The translations under genes were made by a program, and so were the position numbers. A stretch of DNA of 64,000 nt, taken from NCBI GenBank assembly GCA_963749075.1, contig CAVVLJ010000016.1, forward strand, positions 256,001 through 320,000. Direction: 5' to 3'. Source of the DNA: an uncultured Pseudomonadota bacterium. Lineage in GTDB: Bacteria > Pseudomonadota > Alphaproteobacteria > JACZXZ01. The notes under the pieces were generated by a model, which was not told the DNA's origin, searched no databases, and saw only the letters and a program-made list of their open reading frames with translations. This document shows positions 1 through 64,000 of this stretch, piece by piece (positions within the stretch are counted from its first letter, which is position 1; each line of letters opens with the position of its first letter).

Positions 1-406
1 CATGGCCGACAGCGTGATCCCGGGCGGCGTGCCGGTCATCGCCGCCGACATGGCCGATCCGAAACCGCTCTTCCTCGAAGCCGGCGACGATCCGCGCCGC
101 GCCATCCGCCTCATGGAGGCGCGCATGGGAAGCCATCTGCCGGTGGTGCGCGACAAGGCGAGCATGCGCATGGTGGGTGTCGTCGACGTGCACGAGCTCG
201 TGCTCGCCTACCACAAGGCCCTCCTCGAGGCGCGCGCCGAGGAGCGCGGCGAGGGGCAGAAGCGCAGGTTCGTGCCGCGGCGGCACCATGCGCCCAAGGC
301 CCAGCCGGCCGCGAAGAGCGAGCAGAAGGCCGAGAAGAAGGTCGAGAAGAAGGCCGCCGCGGAAGCCGCGGCCGACGGCAAGCTCCACCCTGCCAAGACC
401 GCCTGA
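1..406 (+). CDS. C-terminal part of a CBS-domain protein (probably ClC chloride channel), 5' end outside window
   Basis: Frame open from window edge; CBS-like 'HLPVV...MVGVVDVHELVLAY'; Lys/Ala/Glu-rich tail. Confidence 0.6.
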   Translation, partial: MADSVIPGGVPVIAADMADPKPLFLEAGDDPRRAIRLMEARMGSHLPVVRDKASMRMVGVVDVHELVLAYHKALLEARAEERGEGQKRRFVPRRHHAPKAQPAAKSEQKAEKKVEKKAAAEAAADGKLHPAKTA

Positions 407-466
407 GGCCGATCTCCCGGCGCTGGCGTCCATCGGGGACCGCCCGAGGGGAGCCGGCGTGGCGTT

Positions 467-489
467 TAATACATATTAAATATGTATTA
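467..489. promoter_or_regulatory. AT-rich inverted repeat, candidate operator upstream of cysG promoter
   Basis: TAATACATAT-TAA-ATATGTATTA, perfect 10-bp arms. Confidence 0.5.
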
Positions 490-498
490 TTAAAATGA

Positions 499-527
499 TT
501 GACTATATTTATTGGCAGTACTAGTTT
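499..527 (+). promoter_or_regulatory. sigma70-like promoter of cys operon
   Basis: TTGACT-N17-TAGTTT. Confidence 0.55.
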
Positions 528-652
528 GATATTTCACGTCGCATTTCGAGATAATTAACTCGGCAGAGCCGCTAAATACCAGCACACATACGTTGTTATC
601 TGCGCATGCGCCGGTTTGACGGCGCCGACGGGGAGCAGCCGGAGCCGAGCCC

Positions 653-2053
653 ATGGATGTCTATCCCCTCTTTCTCAAGATTGCCGGCCGGCCCTGCCTT
701 CTTGTCGGCGGCGGTGCCGCGGCCGAGCGCAAGGCCGAGCTCCTGATGCGCGCGGGGGCGAGGCTCACCATCGTTGCCGAGCGCTTGACGCCGGGGCTCG
801 CCCGCGCGGCCGGGGCGGGGCGACTGCGGCATCTCGCGGCGCCGCTTGGCCCTGAGCAGTTCCGTGGCCAGGCCCTGGTCGTGGTGGCAAGCGAGGACGA
901 GGCGCTCGCGCGAGAGGCCTCGGTGCTCGCGCATGGCGCCGGCGTGCCGGTCAATGTGGTCGACCGGCCGGAGCTTTCCACGTGCATTGCCGGTGCCGTT
1001 GTCGACCGCTCGCCCGTGCTCGTCGCGATCACCACGGGCGGTGCGGCGCCCGTGCTGGCGCGCGAGCTGCGCCTTGCCATCGAGCGCTTGCTGCCGCCGT
1101 CGCTCGGCCGGCTCGCCGCCTTCGCCGAGCGCTTCCGTGCCGCCGCCAAGGCAGCGCTCCCGAGCCCGCGCGCGCGCCGGCGCTTCTGGGAGCGCTTCTT
1201 CGCAAGCGCTCTCGCCAAGGCCGTGCTGGCGGGCGACGAGGCCGGCGCGCAGGCCGCCATGGTGGCCCGCGTCAACCGCGGCGAGATGCGCGGGGAGGAT
1301 GTCGGGATCGTCCATCTCGTGGGCGCCGGACCGGGCGATCCCGAGCTCTTGACGCTGCGCGCCCATCGCCTGCTCGCCGAGGCGGATACGATCGTCTATG
1401 ACCGCCTCGTCGATCCGGCCGTGCTCGAGCTTGGCCGCCGCGACGCCGAGCGCATCCATGTCGGCAAGGCGGCGGGCCGCCACAGCCTCAGCCAGGACGA
1501 GATCAACGCGCTCCTCGCGCGCCTCGCCTCCCAAGGCAAGCGCGTGGTGCGGCTCAAGGGCGGCGATCCCTTCGTCTTTGGCCGCGGCGGCGAGGAGCTC
1601 GAGGCGCTGCGCGCGCGCGGCATCGCGGTTGCGGTGGTGCCGGGCGTCACTGCGGCTCTCGGCTGCGCTGCCGCCGCCGAGATCCCGCTCACCTACCGCG
1701 GACTCGCGAGCGCCGTCACCTTCGTCACCGCCTCCCAGCGCGACGGCGGCGAGCTCGATTGGGCGGCGCTCGCCCGCCTGCCGGGCACGCTCGCCATCTA
1801 TATGGGCGTCTCCCAGGCAGAGAGGATCGCGGAGCGCCTCGTCGCCCACGGCCGCCGCCCCGCGACGCCGGTCGCACTCGTCGAGAACGGCACGCGGCAG
1901 GGGGAGCGCGTCATCGTAGGAAAGCTCGGCGAGCTCGCCGCACTCGTCGAGGCGCACGGCATCGGCGCTCCGGCGCTCATCGTCGTGGGCGAGGTGGTGC
2001 GCTTGGCCAAGCCGGCAGCGCTCCCCGCCTTGCCGCTCGCGGCCAGCGCCTGA
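653..2053 (+). CDS. cysG: Siroheme synthase
   Basis: N-terminal dehydrogenase/ferrochelatase (LLVGGG, VNVVDRP) plus methyltransferase motifs (LVGAGPGDPELLT, RLKGGDPFVFGRGGEE). Confidence 0.95.
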   Translation: MDVYPLFLKIAGRPCLLVGGGAAAERKAELLMRAGARLTIVAERLTPGLARAAGAGRLRHLAAPLGPEQFRGQALVVVASEDEALAREASVLAHGAGVPVNVVDRPELSTCIAGAVVDRSPVLVAITTGGAAPVLARELRLAIERLLPPSLGRLAAFAERFRAAAKAALPSPRARRRFWERFFASALAKAVLAGDEAGAQAAMVARVNRGEMRGEDVGIVHLVGAGPGDPELLTLRAHRLLAEADTIVYDRLVDPAVLELGRRDAERIHVGKAAGRHSLSQDEINALLARLASQGKRVVRLKGGDPFVFGRGGEELEALRARGIAVAVVPGVTAALGCAAAAEIPLTYRGLASAVTFVTASQRDGGELDWAALARLPGTLAIYMGVSQAERIAERLVAHGRRPATPVALVENGTRQGERVIVGKLGELAALVEAHGIGAPALIVVGEVVRLAKPAALPALPLAASA

Positions 2054-2058
2054 GGAGC

Positions 2059-2364
2059 ATGGTCATGGCGCTCGAGATCGTCATCGCCAACCGCCTCTCG
2101 GACGGCCGCACGGTCTATCTCGCGGGGCACGGCTGGAGCGAGCGCATCGCCGAGGCCGAGACGGCAGCGGATGAGGCGGCGCGCGAGGCGCTCTTGGCGC
2201 GCGGCAAGCGCGCGGCCGCCGCCAACGAGGTCGTCGACCCCTATCTCATCGCGGTCGCCGAGGAGGCGGGCGGGCGCCTACCGTTGCGCCGGCGCGAGCG
2301 CATCCGCAGCCAAGGCCCCACGGTCGCGGCCGGCCAGGAGCAGCGCGAAGAGGAGGTTGCCTGA
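2059..2364 (+). CDS. DUF2849 family protein
   Basis: 'IANRLSDGRTVYL', 'VVDPYLI', 'RERIRSQGPT'; canonical position between cysG and cysI; SD GAGGAG (alternative start 2065). Confidence 0.85.
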   Translation: MVMALEIVIANRLSDGRTVYLAGHGWSERIAEAETAADEAAREALLARGKRAAAANEVVDPYLIAVAEEAGGRLPLRRRERIRSQGPTVAAGQEQREEEVA

Positions 2365-2367
2365 GCC

Positions 2368-4023
2368 ATGTATAGCTACGACGAATTCGATCAGCGCCTG
2401 GTCGAGGAGCGCGTCGCCCAGTTCCGCGACCAGGTTGCGCGGCGCCTCTCTGGCGAGCTCAGCGAGGAGGAGTTCAAGCCGCTCCGGCTGATGAACGGGC
2501 TCTACCTGCAGCTCCACTCCTACATGCTGCGCGTCGCCATTCCCTATGGCGTGCTCTCGGCCGTGCAGCTCTGCGCCCTCGCCCGCATCGCGCGGCGCTA
2601 CGACAAGGGCTACGGCCATTTCACCACGCGCCAGAACATCCAGTTCCACTGGGTGGCGCTCTCCGAGGTGCCCGACATCCTGGCCGAGCTCGCAAGCGTC
2701 GGCATGCACGCGATCCAGACGAGCGGCAACAGCCTGCGCAACACCACCGCCGACCATTATGCCGGCGTCGCCGCCGACGAGGCGGCCGACCCGCGCGTCT
2801 ATGCCGAGATCATCCGGCAATGGTCGACGCTCCACCCGGAGTTCTCCTTCCTGCCGCGCAAGTTCAAGATTGCGCTGAGCGCAGGCGAGCGCGACCGCGC
2901 CGCGGTCAAGACCCACGACATCGGCCTTTTCGTGCGCCGCGACGGCGCGGGCAGGCTCGGCTTCGAGGTGCTGGTCGGCGGCGGCCAGGGACGCACGCCG
3001 ATCCTGGCGAAGCGCGTGCGCGAGTTCCTCCCCGAGGCACACCTCCTCTCCTATCTCGAGGCCATCTTGCGCGTCTTCAACGAGCTCGGCCGGCGCGACA
3101 ACCTCTACAAGGCGCGCATCAAGATCCTGGTGCACGAGCTCGGCATCGAGAAGTTCGCCGAGCTCGTCGAGGCCGAGTGGCAGGCGATCAAGGACGGCGC
3201 CCTCAAGCTGCCGGTGGAGGAGATCGAGCGCATCCGCGACCACTTCGCACCGCCCGCCTATGAGGAGATCGCGACACCCGTGGCAGCGCTCGAGGCGAGG
3301 CGGCGCGAGGATGCCGCCTTCGCGCGCTGGCTCAGCCATAACACGGCGGCGCATTTCAAGCCCGGCTACGCAATCGTCAACCTCTCGCTCAAGGCGATCG
3401 GGCAGGTGCCGGGCGACATGAGCGCCGAGCAGATGGACGCCGTGGCGACACTCGTGGAGCGCTATAGCCTGGGCGAGCTCCGCGTCACCCACGAGCAGAA
3501 CCTGACGCTGCCCCACGTCAAGGCCGCCGATCTCCATGCGCTGTGGCAGGCCATCCTGCCGCTTGGCCTCGCCACACCCAACATCGGCCTCGCGAGCGAC
3601 ATCATCGCCTGCCCAGGGCTCGACTATTGCGCGCTCGCCAATGCCCGCTCGATCCCCATAGCCCAGCGCATCTCCGAGCGCCTCGCCAGCCTCGAGCGCC
3701 AGGAGGAGGTGGGCGAGCTGCGCATCAAGATCTCGGGCTGCATCAACGCCTGCGGCCACCACCACGTCGGCCACATCGGCATCCTCGGCGTCGACAAGCA
3801 GGGCGAGGAGTTCTACCAGATGACCCTCGGCGGCCACGCCGAGGCGGACGCCTCGCTCGGCACCATCGTCGGCCCGGCCTTCTCGAGTGCGGACATCGTG
3901 GACGCGGTCGAGCGCGTGGTCGAGGCCTATCTCGGTTTGCGCGAGGGCGGCGAGCGCTTCATCGACACCTACCGCCGCTTGGGTCTCGAGCCCTTCAAGG
4001 AGACGCTCTATGCCGCTCATTAA
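2368..4023 (+). CDS. cysI: Nitrite/sulfite reductase hemoprotein
   Basis: RLMNGLYLQLH, HFTTRQN, FLPRKFK, and 4Fe-4S/siroheme ligands CPGLDYC and GCINACG. Confidence 0.93.
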   Translation: MYSYDEFDQRLVEERVAQFRDQVARRLSGELSEEEFKPLRLMNGLYLQLHSYMLRVAIPYGVLSAVQLCALARIARRYDKGYGHFTTRQNIQFHWVALSEVPDILAELASVGMHAIQTSGNSLRNTTADHYAGVAADEAADPRVYAEIIRQWSTLHPEFSFLPRKFKIALSAGERDRAAVKTHDIGLFVRRDGAGRLGFEVLVGGGQGRTPILAKRVREFLPEAHLLSYLEAILRVFNELGRRDNLYKARIKILVHELGIEKFAELVEAEWQAIKDGALKLPVEEIERIRDHFAPPAYEEIATPVAALEARRREDAAFARWLSHNTAAHFKPGYAIVNLSLKAIGQVPGDMSAEQMDAVATLVERYSLGELRVTHEQNLTLPHVKAADLHALWQAILPLGLATPNIGLASDIIACPGLDYCALANARSIPIAQRISERLASLERQEEVGELRIKISGCINACGHHHVGHIGILGVDKQGEEFYQMTLGGHAEADASLGTIVGPAFSSADIVDAVERVVEAYLGLREGGERFIDTYRRLGLEPFKETLYAAH

Positions 4024-4549
4024 GGCGGGCAAGCTGGCGGACGATCCCTGGCGCCTCCTCGCCGACGACGAGGCAGCGCCCGCCGAGGGGCCCATCGTCG
4101 TCGGCCTCGAGCGCTTCAGGCGCGAGCAGAACGCGCTTCTCGCCCGCGAGGGCCCGCTCGGCATCCGCCTCAAGGCGGGCCAGCACCCGCGAGCGATCGC
4201 CGAGAACGTGCAGCGCTTCGCCCTCATCGCACTCGAGTTCGCCAAATTCACCGACGGGCGCGCCTATTCCTACGCGCGGACTTTGCGCGAGCGCTACGGC
4301 TACCGCGGCGAGCTGCGCGCCGTGGGCCATGTCCTGCGCGACCAGCTTCTCTTCATGCAGCGCTGCGGCTTCGATTCTTTCGAGCTCGCGCGCGCCGACG
4401 CCGCCGAGGCTTTCGCCAAGGCGCTCGCCGAGTTGAGCGTGTGGTACCAGCCGGCGGCGGACGGGCGCGCGACGGCCGAAACGCTCCGGCGATCTCCCTC
4501 TCCTCCTTTAGGAGGAGAGGGTCGGGGTGAGGAGGCGCGCCCGCGCTAA
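4010..4549 (+). CDS. DUF934 family protein
   Basis: 'FAKFTDGRAYSYAR...ELRAVGHVLRDQLLFMQRCGFDSF'; start overlaps cysI 3' end. Confidence 0.9.
   Translation: MPLIKAGKLADDPWRLLADDEAAPAEGPIVVGLERFRREQNALLAREGPLGIRLKAGQHPRAIAENVQRFALIALEFAKFTDGRAYSYARTLRERYGYRGELRAVGHVLRDQLLFMQRCGFDSFELARADAAEAFAKALAELSVWYQPAADGRATAETLRRSPSPPLGGEGRGEEARPR
4496..4532. repeat. Alphaproteobacterial palindromic repeat within the DUF934 3' coding end
   Basis: CCCTCTCCTCCT-TT-AGGAGGAGAGGG (12-bp arms) followed by TCGGGGTGAGG. Confidence 0.75.
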
Positions 4550-4920
4550 GCCGCGGAGCGCGTCTCATAGCGTTGCACCAGCACCTCGGCCGGAATCTGC
4601 AAGAGCTCGCTCAGGGCGCGGACCATGGGCAAGGTCAGCGGGCGTCTGCGGTTGAGGATTTCCGACACGCGCCCGCGGCTGCCGATCGCCGGCTCGAGAT
4701 CGCGGCGGGAGAGCCCCTTCTGCTCCATCATGAACTCGACCGCCGCGATCGGGTCAGGCGGGGCGATCGGAAAATGCTCGGCCTCGTAGGCCTCGATGAG
4801 GGTGACCAGCACGTCCGCGCGGTCGCCCTCCGGCGTGCCCGGCTCGGCATCCCAAAAGCGCTCGGCTTCCTTGAGAGCGGCACGGTGGTCGGCCTTCGTC
4901 CTGATGGGACGGATTTCCAT
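4546..4920 (-). CDS. higA: HigA-like HTH antitoxin / transcriptional regulator
   Basis: 'IRPIRT..DH..AL...LVTLIEAYE...PDPI.AVEFMMEQKGL...IGSRGRVSEILNRRRPLTL'. Confidence 0.85.
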   Translation of the reverse strand: MEIRPIRTKADHRAALKEAERFWDAEPGTPEGDRADVLVTLIEAYEAEHFPIAPPDPIAAVEFMMEQKGLSRRDLEPAIGSRGRVSEILNRRRPLTLPMVRALSELLQIPAEVLVQRYETRSAA

Positions 4921-4932
4921 GACGAGCGCTCC

Positions 4933-4974
4933 TCACACTCTCTTCGCGTCGACTCAATCGTATTCCCTGTGGGA
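4933..4974 (-). pseudogene. 3' remnant of HigB toxin gene
   Basis: Translates SHREYD*VDAKRV*, resembling the HigB C-terminus (THxEYDxIDAxxV), directly upstream of higA. Confidence 0.65.
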
Positions 4975-4988
4975 GACACACGCGCGTG

Positions 4989-5017
4989 TTGACAGAGGAA
5001 AATCATAGCGATAACCT
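4989..5017 (+). promoter_or_regulatory. sigma70 promoter of riboswitch-rhodanese-metZ transcript
   Basis: TTGACA-N17-TAACCT; inferred start near 5024, just before aptamer 1. Confidence 0.75.
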
Positions 5018-5024
5018 GCGCTCA

Positions 5025-5076
5025 TCGCGCCGATTTGAGTTCAGCTTGCGGGCGCGGAAAAAATGCCGCTAAAGCG
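5025..5076 (+). ncRNA. SAM-II (SAM-alpha) riboswitch aptamer 1
   Basis: P1 CGCGCC(5026-31)/GGCGCG(5051-56), loop GATTTG...GCTTGC, A-rich linker, CGCTAAAG; upstream of metZ. Confidence 0.8.
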
Positions 5077-5084
5077 ACGGGACG

Positions 5085-5119
5085 ACCGCCCGGCGGCAGC
5101 GCTGCGGCGGTTTTTTGTT
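5085..5119 (+). terminator. Candidate intrinsic terminator between the two aptamers
   Basis: ACCGCC/GGCGGT stem followed by TTTTTGTT. Confidence 0.6.
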
Positions 5120-5145
5120 GGGCCTGGTCCGGGCCGTGTCCGGAC

Positions 5146-5221
5146 CCGCGGGATTTGACGGGCAGCTTGCGCCGCGTGTTCCACCGCTAAAGCGCCACGG
5201 GGATGACCTCCGTGGGCCCGT
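5146..5221 (+). ncRNA. SAM-II riboswitch aptamer 2 (long-loop type)
   Basis: P1 CGCGG/CCGCG, GATTTG...GCTTGC, CGCTAAAG, inserted hairpin 5195-5215, ACGGGC(5158-63)/GCCCGT(5216-21) pairing. Confidence 0.7.
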
Positions 5222-5248
5222 GTAACCCAAGTGAAGGAGGGCATCCGC

Positions 5249-5317
5249 ATGTCTCCGCTGCTCCATACTCCGCAATACCCGTCTCAGTCTCCTCTCGCGG
5301 GGAGGGCCGTGCGATGA
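5249..5317 (+). CDS. Putative 22-aa leader uORF (MSPLLHTPQYPSQSPLAGRAVR)
   Basis: Strong SD GAAGGAGG 8 nt upstream; stop overlaps rhodanese start (ATGA). Confidence 0.45.
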   Translation: MSPLLHTPQYPSQSPLAGRAVR

Positions 5318-5739
5318 GCGGAGAGGCTTACGCCGGCGACGTCGACGCACTCCGCGCCTGGGAGATCCTCAAGGACGATGCGAAGGCGGTCCTGGTCGAC
5401 GTGCGCACCAGGCCCGAGTGCCGCTACGTCGGCCATCCCGACTTGAAGGCGCTCGGCCGCGAGCCGGTCTTCGTCGAGTGGCAGGCCTATCCCGACCTCG
5501 CGCACAACCAGCGCTTTGCCGACGAGCTCGCCGAGAAGGGCGTCGCCAAGGACGCGACACTCCTCCTCCTCTGCCGCTCGGGCGGGCGCTCCAAGTCCGC
5601 GGCCATCCTCCTGACCAAGCTCGGCTACCGCTGCTGCTACAACGTGGCCGACGGCTTCGAGGGGGCCAAGGACGGCCAAGGCCACCGCGGCGTCAGCGGC
5701 GGCTGGAAGGCCGCGGGCCTGCCCTGGCAGCAGGACTGA
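5314..5739 (+). CDS. Rhodanese-like sulfurtransferase
   Basis: LVDVRT, active-site loop LCRSGGRS, NVADGFEG, GWKAAGLPW. Confidence 0.9.
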   Translation: MSGEAYAGDVDALRAWEILKDDAKAVLVDVRTRPECRYVGHPDLKALGREPVFVEWQAYPDLAHNQRFADELAEKGVAKDATLLLLCRSGGRSKSAAILLTKLGYRCCYNVADGFEGAKDGQGHRGVSGGWKAAGLPWQQD

Positions 5740-5756
5740 GCCCGGGGGGCACCACG

Positions 5757-6962
5757 ATGGCAAAGGGCAAGAAGAGCGTCGCGGACGCCTGGCGTCCTCA
5801 GACGCGGCTCGTGCGCGGCGGCACGGTCCGCTCCGGCCACGGCGAGACGAGCGAGGCGATCTTCCTCACCTCGGGATTCGTCTACGAGAGCGCCGAGGAG
5901 GCCGAGGCGCGATTTAAGGGCGAGGCGCCGGGCTTCATCTATTCGCGCTATGGCAATCCCACGGTCGCCATGTTCGAGAAGCGCATGGCGCTCCTCGAAG
6001 GGGCCGAGGCCTGTTTTGCCACGGCGACCGGCATGGCGGCGGTCTTCGCCTCGCTCATGTGCCAGCTCCGTGCCGGCCAGCGCGTGGTGGCGGCGCGCGC
6101 ACTCTTCGGCTCGTGCCACTTCATCATCACCCAGCTCCTGCCGCGCTGGGGTATTGAGACCGAGCTCGTCGACGGGCCCGACTTAGCACAGTGGCGGGCG
6201 GCGCTGGCACCGGGTGCTGCGGCGGTGTTCTTCGAGACGCCGGCCAATCCGACGCTCGAGCTCATCGACATCGCCGCGGTCGCCAAGCTCGCCCATGCCG
6301 CGGGTGCGGTGGTCATCGTCGACAACGTGTTCTCGACGCCGGTGCTGCAGCGCCCGCTGCCGCTCGGCGCCGACATCGTCGTCTATTCCGCGACCAAGCA
6401 CATCGACGGGCAGGGCAGGGCGCTCGGCGGCGCCATCCTCTCGAGCGACAAGTTCTACCGCGAGCAGCTCATGCCCTTCATGCGCCACACCGGGCCGGCC
6501 TTGAGCCCGTTCAACGCCTGGATCATGCTCAAGGGCCTCGAGACGCTGGGGCCGCGCGTCGAGCGCCACGCGCAGAACGCCCGCAAAGTGGCCGACTTCC
6601 TGGCCGGCGAGAAGGCCGTCGCCCGGGTGCTCTATCCCGGCCACAAGAGCCATCCGCAATACCGCCTGGCGCGGCGCCAGATGGCCGGGCCCGGCACCAT
6701 GGTGAGCTTCGAGCTCAAGGCCGGCAAGACGGGCGCCTTCCGCTTCCTCAATGCGCTCGAGGTCATCGACATCTCGAACAACCTGGGCGACGCCAAGTCG
6801 CTCGTCACCCATCCGGCGACCACGACGCACCGCGCCGTGGGTGCCGAGGAGCGCGCCCGCATGGGCATCGGGGACGGGCTGGTGCGCCTCTCGGTCGGGC
6901 TCGAGGACGCGGACGACTTGATCGACGACCTCGCGCGCGGCCTCAAGGCGGCGGGGCGCTGA
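5757..6962 (+). CDS. metZ: O-succinylhomoserine sulfhydrylase
   Basis: GETSEAIFLTSGFVY, YSRYGNPT, PLP lysine motif YSATKHIDGQGR, ISNNLGDAKSL. Confidence 0.92.
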   Translation: MAKGKKSVADAWRPQTRLVRGGTVRSGHGETSEAIFLTSGFVYESAEEAEARFKGEAPGFIYSRYGNPTVAMFEKRMALLEGAEACFATATGMAAVFASLMCQLRAGQRVVAARALFGSCHFIITQLLPRWGIETELVDGPDLAQWRAALAPGAAAVFFETPANPTLELIDIAAVAKLAHAAGAVVIVDNVFSTPVLQRPLPLGADIVVYSATKHIDGQGRALGGAILSSDKFYREQLMPFMRHTGPALSPFNAWIMLKGLETLGPRVERHAQNARKVADFLAGEKAVARVLYPGHKSHPQYRLARRQMAGPGTMVSFELKAGKTGAFRFLNALEVIDISNNLGDAKSLVTHPATTTHRAVGAEERARMGIGDGLVRLSVGLEDADDLIDDLARGLKAAGR

Positions 6963-6975
6963 GAGACGGTGCCAT

Positions 6976-7063
6976 CCCTCACCCGGCTCGCTTCGCTCGC
7001 CACCCTCTCCCGCTTGCGGGAGAGGGACGGGGCCCATCGCGCCAGCGATGGGAAGGGTGAGGG
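6976..7063. repeat. Composite palindromic element (REP/RIME/CIR-like)
   Basis: Outer CCCTCACCC/GGGTGAGGG enclosing hairpins CCCTCTCCCGC-TT-GCGGGAGAGGG and CCCATCGC-GCCA-GCGATGGG. Confidence 0.8.
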
Positions 7064-7145
7064 ACCTCCGGCGGCGGAGGGATTGACCCGTCCCGGCCGG
7101 CGCATCAAGATTCGCCATCGGACGATGGAAGCGGCAGGACATGCC

Positions 7146-7337
7146 ATGATCGAGGTCATCATCGAGCGCTGGACCCAGCGCGACGGTCACACGGATTTCA
7201 TGTGGTCGATCTGGCACGACGGCAAGCGCGCGGCCATGAGCGACCCTCTCGACACCTCCGAGGCGGCCGAGGCGCAGGCGCTCGCCGTGTGCCGGAAGAG
7301 CTTCAAGCGCGAGCCGGACCGCATCACCAGGCTTTGA
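7146..7337 (+). CDS. Small hypothetical protein (63 aa)
   Basis: Host-like codon usage, SD-like AGGA, upstream TTGACC-N17-CAAGAT. Confidence 0.6.
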   Translation: MIEVIIERWTQRDGHTDFMWSIWHDGKRAAMSDPLDTSEAAEAQALAVCRKSFKREPDRITRL

Positions 7338-7376
7338 CCGGCCTGCCGGCACTCGCGCCCGCCGGCCGAGCCCGCC

Positions 7377-8003
7377 TCAACCGAGCGCGGGCACCGTCGC
7401 CTTGTAGCTCGCCCGCGCGGCCATCGCCTCGTTCCAGCGGGCGAGCGACTTGCAGTCCGGCAGCAGTTTCTGGCCCTCGGGAGTCATGCCGAGGTAGAAG
7501 ACGATGGGGGCCAAGAGCAGATCGGCGAGGCTCATGCTGTCGCCGGCGAGCCAGGGCGCGCGCGCGAGCGCCTCGTCGACGACGCCGAGCTCGAGGGCGA
7601 GCTCCGGCTCGGCCGACTTGACCAGCGACTCGTCGGTCGCGCGGTCGAAGAGCTTGGGCGCGAAGCGCTCGAGCACGATCTTGCCGATCATCGTCGGATA
7701 GAGATAGCAGTTGATGGCGCTCAGCCACTGCGTCATGCGCGCGCGACCGGCCGGCGTCGCGGGCTGCAGCGCCGGGCCGGGAAAGGCCTCGTCGATGTAG
7801 CGCATGATCGCCTCCGTCTCGTAGATCACCACATCGCCGTGGCGCAACGCCGGCACCTTGCGGAAGGGGTGCAGCGTGCGATAGGCCTCGCTCTTCGCAT
7901 CGGCGGCCTCGAGCTTGTAGGCGACCCCCTTCTCCTCGCACGCCATGCGCGCGCTGCGCACGTAGGTGCTCTGCGGAAAGCCGTAAAGCGCGAGCTCGCT
8001 CAT
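7377..8003 (-). CDS. Glutathione S-transferase family protein
   Basis: STYVR, HPFRKVPAL, IYETEAIMRYID, SLADL. Confidence 0.9.
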   Translation of the reverse strand: MSELALYGFPQSTYVRSARMACEEKGVAYKLEAADAKSEAYRTLHPFRKVPALRHGDVVIYETEAIMRYIDEAFPGPALQPATPAGRARMTQWLSAINCYLYPTMIGKIVLERFAPKLFDRATDESLVKSAEPELALELGVVDEALARAPWLAGDSMSLADLLLAPIVFYLGMTPEGQKLLPDCKSLARWNEAMAARASYKATVPALG

Positions 8004-8617
8004 GGCATCTCGAACCTTTCGTTGCTCACGGTGGCGCCGACGCGGTTGACGAGGAACGGCACGAGGGATTGGGTCGCGGCGAAGGAGCCGGGACGGCGCA
8101 GCTCGCCGCTCGCCGTACCCTGCCAGACGCGCCGCGCGGCGTGCTGGTCCGAGAGCATCATCGAGAGGTGGACGCGGCGCGGCTCCTCCGCGGCGGCCTG
8201 GTTCGTTCCGCCCGAGCTCGCCTCGTTGCCGAAGAGGTTCTGGTTGAGGCCGCTCAGGACCCCCATGCTCTGCGCCTGGTCGCCGCCCGGCACGGCGCTC
8301 TGCGTCGCTCTCGCGCCGTTCGAGCGGTCGCGGCCCGAGCTTCCGATGACCTCGGTGGCGTAGAACTCGAGGACGTACGGGCCGTCGTCGACGACCTGGT
8401 AGCCGCGCTCGCGCAGCGCGGTTGTAATGGCGGCCTTGAGGCGCTGATACTGGTCCGAGTCGTCCGCTGCCTCGATGGTGATGGCCGCACCGGGAGGGAT
8501 CGCCTGGTAGGAGTGCGCGGTCAGCAAGCCCGAGGCGGCCGGGGGCTCCGTCTGTGCCTTGGCTTGCGGCGCAGCCGCGATCAGCAAGGCGACCGCCAGC
8601 ACGTGGAGCTTCCCCAT
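8000..8617 (-). CDS. Exported hypothetical protein (DUF4136-like)
   Basis: Signal peptide; 'ALRERGY', 'RVWQGTA'; overlaps GST start. Confidence 0.6.
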   Translation of the reverse strand: MGKLHVLAVALLIAAAPQAKAQTEPPAASGLLTAHSYQAIPPGAAITIEAADDSDQYQRLKAAITTALRERGYQVVDDGPYVLEFYATEVIGSSGRDRSNGARATQSAVPGGDQAQSMGVLSGLNQNLFGNEASSGGTNQAAAEEPRRVHLSMMLSDQHAARRVWQGTASGELRRPGSFAATQSLVPFLVNRVGATVSNERFEMP

Positions 8618-8755
8618 CCTCGTCCTCCTCGAGACCGCCGCCGCCTTGCCGCGGCGCGCGGACGCCCCCGGAGAGTCATAGAGTAATGAAAGAGCGAGCG
8701 GGGCGCCACCGTCATCCGCTGCGTCGTCCCTCGCCTCGCTGCCGCCGGCACGGAC

Positions 8756-9511
8756 TCACGCCTGGGAGGTGGGCAGCAGAACGAGCTGGGCGACCACGAC
8801 GTGGGGCGGCTGATCGAGCGCGAAGAGAATCGCGCGCACCACGTCGTCGGTGCCGAGGAGCGTCTTGAAGGAGGCATAGAAGGCGTCCGCGGCCTCCTTG
8901 TCGCCGCGCCAGCGCGCTTCGGCGAAGCCGCTCCGCGCCGTGCCGGGCATGATCTCGCTCACGCGCAGCGCCGTCTCCCTGAGCTCGGCGCGCAGCGCAT
9001 CGCTCAGCATATGCACGGCCGCCTTGCTGGCGTTGTAGGCGGCGATCCCCGCCACCGGCCGCAAGGCCGCGATCGAGCCCAGATTGACGATGTGTCCGCG
9101 CCCGCGCGCGATCATGCCCGGCAGCACCGCCCGCGTCACGCGCATGAGGCCGCTCACGTTGGTCTCGATGGTGGCCGCCCAATCGGCAATGGCGCCCTCC
9201 GCGAAGCGGCGGCGGCCGCCCACGTCGGAGCCCGCGTTGTTGACGAGGATGTCGATCGCCCGCCACGCCTCCGGCAGCGCCTCGATGAGGCCGCCCGTCG
9301 CCTCGGCGTCCGTCACGTCGAGTGCCAGGGGAAGGACGCGCTCGCCGTAGCGCTCGGCGAGGCCTGCGACACGCTCGCGCTTGCGCGCGGTCGCGATCAC
9401 GCGGGCGCCGCGCGCGACGAGCGCGTGGGCCAACGCCTCACCGATGCCGCTCGACGCCCCGGTCACGAGCGCCCTGCAGCCCGCGCGGAGGATGGATTGG
9501 CCGTCGCTCAT
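8756..9511 (-). CDS. SDR oxidoreductase (YdfG-like)
   Basis: TGASSGIG, ILVNNAG, YNASK. Confidence 0.9.
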   Translation of the reverse strand: MSDGQSILRAGCRALVTGASSGIGEALAHALVARGARVIATARKRERVAGLAERYGERVLPLALDVTDAEATGGLIEALPEAWRAIDILVNNAGSDVGGRRRFAEGAIADWAATIETNVSGLMRVTRAVLPGMIARGRGHIVNLGSIAALRPVAGIAAYNASKAAVHMLSDALRAELRETALRVSEIMPGTARSGFAEARWRGDKEAADAFYASFKTLLGTDDVVRAILFALDQPPHVVVAQLVLLPTSQA

Positions 9512-9654
9512 GGCAGGCTCTCCAGCACGGCGCGGCCGCCTCGCGCGACTATGGCTCGACCTTGGGGACCGGCGTTGCGGAGCGGCGCATGGACATCCGC
9601 CGGGGCGTGCCCCATGATCGCCTCCCCCTCTCACGGGGCAGGAGACCGCCGATC

Positions 9655-10440
9655 ATGGCGTATGAGACACTGCTGGTCGAGACCGATGCGCGCGGCGTGG
9701 CGCGGCTCACCCTCAACCGGCCCGAGGCGCATAACGCGCTCTCCGAACAGATGCTGGCGGAGCTGCCGCAGGCGGTGCAGGCTCTCGATGGGGACCCCGC
9801 CGTGCGGGTCGTGGTGCTGAGCGGTGCCGGGGAAAGCTTCTCGGCGGGCGGCGATCTGCGCTGGATGCAGGAGGCGATCGGGCTCGACCGGGCCGGACGC
9901 ATCGCCGCCTCGGGCAGGGTCGCGGCGGTCCTCGCAGCGCTCGACGGCCTCTCCAAGCCCCTCGTCGGCCGCATCAATGGCGCCGCCTACGGCGGCGCCG
10001 TCGGGCTCGTCGCGGTGTGCGATGTGGCGATCGCCGCGCGGAGCGCGCGCTTCGGGCTCACCGAGGTGCGCCTCGGCCTCATCCCGGCCAATATCGGGCC
10101 TTACGTCGCCAAGCGTCTCGGGCCGGCCAAGGCGCGCGAGATCTTCTTCAACGGCAAGCTGTTCGATGCCGAGGGGGCGGCAAGGCTCGGCCTCGTCTCG
10201 CAGGTCGTCGACGAAGGCGAGCTCGATGCCGCGGTCGCGCGCGAGGTGCTGCTCTTTCTCAATTGCGGACCGCGGGCGGTCGCCGCGGCGAAAGCGCTCC
10301 TCCGCCATATCGAGCGGCATGGCGCTTCCGAGAGCATCGACCATGCGATCGCGCGCCTGGCGGACGCCTGGGAGGACGCGGAGAGCCGCGAGGGCATCGC
10401 CGCCTTCTTCGCGAAGCGCAAGCCCGCCTGGGCTCCCTGA
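9655..10440 (+). CDS. Enoyl-CoA hydratase family protein (methylglutaconyl-CoA hydratase-like)
   Basis: LNRPEAHNAL, FSAGGDL, FGLTEVRLGLIPA. Confidence 0.9.
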   Translation: MAYETLLVETDARGVARLTLNRPEAHNALSEQMLAELPQAVQALDGDPAVRVVVLSGAGESFSAGGDLRWMQEAIGLDRAGRIAASGRVAAVLAALDGLSKPLVGRINGAAYGGAVGLVAVCDVAIAARSARFGLTEVRLGLIPANIGPYVAKRLGPAKAREIFFNGKLFDAEGAARLGLVSQVVDEGELDAAVAREVLLFLNCGPRAVAAAKALLRHIERHGASESIDHAIARLADAWEDAESREGIAAFFAKRKPAWAP

Positions 10441-10606
10441 ACCTGGTGTCGTCTCGCCCCTCGCCGCCCTCGGTCAGCACGCGAAGCCCTTGCCAGGCTC
10501 AGCGGAACGAGGTTCCGAGCTTGGCTTTCCCATTGTGATTATTGTATGATCTGCGCCACGCTTCGTGTCGTGCCGCGGGGAGGGCGGGGAGCGGGAGGGG
10601 GGAATA

Positions 10607-11998
10607 ATGAAGAGACGGGTCGTCGGGAACGCAATCGCCGTGCTCGCCCTCATGCTGGCGCCGGGGCTCGCCGAGCGCGCCTTTGCCGCCGGCTTCCAGC
10701 TCTTCGACCAGAGTCCGAGCGGGGAGGGCGACGCCTTTGCCGGTGCCGCCGCGGTGGCGGAGGACGCCTCGACCATCTTCGCCAATCCCGCGGGCTTGAC
10801 CTACCTGAACGGCTACCAGACGCAGGCGGGCGTCAACGTCATCATACCGGACGGCACCTTCAGCCCGAGCACCGCCAAGACCGCGCCGAGCCCGTTCGCC
10901 GGCCTCGCACCGACGGCACTGACCGGCCAGGCTAACGCCGACTTCGGCGAGACCGTAGCAGCGCCGCACGTCTATGTCGCCGCTCCCTTGAGTTTCGTCG
11001 CGGACGGCCTGTGGGCCGGCCTCGGGATCACGGCACCCTTCGGCCTGGTCACGGACTACGGCAGCAACACCTGGATCGGCCGCTATTACGCCGAGCGCAC
11101 CGAGCTCACCACCATCGCTGCGACCCCCTCGCTCGCCTACAAGCTCGCCAATTGGCTCTCGCTCGGGGCCGGCGTCGACATCATGTATGGCAGCGCCAAC
11201 CTGACGCAGGCGGTGGACTTCGGCTCCATTTGCACCAACGCCGCCGGCGCCGGGACCTGCGGCCTCTTCGGCCTTTCGCCCCAGGCCAATGACGGTCAGG
11301 TGAAGTTCACCGGCGACGATACGACGGTCGGCTGGAACGTCGGTGCGATGCTGCAGCCGCTCGATCAGCTGCGCATCGGCCTGGCCTACCGCTCGGGTTA
11401 CGATGTGAGGCTCAAAGGGACGGCGGATTTCTCGGTGCCGGCAGCCTACCGCGCGCTGCAGGGTGCGGTGCCCGCCTTCGCCGGCAACTTCATCAACACG
11501 AGCGCTTCGGCGAAGCTGCCCTTGCCCGCCACCGCGAGCTTCTCGGTGGCCGAGCAGGCGACGCCCAAATGGACGGTCCTCGCCGACGTGAGCTGGACCC
11601 AGTGGAGCCGCTTTCAGAACTTCACCATCACCTTCGCCAACCCGGCCCAGCCGGCGCAGGTGACCACCGAGAACTGGCACGATACGGTTCGCGAGTCCCT
11701 GGGCGCCATCTTCGCGGCGAGCGACAGGGCCAAGCTGCGCTTCGGCATCGCCTGGGATCCGACGCCGGTGAGCACCGCCAACCGCACGCTCAACATCCCC
11801 GACGACAGCCGCATCTGGACCTCGATCGGCTACAACATCCGCCTGATCGACAACCTGTCGTTGGATGCCGCGTACAGCCACCTCTGGGTACCCGGCAATT
11901 CCAAGATCAACCTGAGCACCGCCAACCAAGGCACGATCACCGGCACCTTCGCCTCCTCGGTCGACATCGTGACCATCGGGCTCAAGTACACCTTCTAG
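10607..11998 (+). CDS. fadL: Outer-membrane long-chain fatty acid transporter (FadL/OmpP1)
   Basis: Signal peptide then AGFQL; DASTIFANPAGL; APFGL; terminal YTF. Confidence 0.9.
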   Translation: MKRRVVGNAIAVLALMLAPGLAERAFAAGFQLFDQSPSGEGDAFAGAAAVAEDASTIFANPAGLTYLNGYQTQAGVNVIIPDGTFSPSTAKTAPSPFAGLAPTALTGQANADFGETVAAPHVYVAAPLSFVADGLWAGLGITAPFGLVTDYGSNTWIGRYYAERTELTTIAATPSLAYKLANWLSLGAGVDIMYGSANLTQAVDFGSICTNAAGAGTCGLFGLSPQANDGQVKFTGDDTTVGWNVGAMLQPLDQLRIGLAYRSGYDVRLKGTADFSVPAAYRALQGAVPAFAGNFINTSASAKLPLPATASFSVAEQATPKWTVLADVSWTQWSRFQNFTITFANPAQPAQVTTENWHDTVRESLGAIFAASDRAKLRFGIAWDPTPVSTANRTLNIPDDSRIWTSIGYNIRLIDNLSLDAAYSHLWVPGNSKINLSTANQGTITGTFASSVDIVTIGLKYTF

Positions 11999-12111
11999 GT
12001 ATCCTGAGCGCTTCCCGCGGGGGGCGAGGAGCGGCCCGACGTGCCGCCGTTCGCGGGGCCGCGGCGCCTGTCGCCGCCGACACTGCGCCGGCCGGCGTGC
12101 GCGCGGGCTCA

Positions 12112-12140
12112 TTGACGCTATCGCCACCGGCGATTAGGCT
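12112..12140 (+). promoter_or_regulatory. sigma70-like promoter of fadD-fadA-fadN
   Basis: TTGACG-N17-TAGGCT. Confidence 0.55.
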
Positions 12141-12171
12141 CGGGTCGCGTTTTCGATGAACGGGAGCCGCA

Positions 12172-13872
12172 ATGACCGGCGAGGCTGAAAGGGTCAACGA
12201 GCGGCCCTGGGCGAAGTCCTATCCGCCGGGCGTCCCTCTTGCGCTCAGCATACCCGAGAAGTCGTTTGCGCTGCTGCTCGAGGAGGCGGCGGCGGAGTTT
12301 GCCCCGCGCCCAGCACTCGATTTCCTCGACCGCCGCATGAGCTATCGCGAGCTCGCGGATATCGTGAGGCGCGCCGCCGCGGGCTTTCAGGCGCTCGGCG
12401 TGGCGCCCGGGGTCAAGGTCGGCCTCATGCTGCCCAATTGCCCCTATTACGTCATCTGCTATTTCGCCGTGCTCAAGGCCGGCGGCACGGTCGTCAATTA
12501 CAACCCGCTCTACGTGGCGCGCGAGATCGTCCATCAGATCGACGATTCCGAGACCGCGATCATGGTGACGCTCGATCTCAAGCAGCTCTACGACAAGGTG
12601 GCGCTGGCGCTGAGCCAGTCGAGCCTCGAGCACATCGTGGTCGGGCGCATGGCCGGGCTGCTGCCGTTCCCGAAGAACCTGCTCTTCCCGATCGTGCGGC
12701 GGGGCGAGCTCGCCCGCGTGCCGAGCGACGAGCGCCACGTGGCGTTCGAGCGGCTCGTCGCCAACGAGGGCCGCGTGCGCGAGGTGACCATCGATCCGCG
12801 GCGCGACATCGCCGTGCTGCAATATACCGGCGGCACCACCGGCACGCCGAAGGGCGCTTCTCTCACGCATCGCAATCTGTGGGCGAACCTGCTGCAGATC
12901 GAGCATTGGTTCCCCGAGGTCGAGCGCGGCAGGGAGCGCACCTTGTGCGTGCTGCCCTTCTTCCACGTCTTCGCCATGACCGCGGTGATGAACTACGCGA
13001 TCCGAAGCGGCGGGCTCATGATCCTCTTGCCGCGCTTCGAGCTCGCCCAGGTGCTGAAGACCATCGCGCGGAAGCGCCCGACCCTCTTCCCCGGCGTGCC
13101 CACCATCTACACGGCGATCAACAACGCGCCCGATCTCGCCAAGTACGACCTCTCCTCGATCAAGCTCTGCATCTCGGGCGCCGCCACGCTGCCGCTCGAG
13201 GTCAAGCGCCAGTTCGAGGCGCACACCGGATGCAAGCTCGTCGAGGGCTATGGGCTGAGCGAGGCCTCGCCCGTCGTCTGCTGCAACCCGATCAACGGGA
13301 TCAACAAGCCGGGCTCGATCGGCCTGCCGCTGCCGGACACCGACGTGCGCATCATGTCGCTCGAGGAAGAGCGCCGGCCGCTCGGCGCGGGCGAGCGCGG
13401 CGAGCTCTGGGTGCGCGGGCCGCAGGTGATGGCGGGCTACTGGCACCGGCCCGAGGAGACGGCGCTCACGCTGACCGACGGCTGGGTCCATACCGGCGAC
13501 GTGGGCTATATGGACGGGGACGGCTATTTCTTCATCGTCGACCGCCTCAAGGAGGTGATCGTCGCCGGCGGCTACAAGATCTACCCGCGCAACGTCGAGG
13601 AGGCGATCTATCAGAACCCCGCCGTCGCGGAGGCGGCGGTCGTCGGCACGCCCGACCGCTACCGCGGCCACACGGTCAAGGCCTTCGTCGTGCTGCACAA
13701 GGGAGCTGTGCTCGACCAGGAGAGCCTCTTGGCCTTCCTTGCCGACAAGCTCTCGCCGATCGAGATGCCGAAGCTCATCGAGTTCCGCACGGCATTGCCC
13801 AAGTCCGCGGTCGGCAAGATCCTCAAGAAGGCCCTGGTCGAGGACGCTCCGGCCGATGCCGGACAGCATTGA
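12172..13872 (+). CDS. fadD: Long-chain fatty acid-CoA ligase
   Basis: YTGGTTGTPKG, EGYGLSE, TGDVG, LPKSAVGKILK. Confidence 0.92.
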   Translation: MTGEAERVNERPWAKSYPPGVPLALSIPEKSFALLLEEAAAEFAPRPALDFLDRRMSYRELADIVRRAAAGFQALGVAPGVKVGLMLPNCPYYVICYFAVLKAGGTVVNYNPLYVAREIVHQIDDSETAIMVTLDLKQLYDKVALALSQSSLEHIVVGRMAGLLPFPKNLLFPIVRRGELARVPSDERHVAFERLVANEGRVREVTIDPRRDIAVLQYTGGTTGTPKGASLTHRNLWANLLQIEHWFPEVERGRERTLCVLPFFHVFAMTAVMNYAIRSGGLMILLPRFELAQVLKTIARKRPTLFPGVPTIYTAINNAPDLAKYDLSSIKLCISGAATLPLEVKRQFEAHTGCKLVEGYGLSEASPVVCCNPINGINKPGSIGLPLPDTDVRIMSLEEERRPLGAGERGELWVRGPQVMAGYWHRPEETALTLTDGWVHTGDVGYMDGDGYFFIVDRLKEVIVAGGYKIYPRNVEEAIYQNPAVAEAAVVGTPDRYRGHTVKAFVVLHKGAVLDQESLLAFLADKLSPIEMPKLIEFRTALPKSAVGKILKKALVEDAPADAGQH

Positions 13873-13929
13873 GAGGCATGCCGCGGCAAGGGTGCCGGCC
13901 CGCGTGCCCTGGAGGAAGGAGACGCTCTC

Positions 13930-15069
13930 ATGAAGAACGTGGTGATCGCGGGCTATGCCCGCTCGCCATTCCATCTCGCCAACCGGGGCGAGCTCAGGCG
14001 CGTGCGGCCGGACGAGATGGCGGCCCAGGTGGTGGCAGCACTCGTCGCGCGCACCAAGGTCGATCCCGCCGACATCGAGGACCTCATCGTCGGCTGCGCC
14101 ATGCCCGAAGGCGAGCAGGGGCTCAACGTGGCGCGCCTCATCGGCTTCCTCGCCCACCTGCCGATCGCGGTCGCGGGCACCACGGTCAACCGCTTCTGCG
14201 GCTCCTCGATGCAGGCGATCCACATGGCGGCGGGCGCCATCCAGCTCGGCGCCGGCGAGGCCTTCATCTGCGCCGGCGTCGAATCGATGACGCGCGTGCC
14301 CATGATGGGCTTCAATCCGCTGCCCCATCCCGGCCTCGCCAAGGACTATCCGCAGGCCTACATCTCGATGGGCATGACCGCCGAGAACGTCGCGCGCAAA
14401 TACCAGATCACGCGCGCCGAGCAGGACGCCTTTGCCGTCGAGAGCCAAAAGAAGGCCGCCGCCGCAGAAGCCGCCGGCAAGCTCGCGGACGAGATCGTCG
14501 CCATCAAGGCGGACGGCAAGACGGTCGACAAGGACGGCTGCATCCGCGCCGACACCAGCGCCGAGGGACTGGCGGCGCTCAAGCCCGCCTTCGACGAGCA
14601 CGGCTCGGTGACGGCGGGCACCTCCTCGCCCTTGACCGACGGCGCTGCCGCGACCCTCGTCTGCACCGAGGACTATGCCGCGAGGAAGGGGCTCGAGCCG
14701 ATCGCGCGCCTAAGAAGCGTGGCGGTCGCCGGCTGCGCGCCGGAGATCATGGGGATCGGGCCGGTGGCGGCGACCCGCAAGGCGCTCGCGCGCGCCGGCC
14801 TCGACATCAAGGACATCGACATCGTCGAGCTCAACGAGGCCTTCGCCTCCCAGTCGATCGCCTGCATGCGCGATCTCGGCATCGACGCGGCCAAGGTCAA
14901 CCTCGACGGCGGCGCCATCGCCCTCGGCCATCCGCTCGGCGCCACGGGTGCGCGCATCACCGGCAAGGCGGCGGCCCTCCTCAAGCGCGAGGGCAAGCGC
15001 TACGCGCTCGCGACGCAATGCATCGGCGGCGGCCAGGGCATCGCCAGCGTGCTGGAGGCCGTGTCGTGA
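13930..15069 (+). CDS. fadA: Acetyl-CoA acyltransferase (thiolase)
   Basis: NRFCGSS, ELNEAFA, GHPLGATG, CIGGGQG. Confidence 0.92.
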   Translation: MKNVVIAGYARSPFHLANRGELRRVRPDEMAAQVVAALVARTKVDPADIEDLIVGCAMPEGEQGLNVARLIGFLAHLPIAVAGTTVNRFCGSSMQAIHMAAGAIQLGAGEAFICAGVESMTRVPMMGFNPLPHPGLAKDYPQAYISMGMTAENVARKYQITRAEQDAFAVESQKKAAAAEAAGKLADEIVAIKADGKTVDKDGCIRADTSAEGLAALKPAFDEHGSVTAGTSSPLTDGAAATLVCTEDYAARKGLEPIARLRSVAVAGCAPEIMGIGPVAATRKALARAGLDIKDIDIVELNEAFASQSIACMRDLGIDAAKVNLDGGAIALGHPLGATGARITGKAAALLKREGKRYALATQCIGGGQGIASVLEAVS

Positions 15070-17396
15070 GGATCGAGAAGGCGGCGGTCATCGGCGCCGG
15101 CGTGATGGGGAGCGGCATTGCCGCGCACATCGCCAACGCCGGGGTGCCCGTGCTGCTCCTCGACATCGTGCCGCCCGGCGCCAAGAGCCGCAGCCAGCTC
15201 GCGGAAGCCGCCGTCGCGCGCATGCTCAAGGCCGATCCCGCCCCCTTCATGTCCAAGTCCGCGGCGAGGTTGGTGACGGCGGGCAATCTCGAGGACGATC
15301 TCGGCAAGCTCGCGGACGCGGACTGGATCGTCGAGGCGGTGGTCGAGGACGCGGAGGTGAAGCGCGCGCTCTACGCCAAGCTCGAGGGTGCCCGCAAGGC
15401 GGGCTCGGCCGTCTCCTCCAACACCTCGACCATTCCGCTCGCCAAGCTCACGGAGGGCCTGCCCAGATCCTTCGCCAAGGACTTCCTCATCACCCATTTC
15501 TTCAATCCGCCGCGCTACATGCGCCTCCTCGAGCTCGTCACCGGCAGCACCACGCGCAAGACGGCCGCGGACGCGGTCCGGCGCTTCGCCGACGAGCGCC
15601 TCGGCAAGGGGGTCGTCGCCTGCAAGGACACGCCAGGCTTCATCGCCAACCGCATCGGCACGCTCTGGCTCCAGCTCGCCGTCGCGAGCGCCGTCGAGAT
15701 GGGCCTCACGGTCGAGGAGGCGGACGCGGTCGCAGGAAGGCCCATGGGCATCCCCAAGACGGGGGTCTTCGGCCTCCTCGACCTCGTCGGCATCGACCTC
15801 ATGCCCCATGTGGCGGCGAGCATGCTGGCCTCGCTGCCCGAGGGCGACATGTACCGCGGCGTCTACCGCGAGTTCCCTCTCGTGAAGAAGATGATCGCGG
15901 AGGGCTATACCGGGCGCAAGGGCAAGGGCGGCTTCTACCGGCTCGCGCGCAACGAGGGCGGCGAGCGCGTCAAGGAGGCGATCGATCTCGCAAGCGGGAC
16001 CTACGCGCCGTCGCACAGGGTGCACCTCGAGAGCGTCGAGGCGGCGCGCAAGGGGAAGCTCCGCGCCCTCGTCGAGCATCCCGACAAGGGCGGCCGCTAT
16101 GCCTGGCGCGTGCTCAGCCACGTGCTCGCCTATGCCGCCTCGCTGGTGCCCGAGATCGCCGACACGATCGCCGCGGTCGACGAGGCGATGCGGCTCGGCT
16201 ACGCCTGGCGCTACGGGCCGTTCGAGCTCATCGACCAGCTCGGGAGCGCCTGGCTCGCCGAGCGGCTCGCCGCCTCCGGCATGGCCGTGCCGCCGCTCCT
16301 CGAGCGCGCGGCAGGGCGGCCCTTCTACCGCACCGAGGCTGGCAAGCTGCAATATCTCACGACCGCGGGCGATTATGCCGAGCTCGTGCGGCCGGCGGGC
16401 GTGCTCCTCCTCGCGGACGTGAAGCGCGCCTCCCAGCCGCTCCTCAAGAACGGCTCGGCCTCGCTGTGGGACATCGGCGACGGCGTCGTCTGCCTCGAGT
16501 TCCACAGCAAGATGAACGCCATGGATCCCGACATCCTCGATCTCGTCCAGAAGACGATCAAGCTGGTGAAGGAGAAGTACAAGGCGCTCGTCATCCACAA
16601 CGAGGCCGATAACTTCTCAGTCGGCGCCAACATCGGCCTGGCACTCTTCGCCGCCAACGTGGCCCTCTGGCCCGCCATCGAGGAGATGGTGGCCAAGGGC
16701 CAGGCGACCTACAAGGCGCTCAAATACGCGCCCTTCCCGGTGGTGGCAGCTCCTGCGGGCATGGCGCTCGGCGGCGGCTGCGAGATCCTCCTCCATTCGA
16801 GCGCCGTGCAGGCCCATGCCGAGACCTACGCCGGCCTCGTCGAGGTGGGGGTCGGCCTGGTGCCGGGGTGGGGCGGCTGCAAGGAGGTGCTGACGCGCTG
16901 GCTCTTCAATCCGAAGCGGCCGGGCGGGCCGATGCCGGCCATCGCCAAGGCCTTCGAGATGATCGGCACCGCGCAAGTTGCAAAGTCGGCCTTCGAGGCC
17001 CGGGAGATGCTGCTGTTGCGCGAGGGCGACGGCATCACCATGAACCGCGACCGCCTCTTGGCCGACGCCAAGGCCAGGGCGCTCAAGCTCGCTCGGCGCT
17101 ACAAGCCTCCCGAGCCGCCCAGGGAGATCCGCCTCCCCGGCCCGACCGCCAAGGCAGCACTCGAGCTCGCGGTCGACGGCTTCCGCCACCAGGGCAAGGC
17201 GACGCCGCACGACGTGACCGTCTCTCGCGAGCTCGCGACCGTCCTCAGCGGCGGGGCGACCGACATCACCGACACGCTCGGCGAGGACGATCTCACCAAG
17301 CTCGAGCGCCAGGCCTTCATGACGCTGATCCGCACGGAAGGCACGCTGCAGCGCATCGAGCACATGCTCGAGACCGGCAAACCTTTGAGGAACTAG
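15066..17396 (+). CDS. 3-hydroxyacyl-CoA dehydrogenase / enoyl-CoA hydratase (FadN-type domain order)
   Basis: GTG overlaps thiolase stop; GAGVMG, SSNTS, HFFNP, C-terminal crotonase FSVGAN, ends GKPLRN. Confidence 0.92.
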   Translation: MRIEKAAVIGAGVMGSGIAAHIANAGVPVLLLDIVPPGAKSRSQLAEAAVARMLKADPAPFMSKSAARLVTAGNLEDDLGKLADADWIVEAVVEDAEVKRALYAKLEGARKAGSAVSSNTSTIPLAKLTEGLPRSFAKDFLITHFFNPPRYMRLLELVTGSTTRKTAADAVRRFADERLGKGVVACKDTPGFIANRIGTLWLQLAVASAVEMGLTVEEADAVAGRPMGIPKTGVFGLLDLVGIDLMPHVAASMLASLPEGDMYRGVYREFPLVKKMIAEGYTGRKGKGGFYRLARNEGGERVKEAIDLASGTYAPSHRVHLESVEAARKGKLRALVEHPDKGGRYAWRVLSHVLAYAASLVPEIADTIAAVDEAMRLGYAWRYGPFELIDQLGSAWLAERLAASGMAVPPLLERAAGRPFYRTEAGKLQYLTTAGDYAELVRPAGVLLLADVKRASQPLLKNGSASLWDIGDGVVCLEFHSKMNAMDPDILDLVQKTIKLVKEKYKALVIHNEADNFSVGANIGLALFAANVALWPAIEEMVAKGQATYKALKYAPFPVVAAPAGMALGGGCEILLHSSAVQAHAETYAGLVEVGVGLVPGWGGCKEVLTRWLFNPKRPGGPMPAIAKAFEMIGTAQVAKSAFEAREMLLLREGDGITMNRDRLLADAKARALKLARRYKPPEPPREIRLPGPTAKAALELAVDGFRHQGKATPHDVTVSRELATVLSGGATDITDTLGEDDLTKLERQAFMTLIRTEGTLQRIEHMLETGKPLRN

Positions 17397-18530
17397 TGTA
17401 CCGGCACTAACAAAAGGATTCCCTGAGTTGCGCGGGGATGCGAATCTCGGGGCATGGAAGGTGGATGTTGCATCTGGCTATCTCCCGAGGACCGGGGTCG
17501 GTTGGACGGCTGGGTAGCGGGCCGGAACACGCCACAGAAGCTGGCGTGGCGGGCGCGGATCGTGCTGATGTGGGCTGCCGGAGCCGGCGTGACGGCGATT
17601 GTGCGGGCGACCGGCAAGACCAAGAAGACCGCCTATCGCTGGCGCGCCCGCTACGTCGAGCGCGGCGTTCGGGGGCTTGAGCGCGATGCCAGCCGGCCTG
17701 GCCGTAAGAAGCCGTTGAGCGCGGCGGTGATTGAGCGGGTGGTTGCTATGACGCTGCACGAGACGCCGCCGGCGGCCACGCAGTGGAGCGCGCGCAGCCT
17801 TGCCCGGGCGGTCGGGCTGAGCCACACAAGCGTGCAGCGCATCTGGGCCGCCCACGGCCTCAAGCCGCATCTGGCGAAGACGTTCAAGCTGTCCAACGAC
17901 AAGCAGTTCGTCGACAAGGTTGTGGATGTCGTTGGCCTCTATTTGACCCCGCCGGACAAGGCTCTCGTGCTCTCGGTCGATGAGAAGAGCCAGATCCAAG
18001 CGCTTGACCGGACGCAACCGGGCTTGCCAATGAAGAAGGGGCGGGCCGGAACGATGACCCACGACTACAAGCGCCACGGCACGACGACCTTGTTCGCCGC
18101 GCTCGACGTCGCCACCGGTCAAGTGATCGGGCGATGCATGAAGCGGCATCGCCACCAGGAATGGCGGCGTTTCCTGCGCACCATCGACCGCAGCACACCC
18201 AAGGCGCTCGCGCTGCACCTGATCGCCGACAATTACGCCACCCATAAGCACCCGGCGGTCAAAGCGTGGTTGGCCAAGCATCCCCGCTTCCACATGCACT
18301 TCACCCCGACTTCGGCATCTTGGCTCAACCAAGTCGAACGCTTTTTCGCCCTGATCACTGAGGACCGCATCCGCCGCGGCGTCTTCAAAAGCGTCGGCGA
18401 ACTCGAAGCCGCCATTCAAGACTACTTGGAGCATCACAATGCCGATCCAAAACCCTTCGTGTGGACTGCCCCCGCCGCCGATATCCTGCAAAAGGTCGCC
18501 CGGGGGTGACAAACTTTAGTGCCGGTACAC
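17396..18530 (+). mobile_element. IS630-family insertion sequence, intact
   Basis: Inverted repeats CTAGTGTACCGGCACTAA (17393-17410) / TTAGTGCCGGTACACTAG (18516-18533), including the flanking TA. Confidence 0.93.
17454..18509 (+). CDS. IS630 transposase
   Basis: [44 protein letters not shown]. Confidence 0.95.
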
Positions 18531-18533
18531 TAG

Positions 18534-18820
18534 CGTTAGCGAAGAAGTTGAGGCATTCGGCCGGCTGGAAGCGGTCGAGCAGTTTTCCGATGCGCTGCCA
18601 GAGAGCGTCCAGCGAGCGCTCCTGGGCCTTGCGAAGATGGGCCTTGAGCTTCGCGAAGGCCTGCTCGATGGGATTGAGATCGGGCGAGTAGGGCGGCAGG
18701 TAGCGCAGCTCGGCTCTCGCCGCTTCGACGAGCTCGCGAACCTCGTCATTCTTGTGGGCCGACAGATTGTCCATGACGACGATGTCGCCGGGCTTCAAGG
18801 TTGGAACGAGGCATTGCTGG
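18534..18820 (-). pseudogene. C-terminal fragment of a second IS630-family transposase
   Basis: [38 protein letters not shown]; N-terminus missing, end cut by the intact IS630. Confidence 0.85.
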
Positions 18821-19143
18821 AGCGCGGTCGACCGCCGGCCGATGAGGAGGCCGGTCTCCTCGAAGGTCTCGCGTAGCGCCGTTCTGGCAAGCGCGAGGAG
18901 CCAAGGCCGATGTTCGAAACCAGCGGCATTGGGCTCGCCGAGCCAACAGCGCCGGTCGGAGGGATGAATGCGGCCGCCGGGAAAGACGTATTGTCCTGCC
19001 ATGAAACGCGCGCTGCCGCCGCGTTGGCCAAGCAGCACCTCGAGCCCGGTGTGCCCCTCGCGGACAAGCACAAGGCTTGCCGCCTACCTAGGACGCGACG
19101 GCCGATCTCTTGGCTCTGGGGCGAGAAGGCCGTTCACGCTCAT
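18821..19143 (-). pseudogene. NUDIX hydrolase pseudogene (5' half)
   Basis: ATG 19143 with SD GGGAG; [11 protein letters not shown] (TAG 19084-86), [17 protein letters not shown]; then joined to IS630 fragment. Confidence 0.8.
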
Positions 19144-19254
19144 ACGCTCCCTATCTTGATCGGCATCACCCAGAATAGTCGGAAATAGCCCCGAGTCCTA
19201 CTCGCCCCCGTTTTCCTGCCGCACGAGCAACCATCGAATTAGGCCGCCGCCGCT

Positions 19255-19437
19255 ATGCCCCTGCACCATCTCTCCCTCGCGCTTCCGCAACGTCGGATTG
19301 AAGGCTTCAACATTTGCGATGACAAGGGAAAAATATGCATCACCGTGGCCTATAGGAACAAGCACGAAGCCGATGCTGCCGCGCAGACAATTCGCGAGGT
19401 TTTATCGGCCGCGATTTGGGCCGCCAGCACACCGTAG
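19255..19437 (+). CDS. Small hypothetical protein
   Basis: 60-aa ORF with plausible composition only. Confidence 0.3.
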   Translation: MPLHHLSLALPQRRIEGFNICDDKGKICITVAYRNKHEADAAAQTIREVLSAAIWAASTP

Positions 19438-19621
19438 GTTGACAACAAGCAGGGACCAGCGGCGAGCACGGATAGACCGACAGGGCGGCGCCGCCAATGA
19501 GCGAGGATAGGCCGTGGGGGAACCCACCTCAATGCCTTCCTTGCCGCGCCGTCCTCTCCGAGCTCAAGAACCGCGTCGCCCTTGATGCAGCGGTCAACCA
19601 TGCAAAGGTCCATCCCAATCG

Positions 19622-19672
19622 ACTGAGTATGAAATAGGGCTTTCGCACTGAGTCAGCCATTTTTAGTTACCA
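19622..19672 (+). repeat. ACTGAGT-N18-ACTGAGT-N17-CA motif, copy 1
   Basis: 25/32 identity to 54204-54235, same spacing to terminal CA. Confidence 0.6.
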
Positions 19673-19781
19673 GGCTATGGTACGCAGTCTCCGGGCACCC
19701 ATGCATCAAAACTCCCTCTCCGACGCGGGCCAGCACCATGGCCGCAAGGCGAACTCCGGACGGCCGAAAGCCGCCTTGGCG

Positions 19782-20801
19782 TCAGGCGTGGTGACAGGCG
19801 ACGGACTGGCGCGAGCCCGAACGCGGCTCAAGCGCCGGTACGGCAACGGCGCACCGATCGGTTGCCAGCCAGCAACGCGTGCGGAAGCGGCAGCCGCTGG
19901 GTGGATCGGTCGAACGCGGAATTTCACCCGTGAGCACGCGAGGGTTCCGGCTGCGCTCAATGCTAGGGTCCGGAATGTTGGCGCTGTCGAGGAGCGCCTG
20001 GGTATAGGGATGTCTGGGTGAGCGCAGGACATCGTGTGCAGCGCCTATCTCCACGACGCGGCCCATATACATGACCGCGATGTCGTGCGCAACCTTCGCG
20101 ACCACAGCGAGGTCGTGCGACACGAAGACGTAGGACACCTCGAGCTCCGCCTGGAGTTCCCGCAGCAGGTTGATGACCTGAGCCTGAACCGAGACATCCA
20201 ACGCAGACACCGGCTCATCGCAGATGACGATGCGGCTGCGACGGACGAGCGCGCGGGCGATGCCGACCCGCTGTTGCTGTCCGCCCGAGAGCTCATGGGG
20301 ATAGCGCGCCGCGTCGCTCCTGTTGAGCCCGACGCGCTCAAGCATGTCGATCACCCGCTCGGCGCGTGCGCGCAAGGGGAGCTTCCGCTCGTTGATGTCG
20401 AGGGGCTCGCGCACGATGTCGCCGATTCGCATGCGGGGGTCAAGGGAGGTATAAGGCGACTGAAAGACCATCTGCACGTCGCGGAGAATGTTGCGCTGCG
20501 CAACTCCTCCGAGGGTGGAGAGCTCGACCCCGCACACCCAGATTGAGCCGGAGGTCGGCGTCAGCGTTCCGACCAACATGCGGGAAAGCGTGGACTTGCC
20601 GCAGCCGGATTCGCCGACGATACCGAGCGTCCGGCCGGGATCGAGCGTGATGCTCACGTCCCTGACCGCGTCCAGCATGAGCGGCGCGCGCGGCCATCGC
20701 TGCGGAATGGGGAATGTCTTGCCCAGCCCCTCCGTGCGCAGCACCGGCTTGACCGGAACCGACCGCGGCGTCGGGGACGGGGTCTCAGGCGCTGTGGACA
20801 C
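19782..20801 (-). CDS. Dpp/Opp ABC ATP-binding protein (DppF-like)
   Basis: GESGCGKST, ELSGGQQQR, CDEPVSALD, CRFRTRC; GTG start inferred. Confidence 0.9.
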   Translation of the reverse strand: MSTAPETPSPTPRSVPVKPVLRTEGLGKTFPIPQRWPRAPLMLDAVRDVSITLDPGRTLGIVGESGCGKSTLSRMLVGTLTPTSGSIWVCGVELSTLGGVAQRNILRDVQMVFQSPYTSLDPRMRIGDIVREPLDINERKLPLRARAERVIDMLERVGLNRSDAARYPHELSGGQQQRVGIARALVRRSRIVICDEPVSALDVSVQAQVINLLRELQAELEVSYVFVSHDLAVVAKVAHDIAVMYMGRVVEIGAAHDVLRSPRHPYTQALLDSANIPDPSIERSRNPRVLTGEIPRSTDPPSGCRFRTRCWLATDRCAVAVPALEPRSGSRQSVACHHA

Positions 20802-21798
20802 CTGATAATCCCGTCGCGACAAAATGACAGGAGGCAAAGCGGCCGGCTCCCAGCGCGACGGCGCCGGGAGGCTCGACGACGCAGCGCCTTTCCGCCCTCG
20901 GGCACCTGGGGTGGAAGGGGCAGCCAGTCGGAAGTTGCTGCGGCGACGGCGGACTGCCGGGGATTGCTTGCAGCTCCAGCCCCTCGGTATCCAGCCTTGG
21001 TATGGCGTTGAGCAATGCCTGGGTATAAGGATGGGCGGGCCGGGCGAACACTTCACTCGTCTCTCCCGCCTCGGCCGCCTGTCCGGCATACATCACCAGC
21101 ATTCGATCCGCCATGCGCGCCACGACCCCCATGTCGTGGGTGATGATCAGAATCGACATGCCGAGCTCGCTCCGCAAACGCATCAGCAATTGTAGGATCT
21201 GAGCCTTGATGGTGGTGTCTAGCGCTGTAGTAGGCTCATCGGCGATGAGCAGGTCGGGCTGCAGGGCAAGCGCGATTGCGATGAGCACGCGCTGACACAT
21301 ACCGCCGGAAAACTGGTGTGGGTAATTGTTCACTCGCGCCCGCGGCGAGGGAATCCCGGTTAGGGCCAGGAGGCGCGCCGCCTCCTCCATCGCGGCGGAT
21401 TTGCGGATGCCTCGGTGAACCATGAGCGTTTCCGCGATCTGGTAGCCGACCGTCGTGCACGGGTTGAGGCTAGCAAGCGCGTCCTGGCCGATCAGCGCCA
21501 TGCGCTCGCCGCAGATGCGTCGGCGCGCTCGCCTGGGCAGGGTCTGTATGAGCTGGTCGTCGAGCCGGATTTCGCCGCTCACCTCGACAGACGCCGGCAA
21601 AAGCCCCATGACTGCGAGCGCCATTGTCGATTTGCCGCAGCCGAACTCACCGACCACCGCAAAAATCTCCCCGCGCGCGATCTCGAGGCTGATACCTCTC
21701 ACGGCGTGCACCGGGCCCGCCCGCGACTTGAACACGACGTTCAGGTCGCGGACGGAAAGGGTCATCCCTACGTTGCGGCGGATGGCGAAAGCGTTCAC
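20785..21798 (-). CDS. Dpp/Opp ABC ATP-binding protein (DppD-like)
   Basis: GEFGCGKST, YPHQFSGGM, ADEPTTALD, CPFHPRC. Confidence 0.9.
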   Translation of the reverse strand: MNAFAIRRNVGMTLSVRDLNVVFKSRAGPVHAVRGISLEIARGEIFAVVGEFGCGKSTMALAVMGLLPASVEVSGEIRLDDQLIQTLPRRARRRICGERMALIGQDALASLNPCTTVGYQIAETLMVHRGIRKSAAMEEAARLLALTGIPSPRARVNNYPHQFSGGMCQRVLIAIALALQPDLLIADEPTTALDTTIKAQILQLLMRLRSELGMSILIITHDMGVVARMADRMLVMYAGQAAEAGETSEVFARPAHPYTQALLNAIPRLDTEGLELQAIPGSPPSPQQLPTGCPFHPRCPRAERRCVVEPPGAVALGAGRFASCHFVATGLSGVHSA

Positions 21799-23378
21799 TT
21801 AGCGCTTACTTTTATTCCGGCTAGGTCCAAGTTCTCCCCATAGTCCGCATCCCAATCGAATTTCTTCGAGAACCCATAGATGGCTGCCGCCTGCCAGACC
21901 GCGGCCACATAGTACTGGTCATGGACGAGCACCTGAGCCTGCCGCCAATATGCCGTGCGCTGCTTCGCGTCCATTTCGGCACCAGCCAAGTCGGCCAGAT
22001 GATCATAGTTGGGGTCGTTCGTGACCGACAGTGACGAATTGGATTTGAGGAAGGAGTTCATCTTGCTGGCGTCGCCCTCGCCGAAGTCCCAGCCGATAAT
22101 GTAGAACGGCCCGGCACTGCGGGTCATCATCAGACCGACGAGGCGACCCCACTCCATCGTCTGCGGCCTGACGGTGAAGCCGACGGCGGCCAATTGCGCG
22201 TTGATCGCCTGATAGATCTCGCGGTCCTCGACGTAGCGCCCGTCGGACGTATAGGTGTTCAGCTCGACTGGACCATGTGCGGCAAGCAGCTTTTTCGAGA
22301 GCGCCGGGTCGTAGCTGTAGGGCTGGATCGAGTGGTCGAACTGGACCACGTTGGGGCCAAGCGGCGGCCCTAGGACGCGGCCGTACTTGCCCAACAAATT
22401 GGCGACGATGCTCCTTATGTCGATGGCATGGGCGAAGGCCTTGCGGACGTTGATGTCGTTGAACGGCGGCTTGCGCGAGTCGACGACCAGCGTATGGACG
22501 AGGCCATCGGGGCTGGCGACGATATGGGCATTGGCGGACTTCTCGATCCTGGGCACATCGGAGATCGGCACGCGCTGGATCACGTCCACCTCGCCCTGAA
22601 GCAGCGCATTCACACGGGTCGAGTTCTCCGGAATAAAGGTCACAACACCCTCGGAGGCATCGGGAGCGGAGCCCCAATAATCGGGGTTGCGGGCGAGCGT
22701 GAGGGATATGCCTTTCCGCCATTCCGTCAGTTTGTAGGGACCGGTGCCCATCGGGTGGTCGTTCACGTCCTGCTTGCTGTGGCTCTCGAAGTAGGCCTTG
22801 GAGACGATAAAGACGCGTCCGCTCCCGCCGATCGGCTGCATCCTGCGGACGAGAAGCGGGTCCGGTTGCTTGGTCTCAATGTCGACGGTGCGATCGTCGA
22901 CGACGACGACCTTTGCGATCGAGGCGATCTGCGAGAAATGCGGCGAATTGATCGATGGGTCGAGGATTCGCTCGATCGAGTATTTGACGTCGTTGGCCGT
23001 GAACGGCGTGCCGTCCTGGAACTTGATGCCGGAGCGAAGCTTGAACTCCCATATCGTGGGCGATTTCAACTCGTAGGACTCGGCCAAATTCGGTTGGAGT
23101 GCCCCGGTCTTCGGATCGAGCTTGAGCAACGTTTCGTAGATTTGGCTGATAACGGCGAGGTCGGGACCGTTGGCGGTTCGCGCGGGATCGAGGAGGTCGA
23201 TGCCGCCGCTCATCGCGATGCGAACCTGAACCGGCTTGGCGGTCCCACTTGCGGCGAGCGTCGCCGCGCGGGTCGCCGGGCCCGCCGCCACAGCGAGGGC
23301 GGAGAAAAGCGCCAGGCCGAGCAAGGCGCGACCTAGGCCATGGCGGAGGGTTGCGGATTTATGCTTCGGCGCTCTCAT
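21795..23378 (-). CDS. ABC substrate-binding protein, family 5
   Basis: Signal peptide; KFQDGTPFTANDVKYS, GTGPYK, RNPDYWG. Confidence 0.9.
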   Translation of the reverse strand: MRAPKHKSATLRHGLGRALLGLALFSALAVAAGPATRAATLAASGTAKPVQVRIAMSGGIDLLDPARTANGPDLAVISQIYETLLKLDPKTGALQPNLAESYELKSPTIWEFKLRSGIKFQDGTPFTANDVKYSIERILDPSINSPHFSQIASIAKVVVVDDRTVDIETKQPDPLLVRRMQPIGGSGRVFIVSKAYFESHSKQDVNDHPMGTGPYKLTEWRKGISLTLARNPDYWGSAPDASEGVVTFIPENSTRVNALLQGEVDVIQRVPISDVPRIEKSANAHIVASPDGLVHTLVVDSRKPPFNDINVRKAFAHAIDIRSIVANLLGKYGRVLGPPLGPNVVQFDHSIQPYSYDPALSKKLLAAHGPVELNTYTSDGRYVEDREIYQAINAQLAAVGFTVRPQTMEWGRLVGLMMTRSAGPFYIIGWDFGEGDASKMNSFLKSNSSLSVTNDPNYDHLADLAGAEMDAKQRTAYWRQAQVLVHDQYYVAAVWQAAAIYGFSKKFDWDADYGENLDLAGIKVSAK

Positions 23379-23439
23379 GTGCGTGCTCCTCCCTTGTATT
23401 GCGCTGTCGGCGTCGCACGGCGAGCGGCGCCCGCGCGGT

Positions 23440-24321
23440 TTACTGCAGCGTGAGCTTCGGGTCGGCGTAGTCCCGTAACTGCTCGCCGATCACGTTGACG
23501 GCGAGGACAAGCAGAAAGATGCAAACGCCGGGGCACGCCGTCAGCCACCAGGCTGTATCCATGTAGTCGCGCCCTTCGCTCAGCATTCGTCCCCAGGTGG
23601 GCGTCTCCGTCGGGACGCCGAGGCCGACAAAGCTGAGGCCGCTCTCCATCACGATTGCGGTGCCGAGGGCGAAGGTCGACAGCACAAGCGCGTTTGGTAT
23701 GACGTTCGGGAGAACGTGCCGCAGCAGCATGCGCGTGTTGGTGCCGCGCATGACACGGACGGCCTCGATGAATTCCAGCCCGCGAATCTTCACGGTGTCC
23801 GAATAGGCCACTCGGGCGAACGGGACCCAGCTGCCCATAGCGATCACCATGATTACCAGCGGAACGCTGGGCCGCAGGATGCCCACGACGGTGATGGCCA
23901 GAAGGAAGAATGGAAAGGCGAGCTGGATGTTCGTGAGGTAAAGGAGAAAATCCGCAGAGCGACCGCCGTGGAAACCGGCGCCGATCCCTGAGAGCACACC
24001 GATGACCGCAGCGCTCGCCACGGCGCTGATCGAGACGAGCAGGGCAGGTCTCGCGCCCATGATGACCAACGAGAGGACATCGCGGCCGAGGCCGTCCGTC
24101 CCGAGCAGGTAGCGCCCGTGCTGGCCGAGCGAGCCTGGCGGCAGAAGCCGGTTGCCGAGATGCTGGATATCCGCGTCGTAAGGGACGAGATGGCTACCGG
24201 CGAGCGCGGCAAGGACAATCACCGCCAGCACCAGACCCGCGATCCCGGCCGCGATCGGCTGCGCCAGAGCGCGACGATAGCGGCTGCGTGCCCCGGGCCG
24301 GCCGGCGAGCTCGATGCTCAC
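23440..24321 (-). CDS. Dpp/Opp ABC permease (DppC-like)
   Basis: LLGTDGLGRDV, RHVLPN, ESGLSFVGLG. Confidence 0.9.
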   Translation of the reverse strand: MSIELAGRPGARSRYRRALAQPIAAGIAGLVLAVIVLAALAGSHLVPYDADIQHLGNRLLPPGSLGQHGRYLLGTDGLGRDVLSLVIMGARPALLVSISAVASAAVIGVLSGIGAGFHGGRSADFLLYLTNIQLAFPFFLLAITVVGILRPSVPLVIMVIAMGSWVPFARVAYSDTVKIRGLEFIEAVRVMRGTNTRMLLRHVLPNVIPNALVLSTFALGTAIVMESGLSFVGLGVPTETPTWGRMLSEGRDYMDTAWWLTACPGVCIFLLVLAVNVIGEQLRDYADPKLTLQ

Positions 24322-25235
24322 GACTGCCTCAGCTTGGGATAGGCTACCCGCATGGCTATTTCGGCGAGCACCGTGATGGCCACGAACATGACTGCGACAT
24401 AGGCGACGATGCCTTGGACGACCGGGAAGTCGCGCCGCTGGATCGAGCCCACGGCCAACCGTCCGATCCCCGGCCAGGAAAACACCGTTTCGGTCAGGAC
24501 GGCGCCCCCGAATAGCGTCCCAATCTCCAATGCCAGCAGGGCGAGGACAGGTACAAGGCCATTGCGCAGGAGCGTTCTGAAGATGACCCGATGCTCCGGC
24601 ATGCCCTTGGCCCGCGCCGCGGTGATGAATCCGGAAGGGAGCACGTCGAGCATGGATGATCGAGTAAGCCGGGCGACTCTCGGAAACACGTAAAGCGCAA
24701 GCGTAAAGGCTGGTAAAACGAGGTGATCAACTCCTCCGATGCCGTAGGTCGGAAACCAATCGAGCTCGACCGCGAACACTTGGATCAACAGCAGGCCCAG
24801 CCAGAAGGACGGCATGGCGGCGCCGGCGACGCTGGTGACCTGGACCGCGCGATCGAGAACCCCGCCGCGCCACACGGCGGCCATGACGCCCAGGGGAACC
24901 GCCAGCAGTACGATAAGCACGAGCGACGTTCCCGCAAGAGCCAGCGTATTCGGAAGCTGCCTCGCGATGATGGCGCTGACGCTATCGCCGTCGAAGTACG
25001 ACTGCCCAAAGTTGCCGCGCGCAGCATCAAGGAGATAGCGCAGATATTGCTCGGCGACCGGCCGATCCAGCCCCAGGTCCCGCCTGAGCGCCTCGCGTTG
25101 CGCCGCCGTCGCGTCTTGCGGCAGGATGATACTCGTCGGATCGCCGCTGATGCGAACCATGGCGAACGTCAAGGTGACCGCCGTCAGCACGACGAGGAGG
25201 CCCAAAGCGATCTGCTTTGCGATCAGGCGAAGCAC
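24318..25235 (-). CDS. Dpp/Opp ABC permease (DppB-like)
   Basis: GLDRP, AARAKG, TETVFSWPGIG, RDFPVVQG; GTG start after GGAG. Confidence 0.9.
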   Translation of the reverse strand: MLRLIAKQIALGLLVVLTAVTLTFAMVRISGDPTSIILPQDATAAQREALRRDLGLDRPVAEQYLRYLLDAARGNFGQSYFDGDSVSAIIARQLPNTLALAGTSLVLIVLLAVPLGVMAAVWRGGVLDRAVQVTSVAGAAMPSFWLGLLLIQVFAVELDWFPTYGIGGVDHLVLPAFTLALYVFPRVARLTRSSMLDVLPSGFITAARAKGMPEHRVIFRTLLRNGLVPVLALLALEIGTLFGGAVLTETVFSWPGIGRLAVGSIQRRDFPVVQGIVAYVAVMFVAITVLAEIAMRVAYPKLRQS

Positions 25236-25239
25236 GGCT

Positions 25240-26070
25240 CTAGCGATCTCCTTTGCCGGGCGTGGTCTCTTTGAAGTGGTTTGTCCGCCACTTAATGCCT
25301 GCACTCGGGCTTTCCCCGAGCACGCGGCGCTGGAACTCTGAACGTGCCGGGTCCTCGATGTAAGACAGGTAGGCTGTGGCCTCCACCCACGCGTTGATGT
25401 GCGGAACCATGCCCATCGCCTCATAGGCCCGATTGATGCCCACCTTGGCGAGCGTCACGGCCGCCGGCGGCAGCCGGCGGAACGTGTCGGCTAGCGATGC
25501 GACGTGCGCGTCCAAATCGCCGTCGGGCACGACCTTCGTCACCAGGTCCATTTTATGGGCTTCCTCGGCCGTGAACTGCCGACCCGTCAGCAGGATGTCC
25601 TTCGCGACCCTGTGGTTGACCATCCACGGCACCATCATGAAGGCCGGTCCGACGCCCATCAGGACTTCCGGCTCGCCGAGCCGACAGCTCTCCGTCGCGA
25701 TCACAAAGTCGCACGGCAGAACGAGCTCGAAGGCGCCGCCCAAACAATAGCCGTGTATCCCGGCAATCACGGGCTTGCGGCAGTTCCACACCGCCCACCG
25801 GGCCTTGTTCGCGACGCCGTGGATCAGCGACAAATGCTCCTCGTGGCTCTTCTCGCCCATCTCCAGCGCGAGGTCGAAGCCCGAGGAGAACGCCCTGCCT
25901 TTTCCGCGCAGGACCACGGCACGACAATTGGAGTCGTTGCTGGCGTCATCGACGAGCCGACCGATAAACGCGTAAATTTCGGGCGTCAGCGCGTTCAGCT
26001 TCTCGGGGCGGTTAAGCGTTATGTAGAGGACCCTGTCGTGGAGTTCATGAAGCGGGAGTTCCTTATTCAT
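25240..26070 (-). CDS. Enoyl-CoA hydratase/isomerase family protein
   Basis: LNRPEKLNAL, FSSGFDL, GYCLGGAFE. Confidence 0.9.
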   Translation of the reverse strand: MNKELPLHELHDRVLYITLNRPEKLNALTPEIYAFIGRLVDDASNDSNCRAVVLRGKGRAFSSGFDLALEMGEKSHEEHLSLIHGVANKARWAVWNCRKPVIAGIHGYCLGGAFELVLPCDFVIATESCRLGEPEVLMGVGPAFMMVPWMVNHRVAKDILLTGRQFTAEEAHKMDLVTKVVPDGDLDAHVASLADTFRRLPPAAVTLAKVGINRAYEAMGMVPHINAWVEATAYLSYIEDPARSEFQRRVLGESPSAGIKWRTNHFKETTPGKGDR

Positions 26071-27758
26071 GACGCACCTGTTGCTTGCGACGGGCTGAGG
26101 GCGCCGCGCGCGTCCGGACGTGCCGGCTCGTGCTGGAGCCAGGCGCCGGTCGCGCCGTCGAAGGTCGCAGTCACCGCCTCGCCCTCGCCGTCGATCAAAC
26201 GCTTTTTGGCGATTTTATCCGATCCCGTACGCGGGAAGGACTTATAGTATTGCACGTAGCGCGGGACCTTGAAGCGGGCGAGATGTTCGCGGCAATGGGC
26301 GAGGATGTCCCCCGGAGTGACGCTCCGCGGGTCAAAGCCGGGCTTCAGGATCACGCAGGCTTTGACTTCTTCGCCGCGCTTCTCGTCCTTGACGCCGTGG
26401 ACAGCCACCTCCTGCATGGCGGCCATGGTCGACAACGCCGTTTCCACCTCGGTCACGGAGATGTTCTCCGCGCTGCGCCGGATCATGTCCTTCAGGCGTC
26501 CGATGATGTAATAGTAGCCGTTCGCATCTCGCCGGAACAGATCACCGGTGCGGAACCATTTCCCGTGGAAGGACGCCGCCGTCGCCTCGGGCTTCTTGTA
26601 ATAGCCCTGCAGGATGCCGTCGCCGGCCACGCAAAGCTCGCCGATTTCGCCTTCCTCCACGGGCTTGCCTTGAGCATCCGCAATCATCAGCTCGCGAAAT
26701 GGTGCCACGATCCCACACGAGCCGGAGCCCGACATGTGCGCGTCGCCGAACGGCATGTAGGTTGCGAAGCCGATCTCGGTCATGCCGTATGATTCTCTGA
26801 CAGGTGCGCCGTACCGGCGCTCGATGTCACGATGCAGGTCCTTGCTGAGACCGAAGATGGCTATCATCTTGAGCTTGTTCTCGCGCTCGATGGGATCGGG
26901 CGGCAGCATCGCGACGGGATTCGTCATCCAGGCCATGTCATATTGGTAGTCGCGGAGGCGCTCGCGAAAGCGTGTCAGGCTGTAGGCCGGCGGGACGCAG
27001 AGGGCCGCACCCTGGAACGCGGCCACGGCGAAGCGCCACATTGGGCCCATGTAATGGAACGGGAGGTCGCATTGAATCCGCGTGAATTGCGGCCAAGCCT
27101 CGGCAAGGACCTTGCCCAGTTGGATCCAATAGCGGTGCGACAGCAGGCATCCTTTCGGCAATCCCGTCGAGCCTGAGGTGTATTGGATATTAACGATATC
27201 GTCCAAGGCGACGGCCACGCCCGGCGCAAACGTGGCGGGTGCCTTGGAGAGCAAGTCCCGCCAGCGCGGGATATTCTCCACCCTTGAGGGTCCCCAAGAG
27301 ACCAGCTGCCCCATGTCCAGGACTTTGCCCGTCTTCTGCATGGCCGCGAACGTCGCCAGGCAGGCTTCGTCAAGCAACAGCAGCTCTGCGTCGCCATCGG
27401 TCAGCCAATAGCGGAGCTCGTCAGGCGTATAGGTCGGATTGATCGGGATCATCCGGGCGCCGAGCTTCGCGATGGCGAGCCACGCGGCCAGGAACTCTGG
27501 GACGTTTGGCAGCATCACGCCGACATGGGTGCCCTTGCCCAAGCCCAACGACGCGAACGCATTGGCGGATTTCGTGACCAGCACGCCGAGTGCGCGATAT
27601 GAAAGCGGGGTCCGATCCTCCTCCACAAAAATCCAGGCAGGCTTGTCGGCGAACCGATCGATCGCCTGATCGAGCAGCGCACCGATGCTTCCGGGTAATG
27701 GATCGGCTTCGATGCGTCTGCGAAATTCCTGCGGGCTCTCGCTATCATTGAACGGCAT
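26067..27758 (-). CDS. AMP-dependent CoA ligase (CaiC-like)
   Basis: YTSGSTGLPKG, YGMTE, FRTGD, KDMIRRSAENIS, FKVPRY. Confidence 0.9.
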   Translation of the reverse strand: MPFNDSESPQEFRRRIEADPLPGSIGALLDQAIDRFADKPAWIFVEEDRTPLSYRALGVLVTKSANAFASLGLGKGTHVGVMLPNVPEFLAAWLAIAKLGARMIPINPTYTPDELRYWLTDGDAELLLLDEACLATFAAMQKTGKVLDMGQLVSWGPSRVENIPRWRDLLSKAPATFAPGVAVALDDIVNIQYTSGSTGLPKGCLLSHRYWIQLGKVLAEAWPQFTRIQCDLPFHYMGPMWRFAVAAFQGAALCVPPAYSLTRFRERLRDYQYDMAWMTNPVAMLPPDPIERENKLKMIAIFGLSKDLHRDIERRYGAPVRESYGMTEIGFATYMPFGDAHMSGSGSCGIVAPFRELMIADAQGKPVEEGEIGELCVAGDGILQGYYKKPEATAASFHGKWFRTGDLFRRDANGYYYIIGRLKDMIRRSAENISVTEVETALSTMAAMQEVAVHGVKDEKRGEEVKACVILKPGFDPRSVTPGDILAHCREHLARFKVPRYVQYYKSFPRTGSDKIAKKRLIDGEGEAVTATFDGATGAWLQHEPARPDARGALSPSQATGAS

Positions 27759-27907
27759 CGTGCACACCCATTTCCGGGCCCCTCCGAGGTTTGTTAGTAT
27801 CCCCCATCGCGCCATCGCGTTTGCCGCGTCGTTGGCCACTTGGCGCGAGCAGTAGCCAGCCTAGGCCTCGCCCAACATCCAATCCATGAAAAAAATTTCA
27901 AAATTCC

Positions 27908-27922
27908 ATAACGAACTGTTAT
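27908..27922. promoter_or_regulatory. LysR-type T-N11-A box
   Basis: ATAAC-GAACT-GTTAT between divergent ligase and LysR genes. Confidence 0.6.
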
Positions 27923-27974
27923 AGCATGGCTCGCCTAGAAACCTCCGGTCGAGGTGCGGGGAAGGGGCTTAAGG

Positions 27975-28871
27975 GTGGACATCAGGCAGTTGCGGGTCTT
28001 GCAGACCGTGCTCCGGACGGGCTCGATCAGCGAAGCGGCGAGGATACTGAACATCTCGCAGCCCGCCGTGAGCAAGACGATCGGCGCCATCGAGAGTGCG
28101 GTCGATCTGCCGCTGTTCGAGCGCATCAACGGGCGGCTGGTGCCCACGATGCAGGCCCATGCGCTGGTTCCGGACATCAAGCGCGTGCTTGACGATTTCG
28201 CGCTGGTTCGGCAGGCCGCGCGGGAACTACGGGATGGCAAGCGCGGCCACCTCAAGATCGCCGCACCACCCACCCTCACCGCCAGCATCATTCCACTGGC
28301 GATCGCATCCTTTAGTAAATCGAACCCCGCCGTCGAATTCACGATCACCGCAACGGCGACGCGCGATGTCGTCGAATTGGTCGCGCGCCATGAGGTCGAT
28401 CTCGGCATCTGCCAACCCTCTTCCGGCGACGTCTATGTCCAGTCCTTCGACGTGTGCCGTGGCGCCGTCATCTGCCTCATGCCCGCCGAACACGAGCTGA
28501 GCCGATTTAAGCGCGTCCGCCCATTGGATCTTGTGGGCCACGAGCTGATCAGCTTTCCCTTGAGCGAGCCGACTGGGGCACGTATTGCGGAAGCATTCAG
28601 AAGCGAGGGCCTGCGCTTTCGCATCTCGATCGAGGTCAATCAAAGTTTCGCGGCATGTGCGCTGGTGAAGGCCGGGATCGGCATTGCACTCGTCGATTCG
28701 TTCCTACCCATGAGGACGGCGTTTCCTGGCGTTGACTTTCGCCCGTTTTCCCCGACCATCCATCTGAATATTCAATTGATGTCGTCGACCCAACGCATGC
28801 TTTCTCCGCTCGTGCGCGCCTTTCGCGACGAACTCGTCACCGCAGCGAAGCGCTGGTCTACTGGCTCCTGA
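27975..28871 (+). CDS. LysR-family regulator
   Basis: GSISEAARILNISQPAVS...LFER; divergent from the ligase operon. Confidence 0.92.
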   Translation: MDIRQLRVLQTVLRTGSISEAARILNISQPAVSKTIGAIESAVDLPLFERINGRLVPTMQAHALVPDIKRVLDDFALVRQAARELRDGKRGHLKIAAPPTLTASIIPLAIASFSKSNPAVEFTITATATRDVVELVARHEVDLGICQPSSGDVYVQSFDVCRGAVICLMPAEHELSRFKRVRPLDLVGHELISFPLSEPTGARIAEAFRSEGLRFRISIEVNQSFAACALVKAGIGIALVDSFLPMRTAFPGVDFRPFSPTIHLNIQLMSSTQRMLSPLVRAFRDELVTAAKRWSTGS

Positions 28872-29071
28872 CTCGGGCCACTCCGTGGTGCCTTCAGTTA
28901 CGATGCGAGCGAAGGCGCGCACGAAGCACCAAGTCTCCCGATTATGTGGCGGCTCGTTTTCTTGACCGGCTGCTCGGCGCCCGCTTGGTGGTTTGGTTTC
29001 GAGACTTTCACACAAGAACGACACTCCGACACTCAAGATGCTCGCGAATTGGTAGAGCCTGCGCGCGCTAA

Positions 29072-30042
29072 GTGTCCGTCCGGGGACTTTGTGAGTCGGT
29101 GGAATCGGTTAGGCGGAGAAATCGCTTGAAGAGCAGGAATCTCTCGTGATTCCTTGTGTGGCACCGAGTCCTCTTCGAGGTGCCCGATGTGGACGACAGA
29201 AAACCGCCCCCGCTACAACCGCGACCGGCTGCGCTACCCGAGCGACCTGACCGATGCGGAATGGGACCTTGTGGAGCCGATCATTCCGCCTGGCAAACGC
29301 GGTGGCGGCAAGCGGCGGGTCAGCATGCGCGAGGTGGTCAACGGCGTGATGTACATCCTGAGCACCGGCTGCCAGTGGCGCTATCTGCCCAAAGACCTGC
29401 CGCCGCGGAGTACCGTGCATGACTACCTCAGCCTGTGGAACTGGGATGGCACGCTCGATCGCATCCACCACGCGCTCTACGTCAAGTGCCGCGAGAAGGC
29501 CGAACGGGAAGCAAGCCCCACCGCCTGCATCATCGACAGCCAGAGCGTGAAGAGCGCGGAAAAAGGGGGGCTCGCGCCGATCCGCCCGGCTTTGATGCGG
29601 GCAAGATGATCAAGGGCAAGAAGCGGCATGTTCTCGTCGACACGCAGGGCTTGCTCCTTCATGGCATCGTCACCGCCGCCGACGTTCAGGATCGCGATGG
29701 CGGCCTGGCCTTGCTGGCGACACTCTTCGGTCTGTTCCCCTATCTCGAAAAGTTGTTCGCCGACAGCGCCTACGAAGGACCGATCTTCCACACCGCCCTG
29801 GCCCACATCCTGCCTCATCTCAAAACCGAGATCGTCAAACGCTCGGATCGGGTCAAGGGCTTCATCGTGCTGCCAAAGCGCTGGATCGTCGAGCGCACCA
29901 TCGCTTGGCTCAACCGCTGCCGACGATTGGCCAAGGACTGGGAGAACCTCAACCGCACTGCGCTCGCCTTCCTAAAACTCGCTTCCATCCGACTCATGCT
30001 CCGAAAACTATGCAATCCATGATAAAGTCCCCGGACGGACTC
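29072..30042 (+). mobile_element. IS5-family element (IS1031-like), probably intact
   Basis: 19-bp IRs GTGTCCGTCCGGGGACTTT / AAAGTCCCCGGACGGACTC (1 mismatch); TAA on both flanks. Confidence 0.92.
29187..30022 (+). CDS. IS5 transposase split by A5G6 slippery site (29560-29570)
   Basis: ORFA YPSDLTDAEW, GCQWR.LP, IIDSQSVK; ORFB GKKRH.LVDTQG, ADSAY, RWIVERT. Confidence 0.88.
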
Positions 30043-30250
30043 TAAGGAGACCTGGGTCACTCGAGAAAGAAAGCAACTCTCTCAATTGCAGGCTCGGTAA
30101 CCTGGGTGGCACGGATACGCCAGCTATTTGGACGGCCTAAAGTCGGGTCAGCGCCGACGCCTCGGATCGGACGTGAGCCCCACTTGCATGCGATGCCGCT
30201 TTGGGCGCAGATATGGCTGTCCCTTTTCCCAACGAGAGCTACCAACAGCC

Positions 30251-30757
30251 ATGCCCCTCACCATGTATCAAGCGACGGTTCCCGCCTTCCTGCAGACCCT
30301 CAACGCCTGCTCCGCCATTCTCGGCAAGGCCGAGGCCGACGCCGCAACGCGCAAGATCGACCAGGCGACCTTGCTCGACTACCGGCTGGCGCCCGACATG
30401 TTCCCGCTGAGCAAACAGCTCCAGCTCGTCACGGATTTCGCCAAGGGTACGGTGGCACGGCTCGCCGGCGTCGAGGTGCCGAAATACGACGACAGTGAGA
30501 AGACGATCGCCGAGTTCAAGGCGCGGATCGCGAAAACGGCCGCCTTCGTGCAGGGCTTCAAGCCCAGCGCCATCGACGGCTCGGAGACGCGCGCCATATC
30601 CATCCCGATCGGCGGCCAGCCGACGACCTTCACAGGCCAGGACTATCTGGTGACGTTCGCGTTGCCCAATTTCTATTTTCACGCCACGGCGGCCTACGCC
30701 ATCCTGCGGCACTGCGGCGTGAACGTCGGCAAGCGCGACTTTCTCGGCCAGACCTGA
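30251..30757 (+). CDS. DUF1993 family protein
   Basis: RLAPDMFPL..Q, LPNFYFHATAAYAILRH.GV.VGKRDFLG. Confidence 0.9.
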   Translation: MPLTMYQATVPAFLQTLNACSAILGKAEADAATRKIDQATLLDYRLAPDMFPLSKQLQLVTDFAKGTVARLAGVEVPKYDDSEKTIAEFKARIAKTAAFVQGFKPSAIDGSETRAISIPIGGQPTTFTGQDYLVTFALPNFYFHATAAYAILRHCGVNVGKRDFLGQT

Positions 30758-30881
30758 CGAGTGCCGGACGGCACCGCAAGCTTGGCGTCCACAACATCAC
30801 TTTGGAAGTCTGCTCAGGCTTCACACATATTGCGGCCCGCTGCATAGCTCAACCATACAAAGGTTCAGCATGGGCGACTTA

Positions 30882-31727
30882 GGCTCCGGACCCATAAAAG
30901 GGCTTTTCAATCCAGGCGCTTTCTGATTCAAGGTCTCCGAAGGGAGACCACTCATGAAGCGAGATTGTTTTTGGCTGAGCGAGCGACAGTTCGCGCGGCT
31001 TGAGCCACATCTTCCGAGCGATACGCGCGGCAAGCCGAGGGTCGACGATCGGCGCGTCATCAGCGGGATCATTCATGTGCTTAAATCCGGCGGCCGCTGG
31101 GTCGATGCGCCACCGGTCTATGGGCCACGCAAGACCAAGACGCTGTACAATCGCTTCGTGCGCTGGGCGGCCAAAGGCATTTGGGAGACCATCTTCCAAG
31201 CTCTGGCTTCGGCGGGCGGCCCGCCGGCGCAGGTGCTGATCGATAGCTCGGCGGTGAAGGCTCATCGTTGCGCGGCGGGCGGAAAAGGGGGGAATTCACG
31301 CAGGCGATCGGCCGCTCGCGGGGCGGGCGCACCACGAAAATCCACGCGCTCACCGACAACCTCTGCCGCCCGATCGCATTCCTGCTGACCGGCGGCCAGG
31401 TGGCCGACTGCATCGCCGCCGATGCGCTCCTCGACCGGATGCCCGCCGCCATGATCCTGCACGGCGACAAGGGCTATGACAGCGATGCCGTCCGGCGCAA
31501 GATCGAGGCCTTGGGCGCCGCGCCGAACATTCCGCCAAAGGTGAACCGGCGCTAGAAAAACTGCTTCTCGCCCGCCCTCTATCGCGACCGCAATGCGATC
31601 GAGCGCATGTTCGGTCGAATCAAGGACTTCCGCAGGATTGCGACACGATACGATCGCCTTGCCCACAACTTCCTCGCCGCCGTCTGTCTCGTCGCCACCA
31701 TCTGCTAATGGTTATGAGTCTGGACCC
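30882..31727 (+). mobile_element. IS5-family element (IS427-like)
   Basis: IRs GGCTCCGGACCCATAA / TTATGAGTCTGGACCC (3 mismatches in 16), TA on both flanks. Confidence 0.85.
30954..31717 (+). pseudogene. Inactivated IS5 transposase
   Basis: A4G6 slippery site 31283-92; in-frame stops at 31553-55 and 31706-08; near-duplication AAGACC AAGACG at 31131-42. Confidence 0.85.
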
Positions 31728-31817
31728 TAGTATGAAATTGGGCTTTCCGGCAAAGTCACCCCCTTTTCCGCCCGTCAACCGATGCGGAGACACCCCCAAA
31801 AGCCGTCGGAAGTTACG

Positions 31818-31945
31818 ATGGATATATCGCCTCACGAGCACTCTCCTCGAGCGGCAGATACGCGCTTGAAACGCCCGACCGTGCGTCAAAAGAAGCTGAG
31901 GTCGTCAACCTATTTTCGCGCCATTGGCCCTGGTGTAATTTTAAC
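31818..31945 (+). pseudogene. Possible 5' remnant of a NRAMP-like transporter
   Basis: '...TYFRAIGPGVI' resembles the NRAMP N-terminal LGPG(L/V)I; similarity stops there. Confidence 0.3.
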
Positions 31946-32012
31946 CTGCGAGATCGACCTTGATCTGTCAGACCACAATCGCAATTGTACTTGCAACTGA
32001 AAGGGCGAATGG

Positions 32013-32696
32013 ATGCAGTTCATCACCTTCATGCGCGCGCGCGATGAACGGGACCCCACAGCGTTTCAGAAATGGTACCTCGGAACGTGCGGGCCTCAGC
32101 TACTTGGACGATCTTCAAAACTGCGACGCTTTCTCGTCAACCTTGCCCACCAGGGGCCGGAGGAGCTTCGTCGCCCCAGCGACAGCACGGATCCGCGAGC
32201 GCGATACGATCTGGTGACGCAGATGTGGTTCGACACGATTCCCGAGGCAAAATCTACACTGGATGATGTCGCAGTCGAACTCTCGGCGTGGGCGGATCAG
32301 CGGTACTCGTACGGCGTCAGCGATACGGTTGTGCTTGATAGGAGGGTCAATCATTCGGGAAGCAACTCGGGCATCAAGGTGATGCGCGGAATATTTTTTT
32401 TCGACGACATGCCAAATTCGGCGGCACGGAGGAGCTGGACTCTACACGCCCGGCTCGCGTTGAAGGTTCACGTGGGAATGTCCAGCTACGTCCAGCATTG
32501 GGTTGAGGAGAAGCTTTCGCCGAATGCCCCGGCCATCCGCGGTATCTCGGAGCTCTATTTCGCGAGCCGTGACGATTTGGTGGAGCGCTACTACGACTCA
32601 GAACGCGGCCGCGATGAGATCCTCCAAGATACTTCGCACTTCATTCAGGACCAATTGCCGCGCGTTTATGCAACTGAATACGTGTTGAGGACGTGA
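32013..32696 (+). CDS. EthD-family two-domain protein
   Basis: YDLVTQMWFD and YVQHWV...GISELYF dimeric alpha-beta barrel patterns. Confidence 0.7.
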   Translation: MQFITFMRARDERDPTAFQKWYLGTCGPQLLGRSSKLRRFLVNLAHQGPEELRRPSDSTDPRARYDLVTQMWFDTIPEAKSTLDDVAVELSAWADQRYSYGVSDTVVLDRRVNHSGSNSGIKVMRGIFFFDDMPNSAARRSWTLHARLALKVHVGMSSYVQHWVEEKLSPNAPAIRGISELYFASRDDLVERYYDSERGRDEILQDTSHFIQDQLPRVYATEYVLRT

Positions 32697-32833
32697 TTTC
32701 GCTGACCGGGCCCAATTTGTCGGGTTTCCCTTATGATTCCCTCCCGCTCCTCCGACATTTGCTGGGCGCGAAGCGAGTGAGACATGGTGGAGGTTGTTCG
32801 TCTTGGCGAGTTGACTGAGTGTGCGATGGTTGC

Positions 32834-33667
32834 TCAAATCGCATTCGGAGTCGGCCGTCTTTGCCGGTGGTACCGCTCGAGGAAACTGCGAATAGCATCA
32901 CCGGCACGTCTCGCACGCTCACTCAGCGAAAGGTGAGCGTGTGCCGCATTGGGTACTTCGCACTCGATCTCAATGTCGCCCGGAAGGGCATCCAGCATCT
33001 GGTATAGTGGCAGGCTGCCCTCCCCGGGGTAGAGTCGACCGCTGATCGCCTCTGCTCTGAGACCTTCCACCGTACCGGGGATGTCGGAGTCCGCGTCGCA
33101 AAGTTGCGCAAAGCAGATTCGCTCTGGTTCGATTCTTTTGATCGTCATCGGACTGCTACCGGAACGGTACAAGTGCAACGAGTCGATCAGAATGCCAGCG
33201 TTCGGCTGGCCGGCACGCTTCACGAGCCGATATGCGTCGTCAATCGTCCTCGCCTCGCTATACGGAATGAATTCCAATGCCAAGCCGATGCCGAACTTAG
33301 CTGCCGCCTGGCACCGGTCGGCCAGCATTTCCACGTAGCGGACTTCGTCCGGATCGTAGCAGCTCGCAACGATGACTCTCGCGCCGAGCTCGGCAGTCGC
33401 CTCGATCACCGGCACGAAGTCGGACAGCCGCAGATCGGGGTAGAAGTGGTACGCCGACACATTCGAGAGCCTGAGTCCGGTATCATCGAGGCGATGCCTT
33501 ATCTCCCTGATCATCGATGGATTGTTGATTACCTGTGTATAGGGATCGGGTACTCGACGACCCGTGATCCGAATTCCAACGGACTTGAAGCCACCCGCCG
33601 CAGCTGCCACGATGGTCTCGGTCGGCGGGGCGTAGAGCGTCGAATAGCCGAGGGTGAGATGACCCAT
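32834..33667 (-). CDS. Sugar phosphate isomerase/epimerase (xylose isomerase-like TIM barrel)
   Basis: LALEF, ILIDSLH, AQLCDA, RLYPGEG, ECEVP. Confidence 0.85.
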   Translation of the reverse strand: MGHLTLGYSTLYAPPTETIVAAAAGGFKSVGIRITGRRVPDPYTQVINNPSMIREIRHRLDDTGLRLSNVSAYHFYPDLRLSDFVPVIEATAELGARVIVASCYDPDEVRYVEMLADRCQAAAKFGIGLALEFIPYSEARTIDDAYRLVKRAGQPNAGILIDSLHLYRSGSSPMTIKRIEPERICFAQLCDADSDIPGTVEGLRAEAISGRLYPGEGSLPLYQMLDALPGDIEIECEVPNAAHAHLSLSERARRAGDAIRSFLERYHRQRRPTPNAI

Positions 33668-33703
33668 GTTGTTTTCCTAAGGGGCTCGAGCCTTTTGCTA
33701 GAA

Positions 33704-34816
33704 TCAAAGATCTGCGACGCGATAGGCCTTCATAACCGCCGGGTCGGGCTCATACCCAAGACCGGGTGCAGTAGGTACACGGATATTGCCGCCGATGGGT
33801 TGCGTGACGTCGCCATAGATCTGCGCTTCCAGCGCGACATAGAACTGCTCAATGAAACTTGGCCGCGGAAGCGCCGCCAGGAGATGGAGTGTCGCAAGAA
33901 AGCCAGGCCCGAAATAAGGTGAGTGTGGCGCCAGCGCGACGCTATTGGCTTCGGCCAGCGCGCTCACCTTACGAAATTCAGTGATCCCGCCGACCTTTGT
34001 GACGCTGGGCTGCGCATAGTCCACCGCGCGCGCGGAAAATATCTTTTGGAACTCATATGCAGTGCAGGCATTTTCACCGGCCGCGACGGGGATGCCGGCC
34101 TCCGCGCGCAGCATCGCAAGGGAGTCGAAATCTTCTGGGGGAAAAATGGGCTCCTCGAGCCAACGAATGCCGTAACACTTGAGCCGTGGCGCGATGTTGC
34201 GCGCCTCGATCGGCGTCCACGAGCAGTTGGTGTCGACCATTATTGGGACGTCCGGGCCGGCAGCTTCACGTGCTGCTCTCACTTCAGCCTCAGCCGTCTC
34301 ATGCACCTTGACAGCGCGGTATCCTGCCGCGAGGGCCTCACTCATCCGCTCGGCGACGAGCTCGGGGTCACGAAATCTGAACAAGCCTGCATAGGCTTTA
34401 ATCTCGCTGCGCGCAAGTCCGCCTAAAAACTCAACAAGCGGCAGGCCCGCGCGCTTGCCGGCGATGTCCCAGAGCGCAATGTCCAACCCCGAGAGGGCAA
34501 AGTTGGCAATACCGTAACGCCCATAGATATGAAGCACCTTCTGGATCTCATGGAGCAGCCCCGCGATGTTCCGCGGATCGCGGCCGATCGCCAACGGCGC
34601 CACCATATCTTCGATCGCGGCGCGCACGGCACGCTGGCAATTATAGCTGAACGCCTCACCCCAACCGATGATGCCGTCACTCGTCTCAACACGGACAAGC
34701 AGCATTTCGAGTGTGGAATAAGACTTGCCGCGCCATCCCGCCGACCGGCCGCCGTGGACGAACGGAATCTTGAGCGGCACGCTCTCAATCCGGGTAATCT
34801 TAATCTCATTCTTCAT
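33704..34816 (-). CDS. Mandelate racemase-subgroup enolase-superfamily enzyme
   Basis: GWGE, DIALWDIAGK, KVH, VDTN, EEP, AGEN, APHS. Confidence 0.9.
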   Translation of the reverse strand: MKNEIKITRIESVPLKIPFVHGGRSAGWRGKSYSTLEMLLVRVETSDGIIGWGEAFSYNCQRAVRAAIEDMVAPLAIGRDPRNIAGLLHEIQKVLHIYGRYGIANFALSGLDIALWDIAGKRAGLPLVEFLGGLARSEIKAYAGLFRFRDPELVAERMSEALAAGYRAVKVHETAEAEVRAAREAAGPDVPIMVDTNCSWTPIEARNIAPRLKCYGIRWLEEPIFPPEDFDSLAMLRAEAGIPVAAGENACTAYEFQKIFSARAVDYAQPSVTKVGGITEFRKVSALAEANSVALAPHSPYFGPGFLATLHLLAALPRPSFIEQFYVALEAQIYGDVTQPIGGNIRVPTAPGLGYEPDPAVMKAYRVADL

Positions 34817-35114
34817 TTGTCCACCAGTTGCATCGATGCCATATCCTCCGAGGTGGGTGCGGTCGAGTTGTGTTCGGAAAGTAGAGTCCCTTCGAGGACG
34901 CAAAAATCTGCCATCGCACGCCTCTCAGCGGCAACGCAAGACCCCAGTCTACTCCAAGAAATCGCGACCAGAGGGCGGCGAGCTAGATAGGTGCTGAGAC
35001 TCTTGATCGTCACCTCGCCTGACCGATGTGTCACGCCTAATCGTCGCGATCAGGCTATCGATAATAGACCGCGTGCAAGCACGCGTCATGGTGTATTCGC
35101 TGATCTGCTTCCGA

Positions 35115-36026
35115 TTATCCGCGCACTCGCCGCAACAGCCTCATTTGGAAGCTTTCACACACCGTTTGTCCGATTTCAGCGACCGTTCGGCTGACGCCGT
35201 TCGGCGAGTCAAGAGGATAAGACACGCACACATCGAACTTTGGAAGCCGTGATTTGCTCGTCAGAACTTTAATTTCCCCGAGTCGAATTGCCTCGCTCGC
35301 CGTCGCTGCGGGCAGCACGCCGATGCCGATCCCTTTCCGCACCAACTCGATGATAATGCCCGTGGCAGTGCAACCAATCACTCGAACCGGCCAGAGGCCG
35401 TTCGATTTGAACAACGTCTTGACCTCGTAATTGATGTGGGTGCCTTCCTCGTAGGTGACGATGACGTGTTTCGCTAGCTCCTTGAGAGACACCGACCTTG
35501 TCCCGACTCGGATGGCGGGGCTCGCGAGCCACTTGAGATCATATTGCGCGAGCCAAATACACCGCACATTCGGTTCATAGACGACACCGACGACGAATGC
35601 GATGTCGATCTCTCTCCGGATGAGGTGACGGTGGAGATTTGACGTTGAATCGGTGACAAGCTCGATACCGATCCGGGGAAAGCGGATTCTGATCCGTTTG
35701 ATGAGCGACGAGACCCAGGCATAGGCTAGCGTTTCGACTATGCCGATCCTGAGCGTTTTTTGGCCGGACTCGAGATCCCTCTTCTGCCTCTTTAAATCCT
35801 TCGTGAGGCGCAACACCTCCTGAGCGTAGCGCATGGCGTCGAGCCCGTCTTTGGTCAGGGCAATTTGGGTGCCATGCCGATTGAGCAATTTGGTGCCGAG
35901 TTCTGCCTCGAGGGCTGCAATTCGCGCTGAAATCGCCGGCTGGGTGAGATTCAGCCTTCCCGCGGCAGCGTGAAAGTTCTTAAGTGTCGCGACCCAAAGG
36001 AAAGTCTCGAGTTGGTTTGTGTGCAT
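35115..36026 (-). CDS. LysR-family regulator
   Basis: LETFLWVA...NFHAAA..LNLTQPAISARIAALE. Confidence 0.92.
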   Translation of the reverse strand: MHTNQLETFLWVATLKNFHAAAGRLNLTQPAISARIAALEAELGTKLLNRHGTQIALTKDGLDAMRYAQEVLRLTKDLKRQKRDLESGQKTLRIGIVETLAYAWVSSLIKRIRIRFPRIGIELVTDSTSNLHRHLIRREIDIAFVVGVVYEPNVRCIWLAQYDLKWLASPAIRVGTRSVSLKELAKHVIVTYEEGTHINYEVKTLFKSNGLWPVRVIGCTATGIIIELVRKGIGIGVLPAATASEAIRLGEIKVLTSKSRLPKFDVCVSYPLDSPNGVSRTVAEIGQTVCESFQMRLLRRVRG

Positions 36027-36097
36027 GGCCCATCCCTCGCACGGTCGAAGCAACAGAAAACCCTAGGCACGCCCGCGCTTGCTCCAGCCAAAGATCC

Positions 36098-36114
36098 GAT
36101 AGAATTATTTTATC
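36098..36114. promoter_or_regulatory. LysR-type T-N11-A box
   Basis: GATA-GAATTATTT-TATC in divergent intergenic region. Confidence 0.5.
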
Positions 36115-36204
36115 ATGCCTTGAAGGAAGAATCGATTGGACAGAGTGATAGCCCTCAAGATACTCGTAGCCTGCCGATGTACGGGGTTCCGAGGGGGCTT
36201 TCCG

Positions 36205-36624
36205 ATGGCCGACGCTGACACGATCTCGCTTGAGGATAAGTTCGCGATCATGGAGCTCATCACGCGCTACAATCACGCTGTCGATGGCGGTGATCCCGAC
36301 GGCGTTGCAGCGTGCTTCGCTGCTGACGGTACATTCCAAGGCCGCAGCGGCTACTTTTCCGGTAGCAACGAGCTGCGAAAGCTCGGCATGACGGTGACAC
36401 CCTCGCTCCTACCGCGTCATATCGTGAGCAATATCCTTATCAGGGTTCGTGCGGGCGAAAGGGATGCGGCTGACATCAAGTCCCATCTCCTTTTCTACGA
36501 GGTCACGCCTTCCGGGTTCAACTTCAAAACCAGCGGCGTTTACACCGATGTGGTAGTGAAGACCGGCAAGGAGTGGAAATTTCGCTCTCGTCTGATGACG
36601 CTCGACGTGGTGAGGGCACCATAA
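36205..36624 (+). CDS. SnoaL/NTF2-like protein
   Basis: LEDK.AI.ELITRY..AVD, FAADG, RHIVSN, GVYTD, WKFRSR. Confidence 0.85.
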   Translation: MADADTISLEDKFAIMELITRYNHAVDGGDPDGVAACFAADGTFQGRSGYFSGSNELRKLGMTVTPSLLPRHIVSNILIRVRAGERDAADIKSHLLFYEVTPSGFNFKTSGVYTDVVVKTGKEWKFRSRLMTLDVVRAP

Positions 36625-36790
36625 CCAGGCATCACGGTACCATGGCTCTGTTTCGGGTCACCGGTGATAGTGAGAGGAGTAACGGCGCTTACTTTGCGGC
36701 GCGCTTCTCTGCATTCCCAACCGGAAGATCAAGTCGGCCATTTTCATGAAGTTCCTGGGAAATAAGCGACAACACAGGGGGTGACATGTC

Positions 36791-37723
36791 ATGAAGACGA
36801 GGACCCGCGAGATTGCCGGGCACGATCCGGAGTCCGGCCAGCTTAGTTCGCGCCGCGCTTTTATTGCGGCGGGTTCTGCCCTCTCCCTCGGGGCTGGTAT
36901 ACTGGCGCTAGCGACAAGCGAGTCTGCGCAAGGCCAGGAGAACAAGGGGGAGTCCCTGCTAGACAAGTGGGTGCGCGAGAAGAAGGCCGTGATCGGCATC
37001 GATTTAACGAACGCACCGTTGCGCTTCCGGGACTCCTCGGGAAAACCGACCGGAATGGGCGTTGAGTTGCTCGAACTCCTACTAAAGGACATTGGCGCCG
37101 AACCGGTGTACGTGGAAATGCCGTTCGGCCAAATGTTCGCTGCATTATCAGCCGGCAAGTTCGAAATGATGGGAAACTTTGCCACGATCCTGCCAGGGCG
37201 ATCTTTACGAGGCGCCTTTGCCGGCTTCCCGGCGCACTACCAGCACAATGTCGCGTATTTGAAGGAAGGCTCCAAGCTCACTCACGTGAGCGAACTGGAT
37301 GCGGCAGGCATCACGATCGCTGCCATGCAAGGGACATCGGAAGACAGCATGACGAGGTTTATCTTTCCGAAGGCCACGATTCAGGCCTTTCCACAGATAA
37401 CGGACGCGATAAACGCCGTAGGGACAGGCCGTGTCGATGCCCTGGTCACGGATGCCCTAAGCGGTCCGTCGATATTCAAGACGTTTCCGAAGGTGACGGT
37501 GATTCCCGAAAGCGTGAACGCAATCTCGAATAGCTTTTTCATGCCACCGACGGATTTCAAGCTTTGGACGTTCGTGACGAACTGGCTGCGCTATCAGGCC
37601 TGCAATCGTCTCATGCTGGGGCTCTATTACAAGTGGTTCGGGACGGAAATGCGGGATAAATACAAGATCCCCATCGTCACGGTTGGTTCCGGCGGTGAAC
37701 CGCTGACGGTATCGGCCACATAG
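36791..37723 (+). CDS. Amino-acid ABC substrate-binding protein with Tat signal
   Basis: SRRAFI twin-arginine motif; ALSAGKFE, GRVDALVTD. Confidence 0.82.
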   Translation: MKTRTREIAGHDPESGQLSSRRAFIAAGSALSLGAGILALATSESAQGQENKGESLLDKWVREKKAVIGIDLTNAPLRFRDSSGKPTGMGVELLELLLKDIGAEPVYVEMPFGQMFAALSAGKFEMMGNFATILPGRSLRGAFAGFPAHYQHNVAYLKEGSKLTHVSELDAAGITIAAMQGTSEDSMTRFIFPKATIQAFPQITDAINAVGTGRVDALVTDALSGPSIFKTFPKVTVIPESVNAISNSFFMPPTDFKLWTFVTNWLRYQACNRLMLGLYYKWFGTEMRDKYKIPIVTVGSGGEPLTVSAT

Positions 37724-37771
37724 ATCGGCGCCCCCGAGTCTTCCAGGCACGCGAGCCAGAGCGTTCGGGTC

Positions 37772-38440
37772 ATGAGTCCCGGCTACGTCTTCCAGTGGTC
37801 GACCGTGCTGGATCGTTGGCCGCTGCTCCTGGCCGGTGCCTGGATAGACGTGTGGGTTACGGTGCTGGGTTTCTTGCTTGCATGTGTGCTTGGCCTCGTG
37901 GCGGCAATCATGCGGCTCGAAGGAAGTGCGATAATTGCGGCTCCGGCAGTCGCATACGTGGAAGTCGCGCGTGGAATACCCACTTACGTCTTTTTGCTCT
38001 GGATCCACTTCGGCCTGGCAAGCCTTGCAGGAATAGCGTTCACGCCAACTCAAAGCATTGTTGCGGTTCTGGCGCTGACCGGGGGCGGTTACACGGCCGA
38101 GATTTTTCGAGCCGGAATTTCTGCAATTGAGCGGGGGCAGACCGAGGCTGCGAAATCGCTTGGGCTGAGTGCGGTCCAGACCTATCGAGACGTCATTTTA
38201 CCCCAGGCCCTTCGGGTTTTTGTACCGCCTCTCGGGAACATCCTCGTTGGCTTGTTGAAGGGCGCGACGCTCATGAGCGTGATAGCGGTGCCCGATATGA
38301 TGCACTTTGCTCAGGATCTCAATATGAATAACTTCGTCCCCTTCGAGGCCTTTACGTCAGTGCTTGTCGTATTCGTCAGTCTGGTGTCGATCGTTTCGTT
38401 GCTGGTGATCGGAATAGAGAGGGCGCTCGTGCATCCATGA
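37772..38440 (+). CDS. Amino-acid ABC permease
   Basis: YVEVARGIP, AEIFRAG..AIERGQTEAA.SLG, ILPQA. Confidence 0.9.
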   Translation: MSPGYVFQWSTVLDRWPLLLAGAWIDVWVTVLGFLLACVLGLVAAIMRLEGSAIIAAPAVAYVEVARGIPTYVFLLWIHFGLASLAGIAFTPTQSIVAVLALTGGGYTAEIFRAGISAIERGQTEAAKSLGLSAVQTYRDVILPQALRVFVPPLGNILVGLLKGATLMSVIAVPDMMHFAQDLNMNNFVPFEAFTSVLVVFVSLVSIVSLLVIGIERALVHP

Positions 38441-39102
38441 ACTATCAGATGGACTGGAATGCCGTCGCCGAAAAGCTCCCGCTGCTGGCAAGGGGGCTGA
38501 TCTTCACGATTGAGATCTCGATCACGGCCTACGCTCTTTCGCTGGCCGCCGGCCTAGTGGTGGCTCTAATGAGAAGGTCGGCTTGGCGACTCCTGAGTGC
38601 AGCAGCATTCGTGTACACACAATTCTTTCGTTCAATCTCCATATATATATACATCCTCTGGATTTATTTCGGCTTGGCCGCGCTCGCTGGCCTCAACTTC
38701 AGCCCGTTTACGGCGAGCGTCATCTCTCTGGTCCTGCTGAACAGCGCGTATATGTCTGAAATCTATCGCTCAGCTATAGATGCTGTCGAAGTCGGGCAGC
38801 GCGAAGCCGCTTCGAGCCTCGGGATGAGCCGCATAGCCATACTATTCGACATCATTCTGCCGCAGGCGCTCAGGATCGCATTGCCGCCGCTGATCAACCA
38901 GTTCACTATGATTATTAAGGACTCATCGGTCGTTGCGGTTATTGGAGCCGGCGATCTGATGTATCAGACAATTGCCGCCGCGAATTTGCAATATCGATCG
39001 TTCGAGTTTTATACGACAGCCGCAATGATTTACCTCGGCATGGTACTGGTCGTCTCCTGGCTGGGTCGGGTCGTCGAGCTGCGATTGAAGGTGGTGCATT
39101 GA
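38437..39102 (+). CDS. Amino-acid ABC permease
   Basis: [22 protein letters not shown]. Confidence 0.9.
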
Positions 39103-39104
39103 CA

Positions 39105-39974
39105 ATGAAGGGTTTGACAAGCGGGAATCTCGGCGCAGGAGCGGCAGGATCAACGTCTCCGGGATTCGACGATGTTGTCCTGAGACTGGAACAAATTAAC
39201 AAATGGTTTGGCCGCGTCCGGCGTTGGTACGGCCGTGACAATGATGCCCGTCATCACGTGTTGAAGGACGTCAGCCTCTCGGTGAAAAAGGGCGAGGTCC
39301 TAGTTGTCATCGGCCCAAGCGGTTCTGGCAAGAGCACTCTTCTGCGCTGCATCAATATGCTCACGCCAGCGGACAGCGGGGCGGTCACTTTCCTCGACAG
39401 GCACTGGTCCCTACCTCAGGTCCGGCTCAGAAGCCCCATGGCGCACTGGCGACGTGAACGGGATTTGCGCCGCATGCGAGCACGCATCGGGATGGTATTC
39501 CAGCATTTTAATCTGTTCCCTCACAAGACCGCACTTGCGAACATCATGCTGGCACCAATGCGCGTTCTGGAGATGCCGTTCGCACAAGCCAAGGACCGCG
39601 CCCTAGCCGAGCTCGAGCGTGTGGGCATGGCGGGGAAGGCCACCGCATACCCGGGGCAGTTGTCCGGCGGACAGAAGCAGCGCGTGGCGATTGCGAGGGC
39701 GATGGCCATGCGCCCCGAGCTTATGTTGTTCGATGAGGCGACGTCGGCACTCGACCCGGAAATAATTGAGGACATCCTTGATCAGATGAAACAGCTGGCA
39801 ATGGCAGGAATGACCATGATCGTCGTGACCCACGAAATGGGATTCGCACGCGAAATGGGCGACCGGATCATCTTTATGGATGAAGGACGGATCGTCGAGG
39901 AGGGGACAGCGAGGGAGCTTGTTGCGGCACCAAAGAACCCCCGCACTCAGGCTTTTCTACGCGCCATTCTGTAG
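39105..39974 (+). CDS. Amino-acid ABC ATP-binding protein (GlnQ-like)
   Basis: [45 protein letters not shown]. Confidence 0.92.
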
Positions 39975-40118
39975 GATGTTTGCGATGCCTGCCCTTGCGC
40001 GGAGGCAGAACTCGGGCAAATCCACCAGGTGTCGTCTGGAGGCGCGGTCCGCCGTACGATCGGCTCCAGTGGATGGGAGCTTGCGGTTCGATGCGCGAGC
40101 GCAATGCGGACGCGCGCA

Positions 40119-41741
40119 ATGATCGACGCTACGGATTTCGACTATGTCGTCATCGGAGCCGGTTCTGCAGGATGCGTTCTCGCAAATCGGCTCACGGCGT
40201 CCGGAAAATATCGCGTTCTACTAATCGAGGCAGGGCTCAAAGACCGCAACCCATGGATCCACATTCCCGCGGGGTACGGCAAGCTCTTCGACCATCCCGC
40301 GGTAAATTGGCGGTACCACAGCGAGCCGGAACCGAACCTCAACGGACGGACACTGTATCAGCCTCGGGGGAAAGTCCTTGGGGGAACGAGCTCGATCAAC
40401 GGCCTTATCTATACGCGCGGGCCGAAAGAAGACTTCGATCACTGGAGCCAACTTGGCAACGCCGGCTGGAGCTACGAAGAGGTCCTGCCATACTTCAAGA
40501 AATCGGAGGATCAGCAGCATGGACCCGACGCCTTTCACGGCGCCGGCGGCCCCTTGTCAGTGTCCGATCAACCACAGAAGCACGAACTCGCTGACGCATT
40601 TATCGCGGCAGCCCAGCAGGCCGGCCACACTTACAACGGCGACTTCAGCGGGCCCAGTCAGGAAGGGGTCGGCTACTATCAGGCCACCGCTCGTAGGGGT
40701 CGAAGATGCAGCGCTGCCGTCGCTTATCTGCGGCCCGCTCGGAAGCGCTCCAACCTGATGGTGGTGACCGATGCACTTGCAACACGCCTGTTATTCGCCG
40801 GCCGAATGGCGGTTGGCGTCGAGTTCCAATATCGCGGTAAAAGCCATGCGGTTCGTGCACGAGGGGAAGTGATACTCGCTGCCGGCGTGTTCAACTCACC
40901 GCAGCTGCTGCAGCTTTCCGGCATTGGGCCAAGTGACCATCTGCGGCAATTTGGCATCTCAGTGGTGCAGGATCTTCCGGGAGTGGGTGAGAACCTGCAG
41001 GACCACTTCATGGTGGGCATGACGTACCGTTGCAGCGAGCCGATCACGCTAAACGATGAAATGCGCAGTCTTGCGCGACGACTTGTGACGGGGGTTCGCT
41101 ATGTTTTCCTTCGAAACGGCTCGTTGGCCGCCAGCGCAACTTATGCCGGCGCCTTCTTGCGGACGGACGAGCATCTCGAGACGCCGAATGTGCAGGTGAA
41201 TCTTGCGGTTTGGAGTGTTGACGACAGCGGACGTTCGCGCGCGCGCCTTCACGATTTCTCCGGCTTCAATACTGGTGTTATTCACGTTCGGCCGGAGAGC
41301 CGTGGGAGCGTACGAATCAAGAGCTCGGACCCAACCGAGGCGCCCGCGATCCAGTTCAATTTTTTCGCGTCCGAAAATGACCGCCGAACCATGGTTGCCG
41401 CAGTGCGCATGGTGCGCAAGATCATGCAGGCACCAGCGATGAAGCGATACGTGGCTAAAGAAATGATCCCCGGGAATTCCTGCATCTCGGACGACGATAT
41501 CGTTGAATTTTGCCGCGACCGCGGACGCTCGACCCTGCATCCTGCTTCTACCTGCAAGATGGGTGCCGACGAGAAAAGTGTCGTGGACTCACGGCTGCGC
41601 ATTCGTGGGCTTTCGCGCCTGCGCGTGGTCGACGGGTCGGTCATGCCCGTTCTGGTCTCTGCAAATCCCAACGCGGCAACAATCATGATCGCAGAAAAGG
41701 CATCCGATATGATTCTGGCGGATTGTGAACAGGCGCCGTAA
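40119..41741 (+). CDS. GMC oxidoreductase (choline dehydrogenase-like)
   Basis: GAGSAG, RGKVLGGTSSING, GENLQDH, HPASTCKMG, LRVVDGS. Confidence 0.92.
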   Translation: MIDATDFDYVVIGAGSAGCVLANRLTASGKYRVLLIEAGLKDRNPWIHIPAGYGKLFDHPAVNWRYHSEPEPNLNGRTLYQPRGKVLGGTSSINGLIYTRGPKEDFDHWSQLGNAGWSYEEVLPYFKKSEDQQHGPDAFHGAGGPLSVSDQPQKHELADAFIAAAQQAGHTYNGDFSGPSQEGVGYYQATARRGRRCSAAVAYLRPARKRSNLMVVTDALATRLLFAGRMAVGVEFQYRGKSHAVRARGEVILAAGVFNSPQLLQLSGIGPSDHLRQFGISVVQDLPGVGENLQDHFMVGMTYRCSEPITLNDEMRSLARRLVTGVRYVFLRNGSLAASATYAGAFLRTDEHLETPNVQVNLAVWSVDDSGRSRARLHDFSGFNTGVIHVRPESRGSVRIKSSDPTEAPAIQFNFFASENDRRTMVAAVRMVRKIMQAPAMKRYVAKEMIPGNSCISDDDIVEFCRDRGRSTLHPASTCKMGADEKSVVDSRLRIRGLSRLRVVDGSVMPVLVSANPNAATIMIAEKASDMILADCEQAP

Positions 41742-41897
41742 CCGTGGTCCGGGAATCTCGATAATGCGCGCTGCGGGTGAGGTAAGCCCCAGTTCACTCC
41801 TAGCCGGCCGTCATCGCGCAAAACTCCGGCCGGCGCTCAATACGATGGTTGACCGGCGCCACCTATCGGATGCGCCGGCTTTCAGGGGAGAGTCTTT

Positions 41898-42677
41898 ATG
41901 GGGCGAGTGCACGGTAAGATTGCGCTGGTGACCGGCGGTGCAGGCGGGATCGGGCGTGCCATTGCTCAGCGCCTAGCCGAAAACGGCGCGAAGATCGTCA
42001 TTGCCGACTTGGCAGTTGAAGCGGGAGAGCACACGGCCGCAGAGCTCAGGCGTGGCGGCGCCGACATCGTATTCATCCATCACGATGTCTCGAACGAGGA
42101 AAGCTGGTCCGGCGCTATCGGCAAGACGATGCAGGCTTATGGCAAACTTGACGTCCTGGTCAATAGCGCGGGCATCTTCAGTGACGTCGGGCAACCCTTC
42201 GATGCGATTACGTTCGGGGAATGGCGGCGCATCATGAGCATCAATCTCGACGGTGTGTTTTTGGGCACGCGCTCCGGCGTACGGTGCATGAAAGCTACGG
42301 GTGGCGGCTCAATCATCAACATCGCCTCGACCGCAAGCTATATCGGAACCAAGGCGGGTGCTGCCTATGGCGCAAGCAAGGGTGGCGTTCGCGTCCTGAC
42401 GATCCAGGCGGCGTTCAGCTGCGCCAAGCACGCATACAATATCCGCGTGAATTCGATTAGTCCGGGGTACGTGTGGACGCCCGCAATTGAGGCGAAAGTC
42501 GTCGCCGACGTTGGTAGCCGATCGGCGGCGTTGGAGGCAGTGGCGTCGCGTAATCCGCTGGGACTGGTTGCTGAACCCGATGATGTGGCGTGGGCGGCCG
42601 TCTATCTCGCTTCCGACGAGTCCAGAATGATCACCGCGACCGATCTCGTGATCGACGGGGGGATGTTGCGGAGTTGA
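41898..42677 (+). CDS. SDR oxidoreductase
   Basis: TGGAGGIG, YGASK, RVNSISPG. Confidence 0.92.
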   Translation: MGRVHGKIALVTGGAGGIGRAIAQRLAENGAKIVIADLAVEAGEHTAAELRRGGADIVFIHHDVSNEESWSGAIGKTMQAYGKLDVLVNSAGIFSDVGQPFDAITFGEWRRIMSINLDGVFLGTRSGVRCMKATGGGSIINIASTASYIGTKAGAAYGASKGGVRVLTIQAAFSCAKHAYNIRVNSISPGYVWTPAIEAKVVADVGSRSAALEAVASRNPLGLVAEPDDVAWAAVYLASDESRMITATDLVIDGGMLRS

Positions 42678-42735
42678 TCGTCGCGCCGCCGCCCTTAAGA
42701 TCGGCCGCTAATTGCGCGCAGGGAAGAGAGAAGGC

Positions 42736-44445
42736 ATGCTTCAAGCCGTGATTGACACCGATGTGCTGGTCGTTGGAGCAGGCGCCGCCGGACTGACGAC
42801 AGCCATAACGGCACGGCTGCACGGGCTGGATGTAGTCGTGGCGGAAAAGGAGGCGGTTTTCGGAGGTACGACGGCCTGGTCCGGTGGCGTGTTGTGGGTG
42901 CCATGCAACTCCCATCAGAAGGCCGCGGGAATCGACGATAGCGTTGACCTCGCGCGCGAGTACGTCCGCCGTGAGGCGGGTGAATTCTACGACCCTGATC
43001 GCGTAGAGGCATACCTGGTCAGCGGTCGGGAGATGATCGACTTTCTCGAGCGCGAAACCAACGTCAAGTTCGAGTTATCCGATGAGCCCGACTACCATCA
43101 GGACGTACCGGGAGCACTGGCGCGCGGCCGCGCGCTGCGCCCGCTGGATTTTGATGGACGTGGATTAGGGCGGCATTATTCCGAGCTGCGAGCTCCGGCA
43201 CGCGAGCGCGTGCTGTTTATGGGGATGCAGATTGGCGCGGCCCATCTCGGGCATTTCATGAAGGCAACAAAGTCGCTGAACTCTTTTTTTTTCGTGACAC
43301 GGCGCATCCTGTCCCACCTTCGAGACGTTCTCATCCACGGTCGCAACATAACGTCGGCAATGGGGAGGGCCCTGGCCGGACGCCTGGCCAAATCCGCTTT
43401 CGACCTTGGCATTCCTATCCTCCTCTCCGCGCCGGTTCGGCATCTCGTCGTCGAGGATGGCAAAGTGGTCGGGGCTTTGCTGCAAGAGAACGGCCAAGAG
43501 AAGCGCGTCAACGCACGCCGCGGCGTCGTGCTCGCCGCTGGCGGGTTTTCTCACGATTACGTTCGCCGGAAACTGGTATTTCCTCACCACCCTTCAGAAC
43601 ATGAGCATCTCTCTAACACGCCGCCTTCCAACACAGGCGACGGAGTACGATTAGGCGAATCTGCCGGGGGCGCATTTGAGGGCCGCTACCTCAATTCCGC
43701 TACTTGGTATCCGACCTCGCGGGTCAAATATCCTGACGGCAGCGAAGGCAACAATGCCCATCTGCTAGAGCGAGGCAAGCCGGGGGTCATCGCCGTCACC
43801 CAGAACGGCCGGCGCTTTGCGGACGAAGCCGCGAACTACCACGATTTCGTGCAGGCGATGTTCCGGGCTTGTCAGTCGCATGGAGAGGTCGCGGCGTATT
43901 ATATCTGCGACCATCGCGCGTTGCGACGCTACGGGCTGGGGGCCGCAAGACCTTGGCCACTGCCTTATCGCCGCTATCTTCGCACCGGCTACCTCAAGCG
44001 TGGTCGCACGATCGAAGAACTCGCGCGGGAGGCACGGATCAGTGAGGGGGGGCTCATTCGAACACTCTCCAATTACAATTATAATGCGCGGCAGGGCCGC
44101 GACCCGGAGTTCGGCAAGGGTGAGAACGGATACGACATCAGCCAGGGCGATCCCACGCACAAGCCCAATCCTTGCATAGCACCGCTTGAAATCCCGCCCT
44201 TCTATGCGGTGAAGATCCTACCCGGCGATTTGGGCACTCTCGCGGGCCTGTGGACGGATCGACATGGCCGCGTGCTGAATGGCGAAGGACAGATAATTCC
44301 GAATCTATATGCCGTAGGGAATGACCAGGCGAGCGTATTTGGCGGCGCATATCCAGGCGGCGGCGCTACGCTCGGTCCGGCGATGATATTCGGCTACTTG
44401 GCGGCTCGACACATTGCCGAGACGACATATCGTACCGATAGATAA
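42736..44445 (+). CDS. FAD-dependent oxidoreductase (3-ketosteroid dehydrogenase/FAD_binding_2 family)
   Basis: GAGAAG, GGTTAWSGG, GVVLAAGGF, NTGDG, YPGGGATLGPA. Confidence 0.9.
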   Translation: MLQAVIDTDVLVVGAGAAGLTTAITARLHGLDVVVAEKEAVFGGTTAWSGGVLWVPCNSHQKAAGIDDSVDLAREYVRREAGEFYDPDRVEAYLVSGREMIDFLERETNVKFELSDEPDYHQDVPGALARGRALRPLDFDGRGLGRHYSELRAPARERVLFMGMQIGAAHLGHFMKATKSLNSFFFVTRRILSHLRDVLIHGRNITSAMGRALAGRLAKSAFDLGIPILLSAPVRHLVVEDGKVVGALLQENGQEKRVNARRGVVLAAGGFSHDYVRRKLVFPHHPSEHEHLSNTPPSNTGDGVRLGESAGGAFEGRYLNSATWYPTSRVKYPDGSEGNNAHLLERGKPGVIAVTQNGRRFADEAANYHDFVQAMFRACQSHGEVAAYYICDHRALRRYGLGAARPWPLPYRRYLRTGYLKRGRTIEELAREARISEGGLIRTLSNYNYNARQGRDPEFGKGENGYDISQGDPTHKPNPCIAPLEIPPFYAVKILPGDLGTLAGLWTDRHGRVLNGEGQIIPNLYAVGNDQASVFGGAYPGGGATLGPAMIFGYLAARHIAETTYRTDR

Positions 44446-44573
44446 TGCGTACCGTCGGCGGCCGGCCCCGTCATCCCGCCGCGGTTTGACCGCTAATGGC
44501 GCAATCCGCTGAGACGAGCGCCTCTCAATCACTACGATAGCAGCCGAAACGTGCGAAACCATTGGAGACACAA

Positions 44574-45347
44574 ATGCCCAAACTTGACGGCAAGCTCGCG
44601 CTTATCACCGGCGGCACCAGTGGCATCGGCTTCGCGACGGCTAAGGCATTTATTGCCGAAGGCGCGCATGTCGCCATCACAGGTCGCGACGCCGGCCGGC
44701 TGGAGGTGGCGACGCAGGAACTTGGTGGGGAGACTTTTGCGCTGCGCGCTGACGTCTCGGATCTCAATCAACTTGATGAACTTTATCGGACGCTCGAAGA
44801 TCGGTTTGGGGCGCTCGATATTATCTTCGCCAATGCGGGCATCGTAAAAGAGGCCGGTCTCGACGACACGATTGAGGAAGTCTTCGATGAAATCTTTGAT
44901 ATCAATGTTAAAGGCGTGTTCTTCACGGTGCAGAAGGCGATCCCAATGCTCAGGAACGATGCCTCCGTCATCCTCAATGCGTCCATCGCGCCGAGTGTTG
45001 GTTCTCCTGGTTCCGCGGTCTATGCCGCAAGCAAAGCTGCTGTTCGCGCATTTGCGAGGAATTTTTCCGCCTCGTTGGCCCCCCGTGGCATTCGGGTCAA
45101 CGTCGTTAGCCCGGGACCGATCGCAACTCGCGTGTGGGTTCCGTCCGGAATTAAACCAGAGGATCTAAAGGCGGCGCATCAACGAGAACGGCAGAAAATA
45201 CCGCTGGGCAGATTTGGCACACCTGAGGAGGTCGCCCAGGTCGTTGTATTCCTCGCCTCGAGCGATTCCAGCTTTATGCTTGGTGCCGAGATCGTGATCG
45301 ACGGAGGCAAATCGGGACTCCCCGCAGGCGCGTCCGTATATCGTTAG
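44574..45347 (+). CDS. SDR oxidoreductase
   Basis: TGGTSGIG, FANAG, YAASK. Confidence 0.92.
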   Translation: MPKLDGKLALITGGTSGIGFATAKAFIAEGAHVAITGRDAGRLEVATQELGGETFALRADVSDLNQLDELYRTLEDRFGALDIIFANAGIVKEAGLDDTIEEVFDEIFDINVKGVFFTVQKAIPMLRNDASVILNASIAPSVGSPGSAVYAASKAAVRAFARNFSASLAPRGIRVNVVSPGPIATRVWVPSGIKPEDLKAAHQRERQKIPLGRFGTPEEVAQVVVFLASSDSSFMLGAEIVIDGGKSGLPAGASVYR

Positions 45348-45416
45348 AGAGCACGCTGCGAAATGCCTGCGCGGGATTCAGAGAGACGCCGGCGGAACGC
45401 TGGTCGATCGCCGAGG

Positions 45417-46100
45417 TCACGTCGCATCACCGACTAGATCCAGTATAGCCCAGGGCGAATTGCTGTTTACCGGGTCAGCAGAAGACCGCCAATGCGCTAT
45501 TGGTAATCGCCCGCCCGCGAACCCCTCATGGCCATCTGTTTCGTGCGACATCTGCGATTGCACGTTAATATCGCGGGCAACCGATTCGACATGCAGATCG
45601 AATCCCCAGAAAGCAACTGAGTACAAAACGGGCTTTTCGTACCATCTCGCGCGACGGTTGAGCAATATTCGGCGCCTCGCGCGCGTTCCTGATTGATCGT
45701 TGCGCGCTGCCGTCGCGAGTATGAGGCTGGTCAGCGATCTGCGCACGGCTGGATCCGAGATGCGAGCGAAAGGACGTACGAACTCCAATGTCTCGCGCTT
45801 GTATAGAGGATCCTTTTCTTGGCGGGTTCCTCGGCGCGTGCCACGTGGCTTGAATTCCATGCCCTCAAAGAAGAACGACACCGGTGCCTTCAAGACACTT
45901 GCGAATAGATAGAGCTTGCTCGCGCTGACGCGATTGGCGCCGTTCTCGTACTTTCGAATCTGCTGAAATGTGAGGCCAGCGACATTCCCGAGCCGGGACT
46001 GATTCACGCCCATTAAGGTTCTGCGCAACCGCAGGCGAGCACCGACATGTCGGTCAATGTCGATTTCCCCTTCGGTGCGATGTCTCCTGTGTTTCGGCAT
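45417..46100 (-). CDS. XRE-family HTH regulator with probable spurious C-terminal read-through
   Basis: IDRHVGARLR, GLTFQQIRKYENGANRVSASKL, PVSFFF. Confidence 0.8.
   Translation of the reverse strand: MPKHRRHRTEGEIDIDRHVGARLRLRRTLMGVNQSRLGNVAGLTFQQIRKYENGANRVSASKLYLFASVLKAPVSFFFEGMEFKPRGTRRGTRQEKDPLYKRETLEFVRPFARISDPAVRRSLTSLILATAARNDQSGTRARRRILLNRRARWYEKPVLYSVAFWGFDLHVESVARDINVQSQMSHETDGHEGFAGGRLPIAHWRSSADPVNSNSPWAILDLVGDAT
45616..45642 (+). repeat. Truncated ACTGAGT motif, copy 2
   Basis: ACTGAGTACAAAACGGGCTTTTCGTAC aligns with 19622-19648. Confidence 0.4.
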
Positions 46101-46195
46101 GATCGCTTCCTACAAATGCACTCCGACGTGGGTCCTATTGCGCGAACATTACCCACCATCCGGCATCGCGAAGCTCAGCTCCAACTTCGGCCCCG

Positions 46196-46630
46196 TCACC
46201 TCGCCCTAGCGTTCTTCTTGCTATTCCGTATGGGACGAGGCTTTCCCAACCCATGCTGCTTCGCCAATGACGATCTCTGCACCGAATAATTCGGCGCCGT
46301 AGCCGGATACGTTCGCAGCAGCCCCCACCTCGCACGATACTCATCCAGGCTCAAGCGGTGCGCCGCTCTGACGTGGCGTTTTAGCGTTCTCAGTTTCCGA
46401 CCGCAATCGAGGCAGATCAGATAGTTCGCCCTGACCGACTTCTTGATCGGTACCATCGGCTCGGGCGTAAGCTGGTTCGCCACATCATTGTCGAGGCCCT
46501 TCAATGTCATGTGGACCTTCCGAATGAGATCGGGCAGTTCCCATGCCGATAATTGGTTTCTCCTCAAGTATGCCGCGACCACTTCTGCCGCGACGGGAAC
46601 CACGGTCGCCCGGTTTTCACGATCAGCCAT
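46196..46630 (-). CDS. mucR: MucR/Ros family regulator
   Basis: AEVVAAYL..N, PMVPIKKSV, zinc finger CLDCGRKLRTLKRHVRAAH, YPATAPNYS..RS.LAK..GLG. Confidence 0.9.
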   Translation of the reverse strand: MADRENRATVVPVAAEVVAAYLRRNQLSAWELPDLIRKVHMTLKGLDNDVANQLTPEPMVPIKKSVRANYLICLDCGRKLRTLKRHVRAAHRLSLDEYRARWGLLRTYPATAPNYSVQRSSLAKQHGLGKPRPIRNSKKNARAR

Positions 46631-46999
46631 GTTTTACCTCCCTGAAAATAGCATTAAGCGGAAACGATAGGAAAAATACACAATAGAGGATCGCTGTTCA
46701 ACCAGCCAATAGGAGAGCCGCAAATCGATTGCTGTACAAATTGGGACGCGTGACGCGAATATACTCTAGTTAATTGAGCAACCATGGACCGTCTCAACCT
46801 ATTACTGACCATGGAAAGCCGCCCGTAATTTCGGCCCGATTTCGCGACCCCCTTCCTTCAATTCACCCAATCTTCGCGGATCGTGAGTCATTGCCGACGA
46901 AGCATGAACCTGCGAAAGCCGGCCCCTTGTGGATCGGCTCGGCTCAAAGCCTAAATCGGCGTCCTGTCGTGCCCCTCTCCGCAGCTCGTCAAATGGGCT

Positions 47000-47452
47000 C
47001 TAATCGCTCACGCCTGAGACCGTCAGCGGCTTTGAGCCCTCGCGCCGCATGAGCCGGCAAAGCGCGAAGAAAGCCTCGGAACCCGGCAGGAATTCGGCGA
47101 AGACGTTGGGGATGACCGGCGTCATCTTGCCCGGCGCGGTTGGTCGGCAATAGCGGTCGTAGGCCCAGTAGATCTCGCTCAGCGCCTCCGGGAAGCCGTG
47201 CCGCTCGTGCTCCCTGTAATGGGTGAACATGACATCGCCCGTCTGGATGTGGATCGTCGCATTCTCCTCTGGGAGCACGATCGCCGGATCGATATAGAGG
47301 GCGATCGAGGTCCCCGACAGCATGGCGTGGCCCGCGGGGCCCGAGAAGGGGAGCCTCTCCCACAAGGTGCGGCAGGTGACCGGTGCCGCCTCGTCGAGGA
47401 GGCGCGCCCGCGCCACCGTTCCCGCGAGATCGAACACGAAGTAGCGAGCCAT
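47000..47452 (-). CDS. DUF3830-like (cyclophilin-like fold) protein
   Basis: ARLLDEAAPVTC....LPF....HAMLSG, PEENAT. Confidence 0.65.
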   Translation of the reverse strand: MARYFVFDLAGTVARARLLDEAAPVTCRTLWERLPFSGPAGHAMLSGTSIALYIDPAIVLPEENATIHIQTGDVMFTHYREHERHGFPEALSEIYWAYDRYCRPTAPGKMTPVIPNVFAEFLPGSEAFFALCRLMRREGSKPLTVSGVSD

Positions 47453-47504
47453 CGATGACCTCCTCGCGATTGCTCGGCCGCTGGATCGTTTGACCTTTCC
47501 CGGC

Positions 47505-47520
47505 TATTATTATAACAATA
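47505..47520. promoter_or_regulatory. Candidate GntR/HutC operator
   Basis: TATTATTATAACAATA, 14/16 palindromic, between divergent DUF3830 and GntR genes. Confidence 0.55.
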
Positions 47521-48287
47521 TGATAATGAACGCAGCAAGACTCCAGGCATTGGCAGCGACGCCGCTCGTTCCGAGCAACGTGCCGCTCTACAAGCAGCTC
47601 GGCCATATCCTGCGCGAGGCCATCCTCGGCAACCGCGTCGCTGTCGGCGAGATGCTGCCGACCGAGCAGGCGCTCATCGAGCGCTACGGCGTGAGCCGCG
47701 TCACCGTGCGCCAGGCTCTCCAGGAACTCACGGCCGACGGCCTGATCCGGCGCCAGCGCCCGAAAGGCAGCGTCGTCGTGCGCAACCGGCCGCGCGCGGG
47801 TAGCGGTTGGACCTTCGAATCGCTGCAGGACGTGGTGGCGTTCGGCGAGCAGACGCGCGTGCGCATCATTTCCTTTGCGGAGAGCCCGGCGCCTGCGGAG
47901 GTCTCGCGGACCTTCGGATTTGCATATCCCGTCAAGCTGCCGCGGGTCTACGGCCTGCGCCTTCTCAAAGGCGAGCCCTTGAGTGAGTTCACGTTCTGGC
48001 TCACACCCACTGTCGCAAGCCAGCTCACGCGCGACGATCTCACCCAGCCGACCCTCTTCTCCGTGATCGAGAGCAGGCTCGGCATTCGCCTCTGCGAGGC
48101 GGACCAGACCGTGTGGTGCGAACCCGCCGGCAAGCAGCTTGCGTCGCTCCTCCGCATGCGCCGCTCGGCGCCCGTGCTGGGCATCCAGCGCGTCTACATG
48201 GCCGAGGGCCGCATGCCGGTCGAGGTGGCGGTGAGCCGCTTCCGCGGCGACCGCTACCAGCTGCACCACGCCTTGCGCAGGATGTAA
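47520..48287 (+). CDS. GntR (HutC/UTRA) regulator
   Basis: PLYKQL, LPTE..L..RYGVSRVTVRQAL; C-terminal UTRA. Confidence 0.9.
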   Translation: MIMNAARLQALAATPLVPSNVPLYKQLGHILREAILGNRVAVGEMLPTEQALIERYGVSRVTVRQALQELTADGLIRRQRPKGSVVVRNRPRAGSGWTFESLQDVVAFGEQTRVRIISFAESPAPAEVSRTFGFAYPVKLPRVYGLRLLKGEPLSEFTFWLTPTVASQLTRDDLTQPTLFSVIESRLGIRLCEADQTVWCEPAGKQLASLLRMRRSAPVLGIQRVYMAEGRMPVEVAVSRFRGDRYQLHHALRRM

Positions 48288-48305
48288 GAAGGGGGCGCCC
48301 TCGCG

Positions 48306-49422
48306 ATGGCCGACGCCTTTCTTTCGATCCGCGGCCTCGAGAAGAGGTACGGGAACGTCACCGCAATCAGCGAGGTCGACCTCGACGTCCGCGCGGGCGA
48401 GCTCGTCACCCTGCTCGGCCCGAGCGGCTCTGGCAAGACCACCTTGCTGATGGCCATCGCCGGCTTTGCCGCACCCGAGCGCGGCCGGATCATGCTCGCC
48501 GGAGAGGACATCGCGCGGCTACCGCCCCAGCGCCGCGGCATCGGCGTCGTCTTCCAGCAATATGCGCTGTTCCCCCACTTGAGCGTCGCCGGCAACATCG
48601 CCTACCCGCTCGCCGTCCGCCGTGTGCCGAGGCGAGAGCGCGGCCTTGCCGTCGCCGAGGCGTTGCGGCTCGTCCGCCTTGAGGGCCTGGGCGACCGCCG
48701 TCCGCGCCAGCTCTCCGGCGGGCAGCAGCAGCGCGTGGCGCTCGCCCGCGCGCTCGTCTTCAAGCCGCCGGTCCTGCTCATGGACGAGCCGCTCGGCGCG
48801 CTCGACCGCAAGCTGCGCGCAGAGATGCAGCTCGAGATCCGCCGCATCCAGCGCTCGCTCGGGATCACCACCGTCTATGTCACCCACGACCAGGAGGAGG
48901 CGCTCACGATCTCCGACCGCATCGCGGTTGTGCACAAGGGGCGCATCGAGCAGATCGGCGCGCCCACGGAGATCTACCGGCGGCCGGCTTCCGCCTTCGT
49001 GGCCGATTTCATCGGCGAGTTCGAACCTCTTTCCCGGCCGCATGGACGAGGCTGGCGGCGGACATGCGCTGCTGCGCACGGCCGGCGATATTGCCTTCGC
49101 ACTCCCGCAGAGCGAAGCGCCGGCGGCGGGAGAGGAGATCGTGGCGGTGGTGAGGCCCGAGGATATCGCCGTCTCGCCGCAGGCGAGCGAACGCTCCCCT
49201 CACCGCGGCCGGCTCGAGCAGGTCATCTACCTGGGCTCGGTCCTCCGCCTGCAGATCGCCACCGCCTCCGGCCAGCACATCAGCGCCACGGTCAACCCGA
49301 GCCTGCTCCCCGGCCTTCCCCAAGAGGGCGGCGAGATCTGGTTCGGCTGGCGGCCGCAGGATCCCATGTTCGTGCCGTCGAGTTCCGCTGGGTTCAACCA
49401 AGGCCACGGGAGGCCATCATGA
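48306..49422 (+). pseudogene. PotA-like ABC ATP-binding protein with +1 frameshift at 49020-49021 (pseudogene or sequence error)
   Basis: Walker motifs intact; FIGE|SNLF restored by deleting one T from GAGTTCG; restored stop overlaps SBP ATG. Confidence 0.8.
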
Positions 49423-50459
49423 CACGCAAGCTTTCGCCGCTGCTCGCCGCTGCCGCACTCGTCCTGGCATTCGGAGCCACCGCCGCCTCTGCCGAGGAGC
49501 GCCCGCTCACCGTCGTGCATTACGGCGGAACCTTCGGCCAGGCCATGCGGACCGCGTTCTTCGATCCCGCCGAAAAGGAGATGGGCATCAAGATCGTCGA
49601 TACCTCGCGTACCGACATGGCAAAGATCAAGGCCATGGTGACGAGCGGCCATGTGGAGTGGGATGTCGCCAACGTCAACACGCTCGAGGTCGGCCGAGGC
49701 GCGCGCGAGGGCCTCTGGGAGCCCATCGACTGGTCGATGATCGATCCCAGGGTCGCCGGCCCGGTCGGCAAGCTCGAATACGGTGTCGCCTTCATCGGCT
49801 TCTCGATCGGGCTCGCCTACAGCACCAAGCAATATCCGGACGCCGCGAAGGCGCCGCAGAGCTGGGCGGATTTCTGGGACGTGAAGAAATTCCCGGGCCC
49901 GCGCGCGCTCGAGAACCGCGTGCGCTATCAGCTCGAGTTCGCCCTCCTCGCGGACGGGGTGGCGCCCGACAAGCTCTATCCGCTTGACGTTGACCGCGCC
50001 TTCCGCAAGCTCGACCAGATCAAGGCCCATATCACGACCTGGGCCAAGCCCCCCGTCCAGCCGATCGAGCTCATCGCGAGCGGCGAGGTCTATATGGATT
50101 CTGCGTTCAACAACGAGATCGCCAACGGCGAGCAGCGCGGCGTGCCGATCGCCATGCAGTTCAACCAGTCGCTCTACACGACCAACGCCTGGGTCATCCT
50201 CAAGGGCACGCCCAACAAGGCGAACGCGATGCGCTTCATCAAGACGGTAACCCAGCCCGCCTACGAGGCGCGGCTCGCGGAGCTCACCTATTTCGGGCCG
50301 CTCAATCCGGACGCCATCCCCCTCGTCAAGCCCGAGACGCGCAAGAACCTGCCGACTGAGCCGGAAAACCTCCGCAGGTCGATCCCGCTCAATAACGAAT
50401 GGTGGGCCGCGCACGAGGCGGAGCTCATCGACCGCTGGAACAAATGGCTCCTACAGTGA
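49419..50459 (+). CDS. PotD-like ABC substrate-binding protein
   Basis: Signal peptide, SD GGGAGG; KIKAMV..G.VEWDV, SWADFWD..KFPG.R, LEFALLADGV, LYPLDVDRAF. Confidence 0.9.
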   Translation: MTRKLSPLLAAAALVLAFGATAASAEERPLTVVHYGGTFGQAMRTAFFDPAEKEMGIKIVDTSRTDMAKIKAMVTSGHVEWDVANVNTLEVGRGAREGLWEPIDWSMIDPRVAGPVGKLEYGVAFIGFSIGLAYSTKQYPDAAKAPQSWADFWDVKKFPGPRALENRVRYQLEFALLADGVAPDKLYPLDVDRAFRKLDQIKAHITTWAKPPVQPIELIASGEVYMDSAFNNEIANGEQRGVPIAMQFNQSLYTTNAWVILKGTPNKANAMRFIKTVTQPAYEARLAELTYFGPLNPDAIPLVKPETRKNLPTEPENLRRSIPLNNEWWAAHEAELIDRWNKWLLQ

Positions 50460-51304
50460 CGCTGCAGCGCTTCGGCGGGCGCCTGGGCGGCCTCGTCTGG
50501 CTCGCCCCGGCGCTCGCGGTCTTCGCCGTCTTCTATGCGATCCCGCTCGCGCGGATGATCTTCGTCGGCCTCGACGGCAGCCGCTTCGATCTCAAGAACT
50601 ACGCCTACCTCCTTCACGAGGACATTTATGCGACTGTACTGGCGATCACCTTCAAGATTGCCCTCTACGTCACGGTCAGCGCGCTCGCCGTCGGCTATCC
50701 CATCGCCTACTATCTCAGCCGCCTTCGCGGTCCGCGGCTCACCGTGGCCCTGGCCTTCGTACTGCTGCCCTTCTGGACGAGCGTGCTTGTGAGGAACTAC
50801 GCCTGGTACGCACTGCTCGCGCGCCAGGGGGTGATCAACGGGATTCTGGTCAAGCTCGGCCTGGTCGCGGCACCCCTGCCGCTCCTCTTCAACACGACCG
50901 GGGTCGTGATCGGGATGACCTACGTGCTCATCCCCTTCATGATCCTCTCGCTCTTCGCGGTCATGCGTAGCATCGATCCGCTGCACCTCCACGCCTCGGC
51001 AAGCCTCGGCGCCTCCGATCTCGAGACCTTCTGGCGCGTCTTTTTCCCCTTGAGCGTTCCGGGAGTCTGCGCCGGCTCGCTTCTCGTCTTCATCACGGCG
51101 ATCGGCTTCTTCATCACGCCGGCTCTCCTCGGAGGTGGGCGCGTCCCCATGATCGCCGTGCTCATCGAGAGCCAGGTCCGCGGCGTCCTCAACTTCGGCG
51201 TCGGTTCGGCACTCGGCACCCTTCTTCTCGCCATCGTCCTCGTCATCTACTACGCCTTCGACCGCCTGCTCGGGGTCGAGTACCTGTTCGGCGAGCAGCG
51301 CTGA
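50456..51304 (+). CDS. PotB-like ABC permease
   Basis: LLPFWTSVLVRNYAW, PFMILSL, FFITPALLGG. Confidence 0.9.
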   Translation: MTLQRFGGRLGGLVWLAPALAVFAVFYAIPLARMIFVGLDGSRFDLKNYAYLLHEDIYATVLAITFKIALYVTVSALAVGYPIAYYLSRLRGPRLTVALAFVLLPFWTSVLVRNYAWYALLARQGVINGILVKLGLVAAPLPLLFNTTGVVIGMTYVLIPFMILSLFAVMRSIDPLHLHASASLGASDLETFWRVFFPLSVPGVCAGSLLVFITAIGFFITPALLGGGRVPMIAVLIESQVRGVLNFGVGSALGTLLLAIVLVIYYAFDRLLGVEYLFGEQR

Positions 51305-52083
51305 TGGACGCCCTCGGCCGCCCGTCGGCGATGCTGCGCGGAATCGCCTTCGCCGGTTTCCTCTATCTCATCCTCCCCGTGGCCATCGTCGTTCCGATGT
51401 CGCTCAGCTCCTCACGCTATCTGGCGTTCCCGCCGCCGGGCTGGTCGACGGAATGGTACGCCAAGTTCGTTCACGACCCTCTATGGATCGGGGCCATGCT
51501 CAACAGCTTCGAGCTCGGCCTCCTCGTCGCCCTCGTCTCCGGGACGCTCGGGACGCTCGCCGCCTACGGGCTGGTGCGTCGGCGGGTGCCGGCGAGGCGG
51601 GCCATCACGGCCCTCCTCCTATCGCCGATGATCGTGCCGGTCATCGTCTCGGCGATCTCGCTCTACGGCTTCTATGTCTCGTTGGGGGTTGCCGGCGGAT
51701 TCCTCGGCATCGCCGCGGCCCATGTCGTACTCGCCATGCCGCTCGTCACCATCTCCGTGGCCGCGAGCCTGCGGCACCTCGACCCGGTCATCGAGCGCGC
51801 CGCCACGAGCCTCGGGGCCGGGCCGCTCCGCGTCTTCCTCGGCGTGACCCTGCCGAACATTCTGCCGGGCGTGCTTTCGGGCGCGCTCTTCGGCTTCATC
51901 ACCTCCTTCGACGAGCTCGTGATCGCCATGTTCGTGGGCGGCCAGACGATGACGCTGCCGCGCAAGATCTGGGAGGACCTCGTCGTGCTGATCGAGCCGA
52001 CCCAGGCCGCCGCGAGTGTGGTGCTGATCGCGATCTCGCTCGTGACCCTGGCACTTTGGGCTCTGCTCCAAAGCCGCAGATAA
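51304..52083 (+). CDS. PotC-like ABC permease
   Basis: FPPPGWS..WY, ERAATSLGA, FITSFDE. Confidence 0.9.
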   Translation: MDALGRPSAMLRGIAFAGFLYLILPVAIVVPMSLSSSRYLAFPPPGWSTEWYAKFVHDPLWIGAMLNSFELGLLVALVSGTLGTLAAYGLVRRRVPARRAITALLLSPMIVPVIVSAISLYGFYVSLGVAGGFLGIAAAHVVLAMPLVTISVAASLRHLDPVIERAATSLGAGPLRVFLGVTLPNILPGVLSGALFGFITSFDELVIAMFVGGQTMTLPRKIWEDLVVLIEPTQAAASVVLIAISLVTLALWALLQSRR

Positions 52084-52119
52084 TCCCGACCCGATGGCAA
52101 GCCGCAAGGACAAGCGCCC

Positions 52120-53214
52120 ATGAGGATCACCGCCGTAACCGCCATCCCCTTCCGCGCGCCCCGCAAGAAGACCTGGCACGCGGCCTTCGGCAACGTCGCG
52201 GAGTCCGAGTATGCCATCGTCGTCATCGAGAGCGACGAGGGCTTGCGCGGGATCGGAGAGATCGCGACGGTGTGGGATCGCCGCGGCATCTCCCAGGCGG
52301 ACGACGTGAACCGCCTGCTGGCGCCGCTTCTCGTGGGCAAGGACCCGCTTCGCCTCAACGAGCACTGCATCGCCATCGACCGGGCGCTCGGCCGCGGCAG
52401 CAATCCGGCCAAGGCGGGTGTCGACATGGCGCTATACGATCTCGCCGGCAAGCTCCTCGGCGTGCCCGTCCACCAACTCCTGGGCGGCAAGCTGCGCGAC
52501 GAGATGAAGCTCAGCTTCTCCATCGGCATGGCATCCGCGGACGAGATGGCGGAGGAGGCGGTGGAGCTGGCGGCGGCGGGCTTCGAGACGCTCAAGCTCA
52601 AGGCCGGCCTCGACCATCGAGCGGACCTTGCGGCACTCGAGGCCATTCGAAAGCGGCTCGGCGACGGCGTCACGCTCCGCCTCGACATGAACGCGGGCGT
52701 CACCAGCCCGAAGGATGCCCTCCGCTTCATCCGCGACTTCGAGGGCTTCGGTCTCGAGTTCGTCGAGCAGCCGGTGAAGGCAGCCGATATCGAGGGCATG
52801 GCCTTCGTCCGTGGGCGCTCGACCCTCCCGATCATGGCGGACGAGAGCGTGTGGGACAGCCGCGACGCGCTCACCGTCGTCAAGGCCGGAGCCGCCGATC
52901 TCGCCAACATCTACATCATGGAGGCGGGCGGCTTCCGCGAGGGGCACAAGGCGTTCCACGTCTTCGAGGCGGCGGCGATGCCGACGATGCTCGGCTCGAT
53001 GCCCGAGTTCGGTATCGGGACGGCCGCCCAGCTCCATCTCGGCGCCGTGGCGCCCAATCTCCTCGAGACCAACGACCTTTGCGGCTTCCTCTACCACGAG
53101 CGCGACATCGTGAAGGCCTCGCCCGTCGTCGAGCGGGGGCGCGTCCGCGTGCCGCAAGGCCCGGGCCTCGGCGTCGAGCTCGACGAGGAGCTACTTGCGC
53201 ATTGGAAGATCTGA
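52120..53214 (+). CDS. Enolase-superfamily enzyme, MLE subgroup
   Basis: DMALYDLAGK, KLK, LDMN, EQP, MADES, GPGLG. Confidence 0.9.
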   Translation: MRITAVTAIPFRAPRKKTWHAAFGNVAESEYAIVVIESDEGLRGIGEIATVWDRRGISQADDVNRLLAPLLVGKDPLRLNEHCIAIDRALGRGSNPAKAGVDMALYDLAGKLLGVPVHQLLGGKLRDEMKLSFSIGMASADEMAEEAVELAAAGFETLKLKAGLDHRADLAALEAIRKRLGDGVTLRLDMNAGVTSPKDALRFIRDFEGFGLEFVEQPVKAADIEGMAFVRGRSTLPIMADESVWDSRDALTVVKAGAADLANIYIMEAGGFREGHKAFHVFEAAAMPTMLGSMPEFGIGTAAQLHLGAVAPNLLETNDLCGFLYHERDIVKASPVVERGRVRVPQGPGLGVELDEELLAHWKI

Positions 53215-53246
53215 CCGGGGCATCGCGTGAGACGCGGAGTTCGGTG

Positions 53247-54041
53247 ATGGCAACGGCGCCGATCAGGGAGGGCGAGCTCCACTACGAAGTGCAGGGCAGC
53301 GGCCCGACCGTCGTCCTCGTCTCGGGGCTCGGCGGCCTGGGAAGCTTCTGGCACCGGCAGGTGCCGGCGTTGGCCGAGCGCTTCTCAGTGGTCACCTTCG
53401 ACCACCGCGGTAGCGGCCGCAGCAGCAAATCCCCCCCGCCCTACTCGATCGACGGCATGGTCGAGGACGTGCTGGCTCTGCTGGGCCGTCTCGGCCGCGG
53501 AAAGGTGCGCTACGTCGGGCACTCGACCGGTGGCGCCATTGGCCAGCGGCTGGCGGCACGGCATCCGGAACGGCTCGCTGCACTCGTCCTCTCCGCGACC
53601 TGGACGCACCCCGACGCGTATTTCCAGCGGCTCTTCCGGCTGCGCCGCGACGTGCTGCGCACCGCGGGCGGCGAGCTCTATGGCCGGCTTGCCACGCTCC
53701 TCGTCTACCCGTCCGAGTGGATCGCACGCCACAGCACGGAGCTCGAGGTGCCCGAGGCAAGACCTTGGAGCCCGTTGGACGTGGAAATTCTCGCCGCCAA
53801 AATCGAGGCGCTCCTCTCCTTCGACGCCCGCAGCGACCTGGCGGCGATCCGCTCGCCAACGCTCGTGCTGGCGGCCGAGGACGACGTGACCGTGCCGAGC
53901 TACTTCGCCCCGTCGCTTCAGGAGCACATCCCAGGCGCGCGTCTCCATCTCCTCCGGTCAGGCGGCCATTATTGCCCGATTACGCGGGCGGAGGAGTACA
54001 ACGCCGCGCTGCTGCGATTTCTGGAGACCGTCGCCGAATAA
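53247..54041 (+). CDS. Alpha/beta hydrolase (RutD-like)
   Basis: VLVSGLGG.GSFW..Q, DHRG.GRS, GHSTGG, AAEDD, GGH. Confidence 0.8.
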   Translation: MATAPIREGELHYEVQGSGPTVVLVSGLGGLGSFWHRQVPALAERFSVVTFDHRGSGRSSKSPPPYSIDGMVEDVLALLGRLGRGKVRYVGHSTGGAIGQRLAARHPERLAALVLSATWTHPDAYFQRLFRLRRDVLRTAGGELYGRLATLLVYPSEWIARHSTELEVPEARPWSPLDVEILAAKIEALLSFDARSDLAAIRSPTLVLAAEDDVTVPSYFAPSLQEHIPGARLHLLRSGGHYCPITRAEEYNAALLRFLETVAE

Positions 54042-54203
54042 TCTGTGAACCGGAGCATCGAGTTTCAACCGCGACTACCGCAATCATCGTTGACCGATCA
54101 TTCGTCAAGCAGCATGGGCGCCCGCACGCGAAGCAGTTGCCGGATGTACGGAGTGCACTATCGCTTGGCTACAGTATGGTCCGCCGCTTCCGCAACTGAC
54201 CGC

Positions 54204-54254
54204 ACTGAGTAGAAAATGCACCTTTCCCACTGAGTTGCCCTTTTCAGCCTGTCA
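54204..54254 (+). repeat. ACTGAGT-N18-ACTGAGT-N17-CA motif, copy 3
   Basis: Direct repeat of 19622-19672, between convergent operons. Confidence 0.6.
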
Positions 54255-54349
54255 CCGTTTCGGAAATCGGCCGAGAACTTAGCGCGGAGGTTCATCAGAG
54301 CTGGACATGGAGCTGCCGTCGGCCCGCGCGCCTCCTGAGCCAGCCACCG

Positions 54350-55666
54350 TCATGCGAGAAGTCGGTCCAGCTCATCGCGCAGTCGGTAATACCCGCCAAT
54401 CAACGGAAGGAACCAGGGATTGCCGTTGTAGAGCGGATGCTCGGGAAACTCGGGTGTATCGAAGGCGCAGCGGCAGTTCGCGGCGCCGACGATCTTGCGC
54501 GCCGTCTGATAGCCGAGATAGGTCATCATGGCGACGCCGCTGCCGTTGCAGCCAAGCGCGTAGTGCATGCCGTCGTCACGGCCCATGTGCGGTACCGCGT
54601 CGAGCGTGAAGGCGACGTTCCCGGTCCAGGCATGGGTGATGCGGACCCCGCGCAGCTGCGGGAAGCGCGCGAGCATGAAGCGGTGGAGGATCGGCGCGCT
54701 CGTCGCGGGCTCGACCGGCGTGAAGCGCGCCCGGCCGCCGAAGATGACGCGCTTGCCGTCCGGCGACATGCGGTAGTAGCAGAGCACGCGCCGCGTGTCG
54801 GAGAGCGTGCGACCCTTCGGAATGAGGCTCGCCGCAAGATCGGCGCTCAATTCCTCGGTGGCGATGATGTGGCTCGCGACCGGCACGAGCCGGCGCTTGA
54901 GGCGCGGCGTCGCGTCCCCGGTATAGCCGTTGGTCGCGATCACGACCTCGTCGGCCTCGACGGTGCCGCGCGCCGTCTCGAGGCGCCAGCGGGTGCCGAT
55001 CCGCTCGATCTTCCGCACCGGCGCACTTCCGCAAATTGCCACCTTGCGCCTCCGGGCCGCGGCCAGCAGCCCCTTGTAGTAGAGCGCCGGATGGAGCTTG
55101 GCGGAGCGCTCGACGACCATGCCGCCGTAATAGTAGTCGCTTGCGATCTCCTCCCTCTGCCGCTCGCGAGGCAGCATGGCGCAGCCGGAGTTGGCCGCCC
55201 GGTTGAGCTGCGCCACGCGGCCGGCGAGCGCTCGATAGTGCTTGGGAGTCCAGGCGCCGACGAACCGGCCGCGCTTCTCCCAGAAACAGTCGATGCTCTC
55301 GCGCGCGATGATGCGCTCGATGAGCGAGAAAGCGTCCGCGGCGTCCGAGATCAGGCGCTCGGCACGCTCGGAACCTGCGTCTATGGACTTGCCGGTGAAG
55401 CTCTTTCCCACGTTCACGCCGCCGCTCACCGCGCCGCCGCTCCGCGTGCTCGCACCGGAGCCGGGCTCGTTCGCCTCGATGACGGTCGCCTCGCAGCCAT
55501 TGTCGGCAAGCTCGATCGCCGCGGTGAGCCCCGCATAACCGCCGCCGACGATGGCGACCGCAGTGCGGCCGGGAAGCTCCCCTTCGGCGCCCTCGGAGGT
55601 CGGCCTCCAGGCCTCCCACCAATAGGGCATCGCCTTGAAGTCCGGATGAATGATGCCGTCGCGCAT
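54350..55666 (-). CDS. FAD-dependent oxidoreductase (DAO/PuuB-like)
   Basis: PYWWE, IVGGGYAG, GASTRSGG, ATNGYT, GCNGSGVA. Confidence 0.88.
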   Translation of the reverse strand: MRDGIIHPDFKAMPYWWEAWRPTSEGAEGELPGRTAVAIVGGGYAGLTAAIELADNGCEATVIEANEPGSGASTRSGGAVSGGVNVGKSFTGKSIDAGSERAERLISDAADAFSLIERIIARESIDCFWEKRGRFVGAWTPKHYRALAGRVAQLNRAANSGCAMLPRERQREEIASDYYYGGMVVERSAKLHPALYYKGLLAAARRRKVAICGSAPVRKIERIGTRWRLETARGTVEADEVVIATNGYTGDATPRLKRRLVPVASHIIATEELSADLAASLIPKGRTLSDTRRVLCYYRMSPDGKRVIFGGRARFTPVEPATSAPILHRFMLARFPQLRGVRITHAWTGNVAFTLDAVPHMGRDDGMHYALGCNGSGVAMMTYLGYQTARKIVGAANCRCAFDTPEFPEHPLYNGNPWFLPLIGGYYRLRDELDRLLA

Positions 55667-55687
55667 GCTCTCCTGCCTTGCCCCGCG

Positions 55688-56074
55688 CTATGACTGGTCG
55701 CGGGGCGTCACGCTGATCATGGTGGCGCGCGCCACCAGTTCCGCCGGCTCGACGATCTCCCACCGCCGCGGGACCCCGGCCGGCACCCCGGCCCTGATAT
55801 GGCGCCAAGCTTCGAGGCTGATCCGGCGCGAGCGGCGTCCCCGGGAGACCAACGTCGCGCGGATCTCGACATAGTCGCCCACGTGAAGCGGCATCAGGAA
55901 TTGGACGCCCTCATAGGCGGCCAGCAATCCCGCGCGTCCGCTCGCGCGCAGGCCGAGCTCGGTCGAGCAGTCGGCGAAGAGGCGCATGATCGTGGCCGCG
56001 GGGATGAGGTGGCTGCGGTGGTGCGTGTCCCGCGTGCCCAACCGCACGCGGAGCATCGACGCTGGTTGCGCCAT
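55688..56074 (-). CDS. Hotdog-fold protein, 3-aminobutyryl-CoA ammonia-lyase (Kal)-like, divergent copy
   Basis: LRVRL...DTH, RLFADCSTEL, GLLAAY...FL.P...GDYVE, G.RSRR..LEA. Confidence 0.7.
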   Translation of the reverse strand: MAQPASMLRVRLGTRDTHHRSHLIPAATIMRLFADCSTELGLRASGRAGLLAAYEGVQFLMPLHVGDYVEIRATLVSRGRRSRRISLEAWRHIRAGVPAGVPRRWEIVEPAELVARATMISVTPRDQS

Positions 56075-56109
56075 CTCGCGCCTCCTCCTTGCTGCCGACC
56101 GTCGGACGC

Positions 56110-56520
56110 TTACCCGCGCGGTGGCGCCTCTCGCGGCCGGACGCCGACCATGACCGCCTGGGCGACAAGCTCTGGCGGGTCATGAAAGACGCCGCCCGAG
56201 AGGCCGCCGCCGAGCTCCTTCGTCTCCATCGAGCGGCGCGCCTCGAGCTGCGTCCGCCGGGAGCGGTTCCCCTTGCTGAGCAGCTTCGCGCGAATCTCGA
56301 GGTAATCGCCGGCATAGACCGGCTTGAAGAACTCGGCCTTTTCATAGGCGGCGAGGTAGCCGTCGACGCCGTCCATGCGGATGCCGATCTCCGAGGCGCA
56401 ATCGGCGAAGAGCCGCAGAAGCGTCGCGGCGGGGATCAGGCCGTTGGGATAGTGCGTGTCGTGCAATCCGAGGCGTATCCTCAGATAACCGTCCGGTTCC
56501 TTGGTTTCCGTGCCTTGCAT
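56110..56520 (-). CDS. Hotdog-fold protein, Kal-like
   Basis: LRIRL..HDTHY.NGL, LFAD..SE...MDG.DG...AY...EF..PVYAGDYLE, GNRSR; SD GAGGGAGG. Confidence 0.78.
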   Translation of the reverse strand: MQGTETKEPDGYLRIRLGLHDTHYPNGLIPAATLLRLFADCASEIGIRMDGVDGYLAAYEKAEFFKPVYAGDYLEIRAKLLSKGNRSRRTQLEARRSMETKELGGGLSGGVFHDPPELVAQAVMVGVRPREAPPRG

Positions 56521-56543
56521 AGTCTCCTCCCTCATGGCGGCAG

Positions 56544-57416
56544 TCAGCCGAGGATGCGGTCGAGCAGCGCCTCGGCGTTCTTCTTGAGAAACTTCTCAAG
56601 GACCGTGTCCTTGAGCTCGAGCAACGGGATTTCCTCGAGCAGCCTGTCGTGCGACAGCATCGGCCAGTCGGAGCCGAACAGAATGCGATCCTGCAAGACC
56701 GAGTTCATGAAGTGCCGCATCGGCTGCCAGCCACCGTCGGGCGCGGCGAGATAGCGCGGTGCGATGGCGCCGAACTCGAGATAGACGTTGGGGTGCTTCC
56801 AGGCGACAGCGACCGCCTCGGCCGCCCAGGGCCAGCCGCCGTGGTTGCAGATGATGACGAGCTCGGGATAGTGGCAGGCGAGCTCGTCAACGAAACCCGG
56901 ATGGCCGTGCCGGATGGGGCTGTTGGTGGAGAAGTTGACGCCGACGTGAATGCCGACCGGGATACCAAGCTCGGCCGCCTTGGCATAGAGCGGCCAGCAG
57001 CGCTTGTCGGTGATGTCCATATTGAAGAAGTCCGCCATCATCGCGAGGCCGCGCAGTCCGAGCTCACTGTGGCAGCGGTTGATCTCCCGGATGGCCCCGA
57101 GGCCGTCGCGCGGGTCGGCGGCGCCGAAGCCGGCAACGAAGCAGTCGGGATCGCGGCGCATCACGGCAGCGGCGCGGTCGTTCGACGCCGCGGTATTTCC
57201 CGCCACCGGCTCCGATTGGACGACGGCCCGGATCTTGAGCCGGCGCAAGTCGGAGACGAGGCTCGCATGGGTGTGCTGGTCGCGGAATCCGGTGCCATAG
57301 ACCCGGTCGTAGCCGCCGAGCGTGGGCGCGCGGGCTGGCTGGGGGTCGGCGTCCGTCCAGCGCCAGGAGGGCTGGACGCGCATGTCAATTGCGGCAAGGC
57401 CGGCGGTTGCGATCAT
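56544..57416 (-). CDS. Amidohydrolase family 2 protein
   Basis: PLYAKAAELGIPVGIHVG, NHGGWPW, HPNVY, LFGSDWP, NAEALL. Confidence 0.88.
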   Translation of the reverse strand: MIATAGLAAIDMRVQPSWRWTDADPQPARAPTLGGYDRVYGTGFRDQHTHASLVSDLRRLKIRAVVQSEPVAGNTAASNDRAAAVMRRDPDCFVAGFGAADPRDGLGAIREINRCHSELGLRGLAMMADFFNMDITDKRCWPLYAKAAELGIPVGIHVGVNFSTNSPIRHGHPGFVDELACHYPELVIICNHGGWPWAAEAVAVAWKHPNVYLEFGAIAPRYLAAPDGGWQPMRHFMNSVLQDRILFGSDWPMLSHDRLLEEIPLLELKDTVLEKFLKKNAEALLDRILG

Positions 57417-58234
57417 GGCGCTTCTCCCTTGAGGCGCCGGGCCTCGAAGCGCAGGCGGACCAGCTCCGATGCGCCGAAGGCGAGCAGCACGAGGAGGAGT
57501 AGCAGCGTCGAGACCGCGGCGATGGTCGGATTGATCTCGGTCCGGAGGTAGTTGAACATGCGCAAAGGCAGTGTCGTGCCGGCGCCGCCGCCGATGAAGA
57601 TCACCATGATGATCTCGTCCCACGAGGCGATGAAGGCGAATACCGCCGCGGCGAAGATGCTGGGGTAGAGGACGGGCAACGTGATGCGGCCGAGCGTCCG
57701 CCACACCGAGGCGCCCATCGTGTAGGAGGCCTCCTCGAGGCGGCGGTCGACGCGCTGGAACCCCGCCACCATGAGAACGACGGTGAAGGGCAGCGCAAGG
57801 ATGGTGTGGGCGAGCACGATGCCGATGAAGCTGCCGACGAGGTGGAAGGTCACATAGACGCTGTAGACCGCGATCGCGACGACGATCGAGGGCACGATCA
57901 GGGGCGTCATCAGGATCGTGCGGATCACGCCGATGCCCGGAAACGGCATGCGCACGATCACGAACGCCGAGAGCGATCCGATGGCGACCGAGAGCACGAC
58001 GACGGTGCTCGCGATCTCGACGCTCAGGATCGTCGCGTCCATCCACTGCGGGTCCTCGAAGAAGTCCCGGTACCACTGGAGCGAGAAGCCCGGCGGCGGG
58101 AATTGCAGATAAAGGCCCGAGCTGAACGACACCGGAATGACGACGATCAGCGGGATGACGAGAAAGGCGAACACCCCGATGCAGTAGCTCCAGAGCAGGA
58201 GCTTCGGCAGCCGCGCTAGCCAGGACTCCGCCAT
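57413..58234 (-). CDS. PotC-like ABC permease
   Basis: FPPPGFSLQWY, LEEAS..MGA, FIASWDE. Confidence 0.9.
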   Translation of the reverse strand: MAESWLARLPKLLLWSYCIGVFAFLVIPLIVVIPVSFSSGLYLQFPPPGFSLQWYRDFFEDPQWMDATILSVEIASTVVVLSVAIGSLSAFVIVRMPFPGIGVIRTILMTPLIVPSIVVAIAVYSVYVTFHLVGSFIGIVLAHTILALPFTVVLMVAGFQRVDRRLEEASYTMGASVWRTLGRITLPVLYPSIFAAAVFAFIASWDEIIMVIFIGGGAGTTLPLRMFNYLRTEINPTIAAVSTLLLLLVLLAFGASELVRLRFEARRLKGEAP

Positions 58235-59097
58235 CACCTGGCCCCCACGTCGCGAAAGAGCCGGTCGAAGCCGAGCAGCCGGTCGTAGAGGACGAAGAGC
58301 CCGACGACGATGGCGATCAGGATGACCGCCATCGCGGTCCCTTCGCCCCAGTCGAGCAGCTGGATCTGCTGCTGGATGTAGACGGAGATCGTGGTTTCCT
58401 GCGGGCTGCCGAGGAGCGCCGGCGTGATGTAGAAACCCATCGCCAGAATGAAGACGAGAAGACAGCCGGCATAGACCCCGGGCAGCGAGAGCGGCAGATA
58501 GATGCGGAGGAAGGTCTGCCGCCAGCTCGAGCCCATGCTGCTCGCCGCCTCGATGAGGCTGCGGTCGATCCCGAGCATCGTGGAGTAGAGCGAGAGGATC
58601 ATGAACGGCAGGAGGTAATGGCTCATGCCGACGATCACCGCGAAGCGGTCGTAAAGCAGCGGCACCGGACGCGCGGTCAGATCGAGGCTGGCCAGCATCT
58701 CGTTGATGATGCCGTGGCGGCCGAGCAGCACCATCCAGGCATACATGCGAACGAGCAGGCTGGTCCAGAACGGCAGGAGGACCAGCATCATGAGGAGGTT
58801 CGCCCGCCGCCGCGGCAGCTGGCTGAGGAGGTAGCTGACCGGATAGGCGAGCAGGAGCGTCGCCACGGTGCACTGGGCCGAGATCTCCAGCGTCGTCTCG
58901 ATGATCTGCCAGAGCGTCGGATCGGTGACCGCCTCGACGTAGTTCCCGAAACCGGGCGACGGGTCGAAGAAGCTCTGCAGAAAGAGCCGGAACAGCGGAT
59001 AGAGGAAGAGGAGCACGATCAAGGCGATGCCGGGCGCGAGCAGGACGGCAGGCAGCAGCAGGCGGGCCTTGCCGCCCCGCGTCGCGTCGGCATGCAT
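58234..59097 (-). CDS. PotB-like ABC permease
   Basis: LLPFWTSLLVRMYAW, FYITPALLG; start uncertain (59097 or 59136). Confidence 0.9.
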   Translation of the reverse strand: MHADATRGGKARLLLPAVLLAPGIALIVLLFLYPLFRLFLQSFFDPSPGFGNYVEAVTDPTLWQIIETTLEISAQCTVATLLLAYPVSYLLSQLPRRRANLLMMLVLLPFWTSLLVRMYAWMVLLGRHGIINEMLASLDLTARPVPLLYDRFAVIVGMSHYLLPFMILSLYSTMLGIDRSLIEAASSMGSSWRQTFLRIYLPLSLPGVYAGCLLVFILAMGFYITPALLGSPQETTISVYIQQQIQLLDWGEGTAMAVILIAIVVGLFVLYDRLLGFDRLFRDVGAR

Positions 59098-59125
59098 GCT
59101 CTTCAGCCTCTCCCCGGAGCGGTCG

Positions 59126-60184
59126 TCACTTCGCAATCACCCAGCTGGTGAAGCGTTTCTCGGCGGCCAGCCCGTTCGCCTCCCACCAGGTGTCGTCGGA
59201 GACCAGCGTCACGGCGAGATGCTGGGGCGAGGTGGCGAGATAATCCCGCACGTTCTCCGGCAGGAGCGCCGCATCGCCCTTGTTGCCACCGGCGTAGCCG
59301 CTGAGCTTCGCCTGCTCGGCCTGGCGCTTGGCGTCCTGCATCCAGGCAATCAGCTTGAGCGCGTTGTCGTAGTGCTTGGCGCCCTTGGGGATCGCCCACC
59401 AGGAGGTGCGCAGAATGGCATCCTCCCAGGCGGCGCCGAGCGGCGCCTTGTCCTTGACCACGAGCTGGTAGGGCCTGCCGTTCCAGGCGGTGCCCATCAC
59501 GCAGTCCCTGTTGACGATGACCTGGACGGACTGCGCACCGCTCGTCCACCACACCGCCACGTCCTTCTTGAGTTTGTCGAGCTCCTTGTAGGCGACGTCC
59601 TGATTGATCGGATAGACCTTGTCGCGCGGCACGCCGGCGTGCATGACGCCGAGCTCGAGATTGTCGTAGGCATCCTTCCACAGGCAGCGCGGCCCCGGGA
59701 AGTCCTTCTGGTTCCAAAGATCCATGAGCGACGTCGGGTGCTTGCCCGACATCGGCCAGAGATTGGTGTTCCAGACGAGGACCGTCGAATAGGGTCCGTC
59801 CCAGACCCCGTAGTCGTTGTAGGCATCCTTCGGCAATTCGGCGGTCGGGATCTTCGAGAGATCGAGCTTCCCGAGCAGGCCGTTCTTCGCCGCCCGCAGG
59901 AAGTCGCCGTCGTCGATCTCGGTCACGTCCCATTCGACGTTGCCGCTCATGACCATGGCCTTGAGCTTGGCGTCGTCGACGGGCGCGCTGCTCACCACCT
60001 TGATCCCGGTCGCCTGCGTGAAGGGATCCCAGTGGATCTTACGATTGATGTCGTCGAGCACGCCGCCCGACGAGTTGATGTAGACGACTTTCTCCTGCGC
60101 CAGCGCCGGCGTGGAGAGCCCCCAGGCCGACAGAGCGCCGGCCGCGGCGATCACCGCTAAGACTGTGCGGTACCTTGCTCGCAT
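59126..60184 (-). CDS. PotD-like ABC substrate-binding protein
   Basis: Signal peptide; KLKAMV.SGNVEWDV, DFPGPR, AWNGR. Confidence 0.9.
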   Translation of the reverse strand: MRARYRTVLAVIAAAGALSAWGLSTPALAQEKVVYINSSGGVLDDINRKIHWDPFTQATGIKVVSSAPVDDAKLKAMVMSGNVEWDVTEIDDGDFLRAAKNGLLGKLDLSKIPTAELPKDAYNDYGVWDGPYSTVLVWNTNLWPMSGKHPTSLMDLWNQKDFPGPRCLWKDAYDNLELGVMHAGVPRDKVYPINQDVAYKELDKLKKDVAVWWTSGAQSVQVIVNRDCVMGTAWNGRPYQLVVKDKAPLGAAWEDAILRTSWWAIPKGAKHYDNALKLIAWMQDAKRQAEQAKLSGYAGGNKGDAALLPENVRDYLATSPQHLAVTLVSDDTWWEANGLAAEKRFTSWVIAK

Positions 60185-60218
60185 GGCATCCTCCTTTACC
60201 TGTGCTTGTTGTGCTTTC

Positions 60219-61343
60219 TCACTCGGCCGGGAAGACTCCCATGTCGGCGAAATCCCAGCCGATCGTCACACTTTCGCCGACCCGAAGAAGATCCTTCTTG
60301 TTTCCCGCGATCTCGGCGCTCACGATCTCCCCGTTCTCGAGCGCGCAGCTCACGTCGATGACGTTGCCGACGAAGGTGATCTTGACGACGCGCGCGGCAA
60401 AATGCAGCTCGGGCGGCGGCGCATCGCCGATCCTGACGAATTCGGGCCGGACCGAGACTTGGCACGGTGCGTCGACGGCGACCCCCGCGACCTTCGCCGC
60501 GGCAAAACGCGTTCCGGCATCCGTCACGAGGACCGGCCCATTGGCGGCCGAGCATTCGACGGTGCAGCGAAAGAGGTTCGTCGTGCCGACGAAATCGGCG
60601 ACGAAGCTGCTCGTGGGATGGCGATAGACGGTGACCGGGTCGCCGATCTGGTAGATGCGCCCCTCCTGCATGACCGCGATGCGGTCGGACATGGTCAGCG
60701 CCTCCTCCTGGTCGTGCGTCACGTAGATGCACGAGATGCGCAGGTCCTGCTGCAGCTGCCTGAGCTCGAGCTGCATGTGCCGGCGCAACTTGCGGTCGAG
60801 CGCGCCGAGCGGCTCGTCCATCAGGAGCACGGCCGGCTCGTAGACGAGCGCGCGCGCCACCGCGACGCGCTGCTGCTGACCGCCGCTCAACTGCGCCGGC
60901 TGGCGGCGCCCGAGGCCATGGAGGTTGACCCTTGCCAGCGCCTGGTCGACCCGCGCGCCGAGCTCGCGCGGCTTTACGCCGCGGATGCGCAGCGGATAGG
61001 CGATGTTCTCGAAAACCGAGAGATGCGGGAAAAGTGCGTAATTCTGGAACACGAAGCCGACGCCGCGTCGCTGTGTCGGCTTCAGCGAGACGTCCTCGCC
61101 CGCGATGAAGACCTGACCTGCGCTCGGCATCGTGAGACCCGCGATGATGCGGAGGAGGGTGGACTTGCCCGACCCGCTCGGCCCAAGGAGCGTCATGAAC
61201 TCGCCGGGCCGGACTTCGAGCGACACGTCGTCGAGTGCCGTGACGCTGCCGAAGCGATGCGTGATGCGCAGAAGGTGCACCGCGGCGGCGACCGCCGCCC
61301 GGCCGGCCGCCGTGCCGCGATCTCCATTTCCGCCCGTTGTCAC
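60219..61343 (-). CDS. PotA-like ABC ATP-binding protein
   Basis: [35 protein letters not shown]. Confidence 0.92.
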   Translation of the reverse strand: MTTGGNGDRGTAAGRAAVAAAVHLLRITHRFGSVTALDDVSLEVRPGEFMTLLGPSGSGKSTLLRIIAGLTMPSAGQVFIAGEDVSLKPTQRRGVGFVFQNYALFPHLSVFENIAYPLRIRGVKPRELGARVDQALARVNLHGLGRRQPAQLSGGQQQRVAVARALVYEPAVLLMDEPLGALDRKLRRHMQLELRQLQQDLRISCIYVTHDQEEALTMSDRIAVMQEGRIYQIGDPVTVYRHPTSSFVADFVGTTNLFRCTVECSAANGPVLVTDAGTRFAAAKVAGVAVDAPCQVSVRPEFVRIGDAPPPELHFAARVVKITFVGNVIDVSCALENGEIVSAEIAGNKKDLLRVGESVTIGWDFADMGVFPAE

Positions 61344-61364
61344 TGCGGTCCCATCCGAGCCACC

Positions 61365-63787
61365 TCAAGACGGCAGCGGCGAGCCGGCGGGCGTTCCGCC
61401 GATGACGCCGCGCGCGCGCAAATGGGCGATCTCGCCGTCGCTCTTGCCGAGGATCGAGCGCAGCACGTCGTCCGTGGCACTGTCGAAGAGCGGCGCGCTC
61501 GTCCGCGTGCGCACTTCGGCGCCGCGGATCGAGAAGCCCGGCCGCGGGTGCGGCTTCTCGCCCACGACCGGGTGCGCCACCCGCTCGAAGAACCCGCGCG
61601 CCGAGAGATGGACGTCCCGGTAGAGCTCGTCCACCTTGAGCACGGAGCCGGCCGGCACGCCGCGCGCGGCGAGAGCCTCCATCGCCGCACCCTTGGGCCG
61701 CGCCATGGTCCAGCGGCGCACACGGTCGAGCGCCTCGGACGCCGTGCCCGACGCCTCGAGCGGCGGGCCGCCGATCGCCTCGGCGACGGCGCGCCATTGC
61801 GCGGGCGAGGCGACCGAGACCGCGATCCACTCATCGACGCCGGCAGAGGGCAGCACCTCGTTGAGCTGCAGATCCGGCCGCGCATTGCCGCCCGGCTCCT
61901 CGGGAGTCCCGGTCAGCTGATAGCGGAGCACGGCCTCGCCGATCATGTGGAGCACGCATTCCTGGTGCGAGACGTTCGATCCAGAAGTCCCGCTCCCGTC
62001 TGCGCGCGGCGCATCAGTCCGAGCATCACGGCGAGCGCGCCGTAATGACCGACGAGCGGGTCGGGATAGGCGATGCCGGCGCGGATCGGCATGCCCGGCT
62101 CATAGCCCGAGAGGCGCGCGAGCCCGCCCGCGCCCTCGAGCGTCTCGCCGTAGCCGACGAACTCGCGATAGGGACCCTGGGAGCCGAAGGCCGGCATGGT
62201 CACGAGCACGAGGCGCGGATTGATGTGCTGCACCGTCGCCCAGTCGAGCCCCCACTTGGGCAGCACGCGCGCCGAGAAGTTGTTGATGAGGACGTCGCTC
62301 TGGCGCACGAGCGCGTGCATCAGCTCCCGGCCCTCGGGTGCGTCCATGTTGATCACGGCCGAGCGCTTGTTGCGGTTCCATTCGTGATAGTAGCCGCCGG
62401 TCTCGTGCGGCGGCGACAGATTGCGCGCGTCCAGGGAAACGTAGCGCGTGCCGTCGGGACGGCGGCCGCCTTCGACCTTGATGAGCTCGGCGCCGAGGAA
62501 GCCGAGCTGCAGCCCACTGAACGGCCCCGCCCAGGCGTGGGTCACGTCGAGGACGCGGATGCCGTCGAGCGGCAGGATCGGCGAGGGTGCAGCACAGGAA
62601 CCGGTCGGCCGCCGCGCGCCCGCTCGCCGCAAGGCGCCCTTATGCTCGCCGAGGGCGGGTGCGGGCGCCTCGCGGCTGGCGCCGGTCGAGAAGACGTACG
62701 GCAGCTTGGGATATTTGAGTCGGCCCGCCAACGGATCCTCGACCACCGCGAAATGCTCGCGCGCAAGGAGCTGCGGGTCCTCGAGCAGCTCCGGCACCGA
62801 GGCGGCGATGCACGACGGCAACCGGTGCCTCTGGCATTCGACGAGCGCCTCTCGCGAGCTGAGCGCGGCGAACCAGTCTCTCATCGCGGCCTCGATCTCG
62901 GCACCCCTGCGCAGCCGGCCCGCGAGCGTGCGGAGCTCCTCGTCGGCGAGCCATTCAGGGCGTCCGACCATGGCGCAAAATTCACACCATTGCACTTCGG
63001 TATAGACGCAGATGAGGAAGTAGCCGTCGCGCGTCCGGTAGATGTCGGTGAGCGGCGTCCTGTCCTGCAGGCGATTGCCGTAGCGGCCACGCTCGGCGCC
63101 GAGATAGCTGTAGCGGTTGAGTGTGGTGTCGAGCGCGCTCGCGAGCGCCTCCTGCTCGGATATATCGAGAAAGCGCGGGGAGCCGTCCTGCTGCGAGCGC
63201 AGAAGCGCCGCAAGCGCCACCTCGGCCCCGAGCACGCCGCCGAAGAGCGCCGGCTGGTGACCATAGGGGAGAAGCGGCTCGCGCTCCGCCGATCCGGTGA
63301 GATAAAGATGGCCGGAGAGCGCGAAGACGGTCAGGTCGGTCGCCGGCCGATCAGCGTAGGGGCCGCTGCAGCCGTAGGGCGTGATCGCCGCGACGACGAT
63401 GCCAGGCCGCAGGATGCAGAGAGAAGCGAAATCGAAACCCGCCTCGGCCGCGGCGCGGTCGGTAAGATCGTGAATGACCAGATCGGCGCCCGCCACGAGC
63501 TCGCCGAGCTCCGCGCGCCCCGCGGCGCCATTGCGCTCGAGGACGACGCTCTCCTTGCCGGCGGCGAGGTAAAGGAAAAGGGCGCTCGCCTCGCTGCCGT
63601 CCCCGAGCCGCGCGCGCGGCGCGGCGCGGCGAAGCGGATGACCCTCCGGCGGCTCCACCATCACGACATCGACGCCCATCTCCGCGAGCAGCTTGCCGCA
63701 GAAGGCGACGCCTACCGAGCCACCGAGCTCGAGTGCCGTCAAGCTCGAAAGAAGCGGCCGTTCCGCCGCGCGCGGCGCGTCGCTCAT
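61365..63787 (-). pseudogene. Two-domain CaiB/BaiF family III CoA transferase, frameshifted near 61975-61986 (pseudogene or sequence error)
   Basis: Two CaiB repeats; removing two single-base doublings restores GAGLWIDVSHQECVLHM and joins ORFs 61943-63796 and 61365-61955. Confidence 0.8.
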
Positions 63788-64000
63788 CGCCAGCATCCCT
63801 CGACGCGATCGTAGCTCTTGGCGAGCGCATCGGCACCGCTCCCGATCAGCAGCTGCTTGGCGATCTTCTCCGATGCGGTCTTCGGCAGGCTGTCGCGGTA
63901 CTCGATGTAGCGCGGCACCTTGAAGCGGGCGAGATTGGCCTCGCAGTGTGCCACGATCCGTGCCGGCGGCACGGCATCCGCCGTCAGCCCGGGCTGCAGG
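63784..64000 (-). CDS. C-terminus of CaiC-like AMP-dependent CoA ligase (partial)
   Basis: LARFKVPRYIEY..LPKT.SEKIAK; stop overlaps CaiB ATG. Confidence 0.8.
   Translation of the reverse strand, partial: LQPGLTADAVPPARIVAHCEANLARFKVPRYIEYRDSLPKTASEKIAKQLLIGSGADALAKSYDRVEGCWR

Follow-up and report, generated by a model that had tools for sequence, protein, structure and literature searches.

The leader of the rhodanese-metZ genes appears to carry two independent SAM-II riboswitches in series, both of which would lower the expression of these genes at high SAM, a reading to which we give a probability of about 70%. The window, meaning the whole 64-kb stretch of DNA analysed, belongs to contig C16 of a 5.49-Mb genome in 23 contigs. 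The segment 4989–5330 showed, in this order, putative promoter boxes, a SAM-II aptamer, a GC-rich stem-loop with UUUUUU behind it, the 9-bp hairpin P0, a SAM-II-like aptamer, a further hairpin (P3), a strong Shine-Dalgarno (SD) sequence and an ATG at position 5249 (Table 1). All the elements of the original prediction, from the promoter to the second aptamer, were found at or near the positions it had given. Its central claim, two tandem SAM-II aptamers separated by a terminator, corresponded to two matches with the Rfam model SAM_alpha (39.1 and 21.6 bits) on either side of a stem with a U-tract.

Table 1. Features of the rhodanese-metZ leader and of the adjoining genes, in coordinates of the window.
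Feature	Position	Strand	Description
Divergent HTH_3 gene	4546–4920	-	Upstream of the leader
Putative promoter	4989–5017	+	-35 TTGACA 4989–4994, 17-nt spacer, -10-like TAACCT 5012–5017
SAM-II aptamer 1 (type A)	5026–5077	+	Rfam RF00521 SAM_alpha
Predicted antiterminator	5064–5098	+	UGCCGCU 5064–5070 with GGCGGCA 5092–5098; 7 pairs, one G-U
Predicted intrinsic terminator	5085–5116	+	GC-rich stem 5085–5111, then UUUUUU 5111–5116
P0 hairpin	5126–5146	+	9 bp, abuts P1 of aptamer 2; reproduced by RNAfold
SAM-II-like aptamer 2, core (type B)	5147–5194	+	RF00521, match below gathering score
P3 hairpin inserted in the 3' tail	5195–5215	+	CCACGGGG (5195–5202) with CCUCCGUG (5208–5215)
Distal strand GCCCGU	5216–5221	+	Pairs with loop ACGGGC 5158–5163; in the minimum free energy fold
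Shine-Dalgarno AAGGAGG and next bases	5234–5246	+	SD 5234–5240; GGAGGGCAUCC (5236–5246) complementary to the anti-SD
Upstream ORF, 22 codons	5249–5317	+	MSPLLHTPQYPSQSPLAGRAVR; TGA stop overlaps the rhodanese ATG (ATGA)
Rhodanese-domain protein, 141 aa	5314–5739	+	Pfam PF00581, E 3.3e-08
metZ, O-succinylhomoserine sulfhydrylase, 401 aa	5757–6962	+	PF01053, E 5.8e-133

The assignment of metZ was above the cut-offs of two family models, TIGR01325 (581.7 bits, cut-off 510.05) and NF006003 (528.3 bits, cut-off 522). All 9 of the leaders aligned share the TTGAC of the putative promoter. The consensus promoter scan gave no sigma-70-like site at its threshold, and the promoter is proposed from sequence and conservation; it would put the transcription start a few nucleotides 5' of P1. 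This position agrees with the description of SAM-II leaders by Corbino et al. (2005), in the part of that source available, where the promoter lies a few nucleotides 5' of P1. A search for public RNA runs containing the segment 4900–6000 listed none.

Aptamer 1 showed every hallmark of SAM-II, namely P1, an H-type pseudoknot and the motifs GAUUUG, GCUUGC and CUAAAG. Its P1 has 6 bp (5026–5031 with 5051–5056), the loop contains GAUUUG and CAGCUUGCG, and the 3' strand of the pseudoknot is GCCGCUAAAGCGA (5065–5077), with GCUU 5044–5047 complementary to AAGC 5072–5075. As predicted, GATTTG, GCTTGCG and CGCTAAAGCG were present in both aptamers. The SAM_alpha match of aptamer 1 covered positions 5017–5092 and the full model (1–79), exceeded the gathering score of 36 bits, and was the sole match at gathering level within the 64-kb window. 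The long-loop SAM-II model (RF01726) matched aptamer 1 only, at 16.0 bits (E 2.5; gathering 44).

The terminator folded alone at -19.6 kcal/mol and was also part of the minimum free energy (MFE) structure of the full-length leader; a GC-rich stem followed by a run of U is what defines an intrinsic terminator. The terminator scan identified an inner stem at 5093–5105, followed by GGCGGTTTTT, and three terminator-like sites were counted in the region 4700–5600, compared to 0.7 +/- 0.8 in shuffled sequences.

The original prediction had further proposed that a strand of aptamer 1 can pair within the terminator and so give a plausible antiterminator. Both the folding of the nascent RNA and covariation upheld this proposal. 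The MFE structure of the nascent RNA 5024–5100 consisted of P1 and of the antiterminator pairing. The full leader preferred the terminator (-40.1 kcal/mol, versus -33.2 kcal/mol with the antiterminator enforced), and because it did so even without a mimic of bound SAM, the first switch must be kinetic, as is usual for such arrangements. Among the homologous leaders, the antiterminator strand has the form UGC[N]GCU and is directly followed by UAAAG; the terminator segment that pairs with it varied with N: GGCGGCA for N=C (the window), AGCCGCA for N=G (L032, for instance) and AGCUGCG for N=A (L040, for instance). The mean duplex energy over 48 distinct aptamer–terminator pairs was -9.97 kcal/mol for own pairs and -8.51 kcal/mol for cross-pairs differing in N. 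The own-pair value was never reached in 1000 permutations, a kind of test which is inflated by relatedness. The expected terminator pentamer was found in all 6 units with N=C (GCGGC), 10 of 19 with N=A (GCTGC) and 13 of 23 with N=G (GCCGC). GCGGC was frequent in the N=A and N=G classes too, and this motif table is supportive rather than clean. An antiterminator formed with the 3' strand of the aptamer-1 pseudoknot is thus a supported, though predicted, element of the leader. In the model that we propose, a single leader RNA probably starts near position 5024. At low SAM, the segment 5064–5070 would pair with 5092–5098 as soon as the latter is made, and the terminator would be blocked; at high SAM, the strand would be held in the pseudoknot, the terminator would form and transcription would stop.

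Aptamer 2 was matched by SAM_alpha at positions 5138–5210 with an E-value of 0.012 in a permissive search of the 501 nucleotides from 4900 to 5400, below the gathering score. The expectation of two non-overlapping model matches was therefore borne out at E <= 0.012, while only aptamer 1 passes the Rfam gathering score. The corresponding copies in five genomes of the same genus scored 19.6–20.2 bits. Because of its score we call aptamer 2 a SAM-II-like variant rather than a member at the curated threshold. The SAM_alpha alignment attributed the low score to the inserted hairpin and to a linker that is not A-rich, and not to a loss of core motifs. P1 is formed by 5147–5151 with 5172–5176, the loop contains GAUUUGACGGGCAGCUUGCG, and the 3' strand of the pseudoknot is CCGCUAAAGCG (5184–5194), with GCUU 5165–5168 facing AAGC 5190–5193. 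The end of aptamer 2 at position 5221, as originally predicted, was right only because the inserted hairpin 5195–5215 and the distal strand 5216–5221 belong to the aptamer. The SAM_V model gave no row among the six matches at E <= 10 in 4900–5400. An antisense match to Bp2_287 (22.3 bits; gathering 70) and the remaining rows below gathering were rejected as chance matches.

The two halves of the leader represent two types of unit. Type A combines an A-rich linker with a terminator immediately behind it. In type B, P0 comes before the aptamer, and a CCACGG...CCGUGG hairpin and then GCCC come after it. An alignment of 64 distinct type-B sequences was built, and the structure tested on it comprised P0, P1, P2b (GCUU:AAGC), the distal helix and P3. 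This structure was paired in 88.8% of the cells, compared to 23.6–47.1% when the partners were slid by one to three columns. Its covariation score was 0.106, versus at most 0.060 for the slid partners and 0.064 +/- 0.004 for shuffled alignments, with 0 of 500 shuffles reaching the observed value. P0 covaried (pair 12/31 was GC in 49 sequences and AU in 12), P1 was paired in 100% of the 64 homologues with a GC to CG change in seven, and P3 was paired at 99% with three pairs changed on both sides. The distal helix covaried as well: pair 47/123 was CG in 19 sequences, GC in 7, UA in 4, UG in 6 and GU in 3, and the flanking positions covaried too. The motifs GAUUUG, CAGCUUGC and GCUAAAGCG were invariant or nearly so. 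Covariation is uninformative on P2b and on the proximal GGC:GCC pairing, since neither of them ever varies.

These data bear on the idea that aptamer 2 is a decayed duplicate that does not bind SAM, leaving aptamer 1 as the sole regulator. The Rfam score below threshold would fit such decay, whereas the invariant core bases and the covariation of P0, P1 and P3 in 64 distinct sequences from many lineages speak against it, as does the presence of the same aptamer type, alone and with its P0, before cysG (L019 and L020). We regard decay as very improbable.

How aptamer 2 would act is suggested by the segment that follows it. The loop and the 3' strand of P3 (5201–5211, GGAUGACCUCC) constitute an anti-SD, complementary to the SD region 5236–5246, and P3 and the anti-SD:SD helix are for this reason alternative structures. 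The duplex of GGAUGACCUCC with GGAGGGCAUCC had an energy of -18.5 kcal/mol in the window. The match is lineage-specific: differing loop sequences were found elsewhere, with matching changes 3' of the corresponding SD. Over 44 distinct units, own pairs averaged -12.75 kcal/mol and cross-pairs -9.91 kcal/mol; the own average was not attained in any of 1000 permutations. Together with the covarying antiterminator and the MFE structure of the nascent RNA, this covariation supports the original idea of a two-level switch.

The direction of the second switch was approached by folding. The tail of the window taken alone gave nearly equal energies for the P3 fold (-23.5 kcal/mol) and for the anti-SD fold (-21.2 kcal/mol), and blocking positions 5184–5196 turned the MFE structure into the anti-SD:SD fold. 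The canonical register of the pseudoknot, with a bulged A and then loop GGC pairing with tail GCC 5194–5196, as in aptamer 1 and in the Rfam consensus, competes with the distal helix and with the two basal pairs of P3. In this register the P2a of aptamer 2 consists only of the invariant GGC:GCC, and the covarying alternative partner lies 3' of the inserted hairpin. Our preferred reading of these predicted structures is a SAM-OFF translational switch, which would act on the transcripts that read through the terminator and in which P3 and the anti-SD:SD helix would be mutually exclusive. At low SAM, P3 stacked on the distal helix (5158–5163 with 5216–5221) would hide the anti-SD and leave the SD free. 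At high SAM, the pseudoknot would take loop GGC 5161–5163 and tail GCC 5194–5196, so that the distal helix would be lost together with the base of P3 and the anti-SD would become free to pair with the SD. The genes located behind type-B units, metZ, cysG and an ORF with a PAPS-reductase domain, belong to sulfur and methionine metabolism and therefore fit a SAM-OFF logic. The last of these lies next to a 56-codon ORF that had no Pfam match and directly follows a tandem riboswitch (L108).

The opposite direction was also considered. A three-way junction of P2b, P3 and the distal P2a would, in the presence of SAM, lock the anti-SD in P3 and free the SD, so that in combination with a SAM-OFF terminator the genes would be expressed only within a window of SAM concentrations. 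The distal helix does covary, and it nests with P2b and P3 in the unconstrained MFE structure; that these three helices are able to coexist in one fold would argue for an ON switch. By inspection, the distal strand was also the only good P2a partner in the beta-proteobacterial tandem units L038 and L066, which lack the proximal pairing and in which the anti-SD:SD helix looks far stronger than the insert hairpin; these two units do not fit the OFF model. When the distal strand was blocked, the predicted accessibility of the SD rose by more than 0.2 in 16 of the 54 units and fell in two, an effect that is partly an artefact of strand assignment. Against this stands the stability of P3 and of the distal helix in the window, already greater without ligand: a SAM-ON switch would therefore be constitutively on, leaving the covarying anti-SD:SD helix without a function. 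Moreover, the regulated genes (metZ, cysG and the PAPS-reductase-domain ORF) belong to pathways repressed by their end product, and with an ON switch following an OFF switch, the operon would be almost silent. We consider the ON direction unlikely. Its boldest form, in which aptamer 2 would be a structurally distinct SAM-II subtype below the Rfam threshold (with P0, P3 within the 3' pseudoknot strand and a distal P2a), its SAM-bound three-way junction locking the anti-SD away and SAM-ON translation after a SAM-OFF terminator making a single-ligand band-pass filter, seems to us quite improbable.

Modelling of SD accessibility in three states did not discriminate between ON and OFF across the 57 units surveyed, 54 of which had a distal strand, this strand being mis-assigned in the group resembling L040, and we do not count it as support. 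The values for the window were 0.40, 0.38 and 0.35, with no SAM-dependent change in this simple model, and the means over the 54 units were equivocal (0.32 in the free state, and 0.47 and 0.30 on blocking the distal and the proximal strand, respectively). That predicted accessibility hardly moves in simple models would suit a third possibility, in which aptamer 2 binds SAM and acts mainly by other means than SD occlusion, either through Rho-dependent termination in an untranslated upstream-ORF region or through mRNA stability, as reported for SAM-II leaders of Sinorhizobium meliloti. The accessible text of Scheuer et al. (2022; PMC9373788) describes riboswitch RNAs stabilised under high SAM and a control of translation at a distance. 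The lineage-specific complementarity of the P3 loop and 3' strand to the SD and the next bases is hard to explain unless the helix forms and matters, and we consider this possibility unlikely. The sequence comparison shows the aptamers, the terminator and the covarying alternative pairings. For the SAM-OFF reading that we prefer, we infer SAM binding, the direction of the second switch and the translational coupling described below.

The SD controlled by aptamer 2 serves the 22-codon upstream ORF and not the rhodanese gene. An upstream ORF of 17–30 codons, ending on the rhodanese start or 5 nt 5' of it, was present at seven of seven tandem rhodanese loci. The stop and start codons overlapped as ATGA in six of six genomes of the genus (the window and L003–L007), and the upstream ORF of the further genus of the family (G008, L009) had 19 codons with its stop 5 nt 5' of the ATG. 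The peptide sequence itself was poorly conserved. The SD region of the rhodanese gene had a predicted unpaired probability of only 0.12–0.29 in the five leaders folded out of the seven loci, because of its predicted pairing with sequence of the upstream ORF. From this it is predicted that translating the upstream ORF would open the rhodanese ribosome-binding site, where ribosomes would re-initiate. The relay would couple the two reading frames through the ATGA overlap and through the predicted pairing of the rhodanese SD with the upstream ORF.

A DNA search with the segment 4989–5330 matched 15 of 41 genomes, its own genome included. The full tandem leader was recovered by DNA search, motif scan and reading in five of five genomes of the same genus; G038 possessed two full copies, and both halves of the leader lay on one contig in the further genus of the same family (G008). 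Each type was also found on its own: type A before a rhodanese gene in the sister genus (L010 and L011) and before metZ in G007 (L023), type B before cysG (the two loci mentioned above). The motif scan of the own genome revealed no further SAM-II core, and the RF00521 search gave one match at E <= 1. Another match to the motif pattern, on contig C20, was rejected for lack of a SAM-II fold.

A scan of 185,579 species genomes used a pattern consisting of the SAM-II 3' motif and, 50–80 nt further on, the SAM-II 5' motif. At least 119 loci were obtained, at least 62 of which had two complete tandem SAM-II cores, all with distinct sequences. Among the 62 tandem loci listed, a T-run followed aptamer 1 in 59 and followed aptamer 2 as well in four, and a P3 hairpin with a GCCC tail stood behind the second aptamer in 39. 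The other 57 of the matches listed were without a complete second core by motif pattern, and comprise chance matches and variants. The matches listed came from Alphaproteobacteria MAGs, Dongiaceae, Kiloniellaceae, Rhodospirillaceae, Nisaea, Fodinicurvata, Aquibaculum, Pelagibius, Hwanghaeella and some Betaproteobacteria.

The original prediction had held that SAM-II is usually single and translational, and that a SAM-II/SAM-II switch was not known to have been described. The first statement is at odds with Corbino et al. (2005), where, in the part available, many SAM-II representatives are given putative intrinsic terminators; 'usually translational' does not describe the SAM-II riboswitches of Alphaproteobacteria. 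The claim of novelty falls because such doublets are both published and common: the available text of Sherlock et al. (2022; RNA Biol 19:1059; PMC9481103) reports 44 tandem SAM-II riboswitches, and at least 62 of the at least 119 loci of our scan of public genomes were tandem. According to the same text (PMC9481103), some tandems have a terminator first and ribosome-binding-site control second, and some have two terminators. The leader of the window, with two SAM-II units, a terminator followed by ribosome-binding-site control, and sulfur and methionine genes, resembles these doublets and, as far as that text goes, is not different in kind. Its predicted platforms, a covarying antiterminator/terminator followed by a covarying anti-SD:SD, are those of a bi-mechanism tandem as understood by Sherlock et al. 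(2022).

Two other systems were compared from the text of the sources available. The tandem of SAM-II and SAM-V in 'Candidatus Pelagibacter ubique' (Poiata et al. 2009; PMC11508383) likewise places a terminator-coupled SAM-II first and a translational SAM sensor second. The second sensor of the window is, in contrast, SAM-II-like by its SAM_alpha match, and its SD lies about 40 nt 3' of the pseudoknot strand, under the predicted control of an anti-SD hairpin, instead of inside the pseudoknot. In S. meliloti, a SAM-II riboswitch with a terminator is likewise located upstream of metZ; it is predicted to act by termination, the product being the sRNA RZ, which becomes more abundant under high SAM (Scheuer et al. 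2022; PMC9373788). The aptamers of S. meliloti are single and located at two separate genes, whereas the window has two in series, as well as a discrete upstream ORF that ends on the next gene's start codon. At metA of S. meliloti, an upstream ribosome-binding site in the riboswitch activates translation that starts further downstream (PMC9373788; Microlife 2026 PMC13285730). Word searches of the literature returned no paper for SAM-II riboswitch with rhodanese, and only this upstream-site work for SAM-II riboswitch with anti-Shine-Dalgarno. The searched text of PMC12452182 treats the SAM families together, with nothing specific on SAM-II doublets. Word searches likewise found no description of the P0/P3/distal-helix architecture or of the upstream-ORF relay; the list of 44 doublets of PMC9481103, which is outside the searched text, may cover both.

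There is thus little new in the doublet as such, terminator-first, ribosome-binding-site-second SAM-II pairs having been published in 2022 (Sherlock et al., PMC9481103, in the text available). Such doublets are frequent, among the matches listed, in Rhodospirillales-like Alphaproteobacteria and occur also in some Betaproteobacteria. Since type B reaches only about 20 bits with SAM_alpha, routine annotation sees one riboswitch of the two and under-counts the doublets. The expression platform of type B is defined by these comparisons as P3 opposed to the anti-SD:SD helix, with the distal helix. For the genus, the ribosome-binding site under control is predicted to be that of a short upstream ORF, itself coupled to the first gene, a relay of riboswitch and upstream ORF that resembles in spirit the metA case of S. 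meliloti, as described in the accessible part of PMC9373788.

The small ORF served by the SD under the putative control of aptamer 2 (the second of the two SAM-II aptamers in series) contains the sequence CCUCUC, the predicted pairing partner of the rhodanese SD. In all five leaders folded, those of the window, of three same-genus loci and of the related genome G008, the region around the rhodanese SD was predicted to be poorly accessible. Just 3' of the terminator U-tract, the segment UUGGG is complementary to CCCAA. In read-through transcripts, pairing of these two strands would enclose the entire aptamer 2; it was weakly conserved among relatives.

Positions of the features (window coordinates unless a locus is named)
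Feature	Position	Strand	Remark
Upstream ORF, 22 codons	5249-5317		end overlaps rhodanese start as ATGA
Rhodanese SD, GGGGAGG	about 5299-5305		within segment 5291-5306
UUGGG strand	5118-5122
CCCAA strand	5226-5230		between aptamer 2 and SD
Rfam Bp2_287 match	5028-5109	minus	antisense to aptamer 1
OsmC-related gene	L008 (G038) 931-1467	minus	NCBIfam NF041052, below cut-off
Short ORF behind tandem riboswitch	L108 760-930		Dongiaceae-like record

The match to Bp2_287, a Burkholderia sRNA candidate, reached 22.3 bits against a gathering threshold of 70. The model seems to include a SAM-II element in reverse complement, and the match therefore most likely mirrors the riboswitch instead of marking a gene.

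Several tandem or type-B leaders (the latter with an aptamer resembling aptamer 2) preceded an OsmC-related protein and not a methionine gene (L008, L115 and L080); the score with NF041052 was 77.4 bits for a cut-off of 95. In three Dongiaceae-like records (L051, L063 and L108), a 56-57-codon ORF, followed by one with a PAPS-reductase domain, lay downstream of the tandem riboswitch. A Pfam search with the short ORF gave no match. Its C-terminus was conserved (...SPVCAA[R/G]WAY), which may stem from its overlapping the other reading frame. At L015 in genome G026, near position 1476 on the minus strand, a type-B-like aptamer tail was followed by a Cys- and Met-rich 12-codon ORF, MVCLMCPCSHRR, which might be a leader peptide or else be due to chance.

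In three Kiloniellaceae records (L054, L074 and L083), P3, the hairpin inserted in the 3' tail of type-B aptamers, was longer. The motif UUCCACG of its 5' strand recurred downstream of the SD, ahead of the start codon; the P3 3' strand could thus pair directly with the ribosome-binding site. This arrangement would be another wiring of the same expression platform.
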